From the IMG/VR virus record IMGVR_UViG_3300028883_000011, positions 1 through 57,904 of that record: a DNA stretch of 57,904 nucleotides; one strand, written 5' to 3'. Below are positions 1 to 57,904 of this stretch, piece by piece. Both the position numbers and the translations under genes were made by a program. The notes under the pieces were generated by a model. The model was not told the origin of the DNA. It saw only the letters and a program-made list of their open reading frames with translations, and made no database searches. Each line of letters opens with the position of its first letter. Within the stretch, counting starts at the first letter, position 1. The DNA comes from a virus (taxonomy: Duplodnaviria; Caudoviricetes).

Positions 1-127
1 GGCTGTCTTGGATTGGGATGCTGAAGCGGCTGCTCTAGCGCTGGCTGTTTTCAGTGACGCCGAAAAAGTTGGCTCCAACGATGTCAAGATCGAAGGTGAA
101 ATTGGCCGTAAATTTGGGATCAACTGG
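1..127. repeat. Terminal direct repeat (copy 1), assembly overlap of a circular genome
   Basis: Identical to 57778-57904; the capsid reading frame continues across the junction. Confidence 0.97.
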
Positions 128-667
128 TGTGCTGATGACGATGTGCCCAGCCATACCGCCGGCACCATCACCACTGGCCTCGCGGCAAAAACATCAACCG
201 CCCAAGCTGTCGGCCTTGAAACCATTGTAGCCACAACTGCGGCAGGCACTGGGGCGTGTGCGCTGTTGGAAGGTGACATTATCTCTATTGCCGGAGATGA
301 TCAGACCTACGTTCTTACTGCCGATGCTACTCAAGCCTCTGCAGCCACTGATGTCAACCTCGCTATTAGCCCGGCATTGAAAGTTGCGCTGACTGGTGAC
401 GAGGCCATTACGGTCAAAGCCACCCATGTTCTTAACCTGGGCTTCCATCGTGATGCCTTTGGTCTGGCCATGCGTGAGCCGGGTGGGAACCTGAAAAGCA
501 AGTACGCTTCCGAAATCATCAACTCTTATACCATCGCGGATCCGATTACCAAGCTGGTATTCCGGCTGGAGCAGATCCGGCAGTATAAGCAGATTATGTG
601 GGATCTGGACTGTCTCTGGGGAACCAATCTGATCCGGCCTGAATACGCTTGCCGTCTGGCGGGATAG
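2..667 (+). CDS. Major capsid protein, 3' part (P22 coat-like family); gene starts at 57266 and wraps the origin
   Basis: In frame with the 57266 ORF across the repeat; C-terminal NLGFHRDAFGLAMR...DCLWG motif typical of P22-coat-like proteins. Confidence 0.9.
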   Translation, partial: AVLDWDAEAAALALAVFSDAEKVGSNDVKIEGEIGRKFGINWCADDDVPSHTAGTITTGLAAKTSTAQAVGLETIVATTAAGTGACALLEGDIISIAGDDQTYVLTADATQASAATDVNLAISPALKVALTGDEAITVKATHVLNLGFHRDAFGLAMREPGGNLKSKYASEIINSYTIADPITKLVFRLEQIRQYKQIMWDLDCLWGTNLIRPEYACRLAG

Positions 668-723
668 TATAACAGAAGGGGAGAGTCTCCCCTTTCTTCC
701 ACAACCTTTAGAAAAGGAAACCA

Positions 724-987
724 ATGGCTAAAATCAACACCGTCAGAATCAAATCTGACGCTTTTGAAGACGGGCTGGTGATCAACGAGTCCGAATATGA
801 TCCGGAAGTTCATGAGCTTTTTGAAGCTGAAGAAGCTGAGGATCCGGATCGACCGTCATTTGATGAGATGACCGTGGCACAGCTCAGAGCTTATGCCGAA
901 GAAAAAGAGCTCGTGTTGGAAGGTATCAATGCGGCATCCAGCAAGGCGAGCGTTATCTCTGCGATCAAGAAAGCTCTGGAGCCGTAA
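724..987 (+). CDS. Small capsid-adjacent protein with C-terminal Rho-N/HeH-like helical motif
   Basis: MTVAQLRAYAEE...SKASVISAI motif; RBS AAGGA. Confidence 0.6.
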   Translation: MAKINTVRIKSDAFEDGLVINESEYDPEVHELFEAEEAEDPDRPSFDEMTVAQLRAYAEEKELVLEGINAASSKASVISAIKKALEP

Positions 988-1007
988 ACCGCCAATAAGG
1001 ACGGATC

Positions 1008-1310
1008 ATGGAACAGTGCGAACAACACGGTGATCTCATGCGGATCGTCGGGGGTCTTGAGGGAACACTGCAATCGATCCAGGCCAATCAATCGAAAATG
1101 AGCGCTGATATCGGTCGGCTGTTCAAACGAATCGACGAGATTTGCGAAGCTCAAAATAGAGAGATCAAAGCAGTAAAGGAAAAACACGCTGAAGAAATGC
1201 AGACCATGAAGGATTCCAAGAGCCGGTTCTATGTCAAGGTAATCGGTTTCGTGGCCCTGCTCTCTTCGGCTGTCAGTGGCTTTATCGCCACATACATCAA
1301 AACCCCGTGA
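1008..1310 (+). CDS. Coiled-coil protein with C-terminal TM helix (holin/XhlA-like)
   Basis: Heptad N-terminus, hydrophobic VIGFVALLSSAVSGFIATY tail. Confidence 0.5.
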   Translation: MEQCEQHGDLMRIVGGLEGTLQSIQANQSKMSADIGRLFKRIDEICEAQNREIKAVKEKHAEEMQTMKDSKSRFYVKVIGFVALLSSAVSGFIATYIKTP

Positions 1311-1314
1311 AAAG

Positions 1315-4300
1315 ATGGCTGTTGCACAAGACTTACTGGACGAATACCTGGATCATGCAGTTGACCTGGTGGGCGTAGAGAAAGATCTGCAGCAGCGCAT
1401 CCTCGGGCAGCTCAAGGCTCTGGAACAGGAACTGATCTCGAAATTTATTGATATCGATTACGATAACCCCCCAACCAAGGCACAGGCTGAACGAATGGAA
1501 AAGCTACTCATGCAGACCAAAGCCACCATTAAATCAGCCTATCAGTCTATTGAATCAGACCATGCCGAATTCTTGGCCGATTTTTCCAAAGTTGAGGCCG
1601 AAGCCAATGTCAATCTACCCAACCGGATCCTGGGCGCTTCCATTTTCTCAACCAGCCTGTCACCAAAACAGCTCAAAGAGATCTGCAAAGACACCCTGAT
1701 CCAGGGAGCTCCGTCCGCGGAATGGTGGAGCCGCATGGACAAGAAGACCATGGAGCGATTCTCCGACGAAGTCCGCCAGGGGATGCTGGCAGGCGAGCCG
1801 TTGAACGAAATTGTCCAGCGGATCCGCGGAAAATCCACCGGAAAAAGCAAGACCTACTACCAGTTTATCAAGGGCAAGGATAAAGACGGTAATCCCGTTT
1901 ATCGAATGAAGAAAAAGAACGGGAAGCCGGTTCGCAAGAAGTGGATGAAGTTCAAAGGTGGCGTGATGGGGGTAACCACCCGGGAGGCCGAATCCCTGGC
2001 CCGATCCTCTGTCCAGACCGTGGCCAATACTGTCCGCAATCAGGTGATTGCAGAGAATGATGAGTTCGTCAAAGGATACGAGTGGATGTCGACCCTGGAT
2101 ATGAGAACCACCCCCCTCTGCCGAGCCCTGGATGGCAACAAATGGACCCTGGATTATACCCCGGTTGGTGATTCCCTGCCTTTCCCCGGGCCCTGCCCGC
2201 ATTGGGGGTGCCGGTCAACAACTGTTCCCTGGATGAAACCGATGTCAGAGCTTTCCCAGGGGAAGCTGGGGGATATCCCGGAAGGAAAGCGGGCAGCCAT
2301 GGCTGATAGTTGGCCAGATCATGGGGGCGATGTCCCCTCCAAAACGACCTTTACCCAGTGGTTTGATAAGCAGCCGGAGGAAAGGCAGCTGGAGATCCTG
2401 GGCCCGGGCAAGCTCAGTTTGTATAAAAAAAACAAGCTGACCTTTCGTGACATGGTGGACGGCAACGGAGAGCCACTTACCATTCCCGAATTGGAAGCCA
2501 AGGTGAAAAAGAAAGGTTTTAAACCCCTACCCCCAAGGGTGCCCGAGTTTGATGAGCAGGGATATCTTCGAGACATGAAACAGGCCCTGGAGGATCCGGA
2601 GGTAACGGTTCAGTTCCGGAAAAACATCGACCATGGATCCCTGTCGCTTAATGGAGTCCGGCTCAAGAAGGCGGGTCCACCCCGGTTGGGCCAAGATATT
2701 GATATTGGAGAGCCCAAGTTTAAAGCAACGAAAGGCAAAAAGACGTCATCCGGTATCATCATCGAGGAAGATGACGGCCGGGTCTGGGTATATGAACCGG
2801 AGGATCATTTTGGCGGATATGAACACACCTTCCCGAAAGGAACGATTAATGAGGGGGAAACACTGCAACAGGCAGCGATCAGGGAGGTTTTTGAGGAAAC
2901 CGGTCTGGAAGTGGAGATTACCGGATTTCTGGGAGACTATGAAAAAAGCACTTCGAAAACCCGTTACTATGTCGGCCGGCGCAAGGGCGGCGATCCGTCA
3001 GCAGCTCACTGGGAAGCGAAGAACGTAAAACTGGTTCCAAAGCAACAGGTCAAAGATTTATTGAACGTCGATGTCGATAAGAATATTGTTGACGACTACT
3101 TCAACGGCTTTCACGCCAGCGATAAGTATCTTGAATTTGAGCCAGGTTCCCAGAGGGGGTCCAATCCCGGGGGCACATTCACCCATAAACTGACGGGGAA
3201 GAAGTTCTACGGGAAATTCTACAGTGACATCGACCAGGCACGATCCGAGGTTCTGGCCAACAACCTGGCCGGGGAGCTGGATATTGGAGCGCCGAAGTCA
3301 AAGATCGCAACCGTTGCCGTTCCCAAAGAAATGCAGAGCCGGCTGGGTGCCGGGCAGGCCGATATTATTCTGACCGATTTTGTAGATGATCTGAAGGCCC
3401 TGGAGTACAAGAAAAAATCGAAACGGCTGCAGGCCCAGATCGCAAAGCACCATATCTTTGCCGGACTGGTTGAGGACTGGGACGTAGTGGGGCTTGGGTA
3501 TGACAATCTCCTGATGGATGGCAGCGGCCGGGTATTCGTGATCGACCAGGGGGGTGCCTTCAAGTTCAGGGCCCAGGGGTTGCCAAAGAAATACTCAGAG
3601 CTTCCGGATGCTTTCGATTCCCTGCTGACTGATATCAATCATCAGGCCAAGACGGTATTCGGTCCGGTGTTTGAATCCTATACCAAGGAGAATGGTGAGC
3701 AGCTGGCCAGGTGGCTGGGTAAGCTCTCTGATAATAAGATCAGGAGATCTGCATTGGCCGCGGGTATCCAGGACACGCAACTGGTTGAAAACCTGATTTC
3801 CCGGAAAAAGGTTCTTATTGATCGGCTGAGGTCTTTTAAAAAGTCGGTTGAAGTTATTAATAAACCTGATAAGATTGGAAGGCATTTTAACGCTATCGAA
3901 GGAATCAAGAAGTCCAGGATTGTTGGGAAAAATATCAAAGGGGACAGGGACCTGGTGGAGGACTGCAACATGCTGTTCTGGGAGGAAAAGAACGCATCCG
4001 GCGAAATAATCACCCGGGTCAAAATGAAAATGACACTGGATGGATCAAACCGGATCACAGATAGCCTCGACCTGAGAGGGCAGATCTCAACCGGACCGGT
4101 CAACTCCCGGGACATGTACTGGAATGATATCCTTTCTTTCATCAAAACCGTCAACCATCATGCCGGAGACGGGAAATACAACACCGATACCGTATCCAAA
4201 GCCCTTGAATGGAAAAAGAGCCTGACTGAACTTGCTTGTATAGCAGCCGAAGCGGAAACCAAAGCCATGGCCAGGCATTACGTCGACCTAATTGAACGGG

Positions 4301-5493
4301 TTGAAAAAGCCATGGCCCAGGGGAAAACAACCGGTCAGCTCAAGCAGTTCACTCCGAAGCCCAGGGCTGTCCGTCCCAGGGAGAGGAGATCGGCGGCCAG
4401 GGTCAGGAAAAGGAAGATTGAATTTGCCGAAAAACAGACTGAAAGGGGCCGTTCCAGGTCAACCGGTAGCCATGTCTATAAAAAAGACGATGATTTGTTC
4501 GAGATCGATTTTGATGATGGCATTAAAGTGGATTTCGTGCCCTATAACCCGAATGATCCGTTTTCCAGGAATGATTCAATGTTCGCCTTGAGAGGGCAGA
4601 TCGACGGGTACATTGATGGGGAAGTCACCCAGGAAAAACTGAACGATTTTTTTGATCACATGGCCAGTATCGGTGTGGACCTGGGAACTCCTTCGGATGA
4701 ATTCCTGGAGCTGCTCTACCTGAAGCAGGGGGCATACATCAATAACTGGGATCTCGACAGCGGATTTCAGGAGATATGGAACGCTCAAATTTCTGATGCT
4801 GAAAAAATTGGAAAAATAAAATCCCACATAAAGAAAAAGTATGCTATAATGCTGCCGGAAGATAACTATCCGGATTGGTATAACCCAATCGGACAGGAGA
4901 ATTCATTCGGGGAGGGATGGAACCGGCGGCACCGGTGGGATCTGCCTGTCGAGGAGGTGGAAAAAGAGATGAAGTCGTACACCCTTTATCATTCTCCGAG
5001 CGGCAGTATCCCGGACCTGATTGAATCGCTGCTCAATGGTGGTGGTGATTTCACGTCAACCACCGAGCGGTTGAGAAAGGGCGTCTCCATTCGTGCCGGT
5101 TGGTCGCCTGAGCCTGATATCCGGTCTGGTGGCGCCAACTACCTGTTTACAAGAATCCGGTCCAAGAGAAACCGTGACACCGGCCTCCGGTTCAAGATCC
5201 GGAACCTCAGCAGGGTTGATGCCATCACTTATCGCGGGGACATGTATGGCCGGACAACTGGCGACACCGTTCGGGAGCTCCGCGGTCGCACAGTTAAAGA
5301 CTTTAAAGACTACTCCGGGTCCAGTTCAAACGAGACAATCTTTAAGTATGGCCTGAACGTCCTGGACGAACTGGAGAGCATCACAGTCGCGAGCGCTGCA
5401 GAAAAAAAGAAAGTTGTCGACCTGTTTATGAAGCATGGGTGGGAGAGGCTGCCGGATGGCAGAAAAGTTGAGGATATTATCAAGGTGAGATGA
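1315..5493 (+). CDS. MuF (SPP1 gp7-like) minor head protein fused to Nudix hydrolase, atypical kinase-like domain and C-terminal ART-like domain
   Basis: MuF motif TLDMRTTPLCRALDG...HWGCRST; perfect Nudix box GTINEGETLQQAAIREVFEETGL; kinase-like GSNPGG/FYGKF/DWD..DN/IDQGG; C-terminal YH..GGANYLF..NETIF. Confidence 0.85.
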   Translation: MAVAQDLLDEYLDHAVDLVGVEKDLQQRILGQLKALEQELISKFIDIDYDNPPTKAQAERMEKLLMQTKATIKSAYQSIESDHAEFLADFSKVEAEANVNLPNRILGASIFSTSLSPKQLKEICKDTLIQGAPSAEWWSRMDKKTMERFSDEVRQGMLAGEPLNEIVQRIRGKSTGKSKTYYQFIKGKDKDGNPVYRMKKKNGKPVRKKWMKFKGGVMGVTTREAESLARSSVQTVANTVRNQVIAENDEFVKGYEWMSTLDMRTTPLCRALDGNKWTLDYTPVGDSLPFPGPCPHWGCRSTTVPWMKPMSELSQGKLGDIPEGKRAAMADSWPDHGGDVPSKTTFTQWFDKQPEERQLEILGPGKLSLYKKNKLTFRDMVDGNGEPLTIPELEAKVKKKGFKPLPPRVPEFDEQGYLRDMKQALEDPEVTVQFRKNIDHGSLSLNGVRLKKAGPPRLGQDIDIGEPKFKATKGKKTSSGIIIEEDDGRVWVYEPEDHFGGYEHTFPKGTINEGETLQQAAIREVFEETGLEVEITGFLGDYEKSTSKTRYYVGRRKGGDPSAAHWEAKNVKLVPKQQVKDLLNVDVDKNIVDDYFNGFHASDKYLEFEPGSQRGSNPGGTFTHKLTGKKFYGKFYSDIDQARSEVLANNLAGELDIGAPKSKIATVAVPKEMQSRLGAGQADIILTDFVDDLKALEYKKKSKRLQAQIAKHHIFAGLVEDWDVVGLGYDNLLMDGSGRVFVIDQGGAFKFRAQGLPKKYSELPDAFDSLLTDINHQAKTVFGPVFESYTKENGEQLARWLGKLSDNKIRRSALAAGIQDTQLVENLISRKKVLIDRLRSFKKSVEVINKPDKIGRHFNAIEGIKKSRIVGKNIKGDRDLVEDCNMLFWEEKNASGEIITRVKMKMTLDGSNRITDSLDLRGQISTGPVNSRDMYWNDILSFIKTVNHHAGDGKYNTDTVSKALEWKKSLTELACIAAEAETKAMARHYVDLIERVEKAMAQGKTTGQLKQFTPKPRAVRPRERRSAARVRKRKIEFAEKQTERGRSRSTGSHVYKKDDDLFEIDFDDGIKVDFVPYNPNDPFSRNDSMFALRGQIDGYIDGEVTQEKLNDFFDHMASIGVDLGTPSDEFLELLYLKQGAYINNWDLDSGFQEIWNAQISDAEKIGKIKSHIKKKYAIMLPEDNYPDWYNPIGQENSFGEGWNRRHRWDLPVEEVEKEMKSYTLYHSPSGSIPDLIESLLNGGGDFTSTTERLRKGVSIRAGWSPEPDIRSGGANYLFTRIRSKRNRDTGLRFKIRNLSRVDAITYRGDMYGRTTGDTVRELRGRTVKDFKDYSGSSSNETIFKYGLNVLDELESITVASAAEKKKVVDLFMKHGWERLPDGRKVEDIIKVR

Positions 5494-5876
5494 TGAGAGA
5501 AAAAAATCTTAAAGAACTACTCAAAAAGGGGGCCAAGATAGAGCTCCTGGAGGGGCTGGACGGCTTTATCGGAAAAGAGATCTATTCCGCGATTGTCGGG
5601 TTGTGGAATCTCAGCACCAGTCGCCTTTTTTTCAGCCAGATCTTCCCCGAGGATCAGCACCACGTTCACCGGTTTCCGTTTCAGGTGATCGTTGAGCATA
5701 ACCCGGGGTCCTTTGAACTTCGAGGGAGTGATCGGCTTTTCATCTCGGAGCTTGAGTCCGATGATGATATTTCGGCGTTCAACCGGTGGGTAGATTATTA
5801 CGAGCAAGACAAAGACCGGTTGGATGATTTTTTCAAACAGGAAACAGAGGAGAAGAGCGATGTGGATATTCAGTAA
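5490..5876 (+). CDS. Acidic hypothetical protein, candidate immunity protein for the MuF effector
   Basis: ATGA overlap with the MuF stop; 128 aa, acidic. Confidence 0.55.
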   Translation: MMREKNLKELLKKGAKIELLEGLDGFIGKEIYSAIVGLWNLSTSRLFFSQIFPEDQHHVHRFPFQVIVEHNPGSFELRGSDRLFISELESDDDISAFNRWVDYYEQDKDRLDDFFKQETEEKSDVDIQ

Positions 5877-6243
5877 GTATGGTTTTTTCAGCATAGTCAA
5901 GGGGAATGGAGAGTCAATCCAGGTCAGAGCCAGGAAGAGGAAGGACCTTGTCAATCTTTTGATTGCCAGTAATCTGTTTAAGCATCCGATCCGGGATGAT
6001 CTCGGAACGGACTACGCCTACCGCGTGTTTGTTTCGAAAGAACAGCTGGCCGATGTAATGTTGGCGTTGGGTGATTCCCTGGACTACCGCAATTTTAAAA
6101 ACATGATCCATAATACACCTGATCAAGTGGACAAGTTGCCGATCCTGCATCATCTCTGGGCTGACATGTTCCACTACCAGGGAGAGCACAAGGAGTCACA
6201 TGCTTTTAGTGGAGAAGATTGTTTCGCAGCTCAAGAAAGATGA
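5860..6243 (+). CDS. Conserved hypothetical protein (MWIFxxxGFFSIV...VRAR...DYxYR...DYxNFK type)
   Basis: Recognisable motif pattern; overlaps the preceding gene. Confidence 0.65.
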   Translation: MWIFSKYGFFSIVKGNGESIQVRARKRKDLVNLLIASNLFKHPIRDDLGTDYAYRVFVSKEQLADVMLALGDSLDYRNFKNMIHNTPDQVDKLPILHHLWADMFHYQGEHKESHAFSGEDCFAAQER

Positions 6244-6631
6244 GGGATTCCGGGGCCAGCCGTATAAGTGCCCGGCAGGCGCCACTACAATTGCGTATGG
6301 CCGGAACCTGGATGCCAACCCGCTGACCGAAGAAGAGGGGGACTACCTCCTTCGTCGGGGGGTTGAGTCGGCGTTCAGGATGCTGTACCGTTATCCGTTT
6401 TTCAGCGATCTGCCGGACGACAAACGCGAGGTCCTGGTATGCATGATGTACCAGCTGGGGCCTGTTCGTTTCTCTGGGTTTGCAAAAATGCTGGCAGCTT
6501 TCAAGGCCGGCAACCACCACATAGCAGCCGTTGAACTCAAAGACTCCCTTTATTACCGGCAGCATGAGGAGTGGGGGAGTGACCGGGTGAAACATATGGT
6601 CAGTGTTCTGTCAGGTGGGATCATCGAATAG
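6200..6631 (+). CDS. Endolysin, T4-lysozyme-like (GH24) muramidase
   Basis: DEGFRGQPYKCPAGATTIAYGRNL catalytic motif. Confidence 0.88.
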   Translation: MLLVEKIVSQLKKDEGFRGQPYKCPAGATTIAYGRNLDANPLTEEEGDYLLRRGVESAFRMLYRYPFFSDLPDDKREVLVCMMYQLGPVRFSGFAKMLAAFKAGNHHIAAVELKDSLYYRQHEEWGSDRVKHMVSVLSGGIIE

Positions 6632-6640
6632 GAGAATATC

Positions 6641-6943
6641 ATGATTGAACAATTTTTGATGGAACTGGTAATCGCATACCCGGCAGTCAGCATTCCGTTT
6701 GCTGTGATCGGCGGCATTGTCGTACTGGCCCAGATAATCATCCCGCTGACCCCGACGAAAAAGGACGATGAGGCATATGCCAGGGTAATGAAAGGGATCC
6801 CCGGGAAGATCTTGAGCGGCTTTACTGCTTTCGCTCCCATCCAGGTCAAGGGGCTGCCCGCGAAATTGCTGCAAGCATTTAAGAACTACCAGAACGCCCG
6901 GCAGCTCAAAAAGGATATTAAGAAGATCATCGGGAGTGAATAA
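6641..6943 (+). CDS. Putative holin
   Basis: N-terminal TM, TPTKKDD motif, basic C-terminus, next to the endolysin. Confidence 0.6.
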   Translation: MIEQFLMELVIAYPAVSIPFAVIGGIVVLAQIIIPLTPTKKDDEAYARVMKGIPGKILSGFTAFAPIQVKGLPAKLLQAFKNYQNARQLKKDIKKIIGSE

Positions 6944-7425
6944 TGGCCATCACGGTTGGAACCAATACCTATATCACGATCGCTGATGCAGACACCTATT
7001 TTTCCAACCTGGGGAACACTACCTGGGATGGAAAAACGGATGCTCAGAAAGAGGTTGCCCTCCGCCTGGCCTGCCAGTATATCGAGAACAAGTATTCCGG
7101 TCGATGGAAGGGAGCTGTTACAGACCTGGACCAAGCACTCTCCTGGCCGCGATCTGGCGTTACCGACAGGGAAGGGCGCTCGATTGATACCGATGAGTAT
7201 CCGTCCGGGTTAACGGATGCGCAGTGTGATCTCGCGTATAAATCATTCACGGAAACCCTGATGCCTGATATTGACGCCGGCGCCAGCCAAATGATTGAGC
7301 AGAAGGCAGGGCCGGTAACCCAGAAATGGAGCCCGGGAAAGAACCCGAAGAAGCGGTTTGAATTAGCGCATTCCCTTCTGAAACCGTATCTGGTGACGTC
7401 GGGCGTCCGATTGGTGAGGTGCTGA
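6943..7425 (+). CDS. Head-tail adaptor (DnaT-like annotated family)
   Basis: NTYITIADADTYF...W...QALSWPR motif; synteny. Confidence 0.8.
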   Translation: MAITVGTNTYITIADADTYFSNLGNTTWDGKTDAQKEVALRLACQYIENKYSGRWKGAVTDLDQALSWPRSGVTDREGRSIDTDEYPSGLTDAQCDLAYKSFTETLMPDIDAGASQMIEQKAGPVTQKWSPGKNPKKRFELAHSLLKPYLVTSGVRLVRC

Positions 7426-7426
7426 T

Positions 7427-7771
7427 ATGGGTCTGGGACAGACCGTTTTTGATATGTTCGGTGGCATTGAGTACACATTTGCTGCGACTTTGACCAAGAA
7501 AACGGCCGGCACATATGACCCGGAGACACAGACGATCTCAGGGCAGGTCACGACGACCCATGATTGTTACGTCTTATTCGATAAAATGAAGGCATTTCCG
7601 CCTCATGTCGAGATCAAAATCGGTGATCGCTTTGCCGTCGTCGCAACGAACGGGGTCATTATTGAGCCCGGTAATACTATCACGATTGGTTCCGATGTTT
7701 ATTCTGTTTTGCCTGGGACCTGTGAGAACTCGGCCGGGCAGAACGCACTTTTTGATGTGTTGATGAGATGA
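7427..7771 (+). CDS. Head-closure/stopper protein
   Basis: GTYDPET...IKIGD motif; position after the adaptor. Confidence 0.65.
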   Translation: MGLGQTVFDMFGGIEYTFAATLTKKTAGTYDPETQTISGQVTTTHDCYVLFDKMKAFPPHVEIKIGDRFAVVATNGVIIEPGNTITIGSDVYSVLPGTCENSAGQNALFDVLMR

Positions 7772-8076
7772 TGGATAGCACTGCAACTGATTGGACCAAT
7801 TCAGGAGGATCCTGGACGATTACTACGATCAATGAACCTGATGTCTGGTTACCATCCGTATCTGACGAAGCAGAAAGGCGATGGTGGGAATACTGTAACA
7901 GGTTTTATTCGGTGTGCCGCATTCTGGAGATCAGAGATTGGCACAACCAAACACTCAAGCCAATTATGAAATCGATTCTGAGCCCGTTTTTGGCACGAAA
8001 ATCACTGATCCGGATCAGCCTGAAGACCCGGTTTTTCAATATGCGTTTTCGAGGCAGGCGCTGCCTGAACCTGTGA
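7768..8076 (+). CDS. Hypothetical protein inserted in the neck module
   Basis: Fills the gap exactly with an ATGA overlap; no recognisable motif. Confidence 0.45.
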   Translation: MMDSTATDWTNSGGSWTITTINEPDVWLPSVSDEAERRWWEYCNRFYSVCRILEIRDWHNQTLKPIMKSILSPFLARKSLIRISLKTRFFNMRFRGRRCLNL

Positions 8077-8077
8077 T

Positions 8078-8554
8078 ATGGATACGCCATTCCGAGGAAA
8101 GGAAAAGATCATTGCCGACAGTGCCAATGAATTCAGCACGCTGTTGAATCAACTCGGAGAGCATATCGGCGATCAATTCCAGACCGTGGCCACCGGTACT
8201 GTTTTGAGGACCTGGAAAGAGATCATCGCCAGGACGCCGGTTGACACCGGCAGGGCCCGGGCAAACTGGCAGATCGGAACCGAGGTTACCGGGACTGTTG
8301 TTGACGGTGAATTCAAGTCATCAGACAGAACACGATCAGCACCGCCCAGGCGCCTTGCATCGGATCCGAACATGCCCCAGGGCAGAGCCAGGACTGAGCT
8401 GAAGAATGCTGATGTGAAATGGATATTCAATAATCTGCCTTATATTGAAGCATTGGAGGCAGGGCACAGCGGCCAGGCACCGGCCGGGATGGTAGCGGAG
8501 TCGCTGCAGATGATGAACAACTATCTTAAATCCGAACTTGAGAAGTTGAAATGA
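8078..8554 (+). CDS. HK97 gp10-like neck/tail completion protein
   Basis: TPVDTGRARANW and NNLPYIEALEAGHSGQAPAGMV motifs. Confidence 0.85.
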   Translation: MDTPFRGKEKIIADSANEFSTLLNQLGEHIGDQFQTVATGTVLRTWKEIIARTPVDTGRARANWQIGTEVTGTVVDGEFKSSDRTRSAPPRRLASDPNMPQGRARTELKNADVKWIFNNLPYIEALEAGHSGQAPAGMVAESLQMMNNYLKSELEKLK

Positions 8555-8943
8555 ACCTGGTCATCGTCCAGAACCTGATAGAAACAGAAATCTCTACCAA
8601 TTGGTCTACTACATCGATCAAATGGCAGAATATCTCTTTCATTGAACCGAATACTGCCTGGATCTCAGTGGATATCAAACCAGGCTCGGCAGATACCACC
8701 AGCCTGGGGGCCAATGGGAAGAACCAGCAGTTCGGCAATGTCTGGATTAATGTGTTCTATCCGGTTGGGGCTGTTCTTTCGACGATGTTGGGATACGTTG
8801 ACACTCTCAAGGGGATTTTGGATCGCAAGTGTTTCGCCGGTGGGCTTCAATTTGAGGCGCCACAAATCATGGATATCGGAGCAGACGAAGATGATAAGTG
8901 GTACCAGGTCAGCATCCGGTTTCCGTTTTACTTTTTCGAATAG
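8551..8943 (+). CDS. Tail terminator protein
   Basis: W.N..F.EP..AW, G.V.INVFYP, WYQVSIRFPF pattern; synteny. Confidence 0.75.
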   Translation: MNLVIVQNLIETEISTNWSTTSIKWQNISFIEPNTAWISVDIKPGSADTTSLGANGKNQQFGNVWINVFYPVGAVLSTMLGYVDTLKGILDRKCFAGGLQFEAPQIMDIGADEDDKWYQVSIRFPFYFFE

Positions 8944-8949
8944 GCTAAC

Positions 8950-9216
8950 ATGAAAAAACCCAGGAAAAAAACGACCTTTGAGCTGGCTGCTTATGCCAAG
9001 GAGAAGTTCGGCGTCGATCTCGACCCGAGCCACCCGCGGACAGAGCTGGTCAAGGAGATCAGGCGGCTGGAGTCCAAGCCGGACAAAAAACAGGACAAAA
9101 GCCCTGACACAAAAGAGAAACGAGCTGAAGTATCCGGCGATAAAAAGCCAGAAAAATCAGCAACCAAGAAAGAAGCGAAAGGTGACAAAAAACAGGACAA
9201 AAGCCCTGACAAATAA
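8950..9216 (+). CDS. Lys-rich hypothetical protein with duplicated DKKQDKSPD peptide
   Basis: 28-bp exact repeat at 9082-9109 and 9184-9211. Confidence 0.6.
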   Translation: MKKPRKKTTFELAAYAKEKFGVDLDPSHPRTELVKEIRRLESKPDKKQDKSPDTKEKRAEVSGDKKPEKSATKKEAKGDKKQDKSPDK

Positions 9217-9240
9217 TCACATCATTTAAGGCTTTTTTAT

Positions 9241-9277
9241 CTCCAAAGCAGAGCCGAGGAGTATTGCCCAGAGGGTA
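9241..9277 (+). promoter_or_regulatory. Double AGA-triloop hairpin motif upstream of the tail tube gene
   Basis: Near-identical to 57194-57232 upstream of the capsid gene. Confidence 0.6.
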
Positions 9278-9309
9278 TGGCCAATACTTTAATCTGACAG
9301 GAGGTAAAA

Positions 9310-10482
9310 ATGACCGTCGGTAAATCAGCGGGCGCAATTCTCGCCTACATCGCAGAAGCAACGTACGGCACAACGCCGGCCACACCTGCATTTTCCAACC
9401 TTGTTTTTGAAAACGAATCCCTGGGCATGGGCCGGGGTTCGCTTCAGGACAATTCCATTAACTCCACCCGGAACCGGGATTTTCATGGTGATGGGAATAA
9501 ATCCATCAGCGGCGGCCTGGGCGGGAATTTCATCTACAGCCAATGGGATGATTTTCTGGCCGCAGCACTGTTTTCCAGCTGGAACGCAGCTAAAACGTCT
9601 GTCACTGTAACGGATGCTACCACACTGACAATTTCAGGCGAGGATAAAACCGCCACCTATCCGGTCGGCATGAAGATTGTTCTATATGACCATTCCGGAT
9701 CCGGTATCAACGACGGGGATATTCATACTATTTCGGCATCCAGCTTCAGCACGGATACGACCCTGACAGTGGACACTATGGGGGCATCAACCGGAACGGT
9801 TACAATTGCCGCATTCGTGATCAACGGGACAACGCTGAGTTCTTTCTCATTGATCCGGAAAATCATGTCGACGGCTTCACCGCTGTCGTTTGTGTACTCC
9901 GGGATGGTCCCTGGATCCTTCAGCCTGGATATCAAGCCCGAGGCCCTGGTTAAAGCATCCTTCAATTTTCTCGGCAAAGATGAGGGAACAACCGAGCCCG
10001 GTAGCTCCACATATTCTGATATTTCCGGACTTGGTGAAAATCCGCTGTCCTCATACAACGGGTACATCAGCGAAGGGGGTTCTGAATCCAATATCATCAC
10101 CAGTTTGACGCTGAATGTTGAAAACGATTTGGAAGCGCTTTTTGCCATTGGATCTGACGCGGTTTACGAGATCGCAGAGGGTCCATTATTCAAGGTGTCC
10201 GGATCCCTGTCGATGTATATCGAGGATCTGACCCAGTACAACAAGTTCATCAACGGGACGCACTCCAGCCTGATCCTGCAGCTGACAGACCCGGCCAGCG
10301 GAACCGTTCTGGATGATACCTATCATATCATTCTGCCGGATATCAAGTTTACCGGGAACAAGGCGAACATTGGCGGCCAGGGAGCCATTATCAACGATAT
10401 GCCATTTGAGGCGCTGTCAACCGGATCCGGATCCAATAAGTGGACCATGTTGATCAGCCGATGGGCAGCAACTGACAGTTAA
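9310..10482 (+). CDS. Major tail tube protein
   Basis: AYIAEATYGTTP start, ITSLTLNVENDL and VSGSLSMY motifs; strong RBS AGGAGG. Confidence 0.85.
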   Translation: MTVGKSAGAILAYIAEATYGTTPATPAFSNLVFENESLGMGRGSLQDNSINSTRNRDFHGDGNKSISGGLGGNFIYSQWDDFLAAALFSSWNAAKTSVTVTDATTLTISGEDKTATYPVGMKIVLYDHSGSGINDGDIHTISASSFSTDTTLTVDTMGASTGTVTIAAFVINGTTLSSFSLIRKIMSTASPLSFVYSGMVPGSFSLDIKPEALVKASFNFLGKDEGTTEPGSSTYSDISGLGENPLSSYNGYISEGGSESNIITSLTLNVENDLEALFAIGSDAVYEIAEGPLFKVSGSLSMYIEDLTQYNKFINGTHSSLILQLTDPASGTVLDDTYHIILPDIKFTGNKANIGGQGAIINDMPFEALSTGSGSNKWTMLISRWAATDS

Positions 10483-10544
10483 TTTACTGTCTGATTTTAA
10501 GCCGGTCCTGGTGGCCGGCATTACCAACCAACCAGAGGTTAAAT

Positions 10545-10955
10545 ATGAACGAGGTTACAGAGTCAACCGAACAACCCCGAGGGTTCGATATTTCTGAAGA
10601 GTTTAAGGTCACGGACCTGATGGAAGAAGGAAAGAATTTTCCGCTCTCAGAAGACGCATGGATCAAGGTCCGGTCGACCCAATCCGCGATCTGGCGGAAA
10701 AATTTCCGGAAGGCGCTGCGGGAGATCCCCGACGTGCAAGCCAACAACATGAAGTTGCGCGAAAAAGTGGTCATTCAGGCCATGGCCACCCATATGTTGT
10801 TGGAATGGGAAAATATCCGCATAGGCAAGGGCCCTTTTCTGGAAAACACTGTTGAAAACCGGATCAAAGCCCTGAAAAACGAAGGATTTCGGGAAACAGT
10901 CTGGAAACTGGCGGACGAAAAATCCAATTTCCAGGATGATGACGACCCAAACTGA
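10545..10955 (+). CDS. Tail assembly chaperone (gpG-like)
   Basis: Between tube and tape measure genes; ends at slippery C CCA AAC TGA. Confidence 0.8.
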   Translation: MNEVTESTEQPRGFDISEEFKVTDLMEEGKNFPLSEDAWIKVRSTQSAIWRKNFRKALREIPDVQANNMKLREKVVIQAMATHMLLEWENIRIGKGPFLENTVENRIKALKNEGFRETVWKLADEKSNFQDDDDPN

Positions 10956-11290
10956 CAGACTTTGCGCTTGCCTATTTTAGGTTTCAAAAAAGTGCAACGG
11001 AGCTCTGGCAGGTCGCAAAGTCGAAAAAGATGTCTTTCAAGGAGTTCCTGGAAGCATCTGACCACGAGTATTACGAGGTTCCATATCGGTATTTTGAGTT
11101 TTTTGAGGCCTGGAATTATCTGAAGCGGTTCCGGCAGATCAACGGCATGGCTATCAGTCCGTTGAGTTTTCAAGATTGTTTGCTGTACTCAGACCGCCTG
11201 GGGGTTCCGGGGATGTATAGCCTCCGTTTCTGCGACGCAGTCATAACAATAGACCGGGCGTGGATCACCGCACAACAAGAGGACAAATGA
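10946..11290 (+). CDS. Tail assembly chaperone gpGT extension via -1 frameshift
   Basis: CCCAAAC heptamer at 10946-10952; -1 frame is open from there into ORF 11030-11290. Confidence 0.8.
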   Translation, partial: PKLTDFALAYFRFQKSATELWQVAKSKKMSFKEFLEASDHEYYEVPYRYFEFFEAWNYLKRFRQINGMAISPLSFQDCLLYSDRLGVPGMYSLRFCDAVITIDRAWITAQQEDK

Positions 11291-14200
11291 CAACGGTAGG
11301 ATATCAGATATCGGTTGACACCAGAACCGGAACAGCCAACCTCAAGAAGCTGGACAAGGGGTTTGAGAACGTCGGCAAAGAGGCCAAGAAAAGCCAGAAA
11401 CAAGTCGACACCTTCACAAAAGCCCTGCCCAGAATGGGGGCAGCGATTTCCGCGGCCTTCTCCGCGGCCGCAGTAATCGCGTTCTCTGCCAAATCTCTTA
11501 GCGCTTTCGGTGAGTACGAATCGGCCCTGATCGATATGGCCAAGGTCACGGACGAATCCCTGGACAGCATCGAAACCAAGATCAAATCCCTGGACGCCTC
11601 CCTGGGGAACTATACGGAGTTGACCAAGGGATATTATCAGGTGATGTCTGCCGGGATCACGGAACCGGCTAAGGCCATGGACACCCTGGTGGCGTCCTCA
11701 AAACTGGCCAAAGCAGCCCATGTCAACCAAGCGGAAACAGTCAAAGGGCTCTCTTCTATCCTGGAGGCCTACGGTGATTCCCTCAAAGGTGCGACCGAAG
11801 CCGGGGATCTGCTCCTGCAGATGGAAGCCAAGGGTAAAACCAGCGTCCAGGAATTGATTCCAGTAATCGGAAAAGTGGCTGGCCTGTCCTCTGCTCTGAA
11901 AATTTCCTCCGATCAGATGGCCGGGATCTTTTCCAAGATCACCCTGCTATCCGGTGGTACCGCTTACGCTGCCACCCAGTATGAGGCCCTGATGTCCTCA
12001 ATGATGACCCCCACAAAAACCATGGCCGCATTGTTCAAAGAGTATGGTGGAGCGGCTGAGGCAATCAAGAAAGTCGGGATAGAGGATGTCTTAAAAAGGA
12101 TCAAAGAAGAAGCCGGCGGCAGCGCTGAAAAACTTGGAGAACTGTTTGGCCGAAAGGAGGCGATTCAAGGCTTTATCACGCTGTTCAAAGATGACTTCAA
12201 GGGCGCAACAGCGAATATTGAGGCCATGAAAAATAAAACCGGCAAGCTGGATGAGGCATGGAATAAATTTCAACAGTCCTGGGAGGGCATCAAGGATAAA
12301 TTCAAAAACACCATTGGCGATATTCTAGTCGAGTTCGGCAAGGAATTGAGCCCTTCAATCATGCAAGGCATGGATGATTTCGCGGAATGGGCAAAAGAGA
12401 ATAAGAGCGACATCATTGAAGTCGCAAAAGCCATGGGTGAATTGGCTAAGTTTACTATGACCATCGGGCTTTGGGCCGGCCGCGGGGTGGCTGGGTATGT
12501 CAAGTTGTTTGCTTTTATAAAAAAGGAGCTGCAGGATCTCCAGGATGATATCAGCTATGGGTTTAGCCAAACAGGTATTGATCAAAAAATTAAAGGGAAA
12601 AACCTGGGGGTGGTAACCCAAAGCCTTGAGGAAACCCTGGCTGCAGACAAAAACAGCGCTCTGAATGCCATTGAAATCAAGGTCAAGACCGAATATGCGC
12701 CGGCAGGCCCTGAGGACGAGCAGCTGCATTCTGCGATCTCCAGCCCCGAAAAGGTGGCAGACCCTGTCAAACTACCCGTTCATTTCACAGCAGCCGGCAG
12801 CCAGGACGCAAAGATCATGGAAATGATGTATCAATCCCGCACCGGTAGCCCTTCTGCTTCTGATATTTCTGCTGGATTCCATGTTCCCGGCAGTGTCCGA
12901 CGGGAAAACCAGGCCTATTGGAACAGCATGGACCTTGAGGACCAATCTGTTCATTCAATGTGGGCTGTTCCCAGTGATGTTCGTGAAGAAAATCAGGCGT
13001 TCTGGGATACAATTAATAAGGGGTTGGATAATGCGATTGTCGGCGCATCACAAATGGAAGTGGCTTTGGCGTCAGCATTTGCCACAATCATCGATCAGGA
13101 AGCGTCACTGGAGCAGAAAGGCCAGTCCCTTGGTTCTCTCGCCGGCGGCATGATTGGCACTATGTATGGCCCAGCAGGGCAGATCGCAGGCTCAGCTGTT
13201 GGTGGGTTGGTCGGAAAAGCCCTTGGTGGCATGTTTGGTAGTGATGATGGGCCGAGTGCTGTCGACAAACTGAATGCCAAATTTAAAGAACTCACTCAAA
13301 CAATGGACAACTTCGATGAGTCACTGAAACGCGCAGGGATGAGTGAAAAAGAAAAGGCCGATACATATTACCAGGGCATGCAGGACATAGAGGATCTACG
13401 GAGTCAATTGCTCATCCCAACACGCGACATCCCCATAATGTTGACTCACGATGAGCGGATCTGGAAACAGATTGCTCGGATTATGGGCGACATAGAACCG
13501 TACCGAGAAGACATTTTAAGCGCGGGCCTATCTGCCAAAAACCAAGTTCAATCTATTAAACAATCAGCCGCTGATTACAAAACAGATTATCAGCGACGAG
13601 ACTGGGGAGCAGATGCCTGGAAGTCCCAGTATTCGTCAGATCAATTGGCAGCCAATGAACTCAGAACCACGCTTCTTGGAATGCAGAATACGCTCAGTAA
13701 TATAGATGCGGGTACAGACGAATACCGTTTGCTTGAGGCCCAAGTTGCGATGGCACAGATGGATTATGCCGATGCACTGCAGGAAGCATGGGATTCTCAA
13801 CAGGAGTATTTGGCTTTGATTGAGGACCAGATCGTATCTCAAAAGGCTTTGGTTGAATCCCTTGACAATCTCAAGACATCACTGCTGGAGGGTGACCTCA
13901 ACCCGGATCAATCATTTGCCTGGGCACAGGCTCACTATAACGAGCTATTGGCAGAGGCCCAGGCCTCCGGCGCAACAGAAAGTGATATCGAAGCCTATGA
14001 GAATTATGTCGAGACCTATCTCAGAAAAGCCAAGGATCAATATGGGTCCACTGCTCAATATGCTGAGATCTTTGATCGGGTTTTGAATACCGATATCTCT
14101 GATGTCCAGGATGCTTTGGCTTTGGCCATCCAGCAAAATACCGATGCGGTTTTAGGTAATACCGGTGCTATTTTATCATTTACCCAAGACCCACAAAAAT

Positions 14201-14559
14201 TTGTAGACCCCTGGTACGGCCCGGGGGTGCCTCCTGATTTCACCGCACCAGGTTTTGCCGACGGCGGCATTTCGGCGGGGCCTTCAAGTGGCTATATGGC
14301 TTTAATGCATGGGACGGAGGCCCATATACCACTTGCAGATGGAAACGTGATTCGCGGAGCAGTGCAATTAAAGGGCGATCTGAACCAGGGTCAATCCATC
14401 GCTCTTCTGCAGGAGCTGATCGCGACAGTCAAGGAAGGGCAATATATTCAAGTCGATGTCGACGGCGGCCAGCTCAACGCCCGGATTCGCAGAGAAGCGG
14501 ATCGGAATCGGGTTGATGCCGACAATTACGGGTATCATGGCCGGAGGATGGTGTCATGA
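11287..14559 (+). CDS. Tail tape measure protein (TP901-like core)
   Basis: About 1,090 aa, Ala-rich helical; C-terminal GFADGG...LMHGTE motif. Confidence 0.92.
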   Translation: MTTVGYQISVDTRTGTANLKKLDKGFENVGKEAKKSQKQVDTFTKALPRMGAAISAAFSAAAVIAFSAKSLSAFGEYESALIDMAKVTDESLDSIETKIKSLDASLGNYTELTKGYYQVMSAGITEPAKAMDTLVASSKLAKAAHVNQAETVKGLSSILEAYGDSLKGATEAGDLLLQMEAKGKTSVQELIPVIGKVAGLSSALKISSDQMAGIFSKITLLSGGTAYAATQYEALMSSMMTPTKTMAALFKEYGGAAEAIKKVGIEDVLKRIKEEAGGSAEKLGELFGRKEAIQGFITLFKDDFKGATANIEAMKNKTGKLDEAWNKFQQSWEGIKDKFKNTIGDILVEFGKELSPSIMQGMDDFAEWAKENKSDIIEVAKAMGELAKFTMTIGLWAGRGVAGYVKLFAFIKKELQDLQDDISYGFSQTGIDQKIKGKNLGVVTQSLEETLAADKNSALNAIEIKVKTEYAPAGPEDEQLHSAISSPEKVADPVKLPVHFTAAGSQDAKIMEMMYQSRTGSPSASDISAGFHVPGSVRRENQAYWNSMDLEDQSVHSMWAVPSDVREENQAFWDTINKGLDNAIVGASQMEVALASAFATIIDQEASLEQKGQSLGSLAGGMIGTMYGPAGQIAGSAVGGLVGKALGGMFGSDDGPSAVDKLNAKFKELTQTMDNFDESLKRAGMSEKEKADTYYQGMQDIEDLRSQLLIPTRDIPIMLTHDERIWKQIARIMGDIEPYREDILSAGLSAKNQVQSIKQSAADYKTDYQRRDWGADAWKSQYSSDQLAANELRTTLLGMQNTLSNIDAGTDEYRLLEAQVAMAQMDYADALQEAWDSQQEYLALIEDQIVSQKALVESLDNLKTSLLEGDLNPDQSFAWAQAHYNELLAEAQASGATESDIEAYENYVETYLRKAKDQYGSTAQYAEIFDRVLNTDISDVQDALALAIQQNTDAVLGNTGAILSFTQDPQKFVDPWYGPGVPPDFTAPGFADGGISAGPSSGYMALMHGTEAHIPLADGNVIRGAVQLKGDLNQGQSIALLQELIATVKEGQYIQVDVDGGQLNARIRREADRNRVDADNYGYHGRRMVS

Positions 14560-15971
14560 TCCATTTAAAGCTGACAGATTCCAGTTCCAATGATTTCTAT
14601 CTCGCAGAGAGCGATACCGAGATCCTGGACGGGGCTACACTGCAATTCTGGTATGACCGGATCAAGTCCATATCTCCAATTCGCATGGACCTTGACTATG
14701 ATTACGGGGGCATGTTGCGGGTATCGGGTTCCGGAACTATTTCTATCTCTCCGGAAACGTTCGAGGACCTGGCCCGCCCCCCGTTGAAAGTGACTGTGGA
14801 TGCCAGGTGGCTGAATATCGAGAATCAGGCCGTTACAAACCTGTTTGTGTCAACCGGATATCTGAAGAAGATCACGAAAACAGAAATCACATACAGCCTG
14901 TTTACACAAGAGATTGATGTGGATTTACTGGATGATGATACGTCGACATACGGATCCGGAGAGAACCGGGTGCTACCCTTGGCATTCGGCCAGGTAGACA
15001 TGGTTGAGCCGCTTCGTGTGGGAACATCGTCTGATTATACCTATCACAAGGCCGGAATCCAGGGAGCCGATGCGTCGGTGTATAAAGTCTATGAAGACGG
15101 CCGGCAAAAGAACAAATATACCGGAGCTGACTATATTGGGACCATCAAAGACAACGGGGACGGGACTTTCAAGTCTGTCCTGCATGATGATGACACCACA
15201 GCCAACGAGCCCTACGGGACTGTCAGGATGTGCGGGGATAATGATGAGTCGTTTTCCCATAATTCAGTAACCTACTACATGAATAAGCTGGATGGGATTT
15301 TTGCATATTGTCTGAACCGTATCAATACAGCAAAAAGCACCAGCTACACCCTGGACTCAACCTATGCCAGGGCGACGATCCCGGAGGTTGCATTTTACCA
15401 GACAGAGCAAGCCAATATTCTGGATTTTCTGTCAGAGGTATCTGCCTATTTTTCCCACTGCTTTTATATCGATGAAGAGAACCAAGTATTTTATCTGATC
15501 GATATGCTGCGGGATAATGGGAGTGAAGCGCTTTCCAGCTCTGATGGTGACGCCGTTGAGTTCTTTGGAGTCGAATACGAATACCCCAGGCCGGTCAAAA
15601 AAATCATTGCAAAATGGACAGTGCTGGACCCGACAACGGATCCGGATGGCTATCCGGCTGTTGATACTATTTTCTGCACCCAGGAGGTCGACGGAGATAA
15701 TACATTTGGGCTGGAAAAAGAGATTAAAAAACACTACACAACTGTCAAGTCAGATATTTTGACAGCTATAAAAAATATAGGGGATCTACTCCAGGCCCCA
15801 ACATCAGAACTCAAGATCCCATATGAAATTGGGGCAACGTTAGGAAAAAAATATACCTGGACGGATACGGCATTGGAAAAGCCATCCACAATTAATATTC
15901 GGGCCAGGAACCTGATCTTTGATCCGTTGGAATATCAGATCACAATTGAAGGGCAGGCATACGCGAGCTGA
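14556..15971 (+). CDS. Tail tip/baseplate hub-like protein
   Basis: Follows the tape measure; LPLAFGQV...PLR motif. Confidence 0.6.
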   Translation: MIHLKLTDSSSNDFYLAESDTEILDGATLQFWYDRIKSISPIRMDLDYDYGGMLRVSGSGTISISPETFEDLARPPLKVTVDARWLNIENQAVTNLFVSTGYLKKITKTEITYSLFTQEIDVDLLDDDTSTYGSGENRVLPLAFGQVDMVEPLRVGTSSDYTYHKAGIQGADASVYKVYEDGRQKNKYTGADYIGTIKDNGDGTFKSVLHDDDTTANEPYGTVRMCGDNDESFSHNSVTYYMNKLDGIFAYCLNRINTAKSTSYTLDSTYARATIPEVAFYQTEQANILDFLSEVSAYFSHCFYIDEENQVFYLIDMLRDNGSEALSSSDGDAVEFFGVEYEYPRPVKKIIAKWTVLDPTTDPDGYPAVDTIFCTQEVDGDNTFGLEKEIKKHYTTVKSDILTAIKNIGDLLQAPTSELKIPYEIGATLGKKYTWTDTALEKPSTINIRARNLIFDPLEYQITIEGQAYAS

Positions 15972-15973
15972 GC

Positions 15974-17230
15974 ATGGGCGATTTACTTACCATTCCTACA
16001 TCAATGGCAACGGGAGCTTATACACAGGAAAGCTCCGTAGAACTGAAGTCGTTGAATAGGATCACGAATACTCAAACGGCTGTCACTGTATCGCCAAATC
16101 CGGACCTGGGGGAGTATCAGACTATTCAGAGTGCAATCAACGCTCTGTCTGACGAAGGCGGAGTTGTGCTAGTGAAAAAGGGCACATACACGCTCAGCTC
16201 TGCGATATCAATTCCGGATAAAAACATTACTATCGAAGGCGAGAACGCCGACGAGGTAATTATTGATGGCAATAATGGGAGCTACCATGCTTTTTCCGTT
16301 TCGAGTTTTTCAAAAAAGCTGGTGATAAAAAACCTAACGGTCAAAAACGTCAGCCAGTCCTCAAGCTATTCGACGGTTTATTTGTATAATTCTACAAAGC
16401 AGGGAACCGCCTGGATATCGGGGTGTAATTTGTCCGATTGCGAATATGGTATTTATGTTCATCGGTTTTCCAAGGTTGTTATTGTAGACTGCGATATCAG
16501 TGATTGTGGGGGAACCGGGATTTATTCGACAACCAGCACCACGGATCTGTTGAAAATTCTCTCCTGCGATATCAGCGATTGTGACGACTATGGTCTTTAT
16601 CTACGTTCGCTAGGGACTATGGAAATCTCTGATAATACCATCGGGGAGATGGAATATTGCGTAAAACTTACCATTGATGACCTGACGTTTACCAATAACG
16701 TCTTAACAATGGCCCCTGATTATACCTCCGCCGCCAGAATAGGGTTCGATCTGGTGGGCAGTTCGTCACTGTCTAAAGCGCTCGTTCAGGGAAATACCAT
16801 TAAATTAACAGATACAATCTCTGTGGGGAAATATACTTATTCTGTCTATGTAAATGGCGGGTCTGGATTGAAGTTAACCTTTGTAGATAACACGGTATTA
16901 TTTACTCTAAAAATTAATAGTTCCAGTGGATTTTGCTGGAACATATATTTGAAAGATATAAGTAATTGTAATATATCAAGAAACAATATGATTGTAGACA
17001 ACATTGGGACGTCTACTAATAAATGCCATGGGATCAAGTTGGATAACGCAAATTATTGTGTAGTTAGTTCAAATAGGTCTGAGTTTCCGGGGCTTGCTGG
17101 AAACTGTTGTGTTAGTTATACGGGCTCAGACTACAACAGCATTCAAGGCAACATGGTAAAAAATGGTATTGGAGCAACAGGTGGATCGGGCTGTGGGGCA
17201 TGCACTATTGTGGATAATGTTTCTGTCTAG
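15974..17230 (+). CDS. Right-handed beta-helix (pectin lyase-like) protein, probable tailspike/depolymerase
   Basis: YQTIQSAINAL...VKKGTY start and repeated ISDC..GIY parallel beta-helix units. Confidence 0.75.
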   Translation: MGDLLTIPTSMATGAYTQESSVELKSLNRITNTQTAVTVSPNPDLGEYQTIQSAINALSDEGGVVLVKKGTYTLSSAISIPDKNITIEGENADEVIIDGNNGSYHAFSVSSFSKKLVIKNLTVKNVSQSSSYSTVYLYNSTKQGTAWISGCNLSDCEYGIYVHRFSKVVIVDCDISDCGGTGIYSTTSTTDLLKILSCDISDCDDYGLYLRSLGTMEISDNTIGEMEYCVKLTIDDLTFTNNVLTMAPDYTSAARIGFDLVGSSSLSKALVQGNTIKLTDTISVGKYTYSVYVNGGSGLKLTFVDNTVLFTLKINSSSGFCWNIYLKDISNCNISRNNMIVDNIGTSTNKCHGIKLDNANYCVVSSNRSEFPGLAGNCCVSYTGSDYNSIQGNMVKNGIGATGGSGCGACTIVDNVSV

Positions 17231-17570
17231 TCTTCTGACATTTGGGTGCCGACCCATTCAGATAGACAAAAGCATTACCTTCAATGGTATGCCGGAGACA
17301 GACATTTCAATAGGTGAGTTGAAATGTAGAAATGAATTCCTGTTTTATCAGGATGACAAGGCGGCATTATTGAAGAATAAGCGTACCGCTGAGATGGTTT
17401 TGTGGGAATTATCTGACTGTAGAATCCTGTTTTTTCTTTACGATCAGGACGGAACAGGCAGGGGCGCTTTCAAGGCATCTTTTGAAATCGATGGGAATGA
17501 ACGTCAAGAGGTCCACCTGAAACGAGTATGGGTTGAAATAGAGGTATCAAATGCAAGTGTTTCAGAATGA
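17163..17570 (+). CDS. Hypothetical, possible lipoprotein
   Basis: Hydrophobic segment ending LLTFGC; start uncertain. Confidence 0.4.
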   Translation: MVLEQQVDRAVGHALLWIMFLSSLLTFGCRPIQIDKSITFNGMPETDISIGELKCRNEFLFYQDDKAALLKNKRTAEMVLWELSDCRILFFLYDQDGTGRGAFKASFEIDGNERQEVHLKRVWVEIEVSNASVSE

Positions 17571-17652
17571 TTTCCGGTCAGTGACTGCAACCTGCTGTGA
17601 CCCTTCGTGGCCGATCAGTAATATCATGGATGATCACCCGAGAAAATGTTGA
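17551..17652 (+). pseudogene. 33-codon truncated paralog of the N-terminus of the next tail gene
   Basis: MQVFQNDFRSVTATCCDPSWPISNIMDDHPRKC aligns with MKGIQDDIRTVSASTAIDANWPVTNILDKRPSNK; has its own GAGG RBS. Confidence 0.6.
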
Positions 17653-17664
17653 GGTAGAAATAAA

Positions 17665-18648
17665 ATGAAAGGCATCCAAGACGATATCCGGACCGTATCG
17701 GCTTCAACCGCAATAGATGCGAACTGGCCGGTCACAAATATTCTGGACAAACGACCGTCAAACAAAACCAGGGGAACCCAGAATACGCAGACCATGACCC
17801 TGGATCTCGGTGTTTATGACTATTACGGGGGTTCTAGTGCCCTTTATGTTGGGAACACGAATGCCGTATCCGGTACCCTTAAAGTCTATGACTCGACAAA
17901 AACAACCCTTTACGAAACCTTCAGTCTGTCTTTTATCGCAGCATCTTTTTTCAGCTTCCTGATCCAGAAGCATTTCGGCCAGCGCATGGAGGCATGGCAA
18001 GATTATACGTATCGATCCGAGATATTGAACCTGGAGCTGACTTTGATAACCGATGTTGTCAGCGCCATCACGATCACTGCCGGCGGTTCGGGATACACGG
18101 CTGGGATCCTCAGCGCGTCTGGCGGAGGGTTATCGGGGTTTTATGGGACATACACGGTTGACGGGACAGGGGCAATCGACAGCGTGACCATCGTGGACAG
18201 GGGGACCGGGGTTACAACTCCAGGATCAGTCGTGATTACACCCAGCGACCCCGGAGGAGCAGGTACGGGTGCAACTCTGACAGCTGAGTCAACTATTGAC
18301 CTGGGGATCTGCCGGGGTGGTTTCGCGAAAGAGTTTCGGAATCCAGATTACGGATTCAAGGAAGGGTATAAGGACTATTCGCTGACCAAAAAATACCACA
18401 ACGGATCCGAATATTACCGTCAGCGTGGAATCACCCGAACATTTGCTGGCAGTATGCTTGTCGATCTATCAGAGATCAACGCATATAACGAACTGCTCCG
18501 CCAGGCCAGGCAAAACCCGATCGCTTGGAATCTTCTTGACGATGAGGACAGGGGGGTGGTTTTTGCCAAGGCAACAAAACTTCCGAGCGGGAACAGGCAA
18601 TTGGCCAGCTACATGAAAACGAATTTTGATATCGAAGAGGTACTGTAA
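17665..18648 (+). CDS. Minor tail protein (distal-tail-like) with inserted Gly/Thr-rich domain
   Basis: ITITAGGSGYT repeat-type insertion; tail-module context. Confidence 0.6.
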   Translation: MKGIQDDIRTVSASTAIDANWPVTNILDKRPSNKTRGTQNTQTMTLDLGVYDYYGGSSALYVGNTNAVSGTLKVYDSTKTTLYETFSLSFIAASFFSFLIQKHFGQRMEAWQDYTYRSEILNLELTLITDVVSAITITAGGSGYTAGILSASGGGLSGFYGTYTVDGTGAIDSVTIVDRGTGVTTPGSVVITPSDPGGAGTGATLTAESTIDLGICRGGFAKEFRNPDYGFKEGYKDYSLTKKYHNGSEYYRQRGITRTFAGSMLVDLSEINAYNELLRQARQNPIAWNLLDDEDRGVVFAKATKLPSGNRQLASYMKTNFDIEEVL

Positions 18649-19835
18649 TGAGCTACACATGGGATGACATTCCAAGCGCCTTGAATTCTCTGAATTTCGA
18701 GGCCAACTTTCGGGCGGCCCTCGAGGGGTGGAAAGATAACCTTGAAGACATGGAAACCCGAATCCCCGACGGGGATTATAGGGAATTAGTTTATTCTAAG
18801 ACAGTTTACAAAAGAAATACTGTCCCAACCGGTGGCGCGTCAACTGATGCAGCATCAAGACGATCCTTTGTTTTACCTTCTTGGATGCTGATAGGAATTA
18901 ATGAAGTATTTTATTCTGTGGGGGCTTCCCAGACACTTGATTTAAACACTTCTGCTAACTGGAATAGCTCTGAAACAACATATGCGACTGCTGCTAATAG
19001 AGCTGGTAAAGATGTCTATGTATATGCTTGTGAACCGTCAAGTGGTACAACTCCTGATATAGTATTTAGTTGTGATAGTAGCTACCCGGATGATTATACT
19101 GCTGCATCAAGTAGGAAAATAGGTGGTTTTCATTGCCTTTGCGCTGCGGTAGGTACAATCGCTGGGCATGAGCTGACTGGGTATCTACAAGGAGATATAC
19201 TGCCGAATTCAGTGTGGGATCTACTGTACAGAGCGCAAAGTGAGAACGAAGGTATGGTATGGTCTGAAAAAGCTGGCATCTGGGTAGATATATATTTGGC
19301 CTCAGGCACTGGAGCTTCTACGGCATCTGTGAATGGTGGAACGATCAGTGATAATCGCAACTGGATGGATGTTGTTGATGATTTTGCAGCAGTGAAAAAG
19401 CGGATGCTGGATGACGATGAGTTCACGACAATAGCAGCGGGATCGAATGAAGAAACAAATATCACCGGTAGCGCAGACCCTGTTACCACAGGTGGACACT
19501 CGGATACCGCAAGCCAGCGGATGATATCTGATATCGGTTGTGAAGATTGTTGTGGGGCAGTGTACCAGTGGTTACGAACGCAAACTTATCAAGGCAACCT
19601 AGACGGAGGCGGTGCCTTTGATGAAGCTTATACTTGGAAAGATCAGACAGATGGCCAAGGGGAACTTGCCACTCAAGGGGACTATGGCGATGCGAAGTTG
19701 CTGGCAGGCGGCTATTGGAATGCTGGGGTGAAATGTGGGTCGCGGTCTCGCAATATGAATAGCTATCGCTGGGTTACGTATGGATTTGCCGGGGCGCGCG
19801 GTTGCGCGGAGCCACGCGTTGTGAATTTGGACTAA
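18648..19835 (+). CDS. Mtd-like receptor-binding protein with C-terminal CLec-fold variable region (DGR-target type)
   Basis: SRKIGGFH, SVWDL, WVDIYLAS and terminal LLAGGYW...CGSRSR...GARGCAEP resemble Bordetella BPP-1 Mtd. Confidence 0.85.
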   Translation: MSYTWDDIPSALNSLNFEANFRAALEGWKDNLEDMETRIPDGDYRELVYSKTVYKRNTVPTGGASTDAASRRSFVLPSWMLIGINEVFYSVGASQTLDLNTSANWNSSETTYATAANRAGKDVYVYACEPSSGTTPDIVFSCDSSYPDDYTAASSRKIGGFHCLCAAVGTIAGHELTGYLQGDILPNSVWDLLYRAQSENEGMVWSEKAGIWVDIYLASGTGASTASVNGGTISDNRNWMDVVDDFAAVKKRMLDDDEFTTIAAGSNEETNITGSADPVTTGGHSDTASQRMISDIGCEDCCGAVYQWLRTQTYQGNLDGGGAFDEAYTWKDQTDGQGELATQGDYGDAKLLAGGYWNAGVKCGSRSRNMNSYRWVTYGFAGARGCAEPRVVNLD

Positions 19836-19899
19836 AACTTTCGCAAATGAGTAAACCTTTGCTATCTGCTTAAAGGTAGTCATTATATATTGTCCGCTG

Positions 19900-19932
19900 C
19901 TCCGGGAGCGTTGCCGGATGTCCGCTCCTGGG
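19900..19932. terminator. GC-rich hairpin between the convergent adhesin and integrase genes
   Basis: CCGGGAGCG...CGCTCCTGG inverted repeat. Confidence 0.45.
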
Positions 19933-19933
19933 T

Positions 19934-21169
19934 TTATGCTTTTTTCTTCAGCTGAACCACTTTCTCTCCGGAAATGATCTGTTTGACTCTTTCCGACCAG
20001 ATCTCCATTGCATCCTTGCGCTGTTCCAGATATTCGGCCTTGTTGTAGACAGCCATCACCCCCTGCATTTTATGATCAAGGATTTTTTCGACCACATACG
20101 GCTCAATCTCAGGGATCTCGTTCATGTGAGTAGAGACAGTCCGGCGGAGATCATGAGGGGTCCATTTCTTCATTTTAAAGTGCTTCCGGTTGCGCTTCAC
20201 CGCCTGTGCAAGAGAGTCATAAACAATCGGTTTTTCAACCCGGCTGCGCGGTGACTGAACCAGGTATTGACTATTGCCGGAGAGATCCTCCAGATCCCGC
20301 AAGAGTTCGATAATAAAACCGGTCAGCATCACCTTGTGAGGTTTCCTATTTTTATCTTTTTTCGTTGTTTTCAGCCTGGCCACCGGGATGGACCAGATGC
20401 GTTTTTCATAATCAATTTCAGCCTTCCTGGCGCCCAGGACCTCGTTCACCCGAAGGCCGGTTAAAAGCAGAACCTTTAAAACCACTGCCATGGAGTATTC
20501 AAACGGCGGGCTTTCCAATTTCTCCCACAATTTTTTTATTTCTGATTGTCTGAGAAACCGGTCCCTGGACGTTTCGGTGCCGCCGGCAGATTTTTTGGTC
20601 AGGCCCAGGGTTGGGTTGTGCATGGCATCAATTACTCCGCGATCGCATGCAAATGTGAACAACCCGCGGATAGCGGATAAAGTCCTGTTTGCCTGAACGG
20701 GAGCTCCTCGATCGGAGACAATATCGAGCAGGTCAATTAGTTCCCGCCGGGTGACATCGGCCACTTTGCGATCCCCAATGAACGGAATCACGTTTTTATC
20801 GAGAAGGTATTTTGGTTTTTCCGGCGCTTTGAGTTCCTTGACCAGATATCTTTCGTAATATTCCCGGGCGAACTCCTCAACGGACGGCTGCAGGTGTTTT
20901 TCCAGGGATTGGTCTTTCTCTAGTTCGATGGGGTCAACACCCCTGGCCAGAATCTTTCTTTGCTCCTGATGGATCTCCCGGGCCTCTGCCAGGTTGATGT
21001 CTGGGTAGTTCCCGATGATTTTCCGGCGCTGTTTCCCGCCGAATGAATACCGGTGGAAGAACTGTTTTTTCCCGTTTGGTTTGATCCGGACATGTAGTCC
21101 CTGGCCGTCATGGAGTTCGTATTCTTTTTCTTTTGGTTTCGCTGTCTTCAATTGTCTGTCGATCAACAT
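19934..21169 (-). CDS. int: Tyrosine integrase with N-terminal arm-binding domain (P4-like)
   Basis: DGQGLHVR..GKK arm domain; TGLR, HDLRR, ILDH, VYN catalytic residues. Confidence 0.95.
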   Translation of the reverse strand: MLIDRQLKTAKPKEKEYELHDGQGLHVRIKPNGKKQFFHRYSFGGKQRRKIIGNYPDINLAEAREIHQEQRKILARGVDPIELEKDQSLEKHLQPSVEEFAREYYERYLVKELKAPEKPKYLLDKNVIPFIGDRKVADVTRRELIDLLDIVSDRGAPVQANRTLSAIRGLFTFACDRGVIDAMHNPTLGLTKKSAGGTETSRDRFLRQSEIKKLWEKLESPPFEYSMAVVLKVLLLTGLRVNEVLGARKAEIDYEKRIWSIPVARLKTTKKDKNRKPHKVMLTGFIIELLRDLEDLSGNSQYLVQSPRSRVEKPIVYDSLAQAVKRNRKHFKMKKWTPHDLRRTVSTHMNEIPEIEPYVVEKILDHKMQGVMAVYNKAEYLEQRKDAMEIWSERVKQIISGEKVVQLKKKA

Positions 21170-21200
21170 TTGGTCAACCTGTGCGGAAATTGAAAAATCC

Positions 21201-21490
21201 CAGGGACTAAAATTTCAAGATAGTCCCTGGGGACTAAATAGGGACTAAATCATGTGATCTATGGTGACGTAAAATGGCCGCAAATGTCCAGCTTAAAAAC
21301 AATATACTCCTGAATTCAATGATAAACGTCCTATAAAGGAATAGTCCGACGACGTTGACGGTGTGACTCATAATCGTAAGGTCGGCAGTTCGATCCTGCC
21401 CATCGCTACCAATCATTTCAGTAGTTTACCTGCCTGCAAATTTCCTTCACACCTTCAAATCCAATTTCAGGGACTAAATAGGGACTAATT
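21201..21490. mobile_element. attP site with six GGGACTA(A) arm-type repeats around a tRNA-derived core
   Basis: Repeats at 21201, 21221 (inverted), 21230, 21241, 21470, 21481. Confidence 0.88.
21365..21411 (+). tRNA. 3' half of tRNA-CAT (Ile2 or elongator Met), the attP core; not a complete tRNA
   Basis: GACTCATAATCG anticodon loop, GGCAGTTCGATCCTGCC T arm, ends ACCA; no D arm or 5' acceptor strand. Confidence 0.88.
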
Positions 21491-21608
21491 CGCACGCCTT
21501 AAAACATCGTTTTTGGAAGAAATACTGTTGACAGCTTGGGCATGTGGGTCTAAACAGATGGTGTTGGAAAAATTCTGCTTTAAAATCAACTATTCAAGTG
21601 GGGGAAAA

Positions 21609-21950
21609 ATGAAATACATATTTACGGCCCTCCTGATCGTACTCATGACTGTAGGTGCCTCGGCACAAGAATGGTATGAGAATGGAACTTTGCACAGCTC
21701 AACCATAAAGGAGTGGAAGCAGGCAGGATACGAAAACAAAATTGCGACATCAGCTGACTGGATAATTTCTGGCAGCAAAAGTATCAAAAAAATGGTCATA
21801 AATAGCGGAAACATGCATAATCTTAAACCCTTCTGCAAAGAACTGGTAGTGTGCATTGATGGAGCCACAAAAGACCACACGAACTGGGATGCCAGCGCAA
21901 CCACAGAAGTGGCTGCATCCTGCATGACATTGATGGGGTGGCTTAAGTAA
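21609..21950 (+). CDS. Secreted/periplasmic hypothetical protein (moron)
   Basis: Signal peptide MKYIFTALLIVLMTVGASA. Confidence 0.7.
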   Translation: MKYIFTALLIVLMTVGASAQEWYENGTLHSSTIKEWKQAGYENKIATSADWIISGSKSIKKMVINSGNMHNLKPFCKELVVCIDGATKDHTNWDASATTEVAASCMTLMGWLK

Positions 21951-22092
21951 AAAAACCTAATGATTAGAAGCAAACATCTGAACGCATTGTCTTTCTATTT
22001 TGGCAGAAACATTGCTTTTCTTTGTTTCGAGTAATTGACAAATGGGGTACAATAGTATCATATGTATAAAAAACCTTTCCAAAGGAGGTATC

Positions 22093-22461
22093 ATGTCAGA
22101 AAATCAAAAAAAACTGACATTTGAATACAAGATATCAGATAATTACGCAGTGTATTCAGTTGATGGCGGACACGGTGGCGTAACACCCAAGGGCGATATA
22201 ATCATGAATCTGTTTTCAGAACGCGGCCCCATTCCAAGAAAGGAAACATTCCAAGTGAATGAAAAAGGTGGTTTAGTCACTCCTCCCATTGAAATTGAAT
22301 GCAAAGATTCAATAATAAGAAATGTTATGTTCGGCATTTCTTTAAAACCTGCAGACGCCAAATCTATCGCTGGTTGGTTACTCAATAAAGCGAAGCTCGC
22401 TGAAGACCAAAAAAAACTGAAACACCCTGAAACAATAACTGAGGATAAGTTAGATGGGTAA
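22093..22461 (+). CDS. DUF3467-like protein, first gene of a three-gene TA-like operon
   Basis: YSVDGGHGGVTPKGDIIMNLFSER...ISLKPADAKSIAGWL; RBS AAGGAGG. Confidence 0.55.
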   Translation: MSENQKKLTFEYKISDNYAVYSVDGGHGGVTPKGDIIMNLFSERGPIPRKETFQVNEKGGLVTPPIEIECKDSIIRNVMFGISLKPADAKSIAGWLLNKAKLAEDQKKLKHPETITEDKLDG

Positions 22462-22897
22462 ACCAATATTTTCAGACCAAGAATCCTTTTCATTGGCTGT
22501 CTATTCGATGCAAAACGCATTTTGTGATGGAGCGGTTACCGGTTTCTATCTTGGTGCCAATTATATGATTGATCTAATAAGGCAAAACATGCAAAACACG
22601 ACCATGTGTCAAGATTTTATTGCCCCTGGGACTATCAGAGATTTGCCAGATGAAGATTACCAGCTTAATGAAAACGTTCCTTTTGTCTTCGAATATAGCG
22701 AGGAGGGGATACTCGCCTCTATCCCGGAACTTCAAATCTTTGGAGAAGGGGATACACTAGAAGAGGCTTATAAGAATCTACAATTAGAGCTACTTGATAT
22801 AGCTGATGACATATACGATGTTCCTGACTCTGACCTTGGGGAGAATCCGTTATCATGGAAAAAAATACTGCATCGGATACTAAGGAAGTCAAAATAA
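22454..22897 (+). CDS. HicB-like antitoxin with N-terminal extension
   Basis: ILASIPELQIFGEGDTLEEAYKNL HicB motif. Confidence 0.7.
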   Translation: MGKPIFSDQESFSLAVYSMQNAFCDGAVTGFYLGANYMIDLIRQNMQNTTMCQDFIAPGTIRDLPDEDYQLNENVPFVFEYSEEGILASIPELQIFGEGDTLEEAYKNLQLELLDIADDIYDVPDSDLGENPLSWKKILHRILRKSK

Positions 22898-23193
22898 AGC
22901 GTTTCACAGACCGAGAAGTAAACAAACAAATATACAGAAAAGTCGACCCGAAAACCCGAAAAAGCAGATCCGGACACAAAAAAGGGCTTATCTGTCTAAA
23001 TGGGAAAATTGTCGCCAGAGTCAAAATCCCCAATCCTCATGATAGCTATTTATCTGGGAATTCTCTCAAAAAAATCGCAGATCAATTACTTCTAAATAAT
23101 GAGAGTTTTAATGGCTTGATTGACTGCACCGTGTCCGGGTCAGATTACTACGCCATCCTTGAAAATGTTTTCACCAAATCGGCGTCAAAATAG
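22855..23193 (+). CDS. HicA-like toxin
   Basis: RSGH...VKIPNPH...LKKIADQL pattern; basic protein. Confidence 0.6.
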   Translation: MEKNTASDTKEVKIKRFTDREVNKQIYRKVDPKTRKSRSGHKKGLICLNGKIVARVKIPNPHDSYLSGNSLKKIADQLLLNNESFNGLIDCTVSGSDYYAILENVFTKSASK

Positions 23194-23261
23194 CTTTTCT
23201 ACACCGAACACCATTCTTTCCCCACTGGAAATACGCCCCCTCACCTCCAGAATTTAGGTTT

Positions 23262-24566
23262 TCATAGCTGTCCGACAAGATCTGAACTGGAGTTTTTCAT
23301 CAGGTTCCAATACCCGATTGTTGTAGCTGGGTCTTCATGCCCAACCATGTCCTGGACCATGGGTATTGGGTGTCCCTGGGAAAGCAAATAAGTGATTGCC
23401 CACCCCCGAAGTGAGTGAAACGGTTTCACCCCATTTATTCCTAATTTTTCGACTCTTTTTTTCCCAGCCCTCCACAAATTCTTTGGTTCCCCAAAATAGA
23501 GAATACCGGTTCCATCTCCAAGAAAATATCTCTCTTCATCCGGCTTAATAGACATGTCATATTTCAGAAAATCCATCAGGCCTTTATTTTTGCTGATATC
23601 GATTACACGCCGGCTTTTGTTCCCCTTCGGGGACCAGATCTCTTCTTGTATTTCGATGCGATTTTTAACCCTTTTTCTCTTTCGAACAACAACATCGGTA
23701 ATTTCTATTTGCCCCCGATCCAGGTTGATATGTTCATACGGCAGGTGCAATACCTCCCCCTTTCTCATGCCTGTATTTTTGATCAGAAACACGGTCTTAT
23801 ACAGCAAGAAGACCCCAAGCAATTCCTTCCCTTTCCTGGCTACTGGCCTTCCGGCCTTTTTCGCCTCTCGAAGTTTTTTAAGCCGTTCCCGGTAGTCTTC
23901 CAGAATATCATTTTCGAGAAAGGTTACTTCGTCAGTTGTATATAGTACGGGCTGGGTTTTCGGTTTAGGCGGCAGTTTAAACTTGATGAGGTCCTTAACA
24001 TATCGTTCATCATCTTCATCGAACTGTTCATAGCCCCAATTCAATACAGATTTGATTGATATGCAGTAATTCCAGATTGAGCGATCACTACACCCGCTCT
24101 TTTGCATTGTGGCTAAAAACTGAGATACCCGATTCGAATTAAAATACCGTCGCTCTATCAGGTGATCTCGGTGCGTTTGCTTATAATACCGGATTGCATA
24201 GGTATATTTATCCAGAGTATTCTGGTCCCTTTGGCCAAGTCTAACCATGCTTTTCATACTGGATAAGAACTGGTCAAACAACCAATAAATCGAATTCGGC
24301 TTTTTCTCTTGTTCCCGTTTTTTTTCCTCCTGCTTTTTCTCCCGGGAGAGTTCCTGGAACGTTTTTTCCCATAGTTTTTCCAGGTATTTTATTGCAGCTT
24401 GCTTTGTCCGACGGCCTTTTTTATTGATGGGGTCACGGTATAAGACTTCATCCACCGTGCAAAGGGTACGCTGGGGAGGATTTTTTACATTACCAAGTCC
24501 ATAGAACCGGGCCTTGTAAATTCCTTTTTCTTTATCTTCAAAGAACTTCTGTCGTTTTCGGGGCAT
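23262..24566 (-). CDS. Second tyrosine recombinase/integrase
   Basis: TGMRKGE, PKG, FHSLR, VGH, TTIGY: full R-K-H-R-H-Y set. Confidence 0.9.
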   Translation of the reverse strand: MPRKRQKFFEDKEKGIYKARFYGLGNVKNPPQRTLCTVDEVLYRDPINKKGRRTKQAAIKYLEKLWEKTFQELSREKKQEEKKREQEKKPNSIYWLFDQFLSSMKSMVRLGQRDQNTLDKYTYAIRYYKQTHRDHLIERRYFNSNRVSQFLATMQKSGCSDRSIWNYCISIKSVLNWGYEQFDEDDERYVKDLIKFKLPPKPKTQPVLYTTDEVTFLENDILEDYRERLKKLREAKKAGRPVARKGKELLGVFLLYKTVFLIKNTGMRKGEVLHLPYEHINLDRGQIEITDVVVRKRKRVKNRIEIQEEIWSPKGNKSRRVIDISKNKGLMDFLKYDMSIKPDEERYFLGDGTGILYFGEPKNLWRAGKKRVEKLGINGVKPFHSLRGWAITYLLSQGHPIPMVQDMVGHEDPATTIGYWNLMKNSSSDLVGQL

Positions 24567-24848
24567 AATCAATTCAAAAGGGACTTGCCAACACCCCACG
24601 AATTGATTAGATTATAAGTTCATCAGGGGGCTGGCGGGTTTTTCGTCTCCGGCCGGGGAAACATACGTTGGACCTGTCAGCTTCTCACTCAACTCAGAAA
24701 TTCTGCAATACTTCCCTCCTTTTAGTCAATTCTAGCGCCATGCTGTTTTCATCTTTTCCGATTCTCCAACCAGGTCCAGAATATAAGCATTAGTATTATT
24801 GCAATCCCGAAGGCAGCTAATTCTAGTTTAGTCATTTTTTCAATTTTC

Positions 24849-27800
24849 TTATTTCATACTACTTTCAACTATTTGTATTTCTTTTTCTGTTAAATCGTAG
24901 AGTTCATACACAAGTTGGTTAATGCTGTTTTGGGTTTTCATTATTTTTGTTTTAATAGTATTTACTTCGGATTTCTGTTTGTTAAAGTAATCGCTCCATT
25001 TTTTTCTTTCTTCAATACTAAAATTAGTAAGATCAGTGTTTGATTTTTTTAGTCCTTTCTTAAATTGAGGCCAATCAAGTTTCATCCAATTCAGCAGATT
25101 TTTGTCTATTTTAGACAATCCAAACTCTGTTTGCATGAATTGTATAAAAGATAAAGATTTTTTATACAATTTTGTTTTTTCCTCAATTATTGTGTTAGTT
25201 TTTTCAATAAACGGTTTTTGGCGTTGACCATATACCACAGGGATTGGAAGCCTGCATACTTGATTTTCAAAGTATTCAAAAACACCGCCACCTGTCTGCT
25301 TTCCAATAGTTTTATATCTAAAGCTCAATAAATTTGAATTTAGCAAAGACAGCAGATATTTAATTGAAATATCCTTATTTGTATCAAATATTACAGTGGT
25401 GTTTGTAAGACCAATATATTTTCCCGCTGATTCATCCAATGCAAAACAGTTATCTTTCGATCTATACGAACACCAGATCTTATCGAGTTGATAATGCTCT
25501 TTATGCATTGCAAATGTATAATTCCACCATTTTGCTGTTTTTCTTCTTTTTTTATCTGCACGATTGGCCAGCTTATCCTTTTTGCTCAGAAGATATTTTT
25601 TCAGACTATTTGAAAGACACTCAAACTCTTTTTCATCTTCTACGTAAATCATCCAATCATTTAATTGATCATCGATAATGTATCGTTCGATAGCTTCTCC
25701 GTTTAAACGTCTTCTTAAATATTTTTCGGGTATTATTTTTTCAACCCCTTCAGAACAATACACATTGTTTGCTCCAGTTTGCATACCAGAACCAACAATA
25801 AATAAATCCCCCAGTTTTGCGTGTTTATTGTCTATTTTTTTGTTCAGCAAACCCGTGGCTTCTGTTGCTAAAGCAAAAACATCGTTTTTTGAAAAACTAA
25901 CATTGAATTTACGACTATCGCTATTAATAATTTCACATATCTGTTCAGGTGTATATTTCGCTTCTTTTACATTGATAACCTCTGTTGAATGGCTTTTTTT
26001 GGATTTATTTAGCTTTATTATTGCACAAGTAATTGATGCATCCGTGAACACATGATAGCGTTCAAAATTGACGATTTTTTCGAATTGTGTATTATCTAAA
26101 ATATAGTTTCTTAATTTCTTTGCTTTCGCTGAAAATAGAAATGCATTTGAGACAATAAAACAAACGTTTGAATTTGAAATATCTATTGCTTTTTTTATAA
26201 AATAGAAAAGAATATCGCTTTTATCCATCCAAACTTCTTTATATGCCTCTTGAAGATGTTTTACATACAAAGAATCTAATCCTAGTGTTTCAACGTTGAA
26301 ATAAGGTGGATTCCCAATTACAACATCAAACCCACCTTTCTTAAAGACATCAGAAAATTCTTTTTCCCATTTGAAAGCTTTATTTCCAGCTATCGCTGGA
26401 TCATCAATTAATGAATTGCCGCATTTAATGTTGTCCTTTAAGATCGTCAGCTGGGAAAACCTATTCGCTGTTTTAATCCACAAAGACAGCTTTGTTATTT
26501 CGACCGATTCACCGTTCAGGTCAACACCGTAGAGATTGTTTGAGAGAATGCTTTTATCAAGATCTTCTATATCCATTTGCCCACCCATCAGATCAGCCAG
26601 CGTATTATTTACTGTTTGCCCTTCTCTGTGGAGAAAATCAAAAGCTTGGACAAGAAAGGCCCCGGATCCGCAAGCCGGATCGAGCACCTTTATGTTTGCC
26701 AGCTTTTCTTTATAAGATGTCCAGAATTTGATGTGGCGTTCAATGTTTTTGTTATAGAGCAGCTTGTTTCCTTTCTTTGTGCGGCGGATGGATTTGTAAT
26801 CGTCTTCAGTTAGCTCGGGAAGGTATTCAACCATCAATTCCTTTTTCCTGTCCTCCAGCCAGGTCCCGATTGTGTTCTCGACAATGTATTTCGTGATGTA
26901 CTCGGGAGTATAAAAGATCCCATCTTTTTTTCTTTTTCCCTTTTTTTTATCGATTTCTTCATCGTTGATTTCGGCCCTGAACTCCTCCAGGTCGGAAATG
27001 GACTGTTCAAAGATGTGCCCGAGAATGTTGACATTCAGATCCGAATCAAAATCATAGTCCGTGATTTCTGCCAACTCATCGAATATTTCATCATCGATTA
27101 TCAGGGAATCCAATTCTGGGTCTTCTGCGAAGAGCCCCCCATTGAAAGCGTTAATGTCGTGAGCCGGGTTCCCCTTATCCAATGAAATAAAGAGACCTTT
27201 AAGTTCACCCCAGATGCTTCTCGATGTAAATGATTCCTGGGCTTGCTTTACTACTTTTCGAAAAATGCGCTCCGGCAATAACCCGGTGTCTTCACAGAAG
27301 CATATAAAAATAAACCTATCGAGCAGTTTTTGTGTTTTCTCCAGGATGAATATTTCATCGAGCCCTTTGTTTTTCTCACAAATGTGATTAAATAGATGAG
27401 TCCTGGCTAGTTTATATTCCTTATAAAACTGTTTTGATATTCTCTCTTGTTCAGCTTCATTTTGGGTGTAGAGGCCATCTATCTGGCTTTCATGGGACTT
27501 GGAAATCAGATTTTCATTGCATAGCAAATAATAGAAACGCTTGAATTCATTCTCTTCAACCAAGTCAGCGATTTTAAATGTTTCATACTCGATCATGGTT
27601 GAGTGGTGATAAAACCTTAATTCTATGTAGTTTGATACGATCACCCACTTGCAATTTTTCCCCGATTTAGGAACGTAACCAAAAGCCTGCTCTACGGGGG
27701 TGCCTGCAAATCCCTTTCTCTGTTGTTTTGCGTCAAGGTTTACTGTTGCGCCTTTAAGTTCAATGACAACTCGAATATCTTCTCCCTTGGCATCCATGAA

Positions 27801-28103
27801 TCCGAGAACTCCATCAGCTGAGGTTGCATCGAACTGCGAAGTTTGCTCATGACGCATAGTCCATTCACTCGGGGAATCAATCCTAAACTTATATCCCAGG
27901 ACATCAGAAAATAGGTTCTGCAGGAAACGCCCATCTATTGATGTCTCTTTTTCTTTAAAAACATCTTGGGATTCAATAAATTCCTTCCATTTTGATAATA
28001 TCTCGATCTTTGCAGAAAGCTCTTCACCATGCGGAAACTGAAATTTCGAAATAGCCGTATCAAGAGTCTTCTTGTTAAAGATGTGATCAACAGCGTTTGG
28101 CAT
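24849..28103 (-). CDS. Type IIG (Eco57I-like) restriction-modification fusion enzyme
   Basis: N-terminal DG...IELKG nuclease, GIFYTP, DPACGSG, GNPPY, TaqI-C-like specificity region. Confidence 0.92.
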   Translation of the reverse strand: MPNAVDHIFNKKTLDTAISKFQFPHGEELSAKIEILSKWKEFIESQDVFKEKETSIDGRFLQNLFSDVLGYKFRIDSPSEWTMRHEQTSQFDATSADGVLGFMDAKGEDIRVVIELKGATVNLDAKQQRKGFAGTPVEQAFGYVPKSGKNCKWVIVSNYIELRFYHHSTMIEYETFKIADLVEENEFKRFYYLLCNENLISKSHESQIDGLYTQNEAEQERISKQFYKEYKLARTHLFNHICEKNKGLDEIFILEKTQKLLDRFIFICFCEDTGLLPERIFRKVVKQAQESFTSRSIWGELKGLFISLDKGNPAHDINAFNGGLFAEDPELDSLIIDDEIFDELAEITDYDFDSDLNVNILGHIFEQSISDLEEFRAEINDEEIDKKKGKRKKDGIFYTPEYITKYIVENTIGTWLEDRKKELMVEYLPELTEDDYKSIRRTKKGNKLLYNKNIERHIKFWTSYKEKLANIKVLDPACGSGAFLVQAFDFLHREGQTVNNTLADLMGGQMDIEDLDKSILSNNLYGVDLNGESVEITKLSLWIKTANRFSQLTILKDNIKCGNSLIDDPAIAGNKAFKWEKEFSDVFKKGGFDVVIGNPPYFNVETLGLDSLYVKHLQEAYKEVWMDKSDILFYFIKKAIDISNSNVCFIVSNAFLFSAKAKKLRNYILDNTQFEKIVNFERYHVFTDASITCAIIKLNKSKKSHSTEVINVKEAKYTPEQICEIINSDSRKFNVSFSKNDVFALATEATGLLNKKIDNKHAKLGDLFIVGSGMQTGANNVYCSEGVEKIIPEKYLRRRLNGEAIERYIIDDQLNDWMIYVEDEKEFECLSNSLKKYLLSKKDKLANRADKKRRKTAKWWNYTFAMHKEHYQLDKIWCSYRSKDNCFALDESAGKYIGLTNTTVIFDTNKDISIKYLLSLLNSNLLSFRYKTIGKQTGGGVFEYFENQVCRLPIPVVYGQRQKPFIEKTNTIIEEKTKLYKKSLSFIQFMQTEFGLSKIDKNLLNWMKLDWPQFKKGLKKSNTDLTNFSIEERKKWSDYFNKQKSEVNTIKTKIMKTQNSINQLVYELYDLTEKEIQIVESSMK

Positions 28104-28170
28104 ATGTTTTCCTTTCTTTTCTATAGTTAGTAATACTTACAGCCGTCTAAATGTTTTCTCCCGATTTGGA

Positions 28171-28464
28171 TTACTCCAATACCAAATACATGTAGTTTTC
28201 ATAAATCATGGTGCTGGTTAAATACACAGCAACCAGACCCAAAGCAGCATTGAAAACCGAAATTCGCGTCTTATATACCAACCAGCCGACAGCCAGTGAC
28301 GCAACGATCCGAAGCCCCAGGATCAGGCTCAGGTGCTGGGCGTAGAAATGGAGATGGTGGTCAGGGCTGGGGATCCTGCCGAATCCACGAAGTGCATAGT
28401 CCAGCATGAAAGCATCGACTAGATTCAGGACAATGAGAATATAGTAGGTAGCTTTACCAAACAT
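28171..28464 (-). CDS. Three-TM membrane protein
   Basis: Hydrophobic helices. Confidence 0.6.
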   Translation of the reverse strand: MFGKATYYILIVLNLVDAFMLDYALRGFGRIPSPDHHLHFYAQHLSLILGLRIVASLAVGWLVYKTRISVFNAALGLVAVYLTSTMIYENYMYLVLE

Positions 28465-28495
28465 GTTTTTGATTGTTCCTGCACAGCATCCTTCG

Positions 28496-28906
28496 TTAGC
28501 TTAGAAATCGATCGAGAATTAGGCCAAAAACAAAGATAGCAACAATCATAAAAATTGCGATTAAAGGAATGGATGCATTCAAACGCTTTTTGTCTGTAAC
28601 TTGGGTCTTTGCCGGGTTAGTGTTGCCAGGAGGAATGCTTTGATCGGATAACGCCTCTTTGCAGACGGGGCATAGTTTCACATCCTTGCTGTCAACCCTG
28701 TTCCCGCAATTTGAGCAAACCAGCCTAAACGACATACGGAAACCGACATACACGAGGACTATTCCAGCGATAACCCAAAAGATGCCGAAGATAGAGAAAA
28801 TAACAGTTAAGATATTAATGACCCCAAAAATGAACATGCAGAATCCAATTATCTCCAGCAGCAGTCCGGCTCCAGATGTCTGTCTTTTTCGCTGAATTAC
28901 GGCCAT
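28496..28906 (-). CDS. Membrane protein with zinc ribbon
   Basis: TM-TM-CSNCG...CPVC-TM. Confidence 0.7.
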   Translation of the reverse strand: MAVIQRKRQTSGAGLLLEIIGFCMFIFGVINILTVIFSIFGIFWVIAGIVLVYVGFRMSFRLVCSNCGNRVDSKDVKLCPVCKEALSDQSIPPGNTNPAKTQVTDKKRLNASIPLIAIFMIVAIFVFGLILDRFLS

Positions 28907-28989
28907 GGTTAATTCTTTTTTGTGTTTATCTGGTTATTATTGCGAGTATAATGATCAAGGCAACAGCGCCGGCAATAGCGTAGCCCGGG

Positions 28990-29673
28990 TTAATAATCCC
29001 ATGGACGGACATCTTTTTGCCATCCCCCGTATTGGTCTTTTGATTCGCGGATATTGAGAGTCCTCTTTTCAACTTTCCCATCCTTGAATTTTATCTCAAG
29101 ATTGAAAGTTTCAAGGAACCCGATATCATCATGATTTCGAGTGTTGATTACAATAAAACGATGCAGAAGAAGCCCCGGCGGGATGACAAGTTTTCCCCTG
29201 AATAAATGCCCAGGAGGAAAGAGCTGACTCTTATCGATTGTTTCAAATTTTGCATTAAAATCCTGAGCAGACAAAGCGGCAATGGCAGTGGCAGCTAAAA
29301 GTCCCCCAGCTCGCGCATCTGATCTTGTTTTTGCTGTCATCGCACCAACCGTGCCTACAATGAAACCAATTTTTGCTAAAATTTGTTTGTTTTTCTCGAT
29401 TTTGTTTTGTGTAGCCTGCATCCAATATTGATATTCCTGTCCTGCTGTAAATTTGACATTTTTGTTTATTTTTTCTTTGTCAAAAGTCAGCTTTACACTC
29501 TCGATGAACATCCAATCCTGAGTGTTGTTGTAGAAAGTAAAATCTATCACTCCAAAATACTGCGTCGAATGTGATTGCCGTATTGAATTTTTAATTTCAA
29601 GGTCATCTTCAGCAAAGGAACAAGTGACAATACCCATTATCATAGACAAAGTTATTATGATCACTTTTCTCAT
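28990..29673 (-). CDS. Exported protein with glycine-zipper-like segment
   Basis: Signal peptide ending SFA; GTVGA...AGGLLAA segment. Confidence 0.6.
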   Translation of the reverse strand: MRKVIIITLSMIMGIVTCSFAEDDLEIKNSIRQSHSTQYFGVIDFTFYNNTQDWMFIESVKLTFDKEKINKNVKFTAGQEYQYWMQATQNKIEKNKQILAKIGFIVGTVGAMTAKTRSDARAGGLLAATAIAALSAQDFNAKFETIDKSQLFPPGHLFRGKLVIPPGLLLHRFIVINTRNHDDIGFLETFNLEIKFKDGKVEKRTLNIRESKDQYGGWQKDVRPWDY

Positions 29674-29862
29674 TGGAATTCTCTGATTCAGTTTTTGCGA
29701 TTTGAGTTTAAATAAGATCAGCCATCGAATACACCTATCCGGGAAGAAAATCAATATTAGTTCACTGCTGAAAGATGTCAGCGTTTGTTTTCTCTATCCC
29801 GCCTGTATTGGTTTAAAAGCGCAATCACATTTGTTCCTGGTACGCGGCATGCTTTTTCCTTT

Positions 29863-30606
29863 TTATCCATTACTGTGTTTTTTTTCTGGGAGGGTAATCT
29901 CTTTTTTCAACTGATCTATTTCTAACAGCAACCTGGTTTTATCGGCTCTGAGATCGCTGATCGTTTCAAGTAGTTGCTCAATGTATTGGTTTTTCTCTTT
30001 GATTATTGCGATTAAATCAAGAGAGTCCTGCTGGGCTTTTTGTTCAGAAAAAACCTGTTGTGTTGCCGAAATAAGTTCATTTATCGTTGTTGCCTTATCA
30101 ATTCCCTGAATCGCGTCCTTTATAAGCTTAGGATCTCTTCTCAGCATATATTCTTCTTCGACATCAAATAATTTTGACATTTGAATCAGGTGATTTGTCG
30201 GAATCGTTCTTTTCCCCCTTTCCCATTGACTTATTGCAGCTGCTGTTTTTAGCCCAAGCTTTTCAGCCAGCTCTATTTGATCCCATCCTTTTTTTTCACG
30301 ATGATACCTCACCCGGTCAGCCTGTGTCTGCGGGAGATCTTCCTGATTAACGTTAATTTTAGTTAAATACGGTTCACCCTCCCCGCTTTCCAGCCAGTAA
30401 GTATTACATCCTATTTTTGCCAATTCTGCAGTGGCATCTGCCCCAAGTCTCTGCAAACCTGAAAGTACAGCACTTATTGTAGATTTCGATTTTCCAACCA
30501 TTTTTGCAAATCTGTTTTGCTTTCCCTTGGCTAACTCATTGATATAAAACCTTACTCTACCTGTATACTCAGAAAGTTCTGATTTCTGGATTTTTTTTAT
30601 TGACAT
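29863..30606 (-). CDS. CI-like repressor with two XRE HTH domains and no S24 peptidase
   Basis: QNRFAKMVGKSKSTIS and WDQIELAEKLG...ISQWERG; divergent from the cro-like gene. Confidence 0.85.
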   Translation of the reverse strand: MSIKKIQKSELSEYTGRVRFYINELAKGKQNRFAKMVGKSKSTISAVLSGLQRLGADATAELAKIGCNTYWLESGEGEPYLTKINVNQEDLPQTQADRVRYHREKKGWDQIELAEKLGLKTAAAISQWERGKRTIPTNHLIQMSKLFDVEEEYMLRRDPKLIKDAIQGIDKATTINELISATQQVFSEQKAQQDSLDLIAIIKEKNQYIEQLLETISDLRADKTRLLLEIDQLKKEITLPEKKHSNG

Positions 30607-30627
30607 ATCCTGTTTTATGGATATAAT
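30600..30627 (+). promoter_or_regulatory. Sigma70 early promoter with overlapping operator-like inverted repeat
   Basis: TTGACA-16 nt-TATAAT; ATATCC/GGATAT inverted repeat; the -35 overlaps the repressor start codon. Confidence 0.75.
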
Positions 30628-30703
30628 TTAACTTAACAAACCATAAAAAGCAAAATCAACACAAAACAAATTTAAACAATAACCATTCGAGAGGAATCGA
30701 GCA

Positions 30704-30904
30704 ATGGAAAACACAGGATACAACATTCTGGCTGAAAAGCTGACGGTACAACAGGTTGCGCCAATGCTAGGCGTTCACGTCAACACCCTGATGCTTTGGC
30801 TCAGAACCGGCCAAAACGCACCGAAAAGCTTCAAGTCCGGGAAAAAATACATCTTCCTTGAATCCGATGTCAGAGATTGGCTTGAGAAGCAGCGAGTCAA
30901 TTAA
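30704..30904 (+). CDS. Cro/excisionase-like HTH protein
   Basis: LTVQQVAPMLGVHVNTL..W....P...DVRDWL. Confidence 0.8.
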   Translation: MENTGYNILAEKLTVQQVAPMLGVHVNTLMLWLRTGQNAPKSFKSGKKYIFLESDVRDWLEKQRVN

Positions 30905-30968
30905 AGTTAACGGAATTTTATTTTATTTCACAAAACTTAACAATATTAATTGAGAATTCAGATTTCAT

Positions 30969-31430
30969 ATGCCAAGCAAACCTGACGAATTTCTGATTTC
31001 AGAAATGATATACCGTATTTTTTGCACGAGACCGCTGGAAGAGATTGCTCCGATGGTGGGCAAACATGCAAACACGATCCGAAACGAGTTGAATCCCAAT
31101 AATCCGCAATACAAAAACGGATTTAACAGTGTTGTTGATTATATGGATTTTACCGGTGAATTTTTCGAGTTAGTGAACTGGCTGGCCAATCGCTACAGCC
31201 ATCACCTTGTCCCCAACCCCCAAGCATGTCCTTCCCCTGAACATTTAAATCGGCTGTTAACAGAAACCACAAAAGTATTGGGGCGTTTATCGGAAGTTTA
31301 CTTGGATGCTACAGACCCAAGTAGTCCTGGTGGGGTCGAGATTACTGAAGAAGAACGCGAGCGGATATTACGAAAAGTGCAACCCGTAAAACACATAATC
31401 AACCAAATTGAATCCAAATTACGAAAGTAA
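30969..31430 (+). CDS. CII-like phage regulatory protein
   Basis: IAPMVGK..NTIRNELNP and C-terminal EITEEERERI. Confidence 0.65.
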   Translation: MPSKPDEFLISEMIYRIFCTRPLEEIAPMVGKHANTIRNELNPNNPQYKNGFNSVVDYMDFTGEFFELVNWLANRYSHHLVPNPQACPSPEHLNRLLTETTKVLGRLSEVYLDATDPSSPGGVEITEEERERILRKVQPVKHIINQIESKLRK

Positions 31431-31432
31431 CC

Positions 31433-31612
31433 ATGGGAGAAAAACTGATCAGATTTCCACAGCTGCTGGAGCGTATTCCGGTTTCGAAGCGAACCATTGC
31501 CCGCTGGGAGCAGAAAGGGCAATTTCCGAAACGCCGGAGACTTTCCGGAACATCGGTTGCCTGGGTCGAGTCCGAAGTAGACCAGTGGATCGCTGAGCGA
31601 CCAACCGCTTAA
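31433..31612 (+). CDS. alpA: AlpA-family regulator/recombination directionality factor (missing from the ORF track)
   Basis: MGEKLIRFPQLLERIPVSKRTIARWEQKGQFPKRRRLSGTSVAWVESEVDQWIAER. Confidence 0.85.
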   Translation: MGEKLIRFPQLLERIPVSKRTIARWEQKGQFPKRRRLSGTSVAWVESEVDQWIAERPTA

Positions 31613-31622
31613 GGGTAGAAAA

Positions 31623-32363
31623 ATGAATGATCAAATGACAATTGATGATGGCTTTTCATCACAAATTCCCCCGCAGAATATTGGGTTAATCACAATTGAA
31701 GAAATCGACGGAGAGCCGAGAGTTGATTCTCGATTGATCTCCCAGGAACTGGGAATTGAGCATAAGCATACCCTGGAAATGATCAGAAAATACCGCGAGC
31801 GGTTTGAACGGTATGGAAAGGTGGCGTTTAAAACGGCACCTTCTTTAAATCCAGGTAGTTGCCAGAATGTGACAGTTGGCTATCTCAATGAACAGCAGTC
31901 CACTTTCCTAGTCACACTCTCGAGGAATAGTGAGCAGGCCGTAGATCTAAAACAAAAACTCACCGACTCATATTACCACTATAAAAATCAATTTGCACTT
32001 AAAGTTCCAACTACCTATGCAGAAGCCCTGCAGCTTGCAGCTGACCAAGCCAAAAAGATCGAAGAAGACCGGCCCAAGGTAGAGTATTTTGAGCGGGTGG
32101 CCGATTCAGATGGTCTGCATGCTATCGGTGAAGCTGCCAAGATCCTGAACCTTGGATATGGCAGGAATACCTTCTTTGTGAAGCTGCGCGAGATGGGCAT
32201 CATGATGAAGGATAAAACGGTTCCTTACCAGAAGTATGTTGATCAGGGATATTTCGAACTCAAGCAGGTTGTTGTCGGCAGTGGACATATCAAGCACCAG
32301 GCATATGTCACCGGCAAGGGAATGATCTGGCTTGAGAGGCAATTCAAAATCCGCGCAGTTTAA
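31623..32363 (+). CDS. Antirepressor, Rha N-terminal plus ANT/KilAC C-terminal domains
   Basis: VDSRLISQELGIEHK; PTTYAEAL..AA...PKVEYF...VTGKG. Confidence 0.88.
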   Translation: MNDQMTIDDGFSSQIPPQNIGLITIEEIDGEPRVDSRLISQELGIEHKHTLEMIRKYRERFERYGKVAFKTAPSLNPGSCQNVTVGYLNEQQSTFLVTLSRNSEQAVDLKQKLTDSYYHYKNQFALKVPTTYAEALQLAADQAKKIEEDRPKVEYFERVADSDGLHAIGEAAKILNLGYGRNTFFVKLREMGIMMKDKTVPYQKYVDQGYFELKQVVVGSGHIKHQAYVTGKGMIWLERQFKIRAV

Positions 32364-32394
32364 CCATTCTTGGAGGAGGAGCGATGAGAGCCGT

Positions 32395-32562
32395 TTATTT
32401 TTGTTTTTCTTCTTCCAGGCGCTCTTTGAGCCAGATAGACACAAGGCTGGACAAGGGAACTTCTTTCTTATCCGCCATCTCTTGCAGGTTTCGCTTGAAG
32501 TCTGGTGTGACGCGTAGCTTTATCAAGTCTGATTTCGGATTTACCTTTTTTGGTGCAGCCAT
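32395..32562 (-). CDS. Ribbon-helix-helix (Arc/Mnt-like) regulator
   Basis: IKLRVTPDFKRNLQEMADKKEVPLSSLV. Confidence 0.7.
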   Translation of the reverse strand: MAAPKKVNPKSDLIKLRVTPDFKRNLQEMADKKEVPLSSLVSIWLKERLEEEKQK

Positions 32563-32582
32563 AAAATAGTCACAAAAAGATC

Positions 32583-32631
32583 TTGACAAGTGTTCTTTTT
32601 GTGTCCACAATAATTACTAACATGGGACACA
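32583..32631 (+). promoter_or_regulatory. Promoter plus TGTGTCC/GGACACA operator between divergent RHH genes
   Basis: TTGACA-17 nt-CACAAT; inverted repeat 32600-32631. Confidence 0.55.
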
Positions 32632-32633
32632 TT

Positions 32634-32834
32634 ATGAAAACTGATCAAATTAAAATCAGAACAACAACAGAGTTCAAGCAACGGGTTTTGCAGGTGGCAA
32701 ACCACCGGAACCTGTCGATTAGCACTCTGGCAACTATTGCACTTGAGAATGAAATGTCCCGATTCAGCAATAATGTTACCACAAAAAACCATTCTTGTGC
32801 AAACAACGAATCCTGTCAACAAGAGGAGCGATGA
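32634..32834 (+). CDS. Ribbon-helix-helix (Arc-like) regulator
   Basis: IKIRTTTEFKQRVLQVANHRNLSISTLA. Confidence 0.7.
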   Translation: MKTDQIKIRTTTEFKQRVLQVANHRNLSISTLATIALENEMSRFSNNVTTKNHSCANNESCQQEER

Positions 32835-33196
32835 AACTGATTTTTTATCAATACCTGCATGAAGGGGAACCACAAGTTGAATACTTTGTGGACGAGGATC
32901 CCGAATACCATAAGCCTGGTGAGCGTCACGAGTTCACCATCCCCGATTCCTTCATTGACGGCAGAGTCAAAAAACGCATGAAGGACCGCCAGAAGCTGGA
33001 GGAGGCCATTTTTCAGACCACCAGCGATTCCGATTTGCTGCAAATGACCATCGATCTGGTTTCTACCGGCTGGTCCGATATGCTGCAACCGGTGAAAGAC
33101 GATGCCGAGCGCTATATCCGTGATGAGATCTCTGATGAGATCGTGGATGAGTATCACAGCGCGATGCAAAAAGAGCCGATGAAAGAGGCGGTATGA
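32831..33196 (+). CDS. Hypothetical protein
   Basis: RBS GAGGAG; coupled to neighbouring genes. Confidence 0.65.
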   Translation: MKLIFYQYLHEGEPQVEYFVDEDPEYHKPGERHEFTIPDSFIDGRVKKRMKDRQKLEEAIFQTTSDSDLLQMTIDLVSTGWSDMLQPVKDDAERYIRDEISDEIVDEYHSAMQKEPMKEAV

Positions 33197-33492
33197 AAAA
33201 CGTCATCGAAATCCTTGGCGCTTTGGAGCCGCTTAATCTTGTTAATGCCCTGGCCGACATGTCCCGACCTGAGCAGTGTGATCTGCTAAAATACATTCGG
33301 CAAAACGGGCATGACATGCAGTCAAAGCGGATCAGGTACGTGATCTTGAAACTTCGCGGGATGAGTGACTATTTCATCAAACAAACCGAGCTGGATTATG
33401 AGTTTATCTTGAAGTCCGGCGAATACGGATCAGGGGCTTTTGGCCTTGTAGCTGAAAGCCTGCACGGCCCACCTGCATGGGCCAGGAGATAA
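33193..33492 (+). CDS. Hypothetical protein
   Basis: ATGA coupling, RBS. Confidence 0.6.
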   Translation: MKNVIEILGALEPLNLVNALADMSRPEQCDLLKYIRQNGHDMQSKRIRYVILKLRGMSDYFIKQTELDYEFILKSGEYGSGAFGLVAESLHGPPAWARR

Positions 33493-33504
33493 CGGAGGAG
33501 GATA

Positions 33505-34104
33505 ATGCTTACAAAAATTCAAGCCGAACTGAAGGCCCCCAAATCGCAGTTTAATGATTTCGGGAACTACAACTACAGAAGCTGCGAAGATATCCTGGAG
33601 GCGGTCAAACCTCTGCTGGTAGATCATGGATGCACTCTGACCATTACTGATTCGATTGAATGCCATGGTGACAGGGTTTATGTCTGCGCAACTGCCCGGT
33701 TTAAAGATGCTGAGAACAACGAAACCGAAGTTAAAGCATATGCCCGGGAACAAGCTAACAAAAAGGGGATGGATGAAAGCCAGGTGACTGGCGCCACGTC
33801 CTCTTATGCCAGGAAATATGCCCTGAATGGTCTTTTCCTGATTGACGATAACAAAGACGCTGACGGTCAAGACAACAGGGGCCAGGGGCAGAAACCACAG
33901 CAAGATGGCAGTCAAAACAATCCACCTGCTGGAGTCAACAATAAACAGACCGTTGAGCGGGTTCTCAACAAGAACGAGGTTGATCAGAAGTGGAACGGCA
34001 AGATCTACGCAGGTGACACTGTCTACATCGATAAAGTGCGCATTAAACCGCCTGTAGAGCAGCTGGCCAAGCTGAAAACTCACCCGAAATACAAAGGGGA
34101 ATAA
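33505..34104 (+). CDS. erf: ERF-family single-strand annealing protein
   Basis: IQAELKAPKSQFNDFGNYNYRSCEDILEAVKP; GATSSYARKYAL. Confidence 0.92.
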   Translation: MLTKIQAELKAPKSQFNDFGNYNYRSCEDILEAVKPLLVDHGCTLTITDSIECHGDRVYVCATARFKDAENNETEVKAYAREQANKKGMDESQVTGATSSYARKYALNGLFLIDDNKDADGQDNRGQGQKPQQDGSQNNPPAGVNNKQTVERVLNKNEVDQKWNGKIYAGDTVYIDKVRIKPPVEQLAKLKTHPKYKGE

Positions 34105-34139
34105 TCTGTCAATAGGCCGCATCAAATCGGGAGAGAAGA

Positions 34140-34544
34140 ATGGAATATACACACTACTGGCGACAGCAAAGAGATTTCACAGATGCAGAATGGGACCAGA
34201 TCAAAAAGGCTTTCGGTGCTATCCATGAAAAGTCAGGTGTTTTGCTGACTGGCCCAAGTGGCGAACCAAATGATCCTATTATTTGCGATGACGGAAGAAT
34301 CGAATTCAACGGCGTAGAGGATGAAAACAACGACCACGCACATGAAACCTTCATCGTGGAAAAGATTAAAACCAGTGGCTTTGAATTCTGCAAGACTGCC
34401 TGCAAGCCATATGACGATGTTGTGACGGGCTTGCTGCTGTATATCGACCACGCAGCACCGGGAGCAATGTCAATCTCATCAGACGGAAATATGAGCGGGG
34501 TTGATTGGGAAACTGGAAGAAATCTTTTTGAATCGGTTAAGTAA
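34140..34544 (+). CDS. Conserved phage hypothetical protein
   Basis: YTHYW...FNG...HETF...FCKTA.KPYD...SSDG pattern. Confidence 0.7.
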   Translation: MEYTHYWRQQRDFTDAEWDQIKKAFGAIHEKSGVLLTGPSGEPNDPIICDDGRIEFNGVEDENNDHAHETFIVEKIKTSGFEFCKTACKPYDDVVTGLLLYIDHAAPGAMSISSDGNMSGVDWETGRNLFESVK

Positions 34545-34601
34545 GCATAACCAGCCCCTTCGGGGGCATAACAACAACCAAACCAACACGGGGGAGAAGA
34601 G

Positions 34602-35039
34602 ATGAGAAAGATTAAACGGTGGCGTTATTACTGCGAGTATTGCGGCAAGGCGGGAGGGTCTGCTTTTCACATGCAGAACCACGAAGAAGCCTGCACGAAG
34701 AACCCAAACCGGAAATGCGGCCTTTGCACGATGGCTGATCTCATGCAGAAGACATCCGACGAGCTGATTAGCTTTATGCGGTAATTTCTCCAAACAGAGC
34801 AATGGTCGAATGACTACGGGATGGAGTCAGACCCGTATCAGGTCATTAAAGAAGGGTACGACGAAGAAACTGTTTTAAAAAAACTGCGGGGCTTTGTTGA
34901 TGGTTGCCCTGCCTGCATGTTGACTGCGATGCGGCTAACTGAATCGACGGGTTGTTTCAGTAAATTCGATTGGAAGAAAGAACGTGACTCATTTTACAAA
35001 GAGTCAATTCCAGAACCTGAATATTATTACGCTATGTAA
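34602..35039 (+). pseudogene. Zinc-binding phage protein interrupted by an in-frame TAA (34782-34784)
   Basis: ORFs 34602-34784 and 34821-35039 are in the same frame with open codons between; Cys motifs on both sides. Confidence 0.6.
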
Positions 35040-35065
35040 TCAGCAGCATAACCCAAGGAGAGAGG

Positions 35066-35260
35066 ATGACATTTGAAGATGCCGTCAAAATAGCAAGAGG
35101 GTGCCACGATTACAGCGGTGGATACCATGACCCGAAAGAATGGGAGATTTACCACCACGGAATCCAGACGGTGATCAATGCGCTCGAATCTGTAGAAAAA
35201 AAGGGCATAACCATGCAGTCGTCAGTCCTTCACTCCATCGGATCAACAGTCACGACATAA
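35066..35260 (+). CDS. Hypothetical protein flanked by 15-bp direct repeats
   Basis: CATAACCCAAGGAGA at 35047 and 35256. Confidence 0.65.
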   Translation: MTFEDAVKIARGCHDYSGGYHDPKEWEIYHHGIQTVINALESVEKKGITMQSSVLHSIGSTVTT

Positions 35261-35274
35261 CCCAAGGAGAAACC

Positions 35275-35523
35275 ATGAACATCCAGCAATGGGAAAACAG
35301 GATCGATACAGCGCCTACCATGGCACACCTGGCAACGATCAAGGAGCAGTGGGAGGAGTGTCAGGAATACCACCCGGCAGAAGAATGGCCGGTGATCTAC
35401 GGTTCGTTGGCAGCCAGGCGGCGGGAACTGAAGATGGAGGGTCCCTGTCATGTCTGCGGCAAGCCGCGGGATTATGCCGGGACTGATGAATGCCCGCATT
35501 GCGGAGATAACTGTCCGTTTTAA
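35275..35523 (+). CDS. Hypothetical protein with C-terminal zinc ribbon
   Basis: CHVCG...CPHCG; RBS AAGGAG. Confidence 0.65.
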   Translation: MNIQQWENRIDTAPTMAHLATIKEQWEECQEYHPAEEWPVIYGSLAARRRELKMEGPCHVCGKPRDYAGTDECPHCGDNCPF

Positions 35524-35567
35524 TCCTCCCTGGGCGCCTGCTTCGGTGGGTGCCTGGGGGGAAATGT

Positions 35568-35695
35568 GGAGCGGTGGCGGAATTGGTAGACGCTAGGGCA
35601 AGACTTCCCGAGGGTGGTGCGAACTCACACAGGGGTGAGGTTACGCAAGGTCACTCAATCCATCCGTCCAGGTTCGAATCCTGGCCGCTCCACCA
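35568..35695 (+). ncRNA. tRNA-like element 1 (Leu-type D arm, canonical T arm, CCA end, anticodon arm replaced by ~74 nt)
   Basis: GGAGCGG/CCGCTCC-A-CCA; TGGCGGAATTGGTAGACGC; CCAGGTTCGAATCCTGG. Confidence 0.75.
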
Positions 35696-35858
35696 ACCAT
35701 AGGCGTCAAGTCCGTTTCATAGGCACGGGTAATGGCAGGAGAAAGGCCTATAACTCCGGGCAGTCAACTTTCGACCGGGTATGGTGGGTGTATGCCACTA
35801 CACCAATTGAAGCCAACCTATTTACTGACCATGCGCCTACATAAACAAAAAAGAGGAG

Positions 35859-36476
35859 ATGAGTCACATGAAAATTTTTGCATTTGATACAGAAACGACG
35901 GGAGTCGAGAAGGGTAAGCACGAAATTACTGAGTTGGCATACTCCATCCAGATAAACGGGGTAGAAAAGAAGTCCGATGTTCTGTACTTCCGGCCGACAA
36001 ACTTCGATATTATTTCGGATTCAGCCCTGGAGGTGACTGGAAAAACGATTGATGAATTGAAGGGCTATCCACTGAGGAAGGAGTCGTTTGATATCCTGAT
36101 GACTGTGATTGAGCAGTTCATCGACAAGTTTGACAAACGGGATAAATTCTATTTCCTGGGATACAATGTCCAGTTCGACATTGATTTCCTTCGCTACATG
36201 TTTCAGTGGATGAAAACTGATTTTCCCGCTGAATATGGCAAAACCTATTTCGGCTCCTACTTCTTCCACAAAAACAACGAGCCCCGTATTGACCCGTTTC
36301 CTGTGCTCCAGCTGTATGCCATCAAGTACAATCTGAATCTTCCGAACTGGCGCCTCAAAACCGTTTGTGATCATTTTGGGATCCGGCTGGATAATGCCCA
36401 TTCCGCACTGGCTGACATCAAAGCAACGCAAGAGCTTGCAGATAAGTTTATTTCTGCAATCAAAAAAATCGATTAA
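35859..36476 (+). CDS. DEDDh 3'-5' exonuclease (DnaQ-like)
   Basis: FDTETTG, GYNVQFD, HSALAD motifs. Confidence 0.9.
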   Translation: MSHMKIFAFDTETTGVEKGKHEITELAYSIQINGVEKKSDVLYFRPTNFDIISDSALEVTGKTIDELKGYPLRKESFDILMTVIEQFIDKFDKRDKFYFLGYNVQFDIDFLRYMFQWMKTDFPAEYGKTYFGSYFFHKNNEPRIDPFPVLQLYAIKYNLNLPNWRLKTVCDHFGIRLDNAHSALADIKATQELADKFISAIKKID

Positions 36477-36503
36477 CAGGTTATCAACAACCAGAGGAAA
36501 GCG

Positions 36504-37799
36504 ATGAAACTGAATAAATTATCACTTGATAATATCGGTAAGCTGGCACATTTCGAGATGTCGCCGGCCGGCCGATCCGTAACAATCAAAGGCCCCAATG
36601 GGGCTGGCAAAACCACCATCCTGAATTCCATCGTGCTGGGTCTATCTCAGGTAGAGGGGGTGAAGCTGTTTCCCAAGATGGTCAAAGAGGGTGAAGACTC
36701 CGGCACCATCAGGATGGAATTCGATAATGGCCTGACAGTGGAGCGGGTGGTCAACGGCGACAACTCCACGAAAAAGCTCGTCGTCAAAAACGCTGATGGG
36801 TCAAAGCTAAACCAGGGGCTGCTGAACAAAATGTTCTCCCTTATCAGCTTCAAGCTGGATCCGGTGATCGACTATGACTCCCTCCGTCAGTCCGCCGGCC
36901 TGGACTTCACCAAAATCGAAACCCGGAAAAAGAAATACTATGACGATCGGACCAAATCCAACCGGGACTTGAAGTCAAAAGAAGCCATCCTGGAAGGCCT
37001 TGAAGAGCCCCAGGCAGACTGGCCCACTGAAAAACTGTCCATGGATGCCCTCCTGAAAGAGCGAAAAGAATATGATGCGATGCGGGATCGCAACCGGGCA
37101 GAGGCAGACAGGTGCTCGAAGGCGAATGAGAAGGTGAAGAGTGAATACAACGACCTCCTTGAATCCCTGGACGAAACGGATGCCCTGATCAGCAGTAAAG
37201 AAGCTGAGATTGAAAGACTGAAAAAAGAGTGTGATGAACTCACAAAAGAAAAAGCCATGACACTCGATAAGCTGGCGTCTATTCAGGACGAAGTCAAAAA
37301 CCCCGTTCAGCCAGAGTTTGAAAAATGGACCGGCACCCAGGACATTGACGCCGAGATCTCCCAGTTGTCCGACAAAAACGAGCTCTATCAGAAACGAGTG
37401 GAACATCAGAACGCCAAGGCAGCTGTTGAAGAGGCAGAGGACTACTGGAAAACCCTAGATGAGCAATACAAAGGAGTTTTGAAAGAAGAAGCCGCCATGA
37501 TCGCAGCAGCCGACTTCAAGATTCCTGGCCTCTCCCTGGATCCGGAAACCAAAACCGTGCTGTTCAACGACCTCCCCTTCGCATCTTGTTCAAAATCCGA
37601 AGGCCTTTTGATTGGTCTCCAGTGGCTGGCCGCCCAGAATCCGAAAATGAAATTCGCTCTCACCGTGCAGGTTGAAGACTACCTGGATGATGACCATTTT
37701 GCAGAGTTTCATGCCGCATCAGAGCAGCTGGGGATCCAGATCATCAACGAGCAGGTCAGAAGTATCGACCCCAACGCTATTGTCATTACGGGGGTCTGA
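36504..37799 (+). CDS. SMC/Rad50-like coiled-coil ATPase
   Basis: Walker A GPNGAGKT, long coiled coil, degenerate signature. Confidence 0.82.
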   Translation: MKLNKLSLDNIGKLAHFEMSPAGRSVTIKGPNGAGKTTILNSIVLGLSQVEGVKLFPKMVKEGEDSGTIRMEFDNGLTVERVVNGDNSTKKLVVKNADGSKLNQGLLNKMFSLISFKLDPVIDYDSLRQSAGLDFTKIETRKKKYYDDRTKSNRDLKSKEAILEGLEEPQADWPTEKLSMDALLKERKEYDAMRDRNRAEADRCSKANEKVKSEYNDLLESLDETDALISSKEAEIERLKKECDELTKEKAMTLDKLASIQDEVKNPVQPEFEKWTGTQDIDAEISQLSDKNELYQKRVEHQNAKAAVEEAEDYWKTLDEQYKGVLKEEAAMIAAADFKIPGLSLDPETKTVLFNDLPFASCSKSEGLLIGLQWLAAQNPKMKFALTVQVEDYLDDDHFAEFHAASEQLGIQIINEQVRSIDPNAIVITGV

Positions 37800-37801
37800 T
37801 C

Positions 37802-38152
37802 ATGTTCAAGGTTCCCAATGAATACCGGATAAGAACGATCCCTGATCTCGCGAGCACCGAATTGGATGGGAACAACGGCGCTTTTCGATTTGAGTATCAG
37901 GGATATGAAGTGTTTTGTATCGCTTCGGATGGGGCCGGCTGGGATCATGTCTCGGTCAGTATTAACCGGAAGCGGACTCCCTCATGGGAGATCATGGCCC
38001 ACGTTAAATCCCGATTCTGGGATGATGAGGACTGTGTCATCCAATTTCATCCACCGAAGTCACAACACGTTAATTATCATCCATACTGCCTACATTTGTG
38101 GCGCAATCAGAACCAGGAGGTTGAACTGCCAGACAGACGGATGATTGCATAG
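37802..38152 (+). CDS. Conserved phage protein
   Basis: GWDHVSVS...RTPSWE.M..VK..FW...HPYCLHLW family motif. Confidence 0.75.
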   Translation: MFKVPNEYRIRTIPDLASTELDGNNGAFRFEYQGYEVFCIASDGAGWDHVSVSINRKRTPSWEIMAHVKSRFWDDEDCVIQFHPPKSQHVNYHPYCLHLWRNQNQEVELPDRRMIA

Positions 38153-38162
38153 GAAAGGAGTG

Positions 38163-38417
38163 ATGAATAACTGTAAGGCACTTATAGAGCTGCGCACGGT
38201 TTACGATGTCGCAAACCAATTTTTCCCCGGAGCCAATATCTGTGTTCTCCGCGATATCTTATGGAATTATACCGGATATCCGCAGTTCTGGGTTGGAGAC
38301 CCTGAGACCTGCCTCCGCCGGCAGCTGAAAGAGGCAAAAGAAGGGCTTAAAAAAGGTCTGTTTTTTGACCTCAAGCGCGGGTGGGTGGACCCCAATAAAA
38401 AAAATGGAGATGAGTGA
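38163..38417 (+). CDS. Hypothetical protein
   Basis: RBS AAGGAG. Confidence 0.6.
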   Translation: MNNCKALIELRTVYDVANQFFPGANICVLRDILWNYTGYPQFWVGDPETCLRRQLKEAKEGLKKGLFFDLKRGWVDPNKKNGDE

Positions 38418-38692
38418 TGGTGGAAATAACCGAGCGAAACAATTTTTGCAGGGTTTTTGAAATGCCGGACCAATTCCCTAAGGACTATTGCTTTGCAGGG
38501 GGGCATCCAACAGAATTTATTTTGGTGGATTGGTTCAAACCGATTCCAGCAGATCATATTTGGAATAATACACTGCAGTCATGGGAAGTCTACGAAGAGA
38601 TGATACGGGATTTTTGGAAGAAAAAAGCGTTCTTTGATTCTTCCAAAAAGTATCTTGTGATCACTAATTTTGGAAAAGCCTTTTTGATCTAA
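38414..38692 (+). CDS. Hypothetical protein
   Basis: Coupled to the upstream gene. Confidence 0.6.
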   Translation: MMVEITERNNFCRVFEMPDQFPKDYCFAGGHPTEFILVDWFKPIPADHIWNNTLQSWEVYEEMIRDFWKKKAFFDSSKKYLVITNFGKAFLI

Positions 38693-38712
38693 AAGTAGAA
38701 ATGAAAAAGGAA

Positions 38713-38979
38713 TCAAGACTGATGAGTATATCGGCTCAAATCAACAGGATCAGCAACAGTCCATTCGGTGTCAGCAATCACACTGCCTTTTACAGCGGAA
38801 AAACTCGTCTGGTCAGTGTGATGGGCGGCGAGCCCAGGTAAGTGGCCTGGGACGACGAACACTTGAGGGCTTGGATTAATTGCTTGGCGCACTTCCTGTT
38901 GGAAATAGTAGTTCACCTGGGCAGTCGGGAGTGCAAGAAATCCGGCCAATACAAATGGTGCAATTGTTTTACAGCTCAT
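38713..38979 (-). CDS. Small exported hypothetical protein on the opposite strand (moron)
   Basis: RBS AAGGAG on the minus strand; hydrophobic N-terminus. Confidence 0.55.
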   Translation of the reverse strand: MSCKTIAPFVLAGFLALPTAQVNYYFQQEVRQAINPSPQVFVVPGHLPGLAAHHTDQTSFSAVKGSVIADTEWTVADPVDLSRYTHQS

Positions 38980-39051
38980 GGTCTCCTTTTAGATTAAGTC
39001 GTTTCTTTTATTTTATCGGCTTTTTAAACAAATTCAAATGGAAAAAGTAAA

Positions 39052-39537
39052 ATGGGTTTTCTTAACAAAGTTTTATTGATCGGGAGGATCGGCCAGGATC
39101 CAGAGCTCAGGACAACCCCCTCTGGTCACAGGGTGGTCAATATCAGCCTGGCCACGACCGAGTATTTCAAGGACCAGGCCGGACAGAAGCAGGAGCGAAC
39201 CGAATGGCATCGTCTTCAATTTTGGAATCGCCAGGCGGAAGTTGTAGCGCAGTATTGCCGAAAAGGCAGCCAAATCTATGTGGAAGGCGCCCTGCAGACC
39301 CGGGAATGGCAGGATAAGGATGGCAACCGGCGGTTCTCAACAGATATTGTTGTGCGGAACCTGCAGCTGCTGGATCCGAAGCCGCAGAACGGACAGCAGC
39401 AGCACAGCCAACCACAGCAGGCAGGCAATGCACCCCAGTATCAGCAAAATCAGCCATATTACGGGAACCATGAGGTTCCTCCAGGAGTCGCCCAGGCCTT
39501 TCCTGATGCCACGGTTGAAGACGACATCCCCTATTGA
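39052..39537 (+). CDS. ssb: Single-stranded DNA-binding protein
   Basis: LNKVLLIGRIGQDPE, TEWHR, acidic DDIPY tail. Confidence 0.96.
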   Translation: MGFLNKVLLIGRIGQDPELRTTPSGHRVVNISLATTEYFKDQAGQKQERTEWHRLQFWNRQAEVVAQYCRKGSQIYVEGALQTREWQDKDGNRRFSTDIVVRNLQLLDPKPQNGQQQHSQPQQAGNAPQYQQNQPYYGNHEVPPGVAQAFPDATVEDDIPY

Positions 39538-39755
39538 GGTTTGGCATGAACAGCGATGCAGTAATCGGGCGGATGTTCCGGAATATCTTCGGGGATCGCC
39601 TGCCTGAAATAGAGAGGGCCTGGGTGCAGCGGCGCCTTGCCGAGAGAAAATGCCGGATAATTGACGTTGAGCTCCGGCAGGTTAATTCAGAAGCACTCTC
39701 TGATCTGGTGATCAAGGAACTTGAACCAACAACAATCAACCAGGCTGTATTATGA
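39534..39755 (+). CDS. Hypothetical protein
   Basis: Fills the ssb-initiator gap with overlaps. Confidence 0.5.
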   Translation: MRFGMNSDAVIGRMFRNIFGDRLPEIERAWVQRRLAERKCRIIDVELRQVNSEALSDLVIKELEPTTINQAVL

Positions 39756-40699
39756 AAAGTGGTCCTTCATTTCAATTCTATGCCCAGGATTTTCTGGTCG
39801 ACACATTAGGTTGGACCGATGAGGAAGTTGGATATTATACCAGGTTGCTTGCAATAGAATGGGTGAATGGTCCATTGCCCAAAAATGAACAAAATTTGAG
39901 AAAAATTTGGAAAAAAAGTCCAAAAAAATTTCAAAAATTGTGGCAAACACTGTCAACAAAATTTATTGAAAATCCGTCAAATTCTGAGGAGCTGATTAAC
40001 GTCCGATTAGAGAAAACCAGACAAGAGCAAATAGAGTTCAGGCTTAGGCAATCAGAGTCTGGAAGGAAGGGGGCAAGTAAGAGATGGGGGCAAAATCAAG
40101 GGGCTGAAGCCGATAGCAACCCTATAGGCGACCCTAATGACAACCCCAATGTCAACCCCAATGGCCAAAACATAGCTCTTCAGTCTTCTCCTTCTATAAA
40201 ACCCCCCTTACCCCCCTTTGAAAGAGAGGAGTTTTTGCAGAAGGTTTTGGACGGTGAGGTTCGGATGTACGACTACCTTCAGAGATATCCTGAGCCGGAA
40301 CTTGAGGTTGATGCTATTGAAGTTGTCTGGGCCCTAAGAAAGGCCAGAAACCCGAACTCTACCCGGGATCCCCAGCGCCACGAAATTGAAACAATTATCC
40401 AACACTGGCTCGGCCCGGAACACATCCCAAAGAATGACCTGATCAAAGCCGCCCAGGGCGGAGACAATGATTTTGATAGAAAGCTGCTCACGGTTGAATA
40501 CCTGTTGAAAAGATCCAATTTCAACCGTTTGATTGCAAAATACGAGGATAACATCGGCGCCCAGGAACAAGCCCAGGTTGAAGCCGAAGAACAACGCCAG
40601 GAGTTGGTAGAATCCATGCCCCAGAACCCGGCAAAACTAAAAGATCATCCAGGAATGATGGCAGCAAAGGAGCGTTTACGTGTTGGAAATACCGTATGA
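39752..40699 (+). CDS. Replication initiator (YdaU/DUF1376-like N-terminus)
   Basis: PSFQFYAQDFL.DT...EEVGYY.RLL; GRKGASKRW; PPLPP; precedes dnaB. Confidence 0.8.
   Translation: MKSGPSFQFYAQDFLVDTLGWTDEEVGYYTRLLAIEWVNGPLPKNEQNLRKIWKKSPKKFQKLWQTLSTKFIENPSNSEELINVRLEKTRQEQIEFRLRQSESGRKGASKRWGQNQGAEADSNPIGDPNDNPNVNPNGQNIALQSSPSIKPPLPPFEREEFLQKVLDGEVRMYDYLQRYPEPELEVDAIEVVWALRKARNPNSTRDPQRHEIETIIQHWLGPEHIPKNDLIKAAQGGDNDFDRKLLTVEYLLKRSNFNRLIAKYEDNIGAQEQAQVEAEEQRQELVESMPQNPAKLKDHPGMMAAKERLRVGNTV
40117..40164 (+). repeat. Four 12-bp iteron-like repeats, probable replication origin
   Basis: CAACCCTATAGG CGACCCTAATGA CAACCCCAATGT CAACCCCAATGG. Confidence 0.6.
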
Positions 40700-42035
40700 C
40701 AGGGAAGCAGAAAACGCATTGATCGGCTTACTCATCGATGAGCCGGACACGTTCGTTGAGATCTGCGATATCGTTGACCGCTACTCGTTCTGGCAACAAG
40801 AGCATGTGGAGGTGTTCTCTGCGATATCTGACATGTACGATTGCGGATATCCGATCAACAAAGTCACTGTCTGCAGTGAGCTACGGAAGCGTTCAAAGCT
40901 GGATTCATGCGGTGGAATCGAGTTCCTGAACAAGTTGATTGAAGGCATCCCGCTCGATATCAGCCCAAAAACCTGGGCCATGGAAATCAAGGATTATGCG
41001 GCGAAGCGAAAAGCAATCCAGGTCGCTGATTCAGTGATAAGGGAAGCGCAGGATCCAGGGCAGGATCTCGGCAGTGTGCTGGATAGTGCGGCAGACAAGT
41101 TATCCGAAATTACGCCAAGGAGAAATACAGCCTCTGGGATAAAAGAGGTTCTGGCCAAGTCCATGAGGGTTCTGGAGTACAGATCTGAAAATCCAGGTGT
41201 CAATGGCGTAACATCGGGATTGAAAGACCTTGATGGTTATACAGCAGGTTTTCAGCCGTCGGATTTGATTATTTTGGCAGCCAGGCCATCGGTTGGTAAA
41301 ACCGCCCTTGCTCTCAATATTTCAATAGCAGCTGCGGAGGCAGGGAAAAAAGTGCTGTTCTTTTCTCTGGAGATGGGAAAAGAGCAGCTGGGGCTGCGGA
41401 TGATGGCTATTAAGGGCCGCATTGACACAATGCGGTTTTTGTCAGGAAAGCTTGATGCAGAGGATTTTGACCGCGCTTCTGATGCCATCAATAAGCTCTC
41501 TTCATTGGGCATTAATGTTGACGATAACCCAAGCGCCAGCACCCAGTATATCCGCAGTACGATCAAAAGATATATGCGGGACGAAGGTGTTGATCTCGTA
41601 GTCATCGACTACCTGCAGTTGATGGAAGGAGATAAGTCGCTGCCCCGGGAACAGCAGATTTCCGAGATTTCGCGAAGGCTGAAGGGCTCAGCCAAGGAGT
41701 TTAATATTCCGATAATCGCTTTGTCACAACTGAACAGGGCACTGGAAAACAGGTCGGACAAGAAACCAGGATTGGCGGATCTTCGCGAGTCCGGCGCGAT
41801 CGAGCAAGATGCTGATGTAGTGATTTTTTTATACCGCGATGAAATACACAACAAAGACTCAGCTGATAAAGGTATCGCCGAAATCATCCTTGGAAAACAA
41901 CGCAACGGGCCAACCGGGACGGTTAGAGCCGCGTTTGTTGCAAGGTTCAACAAGTTCGGTGATCTGGCACCGGGGTACATACCACCACCCCCAAAACGAG
42001 CGGTAAAGCATAAAAAACACTGGCAAGATAAGTGA
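40680..42035 (+). CDS. dnaB: Replicative DNA helicase
   Basis: AARPSVGKT, FSLEM, IDYLQL, LSQLNR, DLRESGAIEQDAD, KQRNG. Confidence 0.97.
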   Translation: MLEIPYDREAENALIGLLIDEPDTFVEICDIVDRYSFWQQEHVEVFSAISDMYDCGYPINKVTVCSELRKRSKLDSCGGIEFLNKLIEGIPLDISPKTWAMEIKDYAAKRKAIQVADSVIREAQDPGQDLGSVLDSAADKLSEITPRRNTASGIKEVLAKSMRVLEYRSENPGVNGVTSGLKDLDGYTAGFQPSDLIILAARPSVGKTALALNISIAAAEAGKKVLFFSLEMGKEQLGLRMMAIKGRIDTMRFLSGKLDAEDFDRASDAINKLSSLGINVDDNPSASTQYIRSTIKRYMRDEGVDLVVIDYLQLMEGDKSLPREQQISEISRRLKGSAKEFNIPIIALSQLNRALENRSDKKPGLADLRESGAIEQDADVVIFLYRDEIHNKDSADKGIAEIILGKQRNGPTGTVRAAFVARFNKFGDLAPGYIPPPPKRAVKHKKHWQDK

Positions 42036-42041
42036 GGCGAA

Positions 42042-42458
42042 ATGGGCGTGATAGCAGATCTGCAGGCGGAGAATGAAACATTGAAGCGGAGAATCAAGGC
42101 GTTGAAAAAAGCCAGAAAAAAAAGGGTCAAAAGCCTTCGGGTGCTGTCAGCAGTTACAGGAATCCCGAAGTCAACGCTCTGGTACCGGAAATCAAGGGGG
42201 TATCCACCAAGCCTGGTAGTAGCAAAAACCCTGAAACCTGACTGTCTGTTTTTCTTCGATGGCGCCGAGCGCACTCTCTCGGGGATCGCCCGAGCAACAG
42301 GATTGACACGGTCAAAGCTGCAGTATTGGACAGACCAAGGGATGACGATTGACGAGATAATTGACGAATTTGGAGGAGGCAATGAACACATCAAAACTAA
42401 CGATCACGTACAACGGGCTGACGAAATCAGTAGCGGCCTGGGCCAGAATCACCGGTAA
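42042..42458 (+). CDS. HTH-containing hypothetical protein
   Basis: LSAVTGIPKSTL and IARATGLTRSKL helices. Confidence 0.55.
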   Translation: MGVIADLQAENETLKRRIKALKKARKKRVKSLRVLSAVTGIPKSTLWYRKSRGYPPSLVVAKTLKPDCLFFFDGAERTLSGIARATGLTRSKLQYWTDQGMTIDEIIDEFGGGNEHIKTNDHVQRADEISSGLGQNHR

Positions 42459-42714
42459 GCCCTATGCGGTATTGGTATCTCGCAAAAAAGCCGGCTGGGA
42501 TGACGCGGACATTATTGAACGGCCAGCAAGGAGATACAAAAAAAACAAATCCGGGGCCACAAAATACAAACACCCGCGGCTGAAAAATGGTTTGAGAGTA
42601 GCGACGGAAGGAGAAGCTCTCTCCGGATGTACTCCAGATCAAAGAGCTCTGCTGAATGAATTCAAACATGCTGCCGACAATGGCCGGTGGTTTTATGAAC
42701 CGGGGGTGGCGTGA
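42382..42714 (+). CDS. Hypothetical protein resembling the DNA-binding tail of HNH endonucleases
   Basis: ITYNGLTKSVAAWARITG...RKKAGW. Confidence 0.55.
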   Translation: MNTSKLTITYNGLTKSVAAWARITGKPYAVLVSRKKAGWDDADIIERPARRYKKNKSGATKYKHPRLKNGLRVATEGEALSGCTPDQRALLNEFKHAADNGRWFYEPGVA

Positions 42715-43076
42715 GACTGTCTGAACAGCAATTCAACGAGATGATGAAGAATGGAAACTGCCGAATCCTTGAAGACTCTGGTGATAGAACTTCCGTTCCC
42801 GCTGCCAACTCTAAACCAGCTGTTTGCAATGAGTTGGCAAAAAAGAATGAAGTTCCGACATTTGACGCACAAGTTAGTATCCATCTGTGTTCAAGACGCC
42901 ATGCGATCACCGACTGGGACGATCTCTGCCCAAAGTATGTCATTGATGGCCTCAGATATTGCAGAGTACTACGCAATGATTCACCCAGAGAAATCCCAAA
43001 ACCGCCGGACCACGAGCAGGTCAAGATCAAGAAAAAAGAGCAGGAAACAACGATCATCACGATCAATTTAATTTAG
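42711..43076 (+). CDS. RusA-like resolvase (divergent)
   Basis: DWDDL..KYVIDGL..CRVLRNDS motif. Confidence 0.55.
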   Translation: MRLSEQQFNEMMKNGNCRILEDSGDRTSVPAANSKPAVCNELAKKNEVPTFDAQVSIHLCSRRHAITDWDDLCPKYVIDGLRYCRVLRNDSPREIPKPPDHEQVKIKKKEQETTIITINLI

Positions 43077-43133
43077 CAATGTTCCATAATTCTGCCATCT
43101 GGCAGACCTTTTAACCGTTAATCAAGGAGAACG

Positions 43134-43466
43134 ATGAGTAACGATAGATTTCTGGAAAACATGGGCAGTTATGGCCTGGGGAATGTTGTTGGAAGGATGG
43201 CAACTCTTCAGGACAAGATTGTAGCTGCGGTTCGTGATTCAGGCCTCCAGGGAAAATTGAATCTTGCTCTTACTTTTAAGAGAGCCGGCTCCCGGGCGGT
43301 AGCGGTGTCCGCAAAGATCACACCGACGATCCCCGAGCTGCCGATCCAGACCGTGGAGATGTACGTTGATGATAACAACCATCTCCACGAAGAGGATCCG
43401 GACCAGATGACGACTGATGATGTTATCAAACCGGATTTTGGTACCAAAACAGTGAACCAGGTTTAA
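43134..43466 (+). CDS. YfdP-like prophage protein
   Basis: GKLNLALTFK...DPDQ motif; paired with the following YfdQ-like gene. Confidence 0.65.
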   Translation: MSNDRFLENMGSYGLGNVVGRMATLQDKIVAAVRDSGLQGKLNLALTFKRAGSRAVAVSAKITPTIPELPIQTVEMYVDDNNHLHEEDPDQMTTDDVIKPDFGTKTVNQV

Positions 43467-43507
43467 TCTCATTTTGAGATATTTTATCAACAAGCTGAAA
43501 ACCAAAG

Positions 43508-44416
43508 GTGAATATGGAAGAAAAAGAGCTTGAAGCATTGTTGTATGAGGGTAGCGGGGTTGCGGCCGCTATTAAGGCTGGTATGGATCTCTCATCGGTC
43601 CAGAAGATCGAGCTGTCCGAAGGGGAGAAGACTCGAGTCGTCGTCAAAGACGGATTTAAAATTGAAACGATTGACAACCATCGGGAAAGGCCTGTTTGCA
43701 AAAAGGGCAGTCGTACCTTTACCGCTGCAAAGAGCTTCTGCAGCTATGTGAACAAACACAAATCAGACGATGAAACTATTATCATCGCCGATGAAGATCA
43801 GGGCCAGATCAAAGCTATCCTGAATGACCATGGAGAATATAATCCAGCCTGGGGAGATTTCACAGCTGTTTTTGACCTGGGATTTTCCAAACAGTGGAAA
43901 ACCTGGTCGAAAAACGCAGAAACCAGAATGAGCCAGGAAGATTTCGCTGAATTCATTGACCAGAACAGAACTGACCTAATGGTTGGCGAAATTGATCTTG
44001 ACGGCGAGCCCTTCAAAAACGTCTCACCACTTGAGTTGAAATCATTAATCCTGGATCTCAGGACAACCTGGGAGCAGAAATTCTCTTCAAAACTGGATCC
44101 GGTAACCGGCGCCACAAATCTTTCGTATGTCGATGAAGAAAAGGGAAAGGGCAGTGTCACTATCCCGGATAAGTTTGTAATCGCGATTCCCATCTATAAT
44201 GCTGGTGATATTTTCATGGTGAGAATTGAACTTCGATTGCGAACGCGGGATGGCAAGGCCTTCTTCTACTATTTTATCGACCAGGTGGAAAAACTGAAAG
44301 AAGCGGCCTTCGATAAAATCTGCCAGCGGATCGAGAAAGGCAATGTTGGATCAGAGGAGAAGGAGGACCTGCAGTTCTCAGGAACCGGAATTGAGGTATT
44401 TAAAGGGAAACTGTGA
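43508..44416 (+). CDS. DUF2303/YfdQ-like protein
   Basis: SFCSYVNKH, MSQEDFAEFI, IPDKFVIAIPIY motifs. Confidence 0.8.
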   Translation: MNMEEKELEALLYEGSGVAAAIKAGMDLSSVQKIELSEGEKTRVVVKDGFKIETIDNHRERPVCKKGSRTFTAAKSFCSYVNKHKSDDETIIIADEDQGQIKAILNDHGEYNPAWGDFTAVFDLGFSKQWKTWSKNAETRMSQEDFAEFIDQNRTDLMVGEIDLDGEPFKNVSPLELKSLILDLRTTWEQKFSSKLDPVTGATNLSYVDEEKGKGSVTIPDKFVIAIPIYNAGDIFMVRIELRLRTRDGKAFFYYFIDQVEKLKEAAFDKICQRIEKGNVGSEEKEDLQFSGTGIEVFKGKL

Positions 44417-44838
44417 AAATCCATTTCCGCAAAGTGAGCGGGGTATTGGTCCCGCTCTACGATCAGGACGTTCTCGCCTTCCAAAAGATAGCTGGCGGGG
44501 ACGTTGTCTACAAGGATTTCAAGAAAATCAGAAATCCTTATTTCCATCGGAAAGGGTTTGCCTTGCTGAACCTGATTTTCGAGAACCAGGATCAGTTTGA
44601 CGATTTTGAGGAGTTTCGGCGCTGGATGAAAGTCAAGTGTGGAGTTTACAAGGAATACATTATCAACGGCAGGGCAATCATAGAAGTGGGTAGCATGAGC
44701 TTTGCGAAGATGGACGATTATGAGTTTGGGCAGGTTTATTCCAGAATCATCAATGTGGCGCTGAAATATTGCGTGCCGCGGACCTGGTCTTATGAGGAGG
44801 CAGACCGGCTGGTAAACCAGATACTGCAATTCGCGTAA
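44413..44838 (+). CDS. DUF1367 (NinB-like) protein
   Basis: RNPYFHRKGFALL...SMSFAKMD..EF..VY. Confidence 0.8.
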   Translation: MKIHFRKVSGVLVPLYDQDVLAFQKIAGGDVVYKDFKKIRNPYFHRKGFALLNLIFENQDQFDDFEEFRRWMKVKCGVYKEYIINGRAIIEVGSMSFAKMDDYEFGQVYSRIINVALKYCVPRTWSYEEADRLVNQILQFA

Positions 44839-45212
44839 TGGAAGCATATAAGCAGATATATAACAGGATGGCGCCGGTAAGACCGATCCCGAAGCCCGGG
44901 CCACCCAAAAAGCCCGCGAAGATATTGAACCGGTCAGCCAGGCAACACGATATCAAACCTCCGGAGAAAAAGCACTGTCGGTGGTGTAAAAGGGTAACTG
45001 GATCTGAGTGTTTTCGGCATTGTGAAATACCAGAACTGAAATTCAAGTACGGCAAGGGGTTGGCAATCAAAGTTGATGACAATTTGACAGTCTGGGGATG
45101 CGACGACTGCGATCGGGAAATGTCCCGAAAACCGTGGCGAGCAACTGAGCTGGAGATGCTGCAATGGGAAAACAAGTGGCTGATGGGAATTCTGGAGACT
45201 CATCTGGTGTAG
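44838..45212 (+). CDS. Nin-region zinc/HNH-like nuclease-fold protein
   Basis: CRWC...H...G...K.DD...GCDDC. Confidence 0.55.
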   Translation: MEAYKQIYNRMAPVRPIPKPGPPKKPAKILNRSARQHDIKPPEKKHCRWCKRVTGSECFRHCEIPELKFKYGKGLAIKVDDNLTVWGCDDCDREMSRKPWRATELEMLQWENKWLMGILETHLV

Positions 45213-45469
45213 ACTTCAAAAAATTTGCGCTAACGAAGCGTCGGAAGCTGCACAAGGTTTCCGATCGTCATTACTGGAAACTGTGCCCGGGGTGCGGTGA
45301 ATGGTTCGAGGTAAAATTGATTACCCGAAAGACCATTCCAAGCCACTGCCCGAAATGCAATCGAGCGAATGTTATGGCAGCCTATTATCGGGATAGGGCT
45401 ACCGATAAGGAATACGCAGGCATACTGAAAGTATTTGCAGGAGAAACCATAATCCAAGAGGAGGAATGA
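45164..45469 (+). CDS. Zinc-ribbon hypothetical protein
   Basis: CPGC...CPKC. Confidence 0.55.
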   Translation: MGKQVADGNSGDSSGVDFKKFALTKRRKLHKVSDRHYWKLCPGCGEWFEVKLITRKTIPSHCPKCNRANVMAAYYRDRATDKEYAGILKVFAGETIIQEEE

Positions 45470-45708
45470 ATAGAAAACACCACTATCTCAAAACAGAGAC
45501 AGAATACTACCAAGCCGTTGAACGCTACGAGAAGAGGTTTGAACTACGTAAAAACGACCGGGATTTTCAGGTGGGTGACATGGTTTACCTGGAAGAAGTC
45601 GTAAATGGAGAGAAAACCGGTAGATCATTACCACCTGTTGAAATTAAGTATATCTTTCACGGTGGCAAGTACGGCCTGTCATCCAATTTCTGCATCTTTT
45701 GCTGGTAA
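45466..45708 (+). CDS. DUF3850 / ASCH-like protein
   Basis: HYLKT..EYYQAV...KRFELRKNDRDFQVGD. Confidence 0.85.
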   Translation: MNRKHHYLKTETEYYQAVERYEKRFELRKNDRDFQVGDMVYLEEVVNGEKTGRSLPPVEIKYIFHGGKYGLSSNFCIFCW

Positions 45709-45715
45709 TTTTAGA

Positions 45716-45949
45716 ATGAGCAGAGAGACAACAAAGCAAGTCAGCAGCGAGTTAGAATACTGCTTCGTTTCTGACAATTACCCTTTCTACTTCGCATGGA
45801 AAAACAATTCAAAGCGCCGTGAGCTTCATGGAAGGCGTCTCCGTATTCTGGCCAGGGGAACAATGAACTCCCGCCTGGTGGAATTCGAGAACGGGCAGAT
45901 GGAGGTCATCAGCGGCCATTCAATCAGGAGAATTAAATGCCAAGGGTAA
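45716..45949 (+). CDS. Hypothetical protein
   Basis: Open frame between coupled genes. Confidence 0.55.
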   Translation: MSRETTKQVSSELEYCFVSDNYPFYFAWKNNSKRRELHGRRLRILARGTMNSRLVEFENGQMEVISGHSIRRIKCQG

Positions 45950-46164
45950 GAAAAGTCTTTGATGAACCAACCCATGTCCCGGCTAGAAAGACAAGAAAGC
46001 CGAAGTTTGATCCAAGTAGCAAGTACATCAACGAAGCCGTTGAGGAGTATTTGAAACGTGGCGGCAAGATCACACGGCTGATTATTGAAGAAGAGACCCC
46101 GGTTGAGATTATCAGTAATTATGCAGACTCGCATCTGAACCCCGGGCTGGAGCTGGCATGTTGA
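45937..46164 (+). CDS. Hypothetical protein (EYLKRGGKIT motif)
   Basis: RBS AGGAG. Confidence 0.55.
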   Translation: MPRVRKVFDEPTHVPARKTRKPKFDPSSKYINEAVEEYLKRGGKITRLIIEEETPVEIISNYADSHLNPGLELAC

Positions 46165-47612
46165 TCATTGACCTTTTTGCGGGAGGAGGAGGAGCATCCG
46201 CGGGGATCCGGGCCGCTCTCGGGCGGGATCCGGATATTGCCGTCAACCATGACCGGGTAGCCATCGCAATGCACGAAGCCAATCACCCGGGGACTGCGCA
46301 TTATCCAGAAGATATCTGGAAGGTACCACCACGCCGGGCTGTTGGAAAGAACCAGGTTGCCCTGCTCCACGCTTCGCCAGACTGTACCCATTTTTCCAAG
46401 GCCAAAGGCAATGCGCCGAAACGTGATCTGATGCGTCGGTCCCTGGCTTGGGTAGTTGAAAAATGGATGCGTGAGGTTCGGCCCAGGGTGGTTACTTTGG
46501 AGAACGTTGAAGAGTTTACCTTCTGGGGGCCTCTGGATTCCGAGGGAAAGGTTATCGCCAGCCAGAAGGGAACAACCTTCGCGGCTTTCATCCGGAGAAT
46601 CAAGCGCCTCGGCTACCAGGTGGAATGGAAAGAGCTCCGGGCCTGTGACTACGGAGCACCGACTATCCGGAGGAGATTATTCCTGATCGCCAGGTGCGAC
46701 GGATTGCCGATTGTATGGCCCGAACCGACTCATGGACCCGGGATCATTCCATATCGGACGGCAGCTGATATCATCGATTGGTCCATCCCAGTGCAATCTA
46801 TTTTCGATCGGAAACGACCCCTGGCAGAGAATACTCTCCGGAGAATTGCGAAGGGGATCCAGAAATACGTTGTTGAAACAGGAGAGCCGTTCATCGTACC
46901 AATTCAGCATTACAATGGCAGCAACCCAGCCCAGTCAATCAACAAACCGTTGCGGACAGTAACTGCCAGCCCGAAAGGTGGTGGTTTTGCACTCGCAGTC
47001 CCAACACTGATACAGACAGGATGGGGAGAAAGAAAAGGCCAGGCCCCTCGAGTTCCAGGACTCGAAAAGCCGCTGGGAACTATTATGGCTACCGGAATAA
47101 AACATGCCCTGGTTGCGGCCTTCATGACCCAGTACAACGGTGGATTTTATGATGGCGCCGGCCGGGATCTCCGGCAACCGGTGTCCACTATCATGCAATC
47201 GGGCAGCCACCAGCAGCTTGTTTCTGCCTTTATGGTGAAATACTACGGAACAGACCAGGATCCCCAGATGGGAGAACCATTGCACACCATCACAACCCGG
47301 GACAGATTCGGCCTGGTAACGGTCAACATTCAGGGTGAGCCTTATGTGATAACTGATATCGGAATGCGGATGCTGTCTCCCAGGGAACTGTTCCGGGCCC
47401 AGGGGTTTGATGATGATTACAAGATAGATATCACACATAAAACCGAATCGGGCAAAGTAAAACGGATTACGAAAACAGACCAAGTGAGATTGTGCGGTAA
47501 TTCGGTTTGTCCTCCCGTCGCTGCAGCGTTGATTGAGGCGAACCTTGGAGTCAAAACGCGGAGCTCGCTGAGATCTTCAAGACATCCAAATAGCATATCC
47601 GGTACTCAATAG
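46158..47612 (+). CDS. DNA cytosine-C5 methyltransferase
   Basis: DLFAGGGG, SPDC, ENV, RRRLF, GNSV motifs. Confidence 0.95.
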   Translation: MLIIDLFAGGGGASAGIRAALGRDPDIAVNHDRVAIAMHEANHPGTAHYPEDIWKVPPRRAVGKNQVALLHASPDCTHFSKAKGNAPKRDLMRRSLAWVVEKWMREVRPRVVTLENVEEFTFWGPLDSEGKVIASQKGTTFAAFIRRIKRLGYQVEWKELRACDYGAPTIRRRLFLIARCDGLPIVWPEPTHGPGIIPYRTAADIIDWSIPVQSIFDRKRPLAENTLRRIAKGIQKYVVETGEPFIVPIQHYNGSNPAQSINKPLRTVTASPKGGGFALAVPTLIQTGWGERKGQAPRVPGLEKPLGTIMATGIKHALVAAFMTQYNGGFYDGAGRDLRQPVSTIMQSGSHQQLVSAFMVKYYGTDQDPQMGEPLHTITTRDRFGLVTVNIQGEPYVITDIGMRMLSPRELFRAQGFDDDYKIDITHKTESGKVKRITKTDQVRLCGNSVCPPVAAALIEANLGVKTRSSLRSSRHPNSISGTQ

Positions 47613-47623
47613 AGTATTTCGGA

Positions 47624-47950
47624 TTGCAACGGACAAAAGAAGAGATGGAGTTTTTGAAGGGGAAAGGAAATCTACCCGGCAAGTTCAACGGGAACTGGAA
47701 GGGCGGGATCTCCAGGAACCATTATCACTACAAAAAGCTCCAGAAGCAGCGTTACCCGGAAAGAATCAGGGCCAGAGCCAAGGTCCATAGGGCTATCAGA
47801 TCAGGGCGCCTGAAGCGCCAGCCCTGTGAATATTGTGGAGCAACTGAAAACATCTGTGCTCACATTACGGACTATGAAAAACCTCTTGAGGGGATTATCT
47901 GGGTTTGCCGCCCATGTAACCGTAAACACCATCATAACGGAAAATATTAA
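47624..47950 (+). CDS. HNH-like/zinc-binding endonuclease-type protein
   Basis: NWKGG; CEYCG...H..DY.KPL...W.CRPC. Confidence 0.7.
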   Translation: MQRTKEEMEFLKGKGNLPGKFNGNWKGGISRNHYHYKKLQKQRYPERIRARAKVHRAIRSGRLKRQPCEYCGATENICAHITDYEKPLEGIIWVCRPCNRKHHHNGKY

Positions 47951-48041
47951 CTAAAATGATCATAATAGTGTTTTTGACCGGTGCAGCGTTCGGCGCTGCC
48001 GCGGTCAGTCTTTACGTATATTTTAAGACCAGGAGATTCTG

Positions 48042-48338
48042 ATGCCATCGTACGAAGCGAAAATTGTGGACGGGCAGCCGTCGCTCACGGAGACAGATAT
48101 TGAGGACATACTCCACCTGAATCCGGCACGAAAACACCCGTTTACCAGGGAAATGATACTGACTGCCCTGGAGACATTACGCCGGGATTGGGCGGAGAAA
48201 AACGGGAAGTCATTACCGCCTCAGCCGGTTGTCACTTCCGATCATCCCCCCTGCTCGACCTGCGGAGGAACTATTTTTTTGAGAACGGGCACCTGTCATG
48301 TCTGCCAAACATGCGGTTCCAGCCAGGGGTGTAGCTGA
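48042..48338 (+). CDS. Small protein ending in an NrdJ-like C-terminal zinc finger/Cys tail
   Basis: CSTCGG...RTGTCHVCQTCGSSQGCS. Confidence 0.6.
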   Translation: MPSYEAKIVDGQPSLTETDIEDILHLNPARKHPFTREMILTALETLRRDWAEKNGKSLPPQPVVTSDHPPCSTCGGTIFLRTGTCHVCQTCGSSQGCS

Positions 48339-48523
48339 TGGCGAAAGGAATCAAAGCAGAAAAGGTTCTTCTTTCCGCTGTTGGAAAAGAACATAAATGC
48401 CCGCATTGTGGGTACTATAATCACTCAGAAAATAAAATCCATTTATGTGGTAATTGTCATTGCCGATGGTGGAAAACAAGAAGCGGGAATTTTATGTACG
48501 CGAAAACTAGAGGCTACAAGTGA
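48338..48523 (+). CDS. Small zinc-ribbon protein
   Basis: CPHCG...CGNC. Confidence 0.55.
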   Translation: MAKGIKAEKVLLSAVGKEHKCPHCGYYNHSENKIHLCGNCHCRWWKTRSGNFMYAKTRGYK

Positions 48524-48641
48524 AACGAAAAAAACAACCTTACAACCACCCAGCCAGGGGTGTTCTTAATAATTGGAACATACAGGTTGAAATATCCACT
48601 AACTATGAAAATAATGGTTTAAATTATCTCTACATCATTTT

Positions 48642-49121
48642 CTACTTATAGAGATCTTCAAAAAACTTAAAAACTGGTTCTTCTCTATTACCGCTTATTG
48701 TTTCATCAAGAGGTTTTACAACTTTGATCAGCAATTTATCAATTTGTTCTTTTACTGCAAGTTTTTTAACTTCTTCTAGATTAAGAAATTTCAAGCGATG
48801 ATATGTATAAATATTGGAAAAATGATGTGAAACTCGCCTTCTGGCTTTATCAATCTCTTTAAATTCATTTGGATTATTTTCTTTTATTATAGTAAACCAG
48901 GTTGCAAAAAACGTATCATCGTTCTCAATTTCAATGTTATTTTCGTTTTTCCATTCGATTAAGGAATTAATTGCATCATACATTGATTCTGAAGAATATG
49001 ACTCAAGTATATTAAAAAAAAACTGACCATGAGCTGATTTTTTTGCGTCTTCTATAGACAGGAAAGCCGCAATTACCATTAAAAAAGTTGCAATGGCCAT
49101 AATCCAGGTTGCACATTCCAT
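48642..49121 (-). CDS. AT-rich moron, N-terminal TM membrane protein
   Basis: Opposite strand, visibly AT-rich, RBS AAGGAG. Confidence 0.7.
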   Translation of the reverse strand: MECATWIMAIATFLMVIAAFLSIEDAKKSAHGQFFFNILESYSSESMYDAINSLIEWKNENNIEIENDDTFFATWFTIIKENNPNEFKEIDKARRRVSHHFSNIYTYHRLKFLNLEEVKKLAVKEQIDKLLIKVVKPLDETISGNREEPVFKFFEDLYK

Positions 49122-49292
49122 TTTGTCTCCTTTAACTAATATGAGAATTCAGGAACACGTATCAAGTACATGTCCCTGAATTTACGTATTTAAACATGAA
49201 TGTTAGTAGGAAAAATTTTTTAGATATTTAAATCAGCTTACTGATAGCATCCATTTATGAAATTTTCAAACGATCAAAATAAGGGTTAGAAA

Positions 49293-49682
49293 ATGACACC
49301 AATTGAAATGATATCCGAAGAACGAAAACGGCAAATCGAAAAAGAAGGTTGGACTGCCGATCACGATGACCAGCACGAAGACGGTGAATTGGCAATGGCT
49401 GCTGCTCTCTATGCCTCACCGGATGACAGTATGATGATTGTCGAAAGATGTGATTGTTGCGGTTCTGTTGAGAAGCTGAAAGATCCGTGGCCATGGTGGG
49501 ATTATTACAACTATGACCGATATAATGATGGTGGTTGCAATGTCCATCATCATGCATGGGACAAGCGAGACAAGCATGATCGAATGCGGCGTTTGCAAAT
49601 TGCCGGGGCATTAATTGTCGCAGAGATGGAACGATTGCAACGGGTTTTTGACTCACAGAAAAAATCCGGAATCCCATTTTAA
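49293..49682 (+). CDS. Conserved phage protein
   Basis: ERKRQIEKEGWTADHDD.H..GELA.AA...AGALIVAEMER. Confidence 0.8.
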   Translation: MTPIEMISEERKRQIEKEGWTADHDDQHEDGELAMAAALYASPDDSMMIVERCDCCGSVEKLKDPWPWWDYYNYDRYNDGGCNVHHHAWDKRDKHDRMRRLQIAGALIVAEMERLQRVFDSQKKSGIPF

Positions 49683-49749
49683 AAAAAACTGTAAACCATT
49701 GGAGATATAACACTTTTATTCCATCAACCGATTTTTTGAGGGCTAAAAA

Positions 49750-49992
49750 ATGAACGAATGGGAAGCTAAATATCGGGCTTTATGCCAAGGGGTGAACGAT
49801 AAAGATCTAATAGATAAAGCTGAATATCTAGTAGAAAGGGCGGTCAAAATTTCCGTTTCATCACAGCTGAATTTTTGGACTGTTTTCCATGCCTTATCAA
49901 CGATGGTTAGCAGGTTAAGGCCGTTACCGGATTTGGAGAAACTGAAAAGCCTTGACCCGCAAAAATTTTTAGAATCCGGCTCCGAATCGTAA
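49750..49992 (+). CDS. Hypothetical protein
   Basis: RBS GAGG. Confidence 0.55.
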   Translation: MNEWEAKYRALCQGVNDKDLIDKAEYLVERAVKISVSSQLNFWTVFHALSTMVSRLRPLPDLEKLKSLDPQKFLESGSES

Positions 49993-50048
49993 TAGATAGA
50001 TTTTGGAGTTAAACAAAGCTTAACCAATGAAAGCGCGATCTAATACAA

Positions 50049-50101
50049 GGGGCACCTGGTGAAAACCCATTCTCCGGGTTCGAGCCCCGGCTGCCCCTTC
50101 A
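50049..50101 (+). ncRNA. tRNA-like element 2 (acceptor stem plus T arm, D arm missing)
   Basis: GGGGCA/TGCCCC stem; CCGGG-TTCGAGC-CCCGG T arm. Confidence 0.5.
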
Positions 50102-50120
50102 TTCTCAATAAAAGGAAACC

Positions 50121-50537
50121 ATGAAAAACGGAATGCTCATCATTGAAGACATCTCCCTTGTCTGGGTGGATGAGGAAAAAACCAGGTATGAATTGACGCG
50201 CTCAGGCCAAAGGCGTTCGATGAAAGTCGAAGGACCCGACGGGACGAAAAAAAGGCTGAAGGTCAGCACTGAAATGGTGCACGGAAAAACCTACAGCAAC
50301 TCCCGAGGGGAGAAGGTCTGTATCGGCATGACAGGGGATGCAGTTAAGGCCCTGGGCTGGCCGGTGGACAATATCGAACGACTGGAAACAGAAGGGTTGA
50401 GAATGCTGCAGATTAATAGCGGCCTCCGCCGGCAGCTGGCAGAGATCGGGGGCAAGGCCCAGCGGCTGGAGAGCCAGGTGCAGAGATTCGAGTCAATGAC
50501 GATCTGGCAACGGATCAAGTTTTTGTTTGGAGGATAA
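50121..50537 (+). CDS. Hypothetical protein
   Basis: RBS AAGGA; C-terminal WQRIKFLF. Confidence 0.7.
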   Translation: MKNGMLIIEDISLVWVDEEKTRYELTRSGQRRSMKVEGPDGTKKRLKVSTEMVHGKTYSNSRGEKVCIGMTGDAVKALGWPVDNIERLETEGLRMLQINSGLRRQLAEIGGKAQRLESQVQRFESMTIWQRIKFLFGG

Positions 50538-50953
50538 TGCTGCTTTCAAAGATATCTGACTATTTCACCAAAAAATGGGAACAGAAGGTCCGCGATCACT
50601 GTGACTCCCAATACGAAAGGATCCAGGTAAAGCCCGGCGATCTCCATCTCTATTGGAAATGTCACTATGTCGCCACCCATTATGCCATCGAAAACGATCA
50701 TGAAAAGCTGGCGCTGGTAACTCAGCGTGAAAAACAACACACGCTTCCAGTAATTCACTTCGTCAATTTTGATGGAAAGGATTTCATAGACAACTCAATG
50801 GGGCATTGGGTCAACAGCTATGAGTACCGGTTTGTCCGGTGGGTCCCGAAAGAGGAGTTCTACGATACAGTCTATATCCTGGGTGACACGAAGAAATTTT
50901 TTCAAAAAATGGCGACCTTTTTCCAGAGAAGGTTTGGGGACACGGAGAATTGA
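50537..50953 (+). CDS. Hypothetical protein (possible Cys-His-Asp papain-like fold)
   Basis: CHYVA...IHFVN...FIDNS. Confidence 0.55.
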   Translation: MLLSKISDYFTKKWEQKVRDHCDSQYERIQVKPGDLHLYWKCHYVATHYAIENDHEKLALVTQREKQHTLPVIHFVNFDGKDFIDNSMGHWVNSYEYRFVRWVPKEEFYDTVYILGDTKKFFQKMATFFQRRFGDTEN

Positions 50954-50954
50954 G

Positions 50955-51356
50955 ATGAGAGAGATTAAATTCAGAATATGGGGGCAGATGTCAATCGGTG
51001 TCATGGGTATGTACTATGGTGGATTTTCGATCCATGCAACCGGAAAGATTGAACCACTCGCAGGACTTGGGCCGCGAGAGCCAATTACGCTCATGCAATC
51101 CACCGGTCTGAAAGACAAGAACGGCAAAGAGATTTACGAGGGTGACTGCGCCAATGTTACGCTCTATCTCATGTCGGGGGTTGACCAAAATGAGGCAGAG
51201 ATATTGGAGCCTGAAAGTTGCGTATGCGACGTTTTTTATAGCAAAGACGGATTTTCGGTAAATTTTGAAGGAATTGGAGCCCTGCCTCTTTCGTATTGTG
51301 AGGACATAGAGATCATTGGCAACATCCATCAAAACCCAGAGTTACTAAAAAAATGA
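50955..51356 (+). CDS. YopX-family protein
   Basis: MREIKFR.W, MQSTGLKDKNGKEIYEGD, IIGNIHQNPELL. Confidence 0.9.
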   Translation: MREIKFRIWGQMSIGVMGMYYGGFSIHATGKIEPLAGLGPREPITLMQSTGLKDKNGKEIYEGDCANVTLYLMSGVDQNEAEILEPESCVCDVFYSKDGFSVNFEGIGALPLSYCEDIEIIGNIHQNPELLKK

Positions 51357-51571
51357 CTCAGCGACTGACAACTAGGATTAAAAGCCTGGAGGACAGAAAT
51401 CGAAGCTTAATCTTGGCGGTCGATAAACTCATTCAGCAACAAACCGTTATGATGAGGAACCAGACAATATCGATAAGGACGATATCCCTTCTGGCATCCC
51501 AGGTAAAAGACCTCCGAGCTGAAATAATTCGTAAAGAACTCGAACAGGAAATCGAGGAAGATGGAATATAA
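51353..51571 (+). CDS. Coiled-coil hypothetical protein
   Basis: ATGA coupling. Confidence 0.55.
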   Translation: MTQRLTTRIKSLEDRNRSLILAVDKLIQQQTVMMRNQTISIRTISLLASQVKDLRAEIIRKELEQEIEEDGI

Positions 51572-51722
51572 GATTCTCGCAGACACAGAGCCCAATCTTC
51601 TTGAGAAAAGGGTAAACGAACATATTCAGGAAGGATGGCAGCCTTTGGGTGGGATAGCTATTCCCACCGACAATGAAGGCGAATTTTACTTCCAGGCCAT
51701 GATCAAAAAGCCTGATAAGTGA
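51561..51722 (+). CDS. DUF1737-like small protein (missing from the ORF track)
   Basis: MEYKIL...LEKRVN..IQEGWQPLGG...FQAMIK. Confidence 0.75.
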   Translation: MEYKILADTEPNLLEKRVNEHIQEGWQPLGGIAIPTDNEGEFYFQAMIKKPDK

Positions 51723-51740
51723 GGGGCCGGTCAGCATAGT

Positions 51741-51867
51741 CTCTGGTTAGCTTAAGTAAAGCGAAACGCCTGGTATAGCCCGCTGACGACAAAATAGGCG
51801 TGGTTCCGAAAGGGTAATGGTCGTCATATCAGGTAGGACTCCGGTTAAATTCCGGAACCATAGACAA
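51741..51867 (+). ncRNA. tRNA-like element 3 with long central hairpin, enclosed by an outer stem
   Basis: CTCTGGT/ACCATAG acceptor; TAGCTTAAGTAAAGC D arm; TCCGG-TTAAATT-CCGGA T arm. Confidence 0.6.
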
Positions 51868-51937
51868 AGATTGCTGGCCGGTCTTAATGAGGTTTTGGGC
51901 AGGTCCTGTATTTTGTAATCATTGGAGAAGGCAAAAA

Positions 51938-52261
51938 ATGAGCATTGAATCAAGCCAGACATATAATCTCAATATATTGTTTGGGACTGTTGAGGCAAAA
52001 ACTTTCCATAAATTTGAAAATGGCAGAATGGTTTCATATTGCTATTCGATCAAAAGAGATAGGGACGGCAGAGAGATTTCACGAACAGAGCCAGTGGCCA
52101 TGTCGTCTGTTGGCTATGATGACGGGACCCCGTTCTCCGAAGATGAGTACAAAAGGCTGATGGATGGGAACCCTCCTGTTCGCAGAAAAACCGGGAGGCT
52201 TTTTGGAATCATTAAGGGGTTAAGTAGTGCAAAACTTTCAAGAAAGGGAAGCAATGGATAA
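51938..52261 (+). CDS. Hypothetical protein
   Basis: RBS GGAG. Confidence 0.6.
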   Translation: MSIESSQTYNLNILFGTVEAKTFHKFENGRMVSYCYSIKRDRDGREISRTEPVAMSSVGYDDGTPFSEDEYKRLMDGNPPVRRKTGRLFGIIKGLSSAKLSRKGSNG

Positions 52262-52472
52262 ACAACTGCAACAGGCGCTTCAAGCGCTCCAGAATCGAAA
52301 GGAAACTCTCGCCCGGGATCTGGCCCGAGAGATCAGTAAGCTGATGGACGAATTTGTGGATGACACCGGGGTGGAGGTTGTGCGCATCGGCGTTGGAATA
52401 GAAAGTCTGCAAACGATTGGCAGTCGGCCGAAACTGATGGTATCGAGCATCGGGGTGGATTTGAATTTATAA
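52254..52472 (+). CDS. Hypothetical protein
   Basis: Coupled to the upstream gene. Confidence 0.6.
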   Translation: MDKQLQQALQALQNRKETLARDLAREISKLMDEFVDDTGVEVVRIGVGIESLQTIGSRPKLMVSSIGVDLNL

Positions 52473-52501
52473 GAAAAATGTACGATAAATGTGTTTTCTC
52501 T

Positions 52502-52876
52502 TCACCATTCCAACGATTTTTTACTGGCAGCCAGGTTTTCTTTATACATCATCCAAATTGTGGAATAGTTGCACATATCCAGACCGCTGTTGCAGTAGTC
52601 TTTGATCACGCGATCCATGATAGCTCTATTCGTTGCTTGGGTAGCTTTTTTAAAACAATCAAGATTCTCCCTCTCCATCATCCTCAAAGTAGTCTGCTGG
52701 CACATATCCAAACCGCTTTTACAATAATCCTTCTCTACGCGTTTGCGAATAATTTGAACGACTCGCTTTTTATGACTTTCCGATCCATCAAAATCCATTG
52801 GATGTAAAAAATCAGCTAATGCATTCCAAGGGAGCAGGAGAAGCACAGAGGCAAGTATCAGTATATATTTTTTCAT
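52502..52876 (-). CDS. Secreted Cys-containing protein with internal duplication
   Basis: Signal peptide; KDYCKSGLDMC / KDYCNSGLDMC. Confidence 0.72.
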   Translation of the reverse strand: MKKYILILASVLLLLPWNALADFLHPMDFDGSESHKKRVVQIIRKRVEKDYCKSGLDMCQQTTLRMMERENLDCFKKATQATNRAIMDRVIKDYCNSGLDMCNYSTIWMMYKENLAASKKSLEW

Positions 52877-53176
52877 TTGTCCTTTTTTCCGGGGTGATTT
52901 CTGAACAGTAATTTTACGATTAATTGGTTTACAGAACCAGTTGTTGAATACAACCGCCATCAAAATTTGTCAAATTAATGCAATATCAGCAGAATTCGCC
53001 ACAAATCCGCTAGAACTTCAGAAAAGTCCGCACATAATTGTTGGACATGTCCAACGTTTACGTGACTTTTTTTTACATCCCGCCTTTAATTAAATCATCG
53101 CTCACTCCTCACCGTGGGGGATGATTCCACTACCCGTTTCGTCCCCCACTATTTTAAGGCATTTTCCGATAGTCAC

Positions 53177-53572
53177 ATGGCCGGCAAGAAACAGACCAGC
53201 AAAGAGAAGGTTCTAAAGGCTATTCAGGATTCTGGTGGCATCATTAGCAATGTAGCAAAGAAGCTGGGGTGCACCTGGGAAACGGCGAGCAACTACATCA
53301 AAGATGATGAGGATTTGACAGCCGCCCTGGAGATCGAAGGAGAGGTCTTACTGGATGAGGGTGAGAACGCACTGAGAGCTCTGATCAAAAAGAAAGACGG
53401 CCGAAGCGTACGGTACCTTCTTTCAACCAAAGGGAAAAAGAGAGGCTACGGCGAGTCCCTGGACATCAACGCCAACCTGAAGGGTGGAGCGATCGTCGTA
53501 CCAGAACAGGAATCCATGGACGATTACCGGAGACTGGCAGAGGAGCACCAGAAATCAACAAATGGCGGATAA
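53177..53572 (+). CDS. terS: Terminase small subunit
   Basis: N-terminal HTH (GIISNVAKKLGC), YLLSTKGKKRGY; precedes terL. Confidence 0.8.
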   Translation: MAGKKQTSKEKVLKAIQDSGGIISNVAKKLGCTWETASNYIKDDEDLTAALEIEGEVLLDEGENALRALIKKKDGRSVRYLLSTKGKKRGYGESLDINANLKGGAIVVPEQESMDDYRRLAEEHQKSTNGG

Positions 53573-54965
53573 GCCGATCATATGGGTTTGCCAAGAAGGC
53601 GGGCAGAAGAAGTTTTTGGCCTGTCCTCTCTTCGAGGTCCTGGGAGAAGGAAACCGGGGAGGCGGGAAAACAGATGCCCTGCTGATGGATTATTACCAGT
53701 TCGTTGGCCAGGGATTCGGCGAGGCCTGGAAAGGGATACTTTTTCGAAAAACCTATAAACAGCTGACCGATGTTATTTCAAAGAGCTGGAAATGGTTCAA
53801 ACAGACATGCCCTACTGCAAAGTACAACCGATCAGAATATTTCTGGGAGTTCCCTGGCGGAGAGCGACTCCTCCTCCGGTACATGGAGAGACCAGAGGAT
53901 TACTGGAACTACCATGGCCACGAATACCCATGGATTGGTTGGGAAGAACTGACGAACTGGGCGGATGCCAAGTGCTATGAATCAATGATTGCATGCTGCA
54001 GGTCATCGAAAGAGGATATGCCCCGGCGGGTGAGGTCGACCACCAACCCATACGGCAAAGGGCACAACTGGGTTAAGACGTATTTCATAGACCCGGCTCC
54101 GATCGGAATTCCGAGCCTGAACGAGAAAACCGGGGAACTGAAGATTGCTATCCACCTGGATCTGGATGACAACCTGGCGCTGCTGAAAGCGGACCCAAAA
54201 TATAAGAACCGGCTCAAGGGTATATCCGAAGAGAACAAACGAAAGGCCTGGCTGGAAGGATCATGGGACATAACATCAGGCGGAGGTATCGATGACATCT
54301 GGAACAGAGAGATCCACGTTATTCGGCCGTTTGATATCCCTGCAGACTGGCGGGTTGATCGTTCGTTCGATTGGGGAAGTTCTAAACCATATTCAGTCGG
54401 GTATTGGGCTGAAGCCAACGGGAACCCCGTTACCCTCCGAGACGGAACCCAGCGAACCTTCCCCCGGGGAACATTGTTCCGGATCGCCGAAAAGTATGGA
54501 TGGAATGGAGTCCCTAACACCGGGACGCAGGAGCTCGCTGTCGAGATTGCTCAGAAGGTCGTCAGCATCGACAAGCAGCTACAGAAAAAATACGGGGTCA
54601 GGGTAAAGCCGGGACCAGCAGACTCCTCCATCTTCGATGTGGTTGAAGGTGACTCGATCGCAGACAAGATGAAGAAAGCCGGTGCGAAGTGGGTACCGGC
54701 CAATAAAGGACCTGGCAGCCGGAAAAATGGGCTGGAGATACTAAGGCAATATTTGAAAGCCTCTCTCCCGAAGAAACCGGAAAAACCAGGTCTGTATATC
54801 TTTGATACATGCACGCATTGGATCAGGACGGTGCCGACGTTGCCGAGATCGGAAAAGGATCCGGATGATATCGATACCGAAGCAGAAGATCACGCGTATG
54901 ACGAGACCAGGTATAGGCTCCTGACCAAGAAACACGGGAAGAAAACCCAGAACACTCACATGTAA
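53562..54965 (+). CDS. terL: Terminase large subunit
   Basis: GNRGGGKT, WEELT, TTNP..GH.WV, FDWG, EDHAYDETRY. Confidence 0.95.
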   Translation: MADKPIIWVCQEGGQKKFLACPLFEVLGEGNRGGGKTDALLMDYYQFVGQGFGEAWKGILFRKTYKQLTDVISKSWKWFKQTCPTAKYNRSEYFWEFPGGERLLLRYMERPEDYWNYHGHEYPWIGWEELTNWADAKCYESMIACCRSSKEDMPRRVRSTTNPYGKGHNWVKTYFIDPAPIGIPSLNEKTGELKIAIHLDLDDNLALLKADPKYKNRLKGISEENKRKAWLEGSWDITSGGGIDDIWNREIHVIRPFDIPADWRVDRSFDWGSSKPYSVGYWAEANGNPVTLRDGTQRTFPRGTLFRIAEKYGWNGVPNTGTQELAVEIAQKVVSIDKQLQKKYGVRVKPGPADSSIFDVVEGDSIADKMKKAGAKWVPANKGPGSRKNGLEILRQYLKASLPKKPEKPGLYIFDTCTHWIRTVPTLPRSEKDPDDIDTEAEDHAYDETRYRLLTKKHGKKTQNTHM

Positions 54966-54970
54966 AAGCC

Positions 54971-56365
54971 ATGGGCGTTGAGACTCCGACATCAGAGTAT
55001 AAAGACCACAAGGGACGGTGGGATCGCTGCCGGGATGCAGTAGAGGGATCGGATGCGATCAAGGAAAAGACAACCACCTATCTGCCCATGATCGGGGATC
55101 CGAATGATTCGAATTGCACAGAGAAATACAAGGCTTACCTGAAGCGGGCCCTCTGGTTTGGATTAACCGCCCGAGTTGTCGAGGGCTTGGTGGGTGCCAT
55201 CTTCCGCAAGAAACCAATCATCAACATACCTGAATCAAAAATGGAATTCCTGCACTCCATGACACCGGACGGAGAATCCCTGGAGGAGTTCGCCCAGATC
55301 GTGACAGAGGAGGTGATTATCACCGGCCGCTATGGGGTTCTGGTCGACATGCCATCCGAAGAAGGAGTTCAGGTCGCTTACCTGGCTGGGTATAAGACCG
55401 AGGCTATTATCAACCTGAGATATAACCGAGCTGGTGGCACCGATAAACTCTCGCTGGTGGTTCTTAAGGAGTCGGTTCGCAGGGTTGATGCCGAGGATCC
55501 GTTCCGGGTGAAAAAAGAGGATCAGTACAGAGTCCTCTCCCTGGACGAAAACATGAAATACAAGGTCCAGGTCTACGTCAAAAATGATAGCGAGTTCGTT
55601 GAAGATCTCGACCAGACAGTAAACCCAACTCTGCGAGGAGAGTATCTCGATTTCATTCCCTTTGTCCCAATCGGACCCAGCCCCAAAAAACGAGGGATTC
55701 AGAAAAGCCCGATCCAGGACGTAGTAGACGCCAATATTTCACTGTTCTGTACCTCGGCTGACCTGGAAAACGGCCGGCACTGGTGCGGATGTCCAACCCT
55801 TTGGGGCGCTGGAATTGATGATGAGAGCGACGATGAAACCAAAATCATGGTTGGATCTCCCGTCGCTCATTTATTCGCAAATCCTGAAGCCAGCCTTCAA
55901 CTGCTGGAGTTATCCGAGGGGCTGCAGCCGCTTGAAAAAGCTATTGAGGAGAAAAAGGATTTGATTATCGCACTGGGCGGCCGGCTGCTGGAAGCGCAAA
56001 AGCGCCAGGTGGAAGCAGCTGACACCCATAAGGAGCGGAAACAGGGCGAGAACTCAGTTCTGGCCACGATCGCTAACAGTATTTCCTCTTCTTTGACCAA
56101 GCTGCTCCGGTGGTGGGCGGAATGGTCGACAGTTCCCGAGTATGAAAAGGTTTCGATTTCGTTGAACACCGATTTTGTAGCAGATCAATTTGCAGCAACA
56201 AACCTGAAAGAGCTCAGAGAGGCTCTGAAAAACGGGGACATCTCATTCGCGACCTACTTCTACAACATGAAACGGGCAGAGATGTATCCGGATGAATGGA
56301 CCGAGAACGACGAAAAAGAGTCCATTGACGCAGATGGAGGCGGCTTGAAAGACGCCTCCTTATAA
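54971..56365 (+). CDS. Portal protein (DUF4055-like)
   Basis: YLP...YKAYLKRA, GRYGVLVD, DFIPFV; synteny. Confidence 0.88.
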   Translation: MGVETPTSEYKDHKGRWDRCRDAVEGSDAIKEKTTTYLPMIGDPNDSNCTEKYKAYLKRALWFGLTARVVEGLVGAIFRKKPIINIPESKMEFLHSMTPDGESLEEFAQIVTEEVIITGRYGVLVDMPSEEGVQVAYLAGYKTEAIINLRYNRAGGTDKLSLVVLKESVRRVDAEDPFRVKKEDQYRVLSLDENMKYKVQVYVKNDSEFVEDLDQTVNPTLRGEYLDFIPFVPIGPSPKKRGIQKSPIQDVVDANISLFCTSADLENGRHWCGCPTLWGAGIDDESDDETKIMVGSPVAHLFANPEASLQLLELSEGLQPLEKAIEEKKDLIIALGGRLLEAQKRQVEAADTHKERKQGENSVLATIANSISSSLTKLLRWWAEWSTVPEYEKVSISLNTDFVADQFAATNLKELREALKNGDISFATYFYNMKRAEMYPDEWTENDEKESIDADGGGLKDASL

Positions 56366-56384
56366 ACTTTAACCAGAGGTTACC

Positions 56385-57176
56385 ATGAAGTTGAAAGCCA
56401 TATACGATACATTGGAAGACGTCCCTGAATCGTTCCGAGAGCTATTCTCCAAGGGGGATGACGGAAAATATCACCTGTCCGAGGTCGAGGGAATCACCAC
56501 CAAAGATAAGGTCAACCAATTCCGGGAGAACAACGTGACCCTGCTGAAAGAGAAGGAAAAGCTCAAAGAGCAGCTGAAGCTCCTGGAAGGCGTTGACCCC
56601 GAGAAGTATAAGGAGATGGAGGCCAAACTCCTGGAGATCCAGGACAAGGAACTGCTGGACAAGGGGAAGATCGAAGAGCTGTTGGAACAGCGCACTGCTC
56701 GAATCAAGAAAGATTTTGAAAATAAAGGTATTGAGCTGACCAAAACGATCGAAACCCAGAAAGCGGAACTTGAGAGCCTGACCGGAATGTTGACGCAGAC
56801 CATGATTGAAGCCGATGTCTCCAGTGCTGTAAGCGCAATTGGCAAACTGCAGAAAGGAGCCTTGTTTGATGTCAAAAGCCGGGCTCACCGGGACTGGCGC
56901 CTGGATGATGTCGACGGGAAGAAGGTCTTGAGGGCCTACGACCAGAACGGCGCTCTCAGGTACGGTTCCGAAGGGCAGCCCTTAACCCCGGCTGAATGGG
57001 CCAAAGACCTAGCAGAAAATGCACCACACCTGTTTGCGGGGTCGGTTGGCTCAGGATCCCAGGGGGACGGCGGCAGCCATGGCACAGGGCAGACCATTTC
57101 AATTGATAGCATGCCGGATCTCACAGCGGACCAGATAGCAAAAATAGCATCCGGAGAACTCAAAGTGACCGGATGA
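56385..57176 (+). CDS. Capsid scaffolding protein
   Basis: Coiled coil, GVDPEKY, APHLF..S.GSGS motif. Confidence 0.8.
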   Translation: MKLKAIYDTLEDVPESFRELFSKGDDGKYHLSEVEGITTKDKVNQFRENNVTLLKEKEKLKEQLKLLEGVDPEKYKEMEAKLLEIQDKELLDKGKIEELLEQRTARIKKDFENKGIELTKTIETQKAELESLTGMLTQTMIEADVSSAVSAIGKLQKGALFDVKSRAHRDWRLDDVDGKKVLRAYDQNGALRYGSEGQPLTPAEWAKDLAENAPHLFAGSVGSGSQGDGGSHGTGQTISIDSMPDLTADQIAKIASGELKVTG

Positions 57177-57193
57177 CGTAGTTATTTTCAAAG

Positions 57194-57232
57194 CTCCAAC
57201 GCAGAGCTGCGGAGTAATTCCGCCCAGAGGGC
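57194..57232 (+). promoter_or_regulatory. Double AGA-triloop hairpin motif upstream of the capsid gene
   Basis: Near-identical to 9241-9277. Confidence 0.6.
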
Positions 57233-57265
57233 ATATATTCTGTAACCCTCTATTGGAGGTTTGAA

Positions 57266-57904
57266 ATGTCAATGAGCAATACACTTACCGCTATCATCGC
57301 CCAGATTCTCGCAAAAGGGCTGATGGGACTGCGGTCAACCGTGTTGATGACAAGGCTTGTCAATACGGACTATTCCCGTGATGCAAAGAATTACGGTAGC
57401 ACAATCGATGTTCCCATTGCATCCGCAAAGTCTGCCAGTAACGTCACTCCGGCAGCGGTTCCTCCCGCTCCTGATAACAGCACGGTTTCCACGGTGCAGA
57501 TCAGTCTGAGCAACTGGAAACATTCCTCTTTCGGCCTGACCGATAAAGAGATTGATCAGATCCTGGCCGATAAGCACTTTATTCCCCTGCAGATGCAGGA
57601 ATCCTTCGAAGCTCTGGCCACCGCCATCAACGATTCCGTGTTTGCCTGTTATCCAGGAATTTACGGTTATACCGGCACTGCTGGCACCACTCCTTTCGGG
57701 TCCGGTGTTACAGTTGCCTCTGCGACCAACCTGCGGAAAATCCTGAACCAGCAGCGCTGCCCGAAGGGTCAACGTTCGGCTGTCTTGGATTGGGATGCTG
57801 AAGCGGCTGCTCTAGCGCTGGCTGTTTTCAGTGACGCCGAAAAAGTTGGCTCCAACGATGTCAAGATCGAAGGTGAAATTGGCCGTAAATTTGGGATCAA
57901 CTGG
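57266..57904 (+). CDS. Major capsid protein, 5' part (continues at window start; about 392 aa in total)
   Basis: RBS GGAGG; MSNTLTAIIAQILAKGL..LR...LVNTDYS...GSTIDVP; no stop before the window end. Confidence 0.9.
   Translation, partial: MSMSNTLTAIIAQILAKGLMGLRSTVLMTRLVNTDYSRDAKNYGSTIDVPIASAKSASNVTPAAVPPAPDNSTVSTVQISLSNWKHSSFGLTDKEIDQILADKHFIPLQMQESFEALATAINDSVFACYPGIYGYTGTAGTTPFGSGVTVASATNLRKILNQQRCPKGQRSAVLDWDAEAAALALAVFSDAEKVGSNDVKIEGEIGRKFGINW
57778..57904. repeat. Terminal direct repeat (copy 2)
   Basis: Identical to 1-127. Confidence 0.97.

What the first reader, a model, noticed from the sequence alone, without database searches (positions are those of the whole stretch)
35568..35695. 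tRNA-shaped RNA with perfect acceptor, D and T arms but a multi-hairpin domain in place of the anticodon arm
Seen: a 7-bp acceptor stem with A-CCA, a Leu-type D arm and a canonical T arm enclose ~74 nt with nested stems (GGG/CCC, GGGTGG/CCATCC, GGGTGA/TCACTC) and no 7-nt anticodon loop. The insert is too short for a group I intron. Known: bacterial LeuRS largely ignores the anticodon, so such an RNA might still be charged. Inference: together with 50049 and 51741 this forms a set of tRNA-scaffolded RNAs. They could act as decoys for tRNA-targeting defences, as RNase P/Z processing signals, or as stable carriers for a functional RNA insert.
Basis: partly seen in the sequence, partly recalled or inferred. 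Interest (0 to 1): 0.78.

Follow-up and report, generated by a model that had tools for sequence, protein, structure and literature searches.

The report
Phage tRNA-Leu mimic carrying swappable RNA cargo
A temperate phage encodes an RNA that keeps the top half of a leucine tRNA but replaces the anticodon part with its own structured insert, and the same chassis with many unrelated inserts turns up in hundreds of other phages, so it looks like a widespread, so far unannotated class of phage RNA whose function is still unknown.

Summary
Window 35568-35695(+) has a 7-bp acceptor stem, U8, a Leu-type D arm, U48, a canonical T arm and A-CCA around 74 nt with no anticodon arm. Rfam's tRNA model reaches 35.8 bits only by skipping the anticodon arm. 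ARAGORN calls nothing.

It is not a one-off.

Across the family the stems covary, G.U outnumbers A.C 34:2, and U-1, U48 and discriminator A are kept. Forced intron readings give 18 isotypes.

The middles behave as exchangeable cassettes: same flanks with different middles, and the same middle in different flanks. Within a type they are conserved, and two types show compensatory changes, one of them across a pseudoknot.

Best reading (0.45): a non-decoding tRNA-Leu mimic cut from the early recombination/replication transcript by tRNA-processing enzymes. It is probably chargeable and carries a type-specific cargo RNA of unknown target.

No sign of nearby antisense targets, SD mimicry or a real intron. 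No RNA data exist, and this window's own insert has no relatives.

The parts
35524..35562 (+). 17-bp hairpin with a TTCG loop. It lies between the stop codon of ORF 35140-35523 and the tRNA-like RNA and ends 5 nt before its first base. It is a likely 3' protective hairpin for the upstream mRNA once the tRNA-like RNA is cut off (inferred).
   Evidence: -30.5 kcal/mol, z -5.6 against shuffles. No T-run follows, and one search finds no terminator-like or promoter-like site in 34900-36100.
35568..35574 (+). Acceptor stem, 5' strand. Base -1 (35567) is T.
   Evidence: 7/7 pairs with 35685-35691. U at -1 is found in 66 of 84 unique family members.
35575..35593 (+). U8-G9 and a Leu-type D arm (3-bp stem, 11-nt loop with A14, A15 and the GG).
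   Evidence: alignment. The same D arm occurs in ARAGORN-called tRNA-Leu genes of phage tRNA arrays. The 5' part (bases 3-27) of family member L040, which carries this same D arm, is 96% identical to an annotated tRNA-Leu of Pantoea phage AAS21 (H25).
35594..35667 (+). 74-nt cargo domain in place of the anticodon and variable arms. It has a stub hairpin at 35596-35609 (3 bp, 8-nt loop, no U33), a rod of about 54 nt at 35612-35665 sitting where a type II variable arm would sit, then G and U48 (35667).
   Evidence: Constrained fold. No 5-bp stem with a 7-nt loop. No similar sequence in phage records at E<=10 other than two 19-23-nt chance hits.
35668..35684 (+). T arm (5-bp stem, TTCGAAT loop).
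35685..35695 (+). Acceptor stem 3' strand (35685-35691), discriminator A (35692) and encoded CCA (35693-35695).
   Evidence: Discriminator A occurs in 72 of 83 family members. An encoded CCA is rare in the family (2 of 83).

Best explanation
This is a non-decoding mimic of a type II tRNA-Leu, one member of a large phage family built on the same chassis.

Proposed mechanism (steps marked shown or inferred):
1. The gene sits inside the early recombination/replication operon of a temperate phage, co-oriented with its neighbours and without its own promoter or terminator (shown).
2. Host tRNA-maturation enzymes cut it out of the polycistronic transcript. RNase P cuts at 35567/35568. The encoded A-CCA needs only 3' trimming (inferred).
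3. This leaves the upstream mRNA capped by the 35524-35562 hairpin (inferred).
4. The intact acceptor/T/D 'elbow' makes the RNA stable. Because it keeps the leucine identity set, LeuRS can probably charge it. With no anticodon arm it cannot decode (inferred).
5. The 74-nt insert is the type-specific working part. Across the family, inserts are exchanged between phages like alleles and are conserved within a type. I therefore read them as specificity modules that bind a host or phage partner in an early-infection conflict. That partner is unknown (inferred).
For: Scaffold of this element:
-.

Family size:
- Of 103 unique hits with full flanks, 100 pair all 3 free T-stem positions. 73 pair 7/7 and 10 pair 6/7 acceptor positions.
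- Among those 83: discriminator A in 72, U8G9 in 80. U48 in 99 of 103. G.U 34 against A.C 2.
- U at -1 in 66 of 84.
- Spacing 86-116 nt gave 117 more stretches, and 74 of 116 hits have at least 6/7 acceptor pairs. On the same chassis middles run from 11 to 113 nt.
- Members also occur in metagenome contigs (11 stretches), in bacterial genomes and MAGs (37 of 120 hits with at least 6/7 pairs), and in cultured Bacteroides phage BS-TP2, where it is unannotated.

Not a decoding tRNA:
- ARAGORN in default mode of 97 members. In intron mode it of 97, with 18 different isotypes.
- Phage tRNA arrays that hold members also hold canonical tRNA-Leu genes.

Cassette behaviour:
- L007 vs L025: flanks 89% and 76% identical, scaffold 96%, middle 42%.
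- L011 vs L025: middle 98%, flanks 44% and 41%.
- L007 vs L100: middle 100%, flanks 35% and 32%.

Inserts are functional within a type:
- The L007 type is nearly invariant in 65 contigs with at least 5 different downstream contexts.
- A pseudoknot stem has three unrelated but complementary sequences of 7, 8 and 8 bp in L007, L012 and L156.
- There are compensatory pairs in the L337 type.

Context:
- Here: ERF, RNase_T-type exonuclease, AAA ATPase, SSB and DnaB. In the L007 group and BS-TP2: Sak4, NinB, DUF2303, NinG, helicase and an O-like protein.
- Most loci are tightly packed and co-oriented. No promoter-like or terminator-like site lies nearby.

LeuRS tolerance of anticodon-arm loss: PMC2377443, passages read.
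Against: - No RNA evidence of any kind. No RNA run holds this sequence (see Tried and rejected).
- This window's own insert has no relative. There were 0 viral hits with its acceptor, and none of the 11 metagenome hits shares its middle. So its structure has no covariation support.
- Its fold is no better than shuffles (z -0.45). Family-wide the median z is only -0.58, and the paired fraction equals that of shuffles.
- No motif is shared by more than about a fifth of the inserts.
- Inserts as short as 11-27 nt on the same chassis suggest that the chassis alone can be enough.
- No target was found.
- The pattern scans fixed 20 scaffold bases. Conservation of those bases is therefore by construction, and the census is biased and truncated.
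Confidence: 0.45

Rival explanations
1. The scaffold is the whole point. The RNA acts as a tRNA-body decoy, sponge or acceptor: a competitive substrate or inhibitor for host enzymes or defence toxins that act on the acceptor end or the elbow, or a leucine acceptor kept out of translation. The middle is only a tolerated spacer whose main job is not to be an anticodon arm.
For: - The chassis is strongly conserved while middles range from 11 to 113 nt with no common motif.
- Middles are on average barely more structured than shuffles.
- All reported LeuRS determinants, and U at -1, are kept.
- Expression from an early operon would fit an anti-defence role.
Against: - A neutral spacer should not be nearly invariant across 65 contigs with different flanks.
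- It should not keep a pseudoknot through three complete stem replacements.
- A deletion bias in compact phage genomes should shrink it, yet 54-113-nt inserts are common.
- The acceptor stem of this element lacks the G3:C70 and A4:U69 pairs preferred by E. coli L/F transferase (abstract of PMC4105747; sequence).
Confidence: 0.25
2. It is a cis-acting processing signal, a form of tRNA punctuation comparable to plant mitochondrial t-elements or the mascRNA element (both recalled). In this reading it exists to make RNase P and 3' tRNA-processing enzymes cut the operon transcript, setting the ends and stability of the neighbouring mRNAs. The excised RNA is a by-product.
For: - It is intergenic and co-oriented, and in many loci only 14-30 nt from the next start codon.
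- There is no own promoter or terminator.
- U at -1 in 66 of 84.
- A strong hairpin lies just upstream here (z -5.6), and upstream windows are more structured than downstream ones (mean z -0.88 against -0.14).
- A minimal acceptor + T-arm element at 50049 sits 24 nt before another ORF.
Against: - A cutting signal needs only the acceptor and T arm. It does not explain a fully conserved Leu-type D arm, U48 and discriminator A.
- It does not explain conserved, covarying inserts.
- Members also sit inside tRNA arrays, where punctuation is already supplied.
Confidence: 0.15
3. It is a real tRNA-Leu whose anticodon arm is interrupted by a short intron that is removed to give a decoding tRNA.
For: ARAGORN in intron mode returns tRNA-Leu(gag) with a 34-nt intron for this element. 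The scaffold is otherwise flawless.
Against: - As I read that call against the sequence, the spliced anticodon stem would pair at only 3 of 5 positions and no variable-arm helix would be left.
- The same mode gives 18 different isotypes over 80 of 97 family members.
- No group I intron or other Rfam family matches at E<=10.
- Most of the 74 nt could not be spared and still leave both arms.
- No short-intron splicing system is known in bacteria (established knowledge). The phage is bacterial in type: ERF, DnaB, SSB, a lambda-type integrase and a CI-like repressor.
Confidence: 0.03
4. It is a decaying tRNA-Leu pseudogene, or an attP remnant, with no function.
For: It has no anticodon. Its insert has no relatives and no fold signal of its own.
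Against: - The scaffold is intact at every position that matters, here and in about 225 viral contigs, with compensatory changes and a 34:2 excess of G.U over A.C.
- The true attP of this phage is elsewhere, next to the integrase at about 21340-21412, and is the usual 3' tRNA fragment.
- Both tRNA halves are present in a free, DTR-bounded phage genome.
Confidence: 0.05

Closest known systems
Canonical bacterial/phage type II tRNA-Leu
   Same: 7-bp acceptor, U8, a 3-bp D stem with the same D loop, U48, T arm and discriminator A. The reported LeuRS identity set is present. Members lie among real tRNA genes in some phage arrays and share their A-CAA 3' context.
   Different: No 5-bp anticodon stem with a 7-nt loop and U33. 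The anticodon and variable arms are replaced by an unrelated, type-specific domain of 11-113 nt. ARAGORN of 97 members in default mode.
Phage T4 species 1 RNA (rnaC) and species 2 RNA (rnaD), the stable RNAs of the T4 tRNA cluster
   Same: Phage-encoded stable RNAs next to tRNA genes. rnaC has a T arm and an acceptor-like 3' strand followed by A-CAA. Their function is unknown (recalled; the record says only 'small, stable RNA').
   Different: No sequence similarity was seen by eye (no search run). rnaC has no Leu-type D arm and carries a 5' extension; it scored only 17.5 bits, to tRNA-Sec. No cassette-like family is known for them (recalled).
C4 antisense RNA of P1/P7 and CI RNA of P4 (Rfam C4, RF01695)
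   Same: Temperate-phage small RNAs with an acceptor-like terminal stem. They are cut from a longer transcript by RNase P, and their variable loops set the immunity type (recalled). That is the nearest known logic to 'tRNA-like handle plus type-specific part'.
   Different: No C4 match at E<=10 on this element. There is no complementarity to its own flanks, here or across 59 loci. C4/CI lack true D and T arms (recalled).
YrlA, the bacterial Y RNA bound by Ro60/Rsr
   Same: A non-decoding RNA with tRNA-like D arm, T arm, acceptor and Levitt pair. It is a substrate of tRNA enzymes, and a non-tRNA module sits where the anticodon arm would be (PMC4201824, passages read).
   Different: YrlA is permuted: T arm, then acceptor hairpin, then D arm, with its ends on the anticodon side. 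It lies next to a TROVE gene. This element is in normal tRNA order, no TROVE gene is in the phage, and there is no Rfam Y-RNA match.
tmRNA
   Same: A tRNA-like acceptor/T-arm domain around a large non-tRNA middle that may contain pseudoknots. It is charged although it has no anticodon.
   Different: - ARAGORN finds no tmRNA. The only Rfam hit is tmRNA_permuted at 11.3 bits against gathering 47.
- Position 3:70 is A:U, not G:U.
- A full D arm is present here.
- The middle is far too short for pseudoknots plus a tag reading frame.
Engineered tRNA scaffolds for recombinant RNA; mascRNA and plant mitochondrial t-elements
   Same: The anticodon region of a tRNA is replaced by a cargo RNA so that the cell processes and stabilises it (engineered approach; PMC3753655 seen only in a search listing). 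tRNA-like processing signals also occur in longer transcripts (recalled).
   Different: The scaffolds are man-made, and the natural signals are eukaryotic or organellar. No natural bacterial or phage counterpart with exchangeable cargo turned up in my searches.

Membership tests
Decoding tRNA (Rfam RF00005; tRNA-Leu) | 7-bp acceptor stem, discriminator, D arm with GG, T arm with UUCRA | tested here: met
Decoding tRNA (Rfam RF00005; tRNA-Leu) | 5-bp anticodon stem with a 7-nt loop, U33 and purine 37 | tested here: not met
   the anticodon arm is replaced by a 64-nt local insertion; only a 3-bp stub with an 8-nt loop and no U33. ARAGORN finds 0.
Decoding tRNA (Rfam RF00005; tRNA-Leu) | Scores above the family threshold in ordinary annotation | tested here: inconclusive
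   35.8 bits (gathering 29) in a permissive 701-nt search. Nothing in gathering mode or E<=1 mode on the whole window. 15.5 bits in the genome search.
Intron-bearing tRNA (group I or bulge-helix-bulge) | A recognisable intron core, and exons that join into a canonical anticodon arm | tested here: not met
   No intron family at E<=10. The ARAGORN -i reading for this element is weak, and the family gives 18 isotypes.
tmRNA | Detected by ARAGORN or Rfam; G3:U70; no D stem; tag reading frame | tested here: not met
C4/CI antisense immunity RNA (RF01695) | Rfam match; loops complementary to targets in the same transcript | tested here: not met
   no match; longest complement to the 400-nt flanks is 7 and 6 nt (z -0.13 and -1.04). 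Family mean z is -0.17 and -0.13 over 59 loci.
C4/CI antisense immunity RNA (RF01695) | 5' end made by RNase P | not testable with these tools
   Only indirect evidence: U at -1, a 7-bp acceptor and an RCCA end.
YrlA / Y RNA | Permuted order (T arm, acceptor hairpin, D arm); Ro60 (TROVE) gene nearby | tested here: not met
   Normal tRNA order. No TROVE match in the phage.
   compared.
   No relative of this window's cargo was found.

The most novel reading that the evidence does not exclude
Phages across many bacterial phyla share a natural 'tRNA chassis' system. A conserved top half of tRNA-Leu, processed by RNase P and probably leucylated, serves as a universal handle. Recombination within the conserved halves or flanks swaps unrelated RNA modules (pseudoknots, rods, T-loop hairpins) into it. 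Each module would be a different early-expressed RNA effector, for example an inhibitor or decoy for a particular host defence or RNA-handling protein. That would make these loci an RNA counterpart of the protein anti-defence gene cassettes of phages, and a natural precedent for the synthetic tRNA scaffold.
Probability: 0.3. Interest if true: 0.85.

Novelty: new variant of a known kind. Interest (0 to 1): 0.72.

Why it matters
- Standard annotation misses these genes. ARAGORN of 97, the element is unannotated in the cultured phage record, and Rfam does not report this window's element in gathering mode. A common class of phage RNA is therefore invisible in current genome records.
- The combination is unusual for a non-coding RNA: an almost frozen handle, with inserts that are unrelated between types but conserved within a type and exchanged between related phages. 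That points to specificity modules under conflict-type selection.
- If the RNAs are charged with leucine yet barred from decoding, they would be a new case of aminoacyl-tRNA-like molecules used outside translation.
- A cultured host-phage pair, Bacteroides salyersiae BG8 with BS-TP2, carries a member identical to 37 of the metagenomic copies of the L007 type (element sequence). The questions are therefore directly testable.

Tried and rejected
- **Antisense to its own genome.** The longest match of the 74-nt insert elsewhere in the window is 10 nt. 100 shuffles gave 9-13, mostly 10-11.
- **Antisense to neighbouring mRNA (C4/CI model).** 59 non-redundant loci, 400 nt on each side, mean z -0.17 and -0.13. 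Rejected for contiguous pairing; short bipartite sites would be missed.
- **Shine-Dalgarno mimicry.** Suggested by enriched AGGTGG-type words. Duplex energy with a 9-nt anti-SD motif (recalled) was no better than shuffles: mean z -0.13, n = 103.
- **Shared motif in the inserts.** The best 5-6-mers occur in at most about 20% of 64 or 103 non-redundant inserts.
- **Conserved neighbouring protein.** Clustering 1011 flanking ORFs from 97 loci gave no cluster in more than 17 loci, and the large clusters came from one group of related gut phages.
- **Close relatives of this phage.** The search for related loci with the downstream exonuclease found none. The pattern with its own acceptor found 0. Phage records gave no match.
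- **Expression.** No RNA holder listed. Two DNA runs only, one of them probably the source sample.
- **Known RNA families for the inserts.** None at E<=1 over 20 loci, or at E<=5 over 3 loci of the L007 type.
- **Stand-alone insert.** The insert of L040 resembles (79% over 47 nt, E 0.4) an intergenic hairpin in Cellulophaga phages that has no tRNA scaffold. This is suggestive of a stand-alone module but not significant.
- **L/F-transferase donor idea.** The preferred acceptor pairs are absent (abstract only).
- **Literature.** Full-text keyword searches and passages of PMC10690425, PMC7609411 and PMC4201824 gave no description of this family. That is not proof that none exists. Supplements, such as the 10,006 candidate RNAs of PMC10690425, could not be read and may include it.

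Full report
**What is there**

The window is a complete 57,904-bp viral record with direct terminal repeats, and the element occurs once.

At 35568-35695(+) the sequence reads as a tRNA in every part except the middle:
- A 7-bp acceptor stem, 35568-35574 with 35685-35691.
- U8-G9.
- A D arm with a 3-bp stem and an 11-nt loop (35577-35593).
- A T arm with a TTCGAAT loop (35668-35684), preceded by U48.
- Discriminator A and an encoded CCA (35692-35695).

How the standard detectors see it:
- The Rfam tRNA model aligns end to end at 35.8 bits (gathering 29), E 8.9e-6. It does so only by replacing its 17 anticodon-arm positions with a 64-nt insertion.
- ARAGORN reports no tRNA or tmRNA in the window.
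- Rfam in gathering mode, and at E<=1 over the whole window, reports nothing here.
- A glocal-type search gives 15.5 bits.

**The insert in this window**

With the cloverleaf constrained, the 74 nt fold into two parts:
- A 3-bp stub hairpin with an 8-nt loop and no U33, in the anticodon-arm position.
- One irregular rod of about 54 nt, whose 3' strand ends 2 nt before the T stem, where a type II variable arm would end.

The third is displaced by alternative pairings.

The insert is no more stable than dinucleotide shuffles (z -0.45). It has no similar sequence in phage records. It has no relative in the viral or metagenome scans. Its structure therefore rests on thermodynamics alone.

**It belongs to a large family**

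Viral contigs:
- Of 103 unique hits with complete flanks, 100 pair all three unconstrained T-stem positions. 73 pair 7 of 7 acceptor positions and 10 pair 6 of 7.
- Among those 83, the discriminator is A in 72 and positions 8-9 are UG in 80. Position 48 is U in 99 of 103.
- Non-Watson-Crick pairs in the stems are G.U 34 times and A.C twice. The structure therefore belongs to the RNA of this strand.
- The base before position 1 is U in 66 of 84 unique members, against about 32% U in the leaders. U at -1 is the known preference of bacterial RNase P (established knowledge).
74 of 116 hits have at least 6 of 7 acceptor pairs.
- Spacing of 1-30 nt gave 80 stretches. Many of these are ordinary class I tRNAs. 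They also include the commonest chassis with 21-27-nt middles that form no anticodon arm, and one related chassis (L400) with an 11-nt middle.

Other sources:
- Metagenome contigs: 11 stretches.
- Bacterial genomes and MAGs of many phyla: 37 of 120 hits have at least 6 of 7 pairs. Isolates include Chryseobacterium, Epilithonimonas, Bacteroides, Sphingobacterium, Dysgonomonas and Paenibacillus.
- Cultured Bacteroides phage BS-TP2: a copy identical to the L007 type, lying unannotated between two genes.

Caveat: 20 scaffold bases were fixed by the patterns and three scans were truncated. The sample is therefore biased and is not a census.

**Not a decoding or spliced tRNA**

- In default mode ARAGORN of 97 members.
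- When allowed introns it of 97, but as 18 different isotypes with introns at varying positions.
- For this window it proposes Leu(gag) with a 34-nt intron. As I read the sequence, this leaves an anticodon stem with 3 of 5 pairs.
- No intron family matches.
- 26 of 97 members have canonical tRNAs within 1.5 kb. Arrays that hold a member also hold normal tRNA-Leu genes with different acceptor stems.
- Some phages carry two members with different middles: L057, L271 and L091.

**The middles are cassettes, not drift**

| Pair | Flanks (up / down) | Scaffold | Middle |
|---|---|---|---|
| L007 vs L025 | 89% / 76% | 96% | 42% |
| L011 vs L025 | 44% / 41% | 96% / 100% | 98% |
| L007 vs L100 | 35% / 32% | 100% / 96% | 100% |

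The same middle also occurs on different acceptor stems. Examples are L083/L086, L112/L049 and the L337 group.

**Within a type the middle is conserved and structured**

- A scan for two conserved loops of the L007 type found 69 stretches. 66 lie in a Leu chassis.
- 65 of these carry the L007 middle with only three variable positions, although the downstream sequence differs in at least five ways. 20 of the 58 nt were fixed by the pattern; the other 38 were not.
- L007, L012 and L156 share one stem and both loops of an H-type pseudoknot. Their second stem has three unrelated but complementary sequences of 7, 8 and 8 bp, and the inner hairpin also covaries.
- In the five-member L337 type, two pairs in the middle and four in the acceptor stem change on both sides. 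Paired cells are 97.9%, against 26.5-51.9% when the partners are slid by 1-3 columns. With five sequences this is modest evidence.
- Family-wide the signal is weak. The median fold z is -0.58, and the paired fraction is the same as in shuffles.
- A helix ends exactly 2 nt before the T stem in 33 of 103 members.
- No motif is shared by more than about a fifth of the inserts.

**Context**

The phage is temperate:
- A tyrosine integrase with an arm-binding domain, a CI-like repressor and an antirepressor.
- Its attP is the usual 3' tRNA fragment with arm repeats next to the integrase. The element at 35.6 kb is therefore not attP.

The element lies in the early recombination/replication block:
- ERF recombinase at 33505-34104.
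- Then two small ORFs with no family hit (34140-34544 and 35140-35523).
- Then the element.
- Then an RNase_T-family exonuclease, an AAA ATPase, SSB, DnaB, DUF2303 and a C5 methylase.

The L007 group and BS-TP2 have it in the equivalent block: Sak4, SSB, NinB, DUF2303, then the element, then NinG/Rap, helicase and an O-like protein.

Other points:
- Most members are co-oriented with, and close to, both neighbours.
- In this window no promoter-like or terminator-like site lies within 34900-36100.
- A 17-bp UUCG hairpin (z -5.6) ends 5 nt before the element.
- The phage encodes no TROVE protein and no CCA-adding enzyme.

**Mechanism proposed**

Shown:
- The tRNA top half is intact and under selection in the RNA sense.
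- The anticodon arm is absent.
- The inserts are exchangeable, and in two insert types (L007 and L337) they are constrained.
- The gene sits inside an early operon without transcription signals of its own.

Inferred:
- RNase P and 3' tRNA-processing enzymes excise it.
- The upstream mRNA keeps a protective hairpin.
- The RNA is stable and is leucylated. [quoted passage not shown]
- It cannot decode.
- The insert binds a type-specific partner.

I put 0.45 on this 'handle plus cargo' reading, 0.25 on a scaffold-only decoy or acceptor, 0.15 on a pure processing signal, 0.05 on a dead pseudogene and 0.03 on an intron-bearing tRNA.

**Comparison with known RNAs**

- It works most like the RNase P-processed C4/CI immunity RNAs of P1, P7 and P4 (recalled), and like engineered tRNA scaffolds. 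It fails the C4 tests: no Rfam match and no flank complementarity.
- It resembles YrlA in mimicking D arm, T arm and acceptor (PMC4201824). It is not permuted and has no Ro60 partner.
- It is not a tmRNA.
- T4 species 1 RNA is the nearest old phage precedent: a stable tRNA-like RNA of unknown function.
- My four keyword searches, and the passages I read, gave no description of this family. Supplementary tables that might list it were closed.

**Verdict**

This is a real and well-supported feature. It is a new variant of the known kind 'tRNA-like non-coding RNA'. It is widespread, missed by standard annotation, and has an unusual cassette architecture. Its function is unknown but can be tested in a cultured phage.

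Noticed in passing
window 21190-21495: An attP-like site beside the integrase. The 3' part of a tRNA (CAU anticodon loop, T arm, acceptor 3' strand, A-CCA) lies at about 21340-21412. It is flanked by repeated arm-type motifs at about 21199-21250 and 21470-21490. The phage probably integrates into a host tRNA gene with a CAU anticodon.
   Followed up: partly
window 22000-30000, minus strand: A low-GC island (0.35-0.41, against about 0.49 elsewhere). It holds a second integrase-like ORF (23265-24599) and a 1084-aa MmeI/Eco57I-type restriction-modification fusion (24852-28103). It may be a nested mobile or defence island inside the phage.
   Followed up: partly
window 50049-50097: A mini tRNA-like hairpin pair: a 6-bp acceptor-like stem plus a 5-bp T arm with a TTCGAGC loop, and no D arm. 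It lies 24 nt upstream of ORF 50121. The best Rfam hit is mascRNA-menRNA at 19.2 bits, E 1.1, which is not significant. It looks like a minimal RNase P/Z signal.
   Followed up: partly
By eye it has a terminal stem and an adjacent hairpin, but no T-loop consensus.
   Followed up: partly
window 35524-35562: A very stable 17-bp hairpin with a UUCG tetraloop lies directly upstream of the element (-30.5 kcal/mol, z -5.6). Members of the L007 group have a comparable GC hairpin at -25 to -4.
   Followed up: partly
L148, L139, L240, L237 (bacterial MAG contigs): tRNA-Leu-like genes with ordinary acceptor stems and a normal variable arm. In place of the 17-nt anticodon arm they have a rod of about 37-51 nt. 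One (L237) has a second T-loop-like hairpin inside it. They may be a chromosomal cousin of the phage family.
   Followed up: no
L448:600-660 (Cellulophaga phage phi10:1, KC821618.1 about 3010-3057): An intergenic hairpin resembling the insert of the L040/L003 type (79% over 47 nt, E 0.4). It stands alone with no tRNA scaffold and is followed by a terminator-like hairpin.
   Followed up: partly
L057, L091, L271, L398 (viral contigs): Two chassis RNAs with different middles lie within a few hundred bases of each other. In L398 the two copies share nearly the same 23-nt middle but have different acceptor stems.
   Followed up: no
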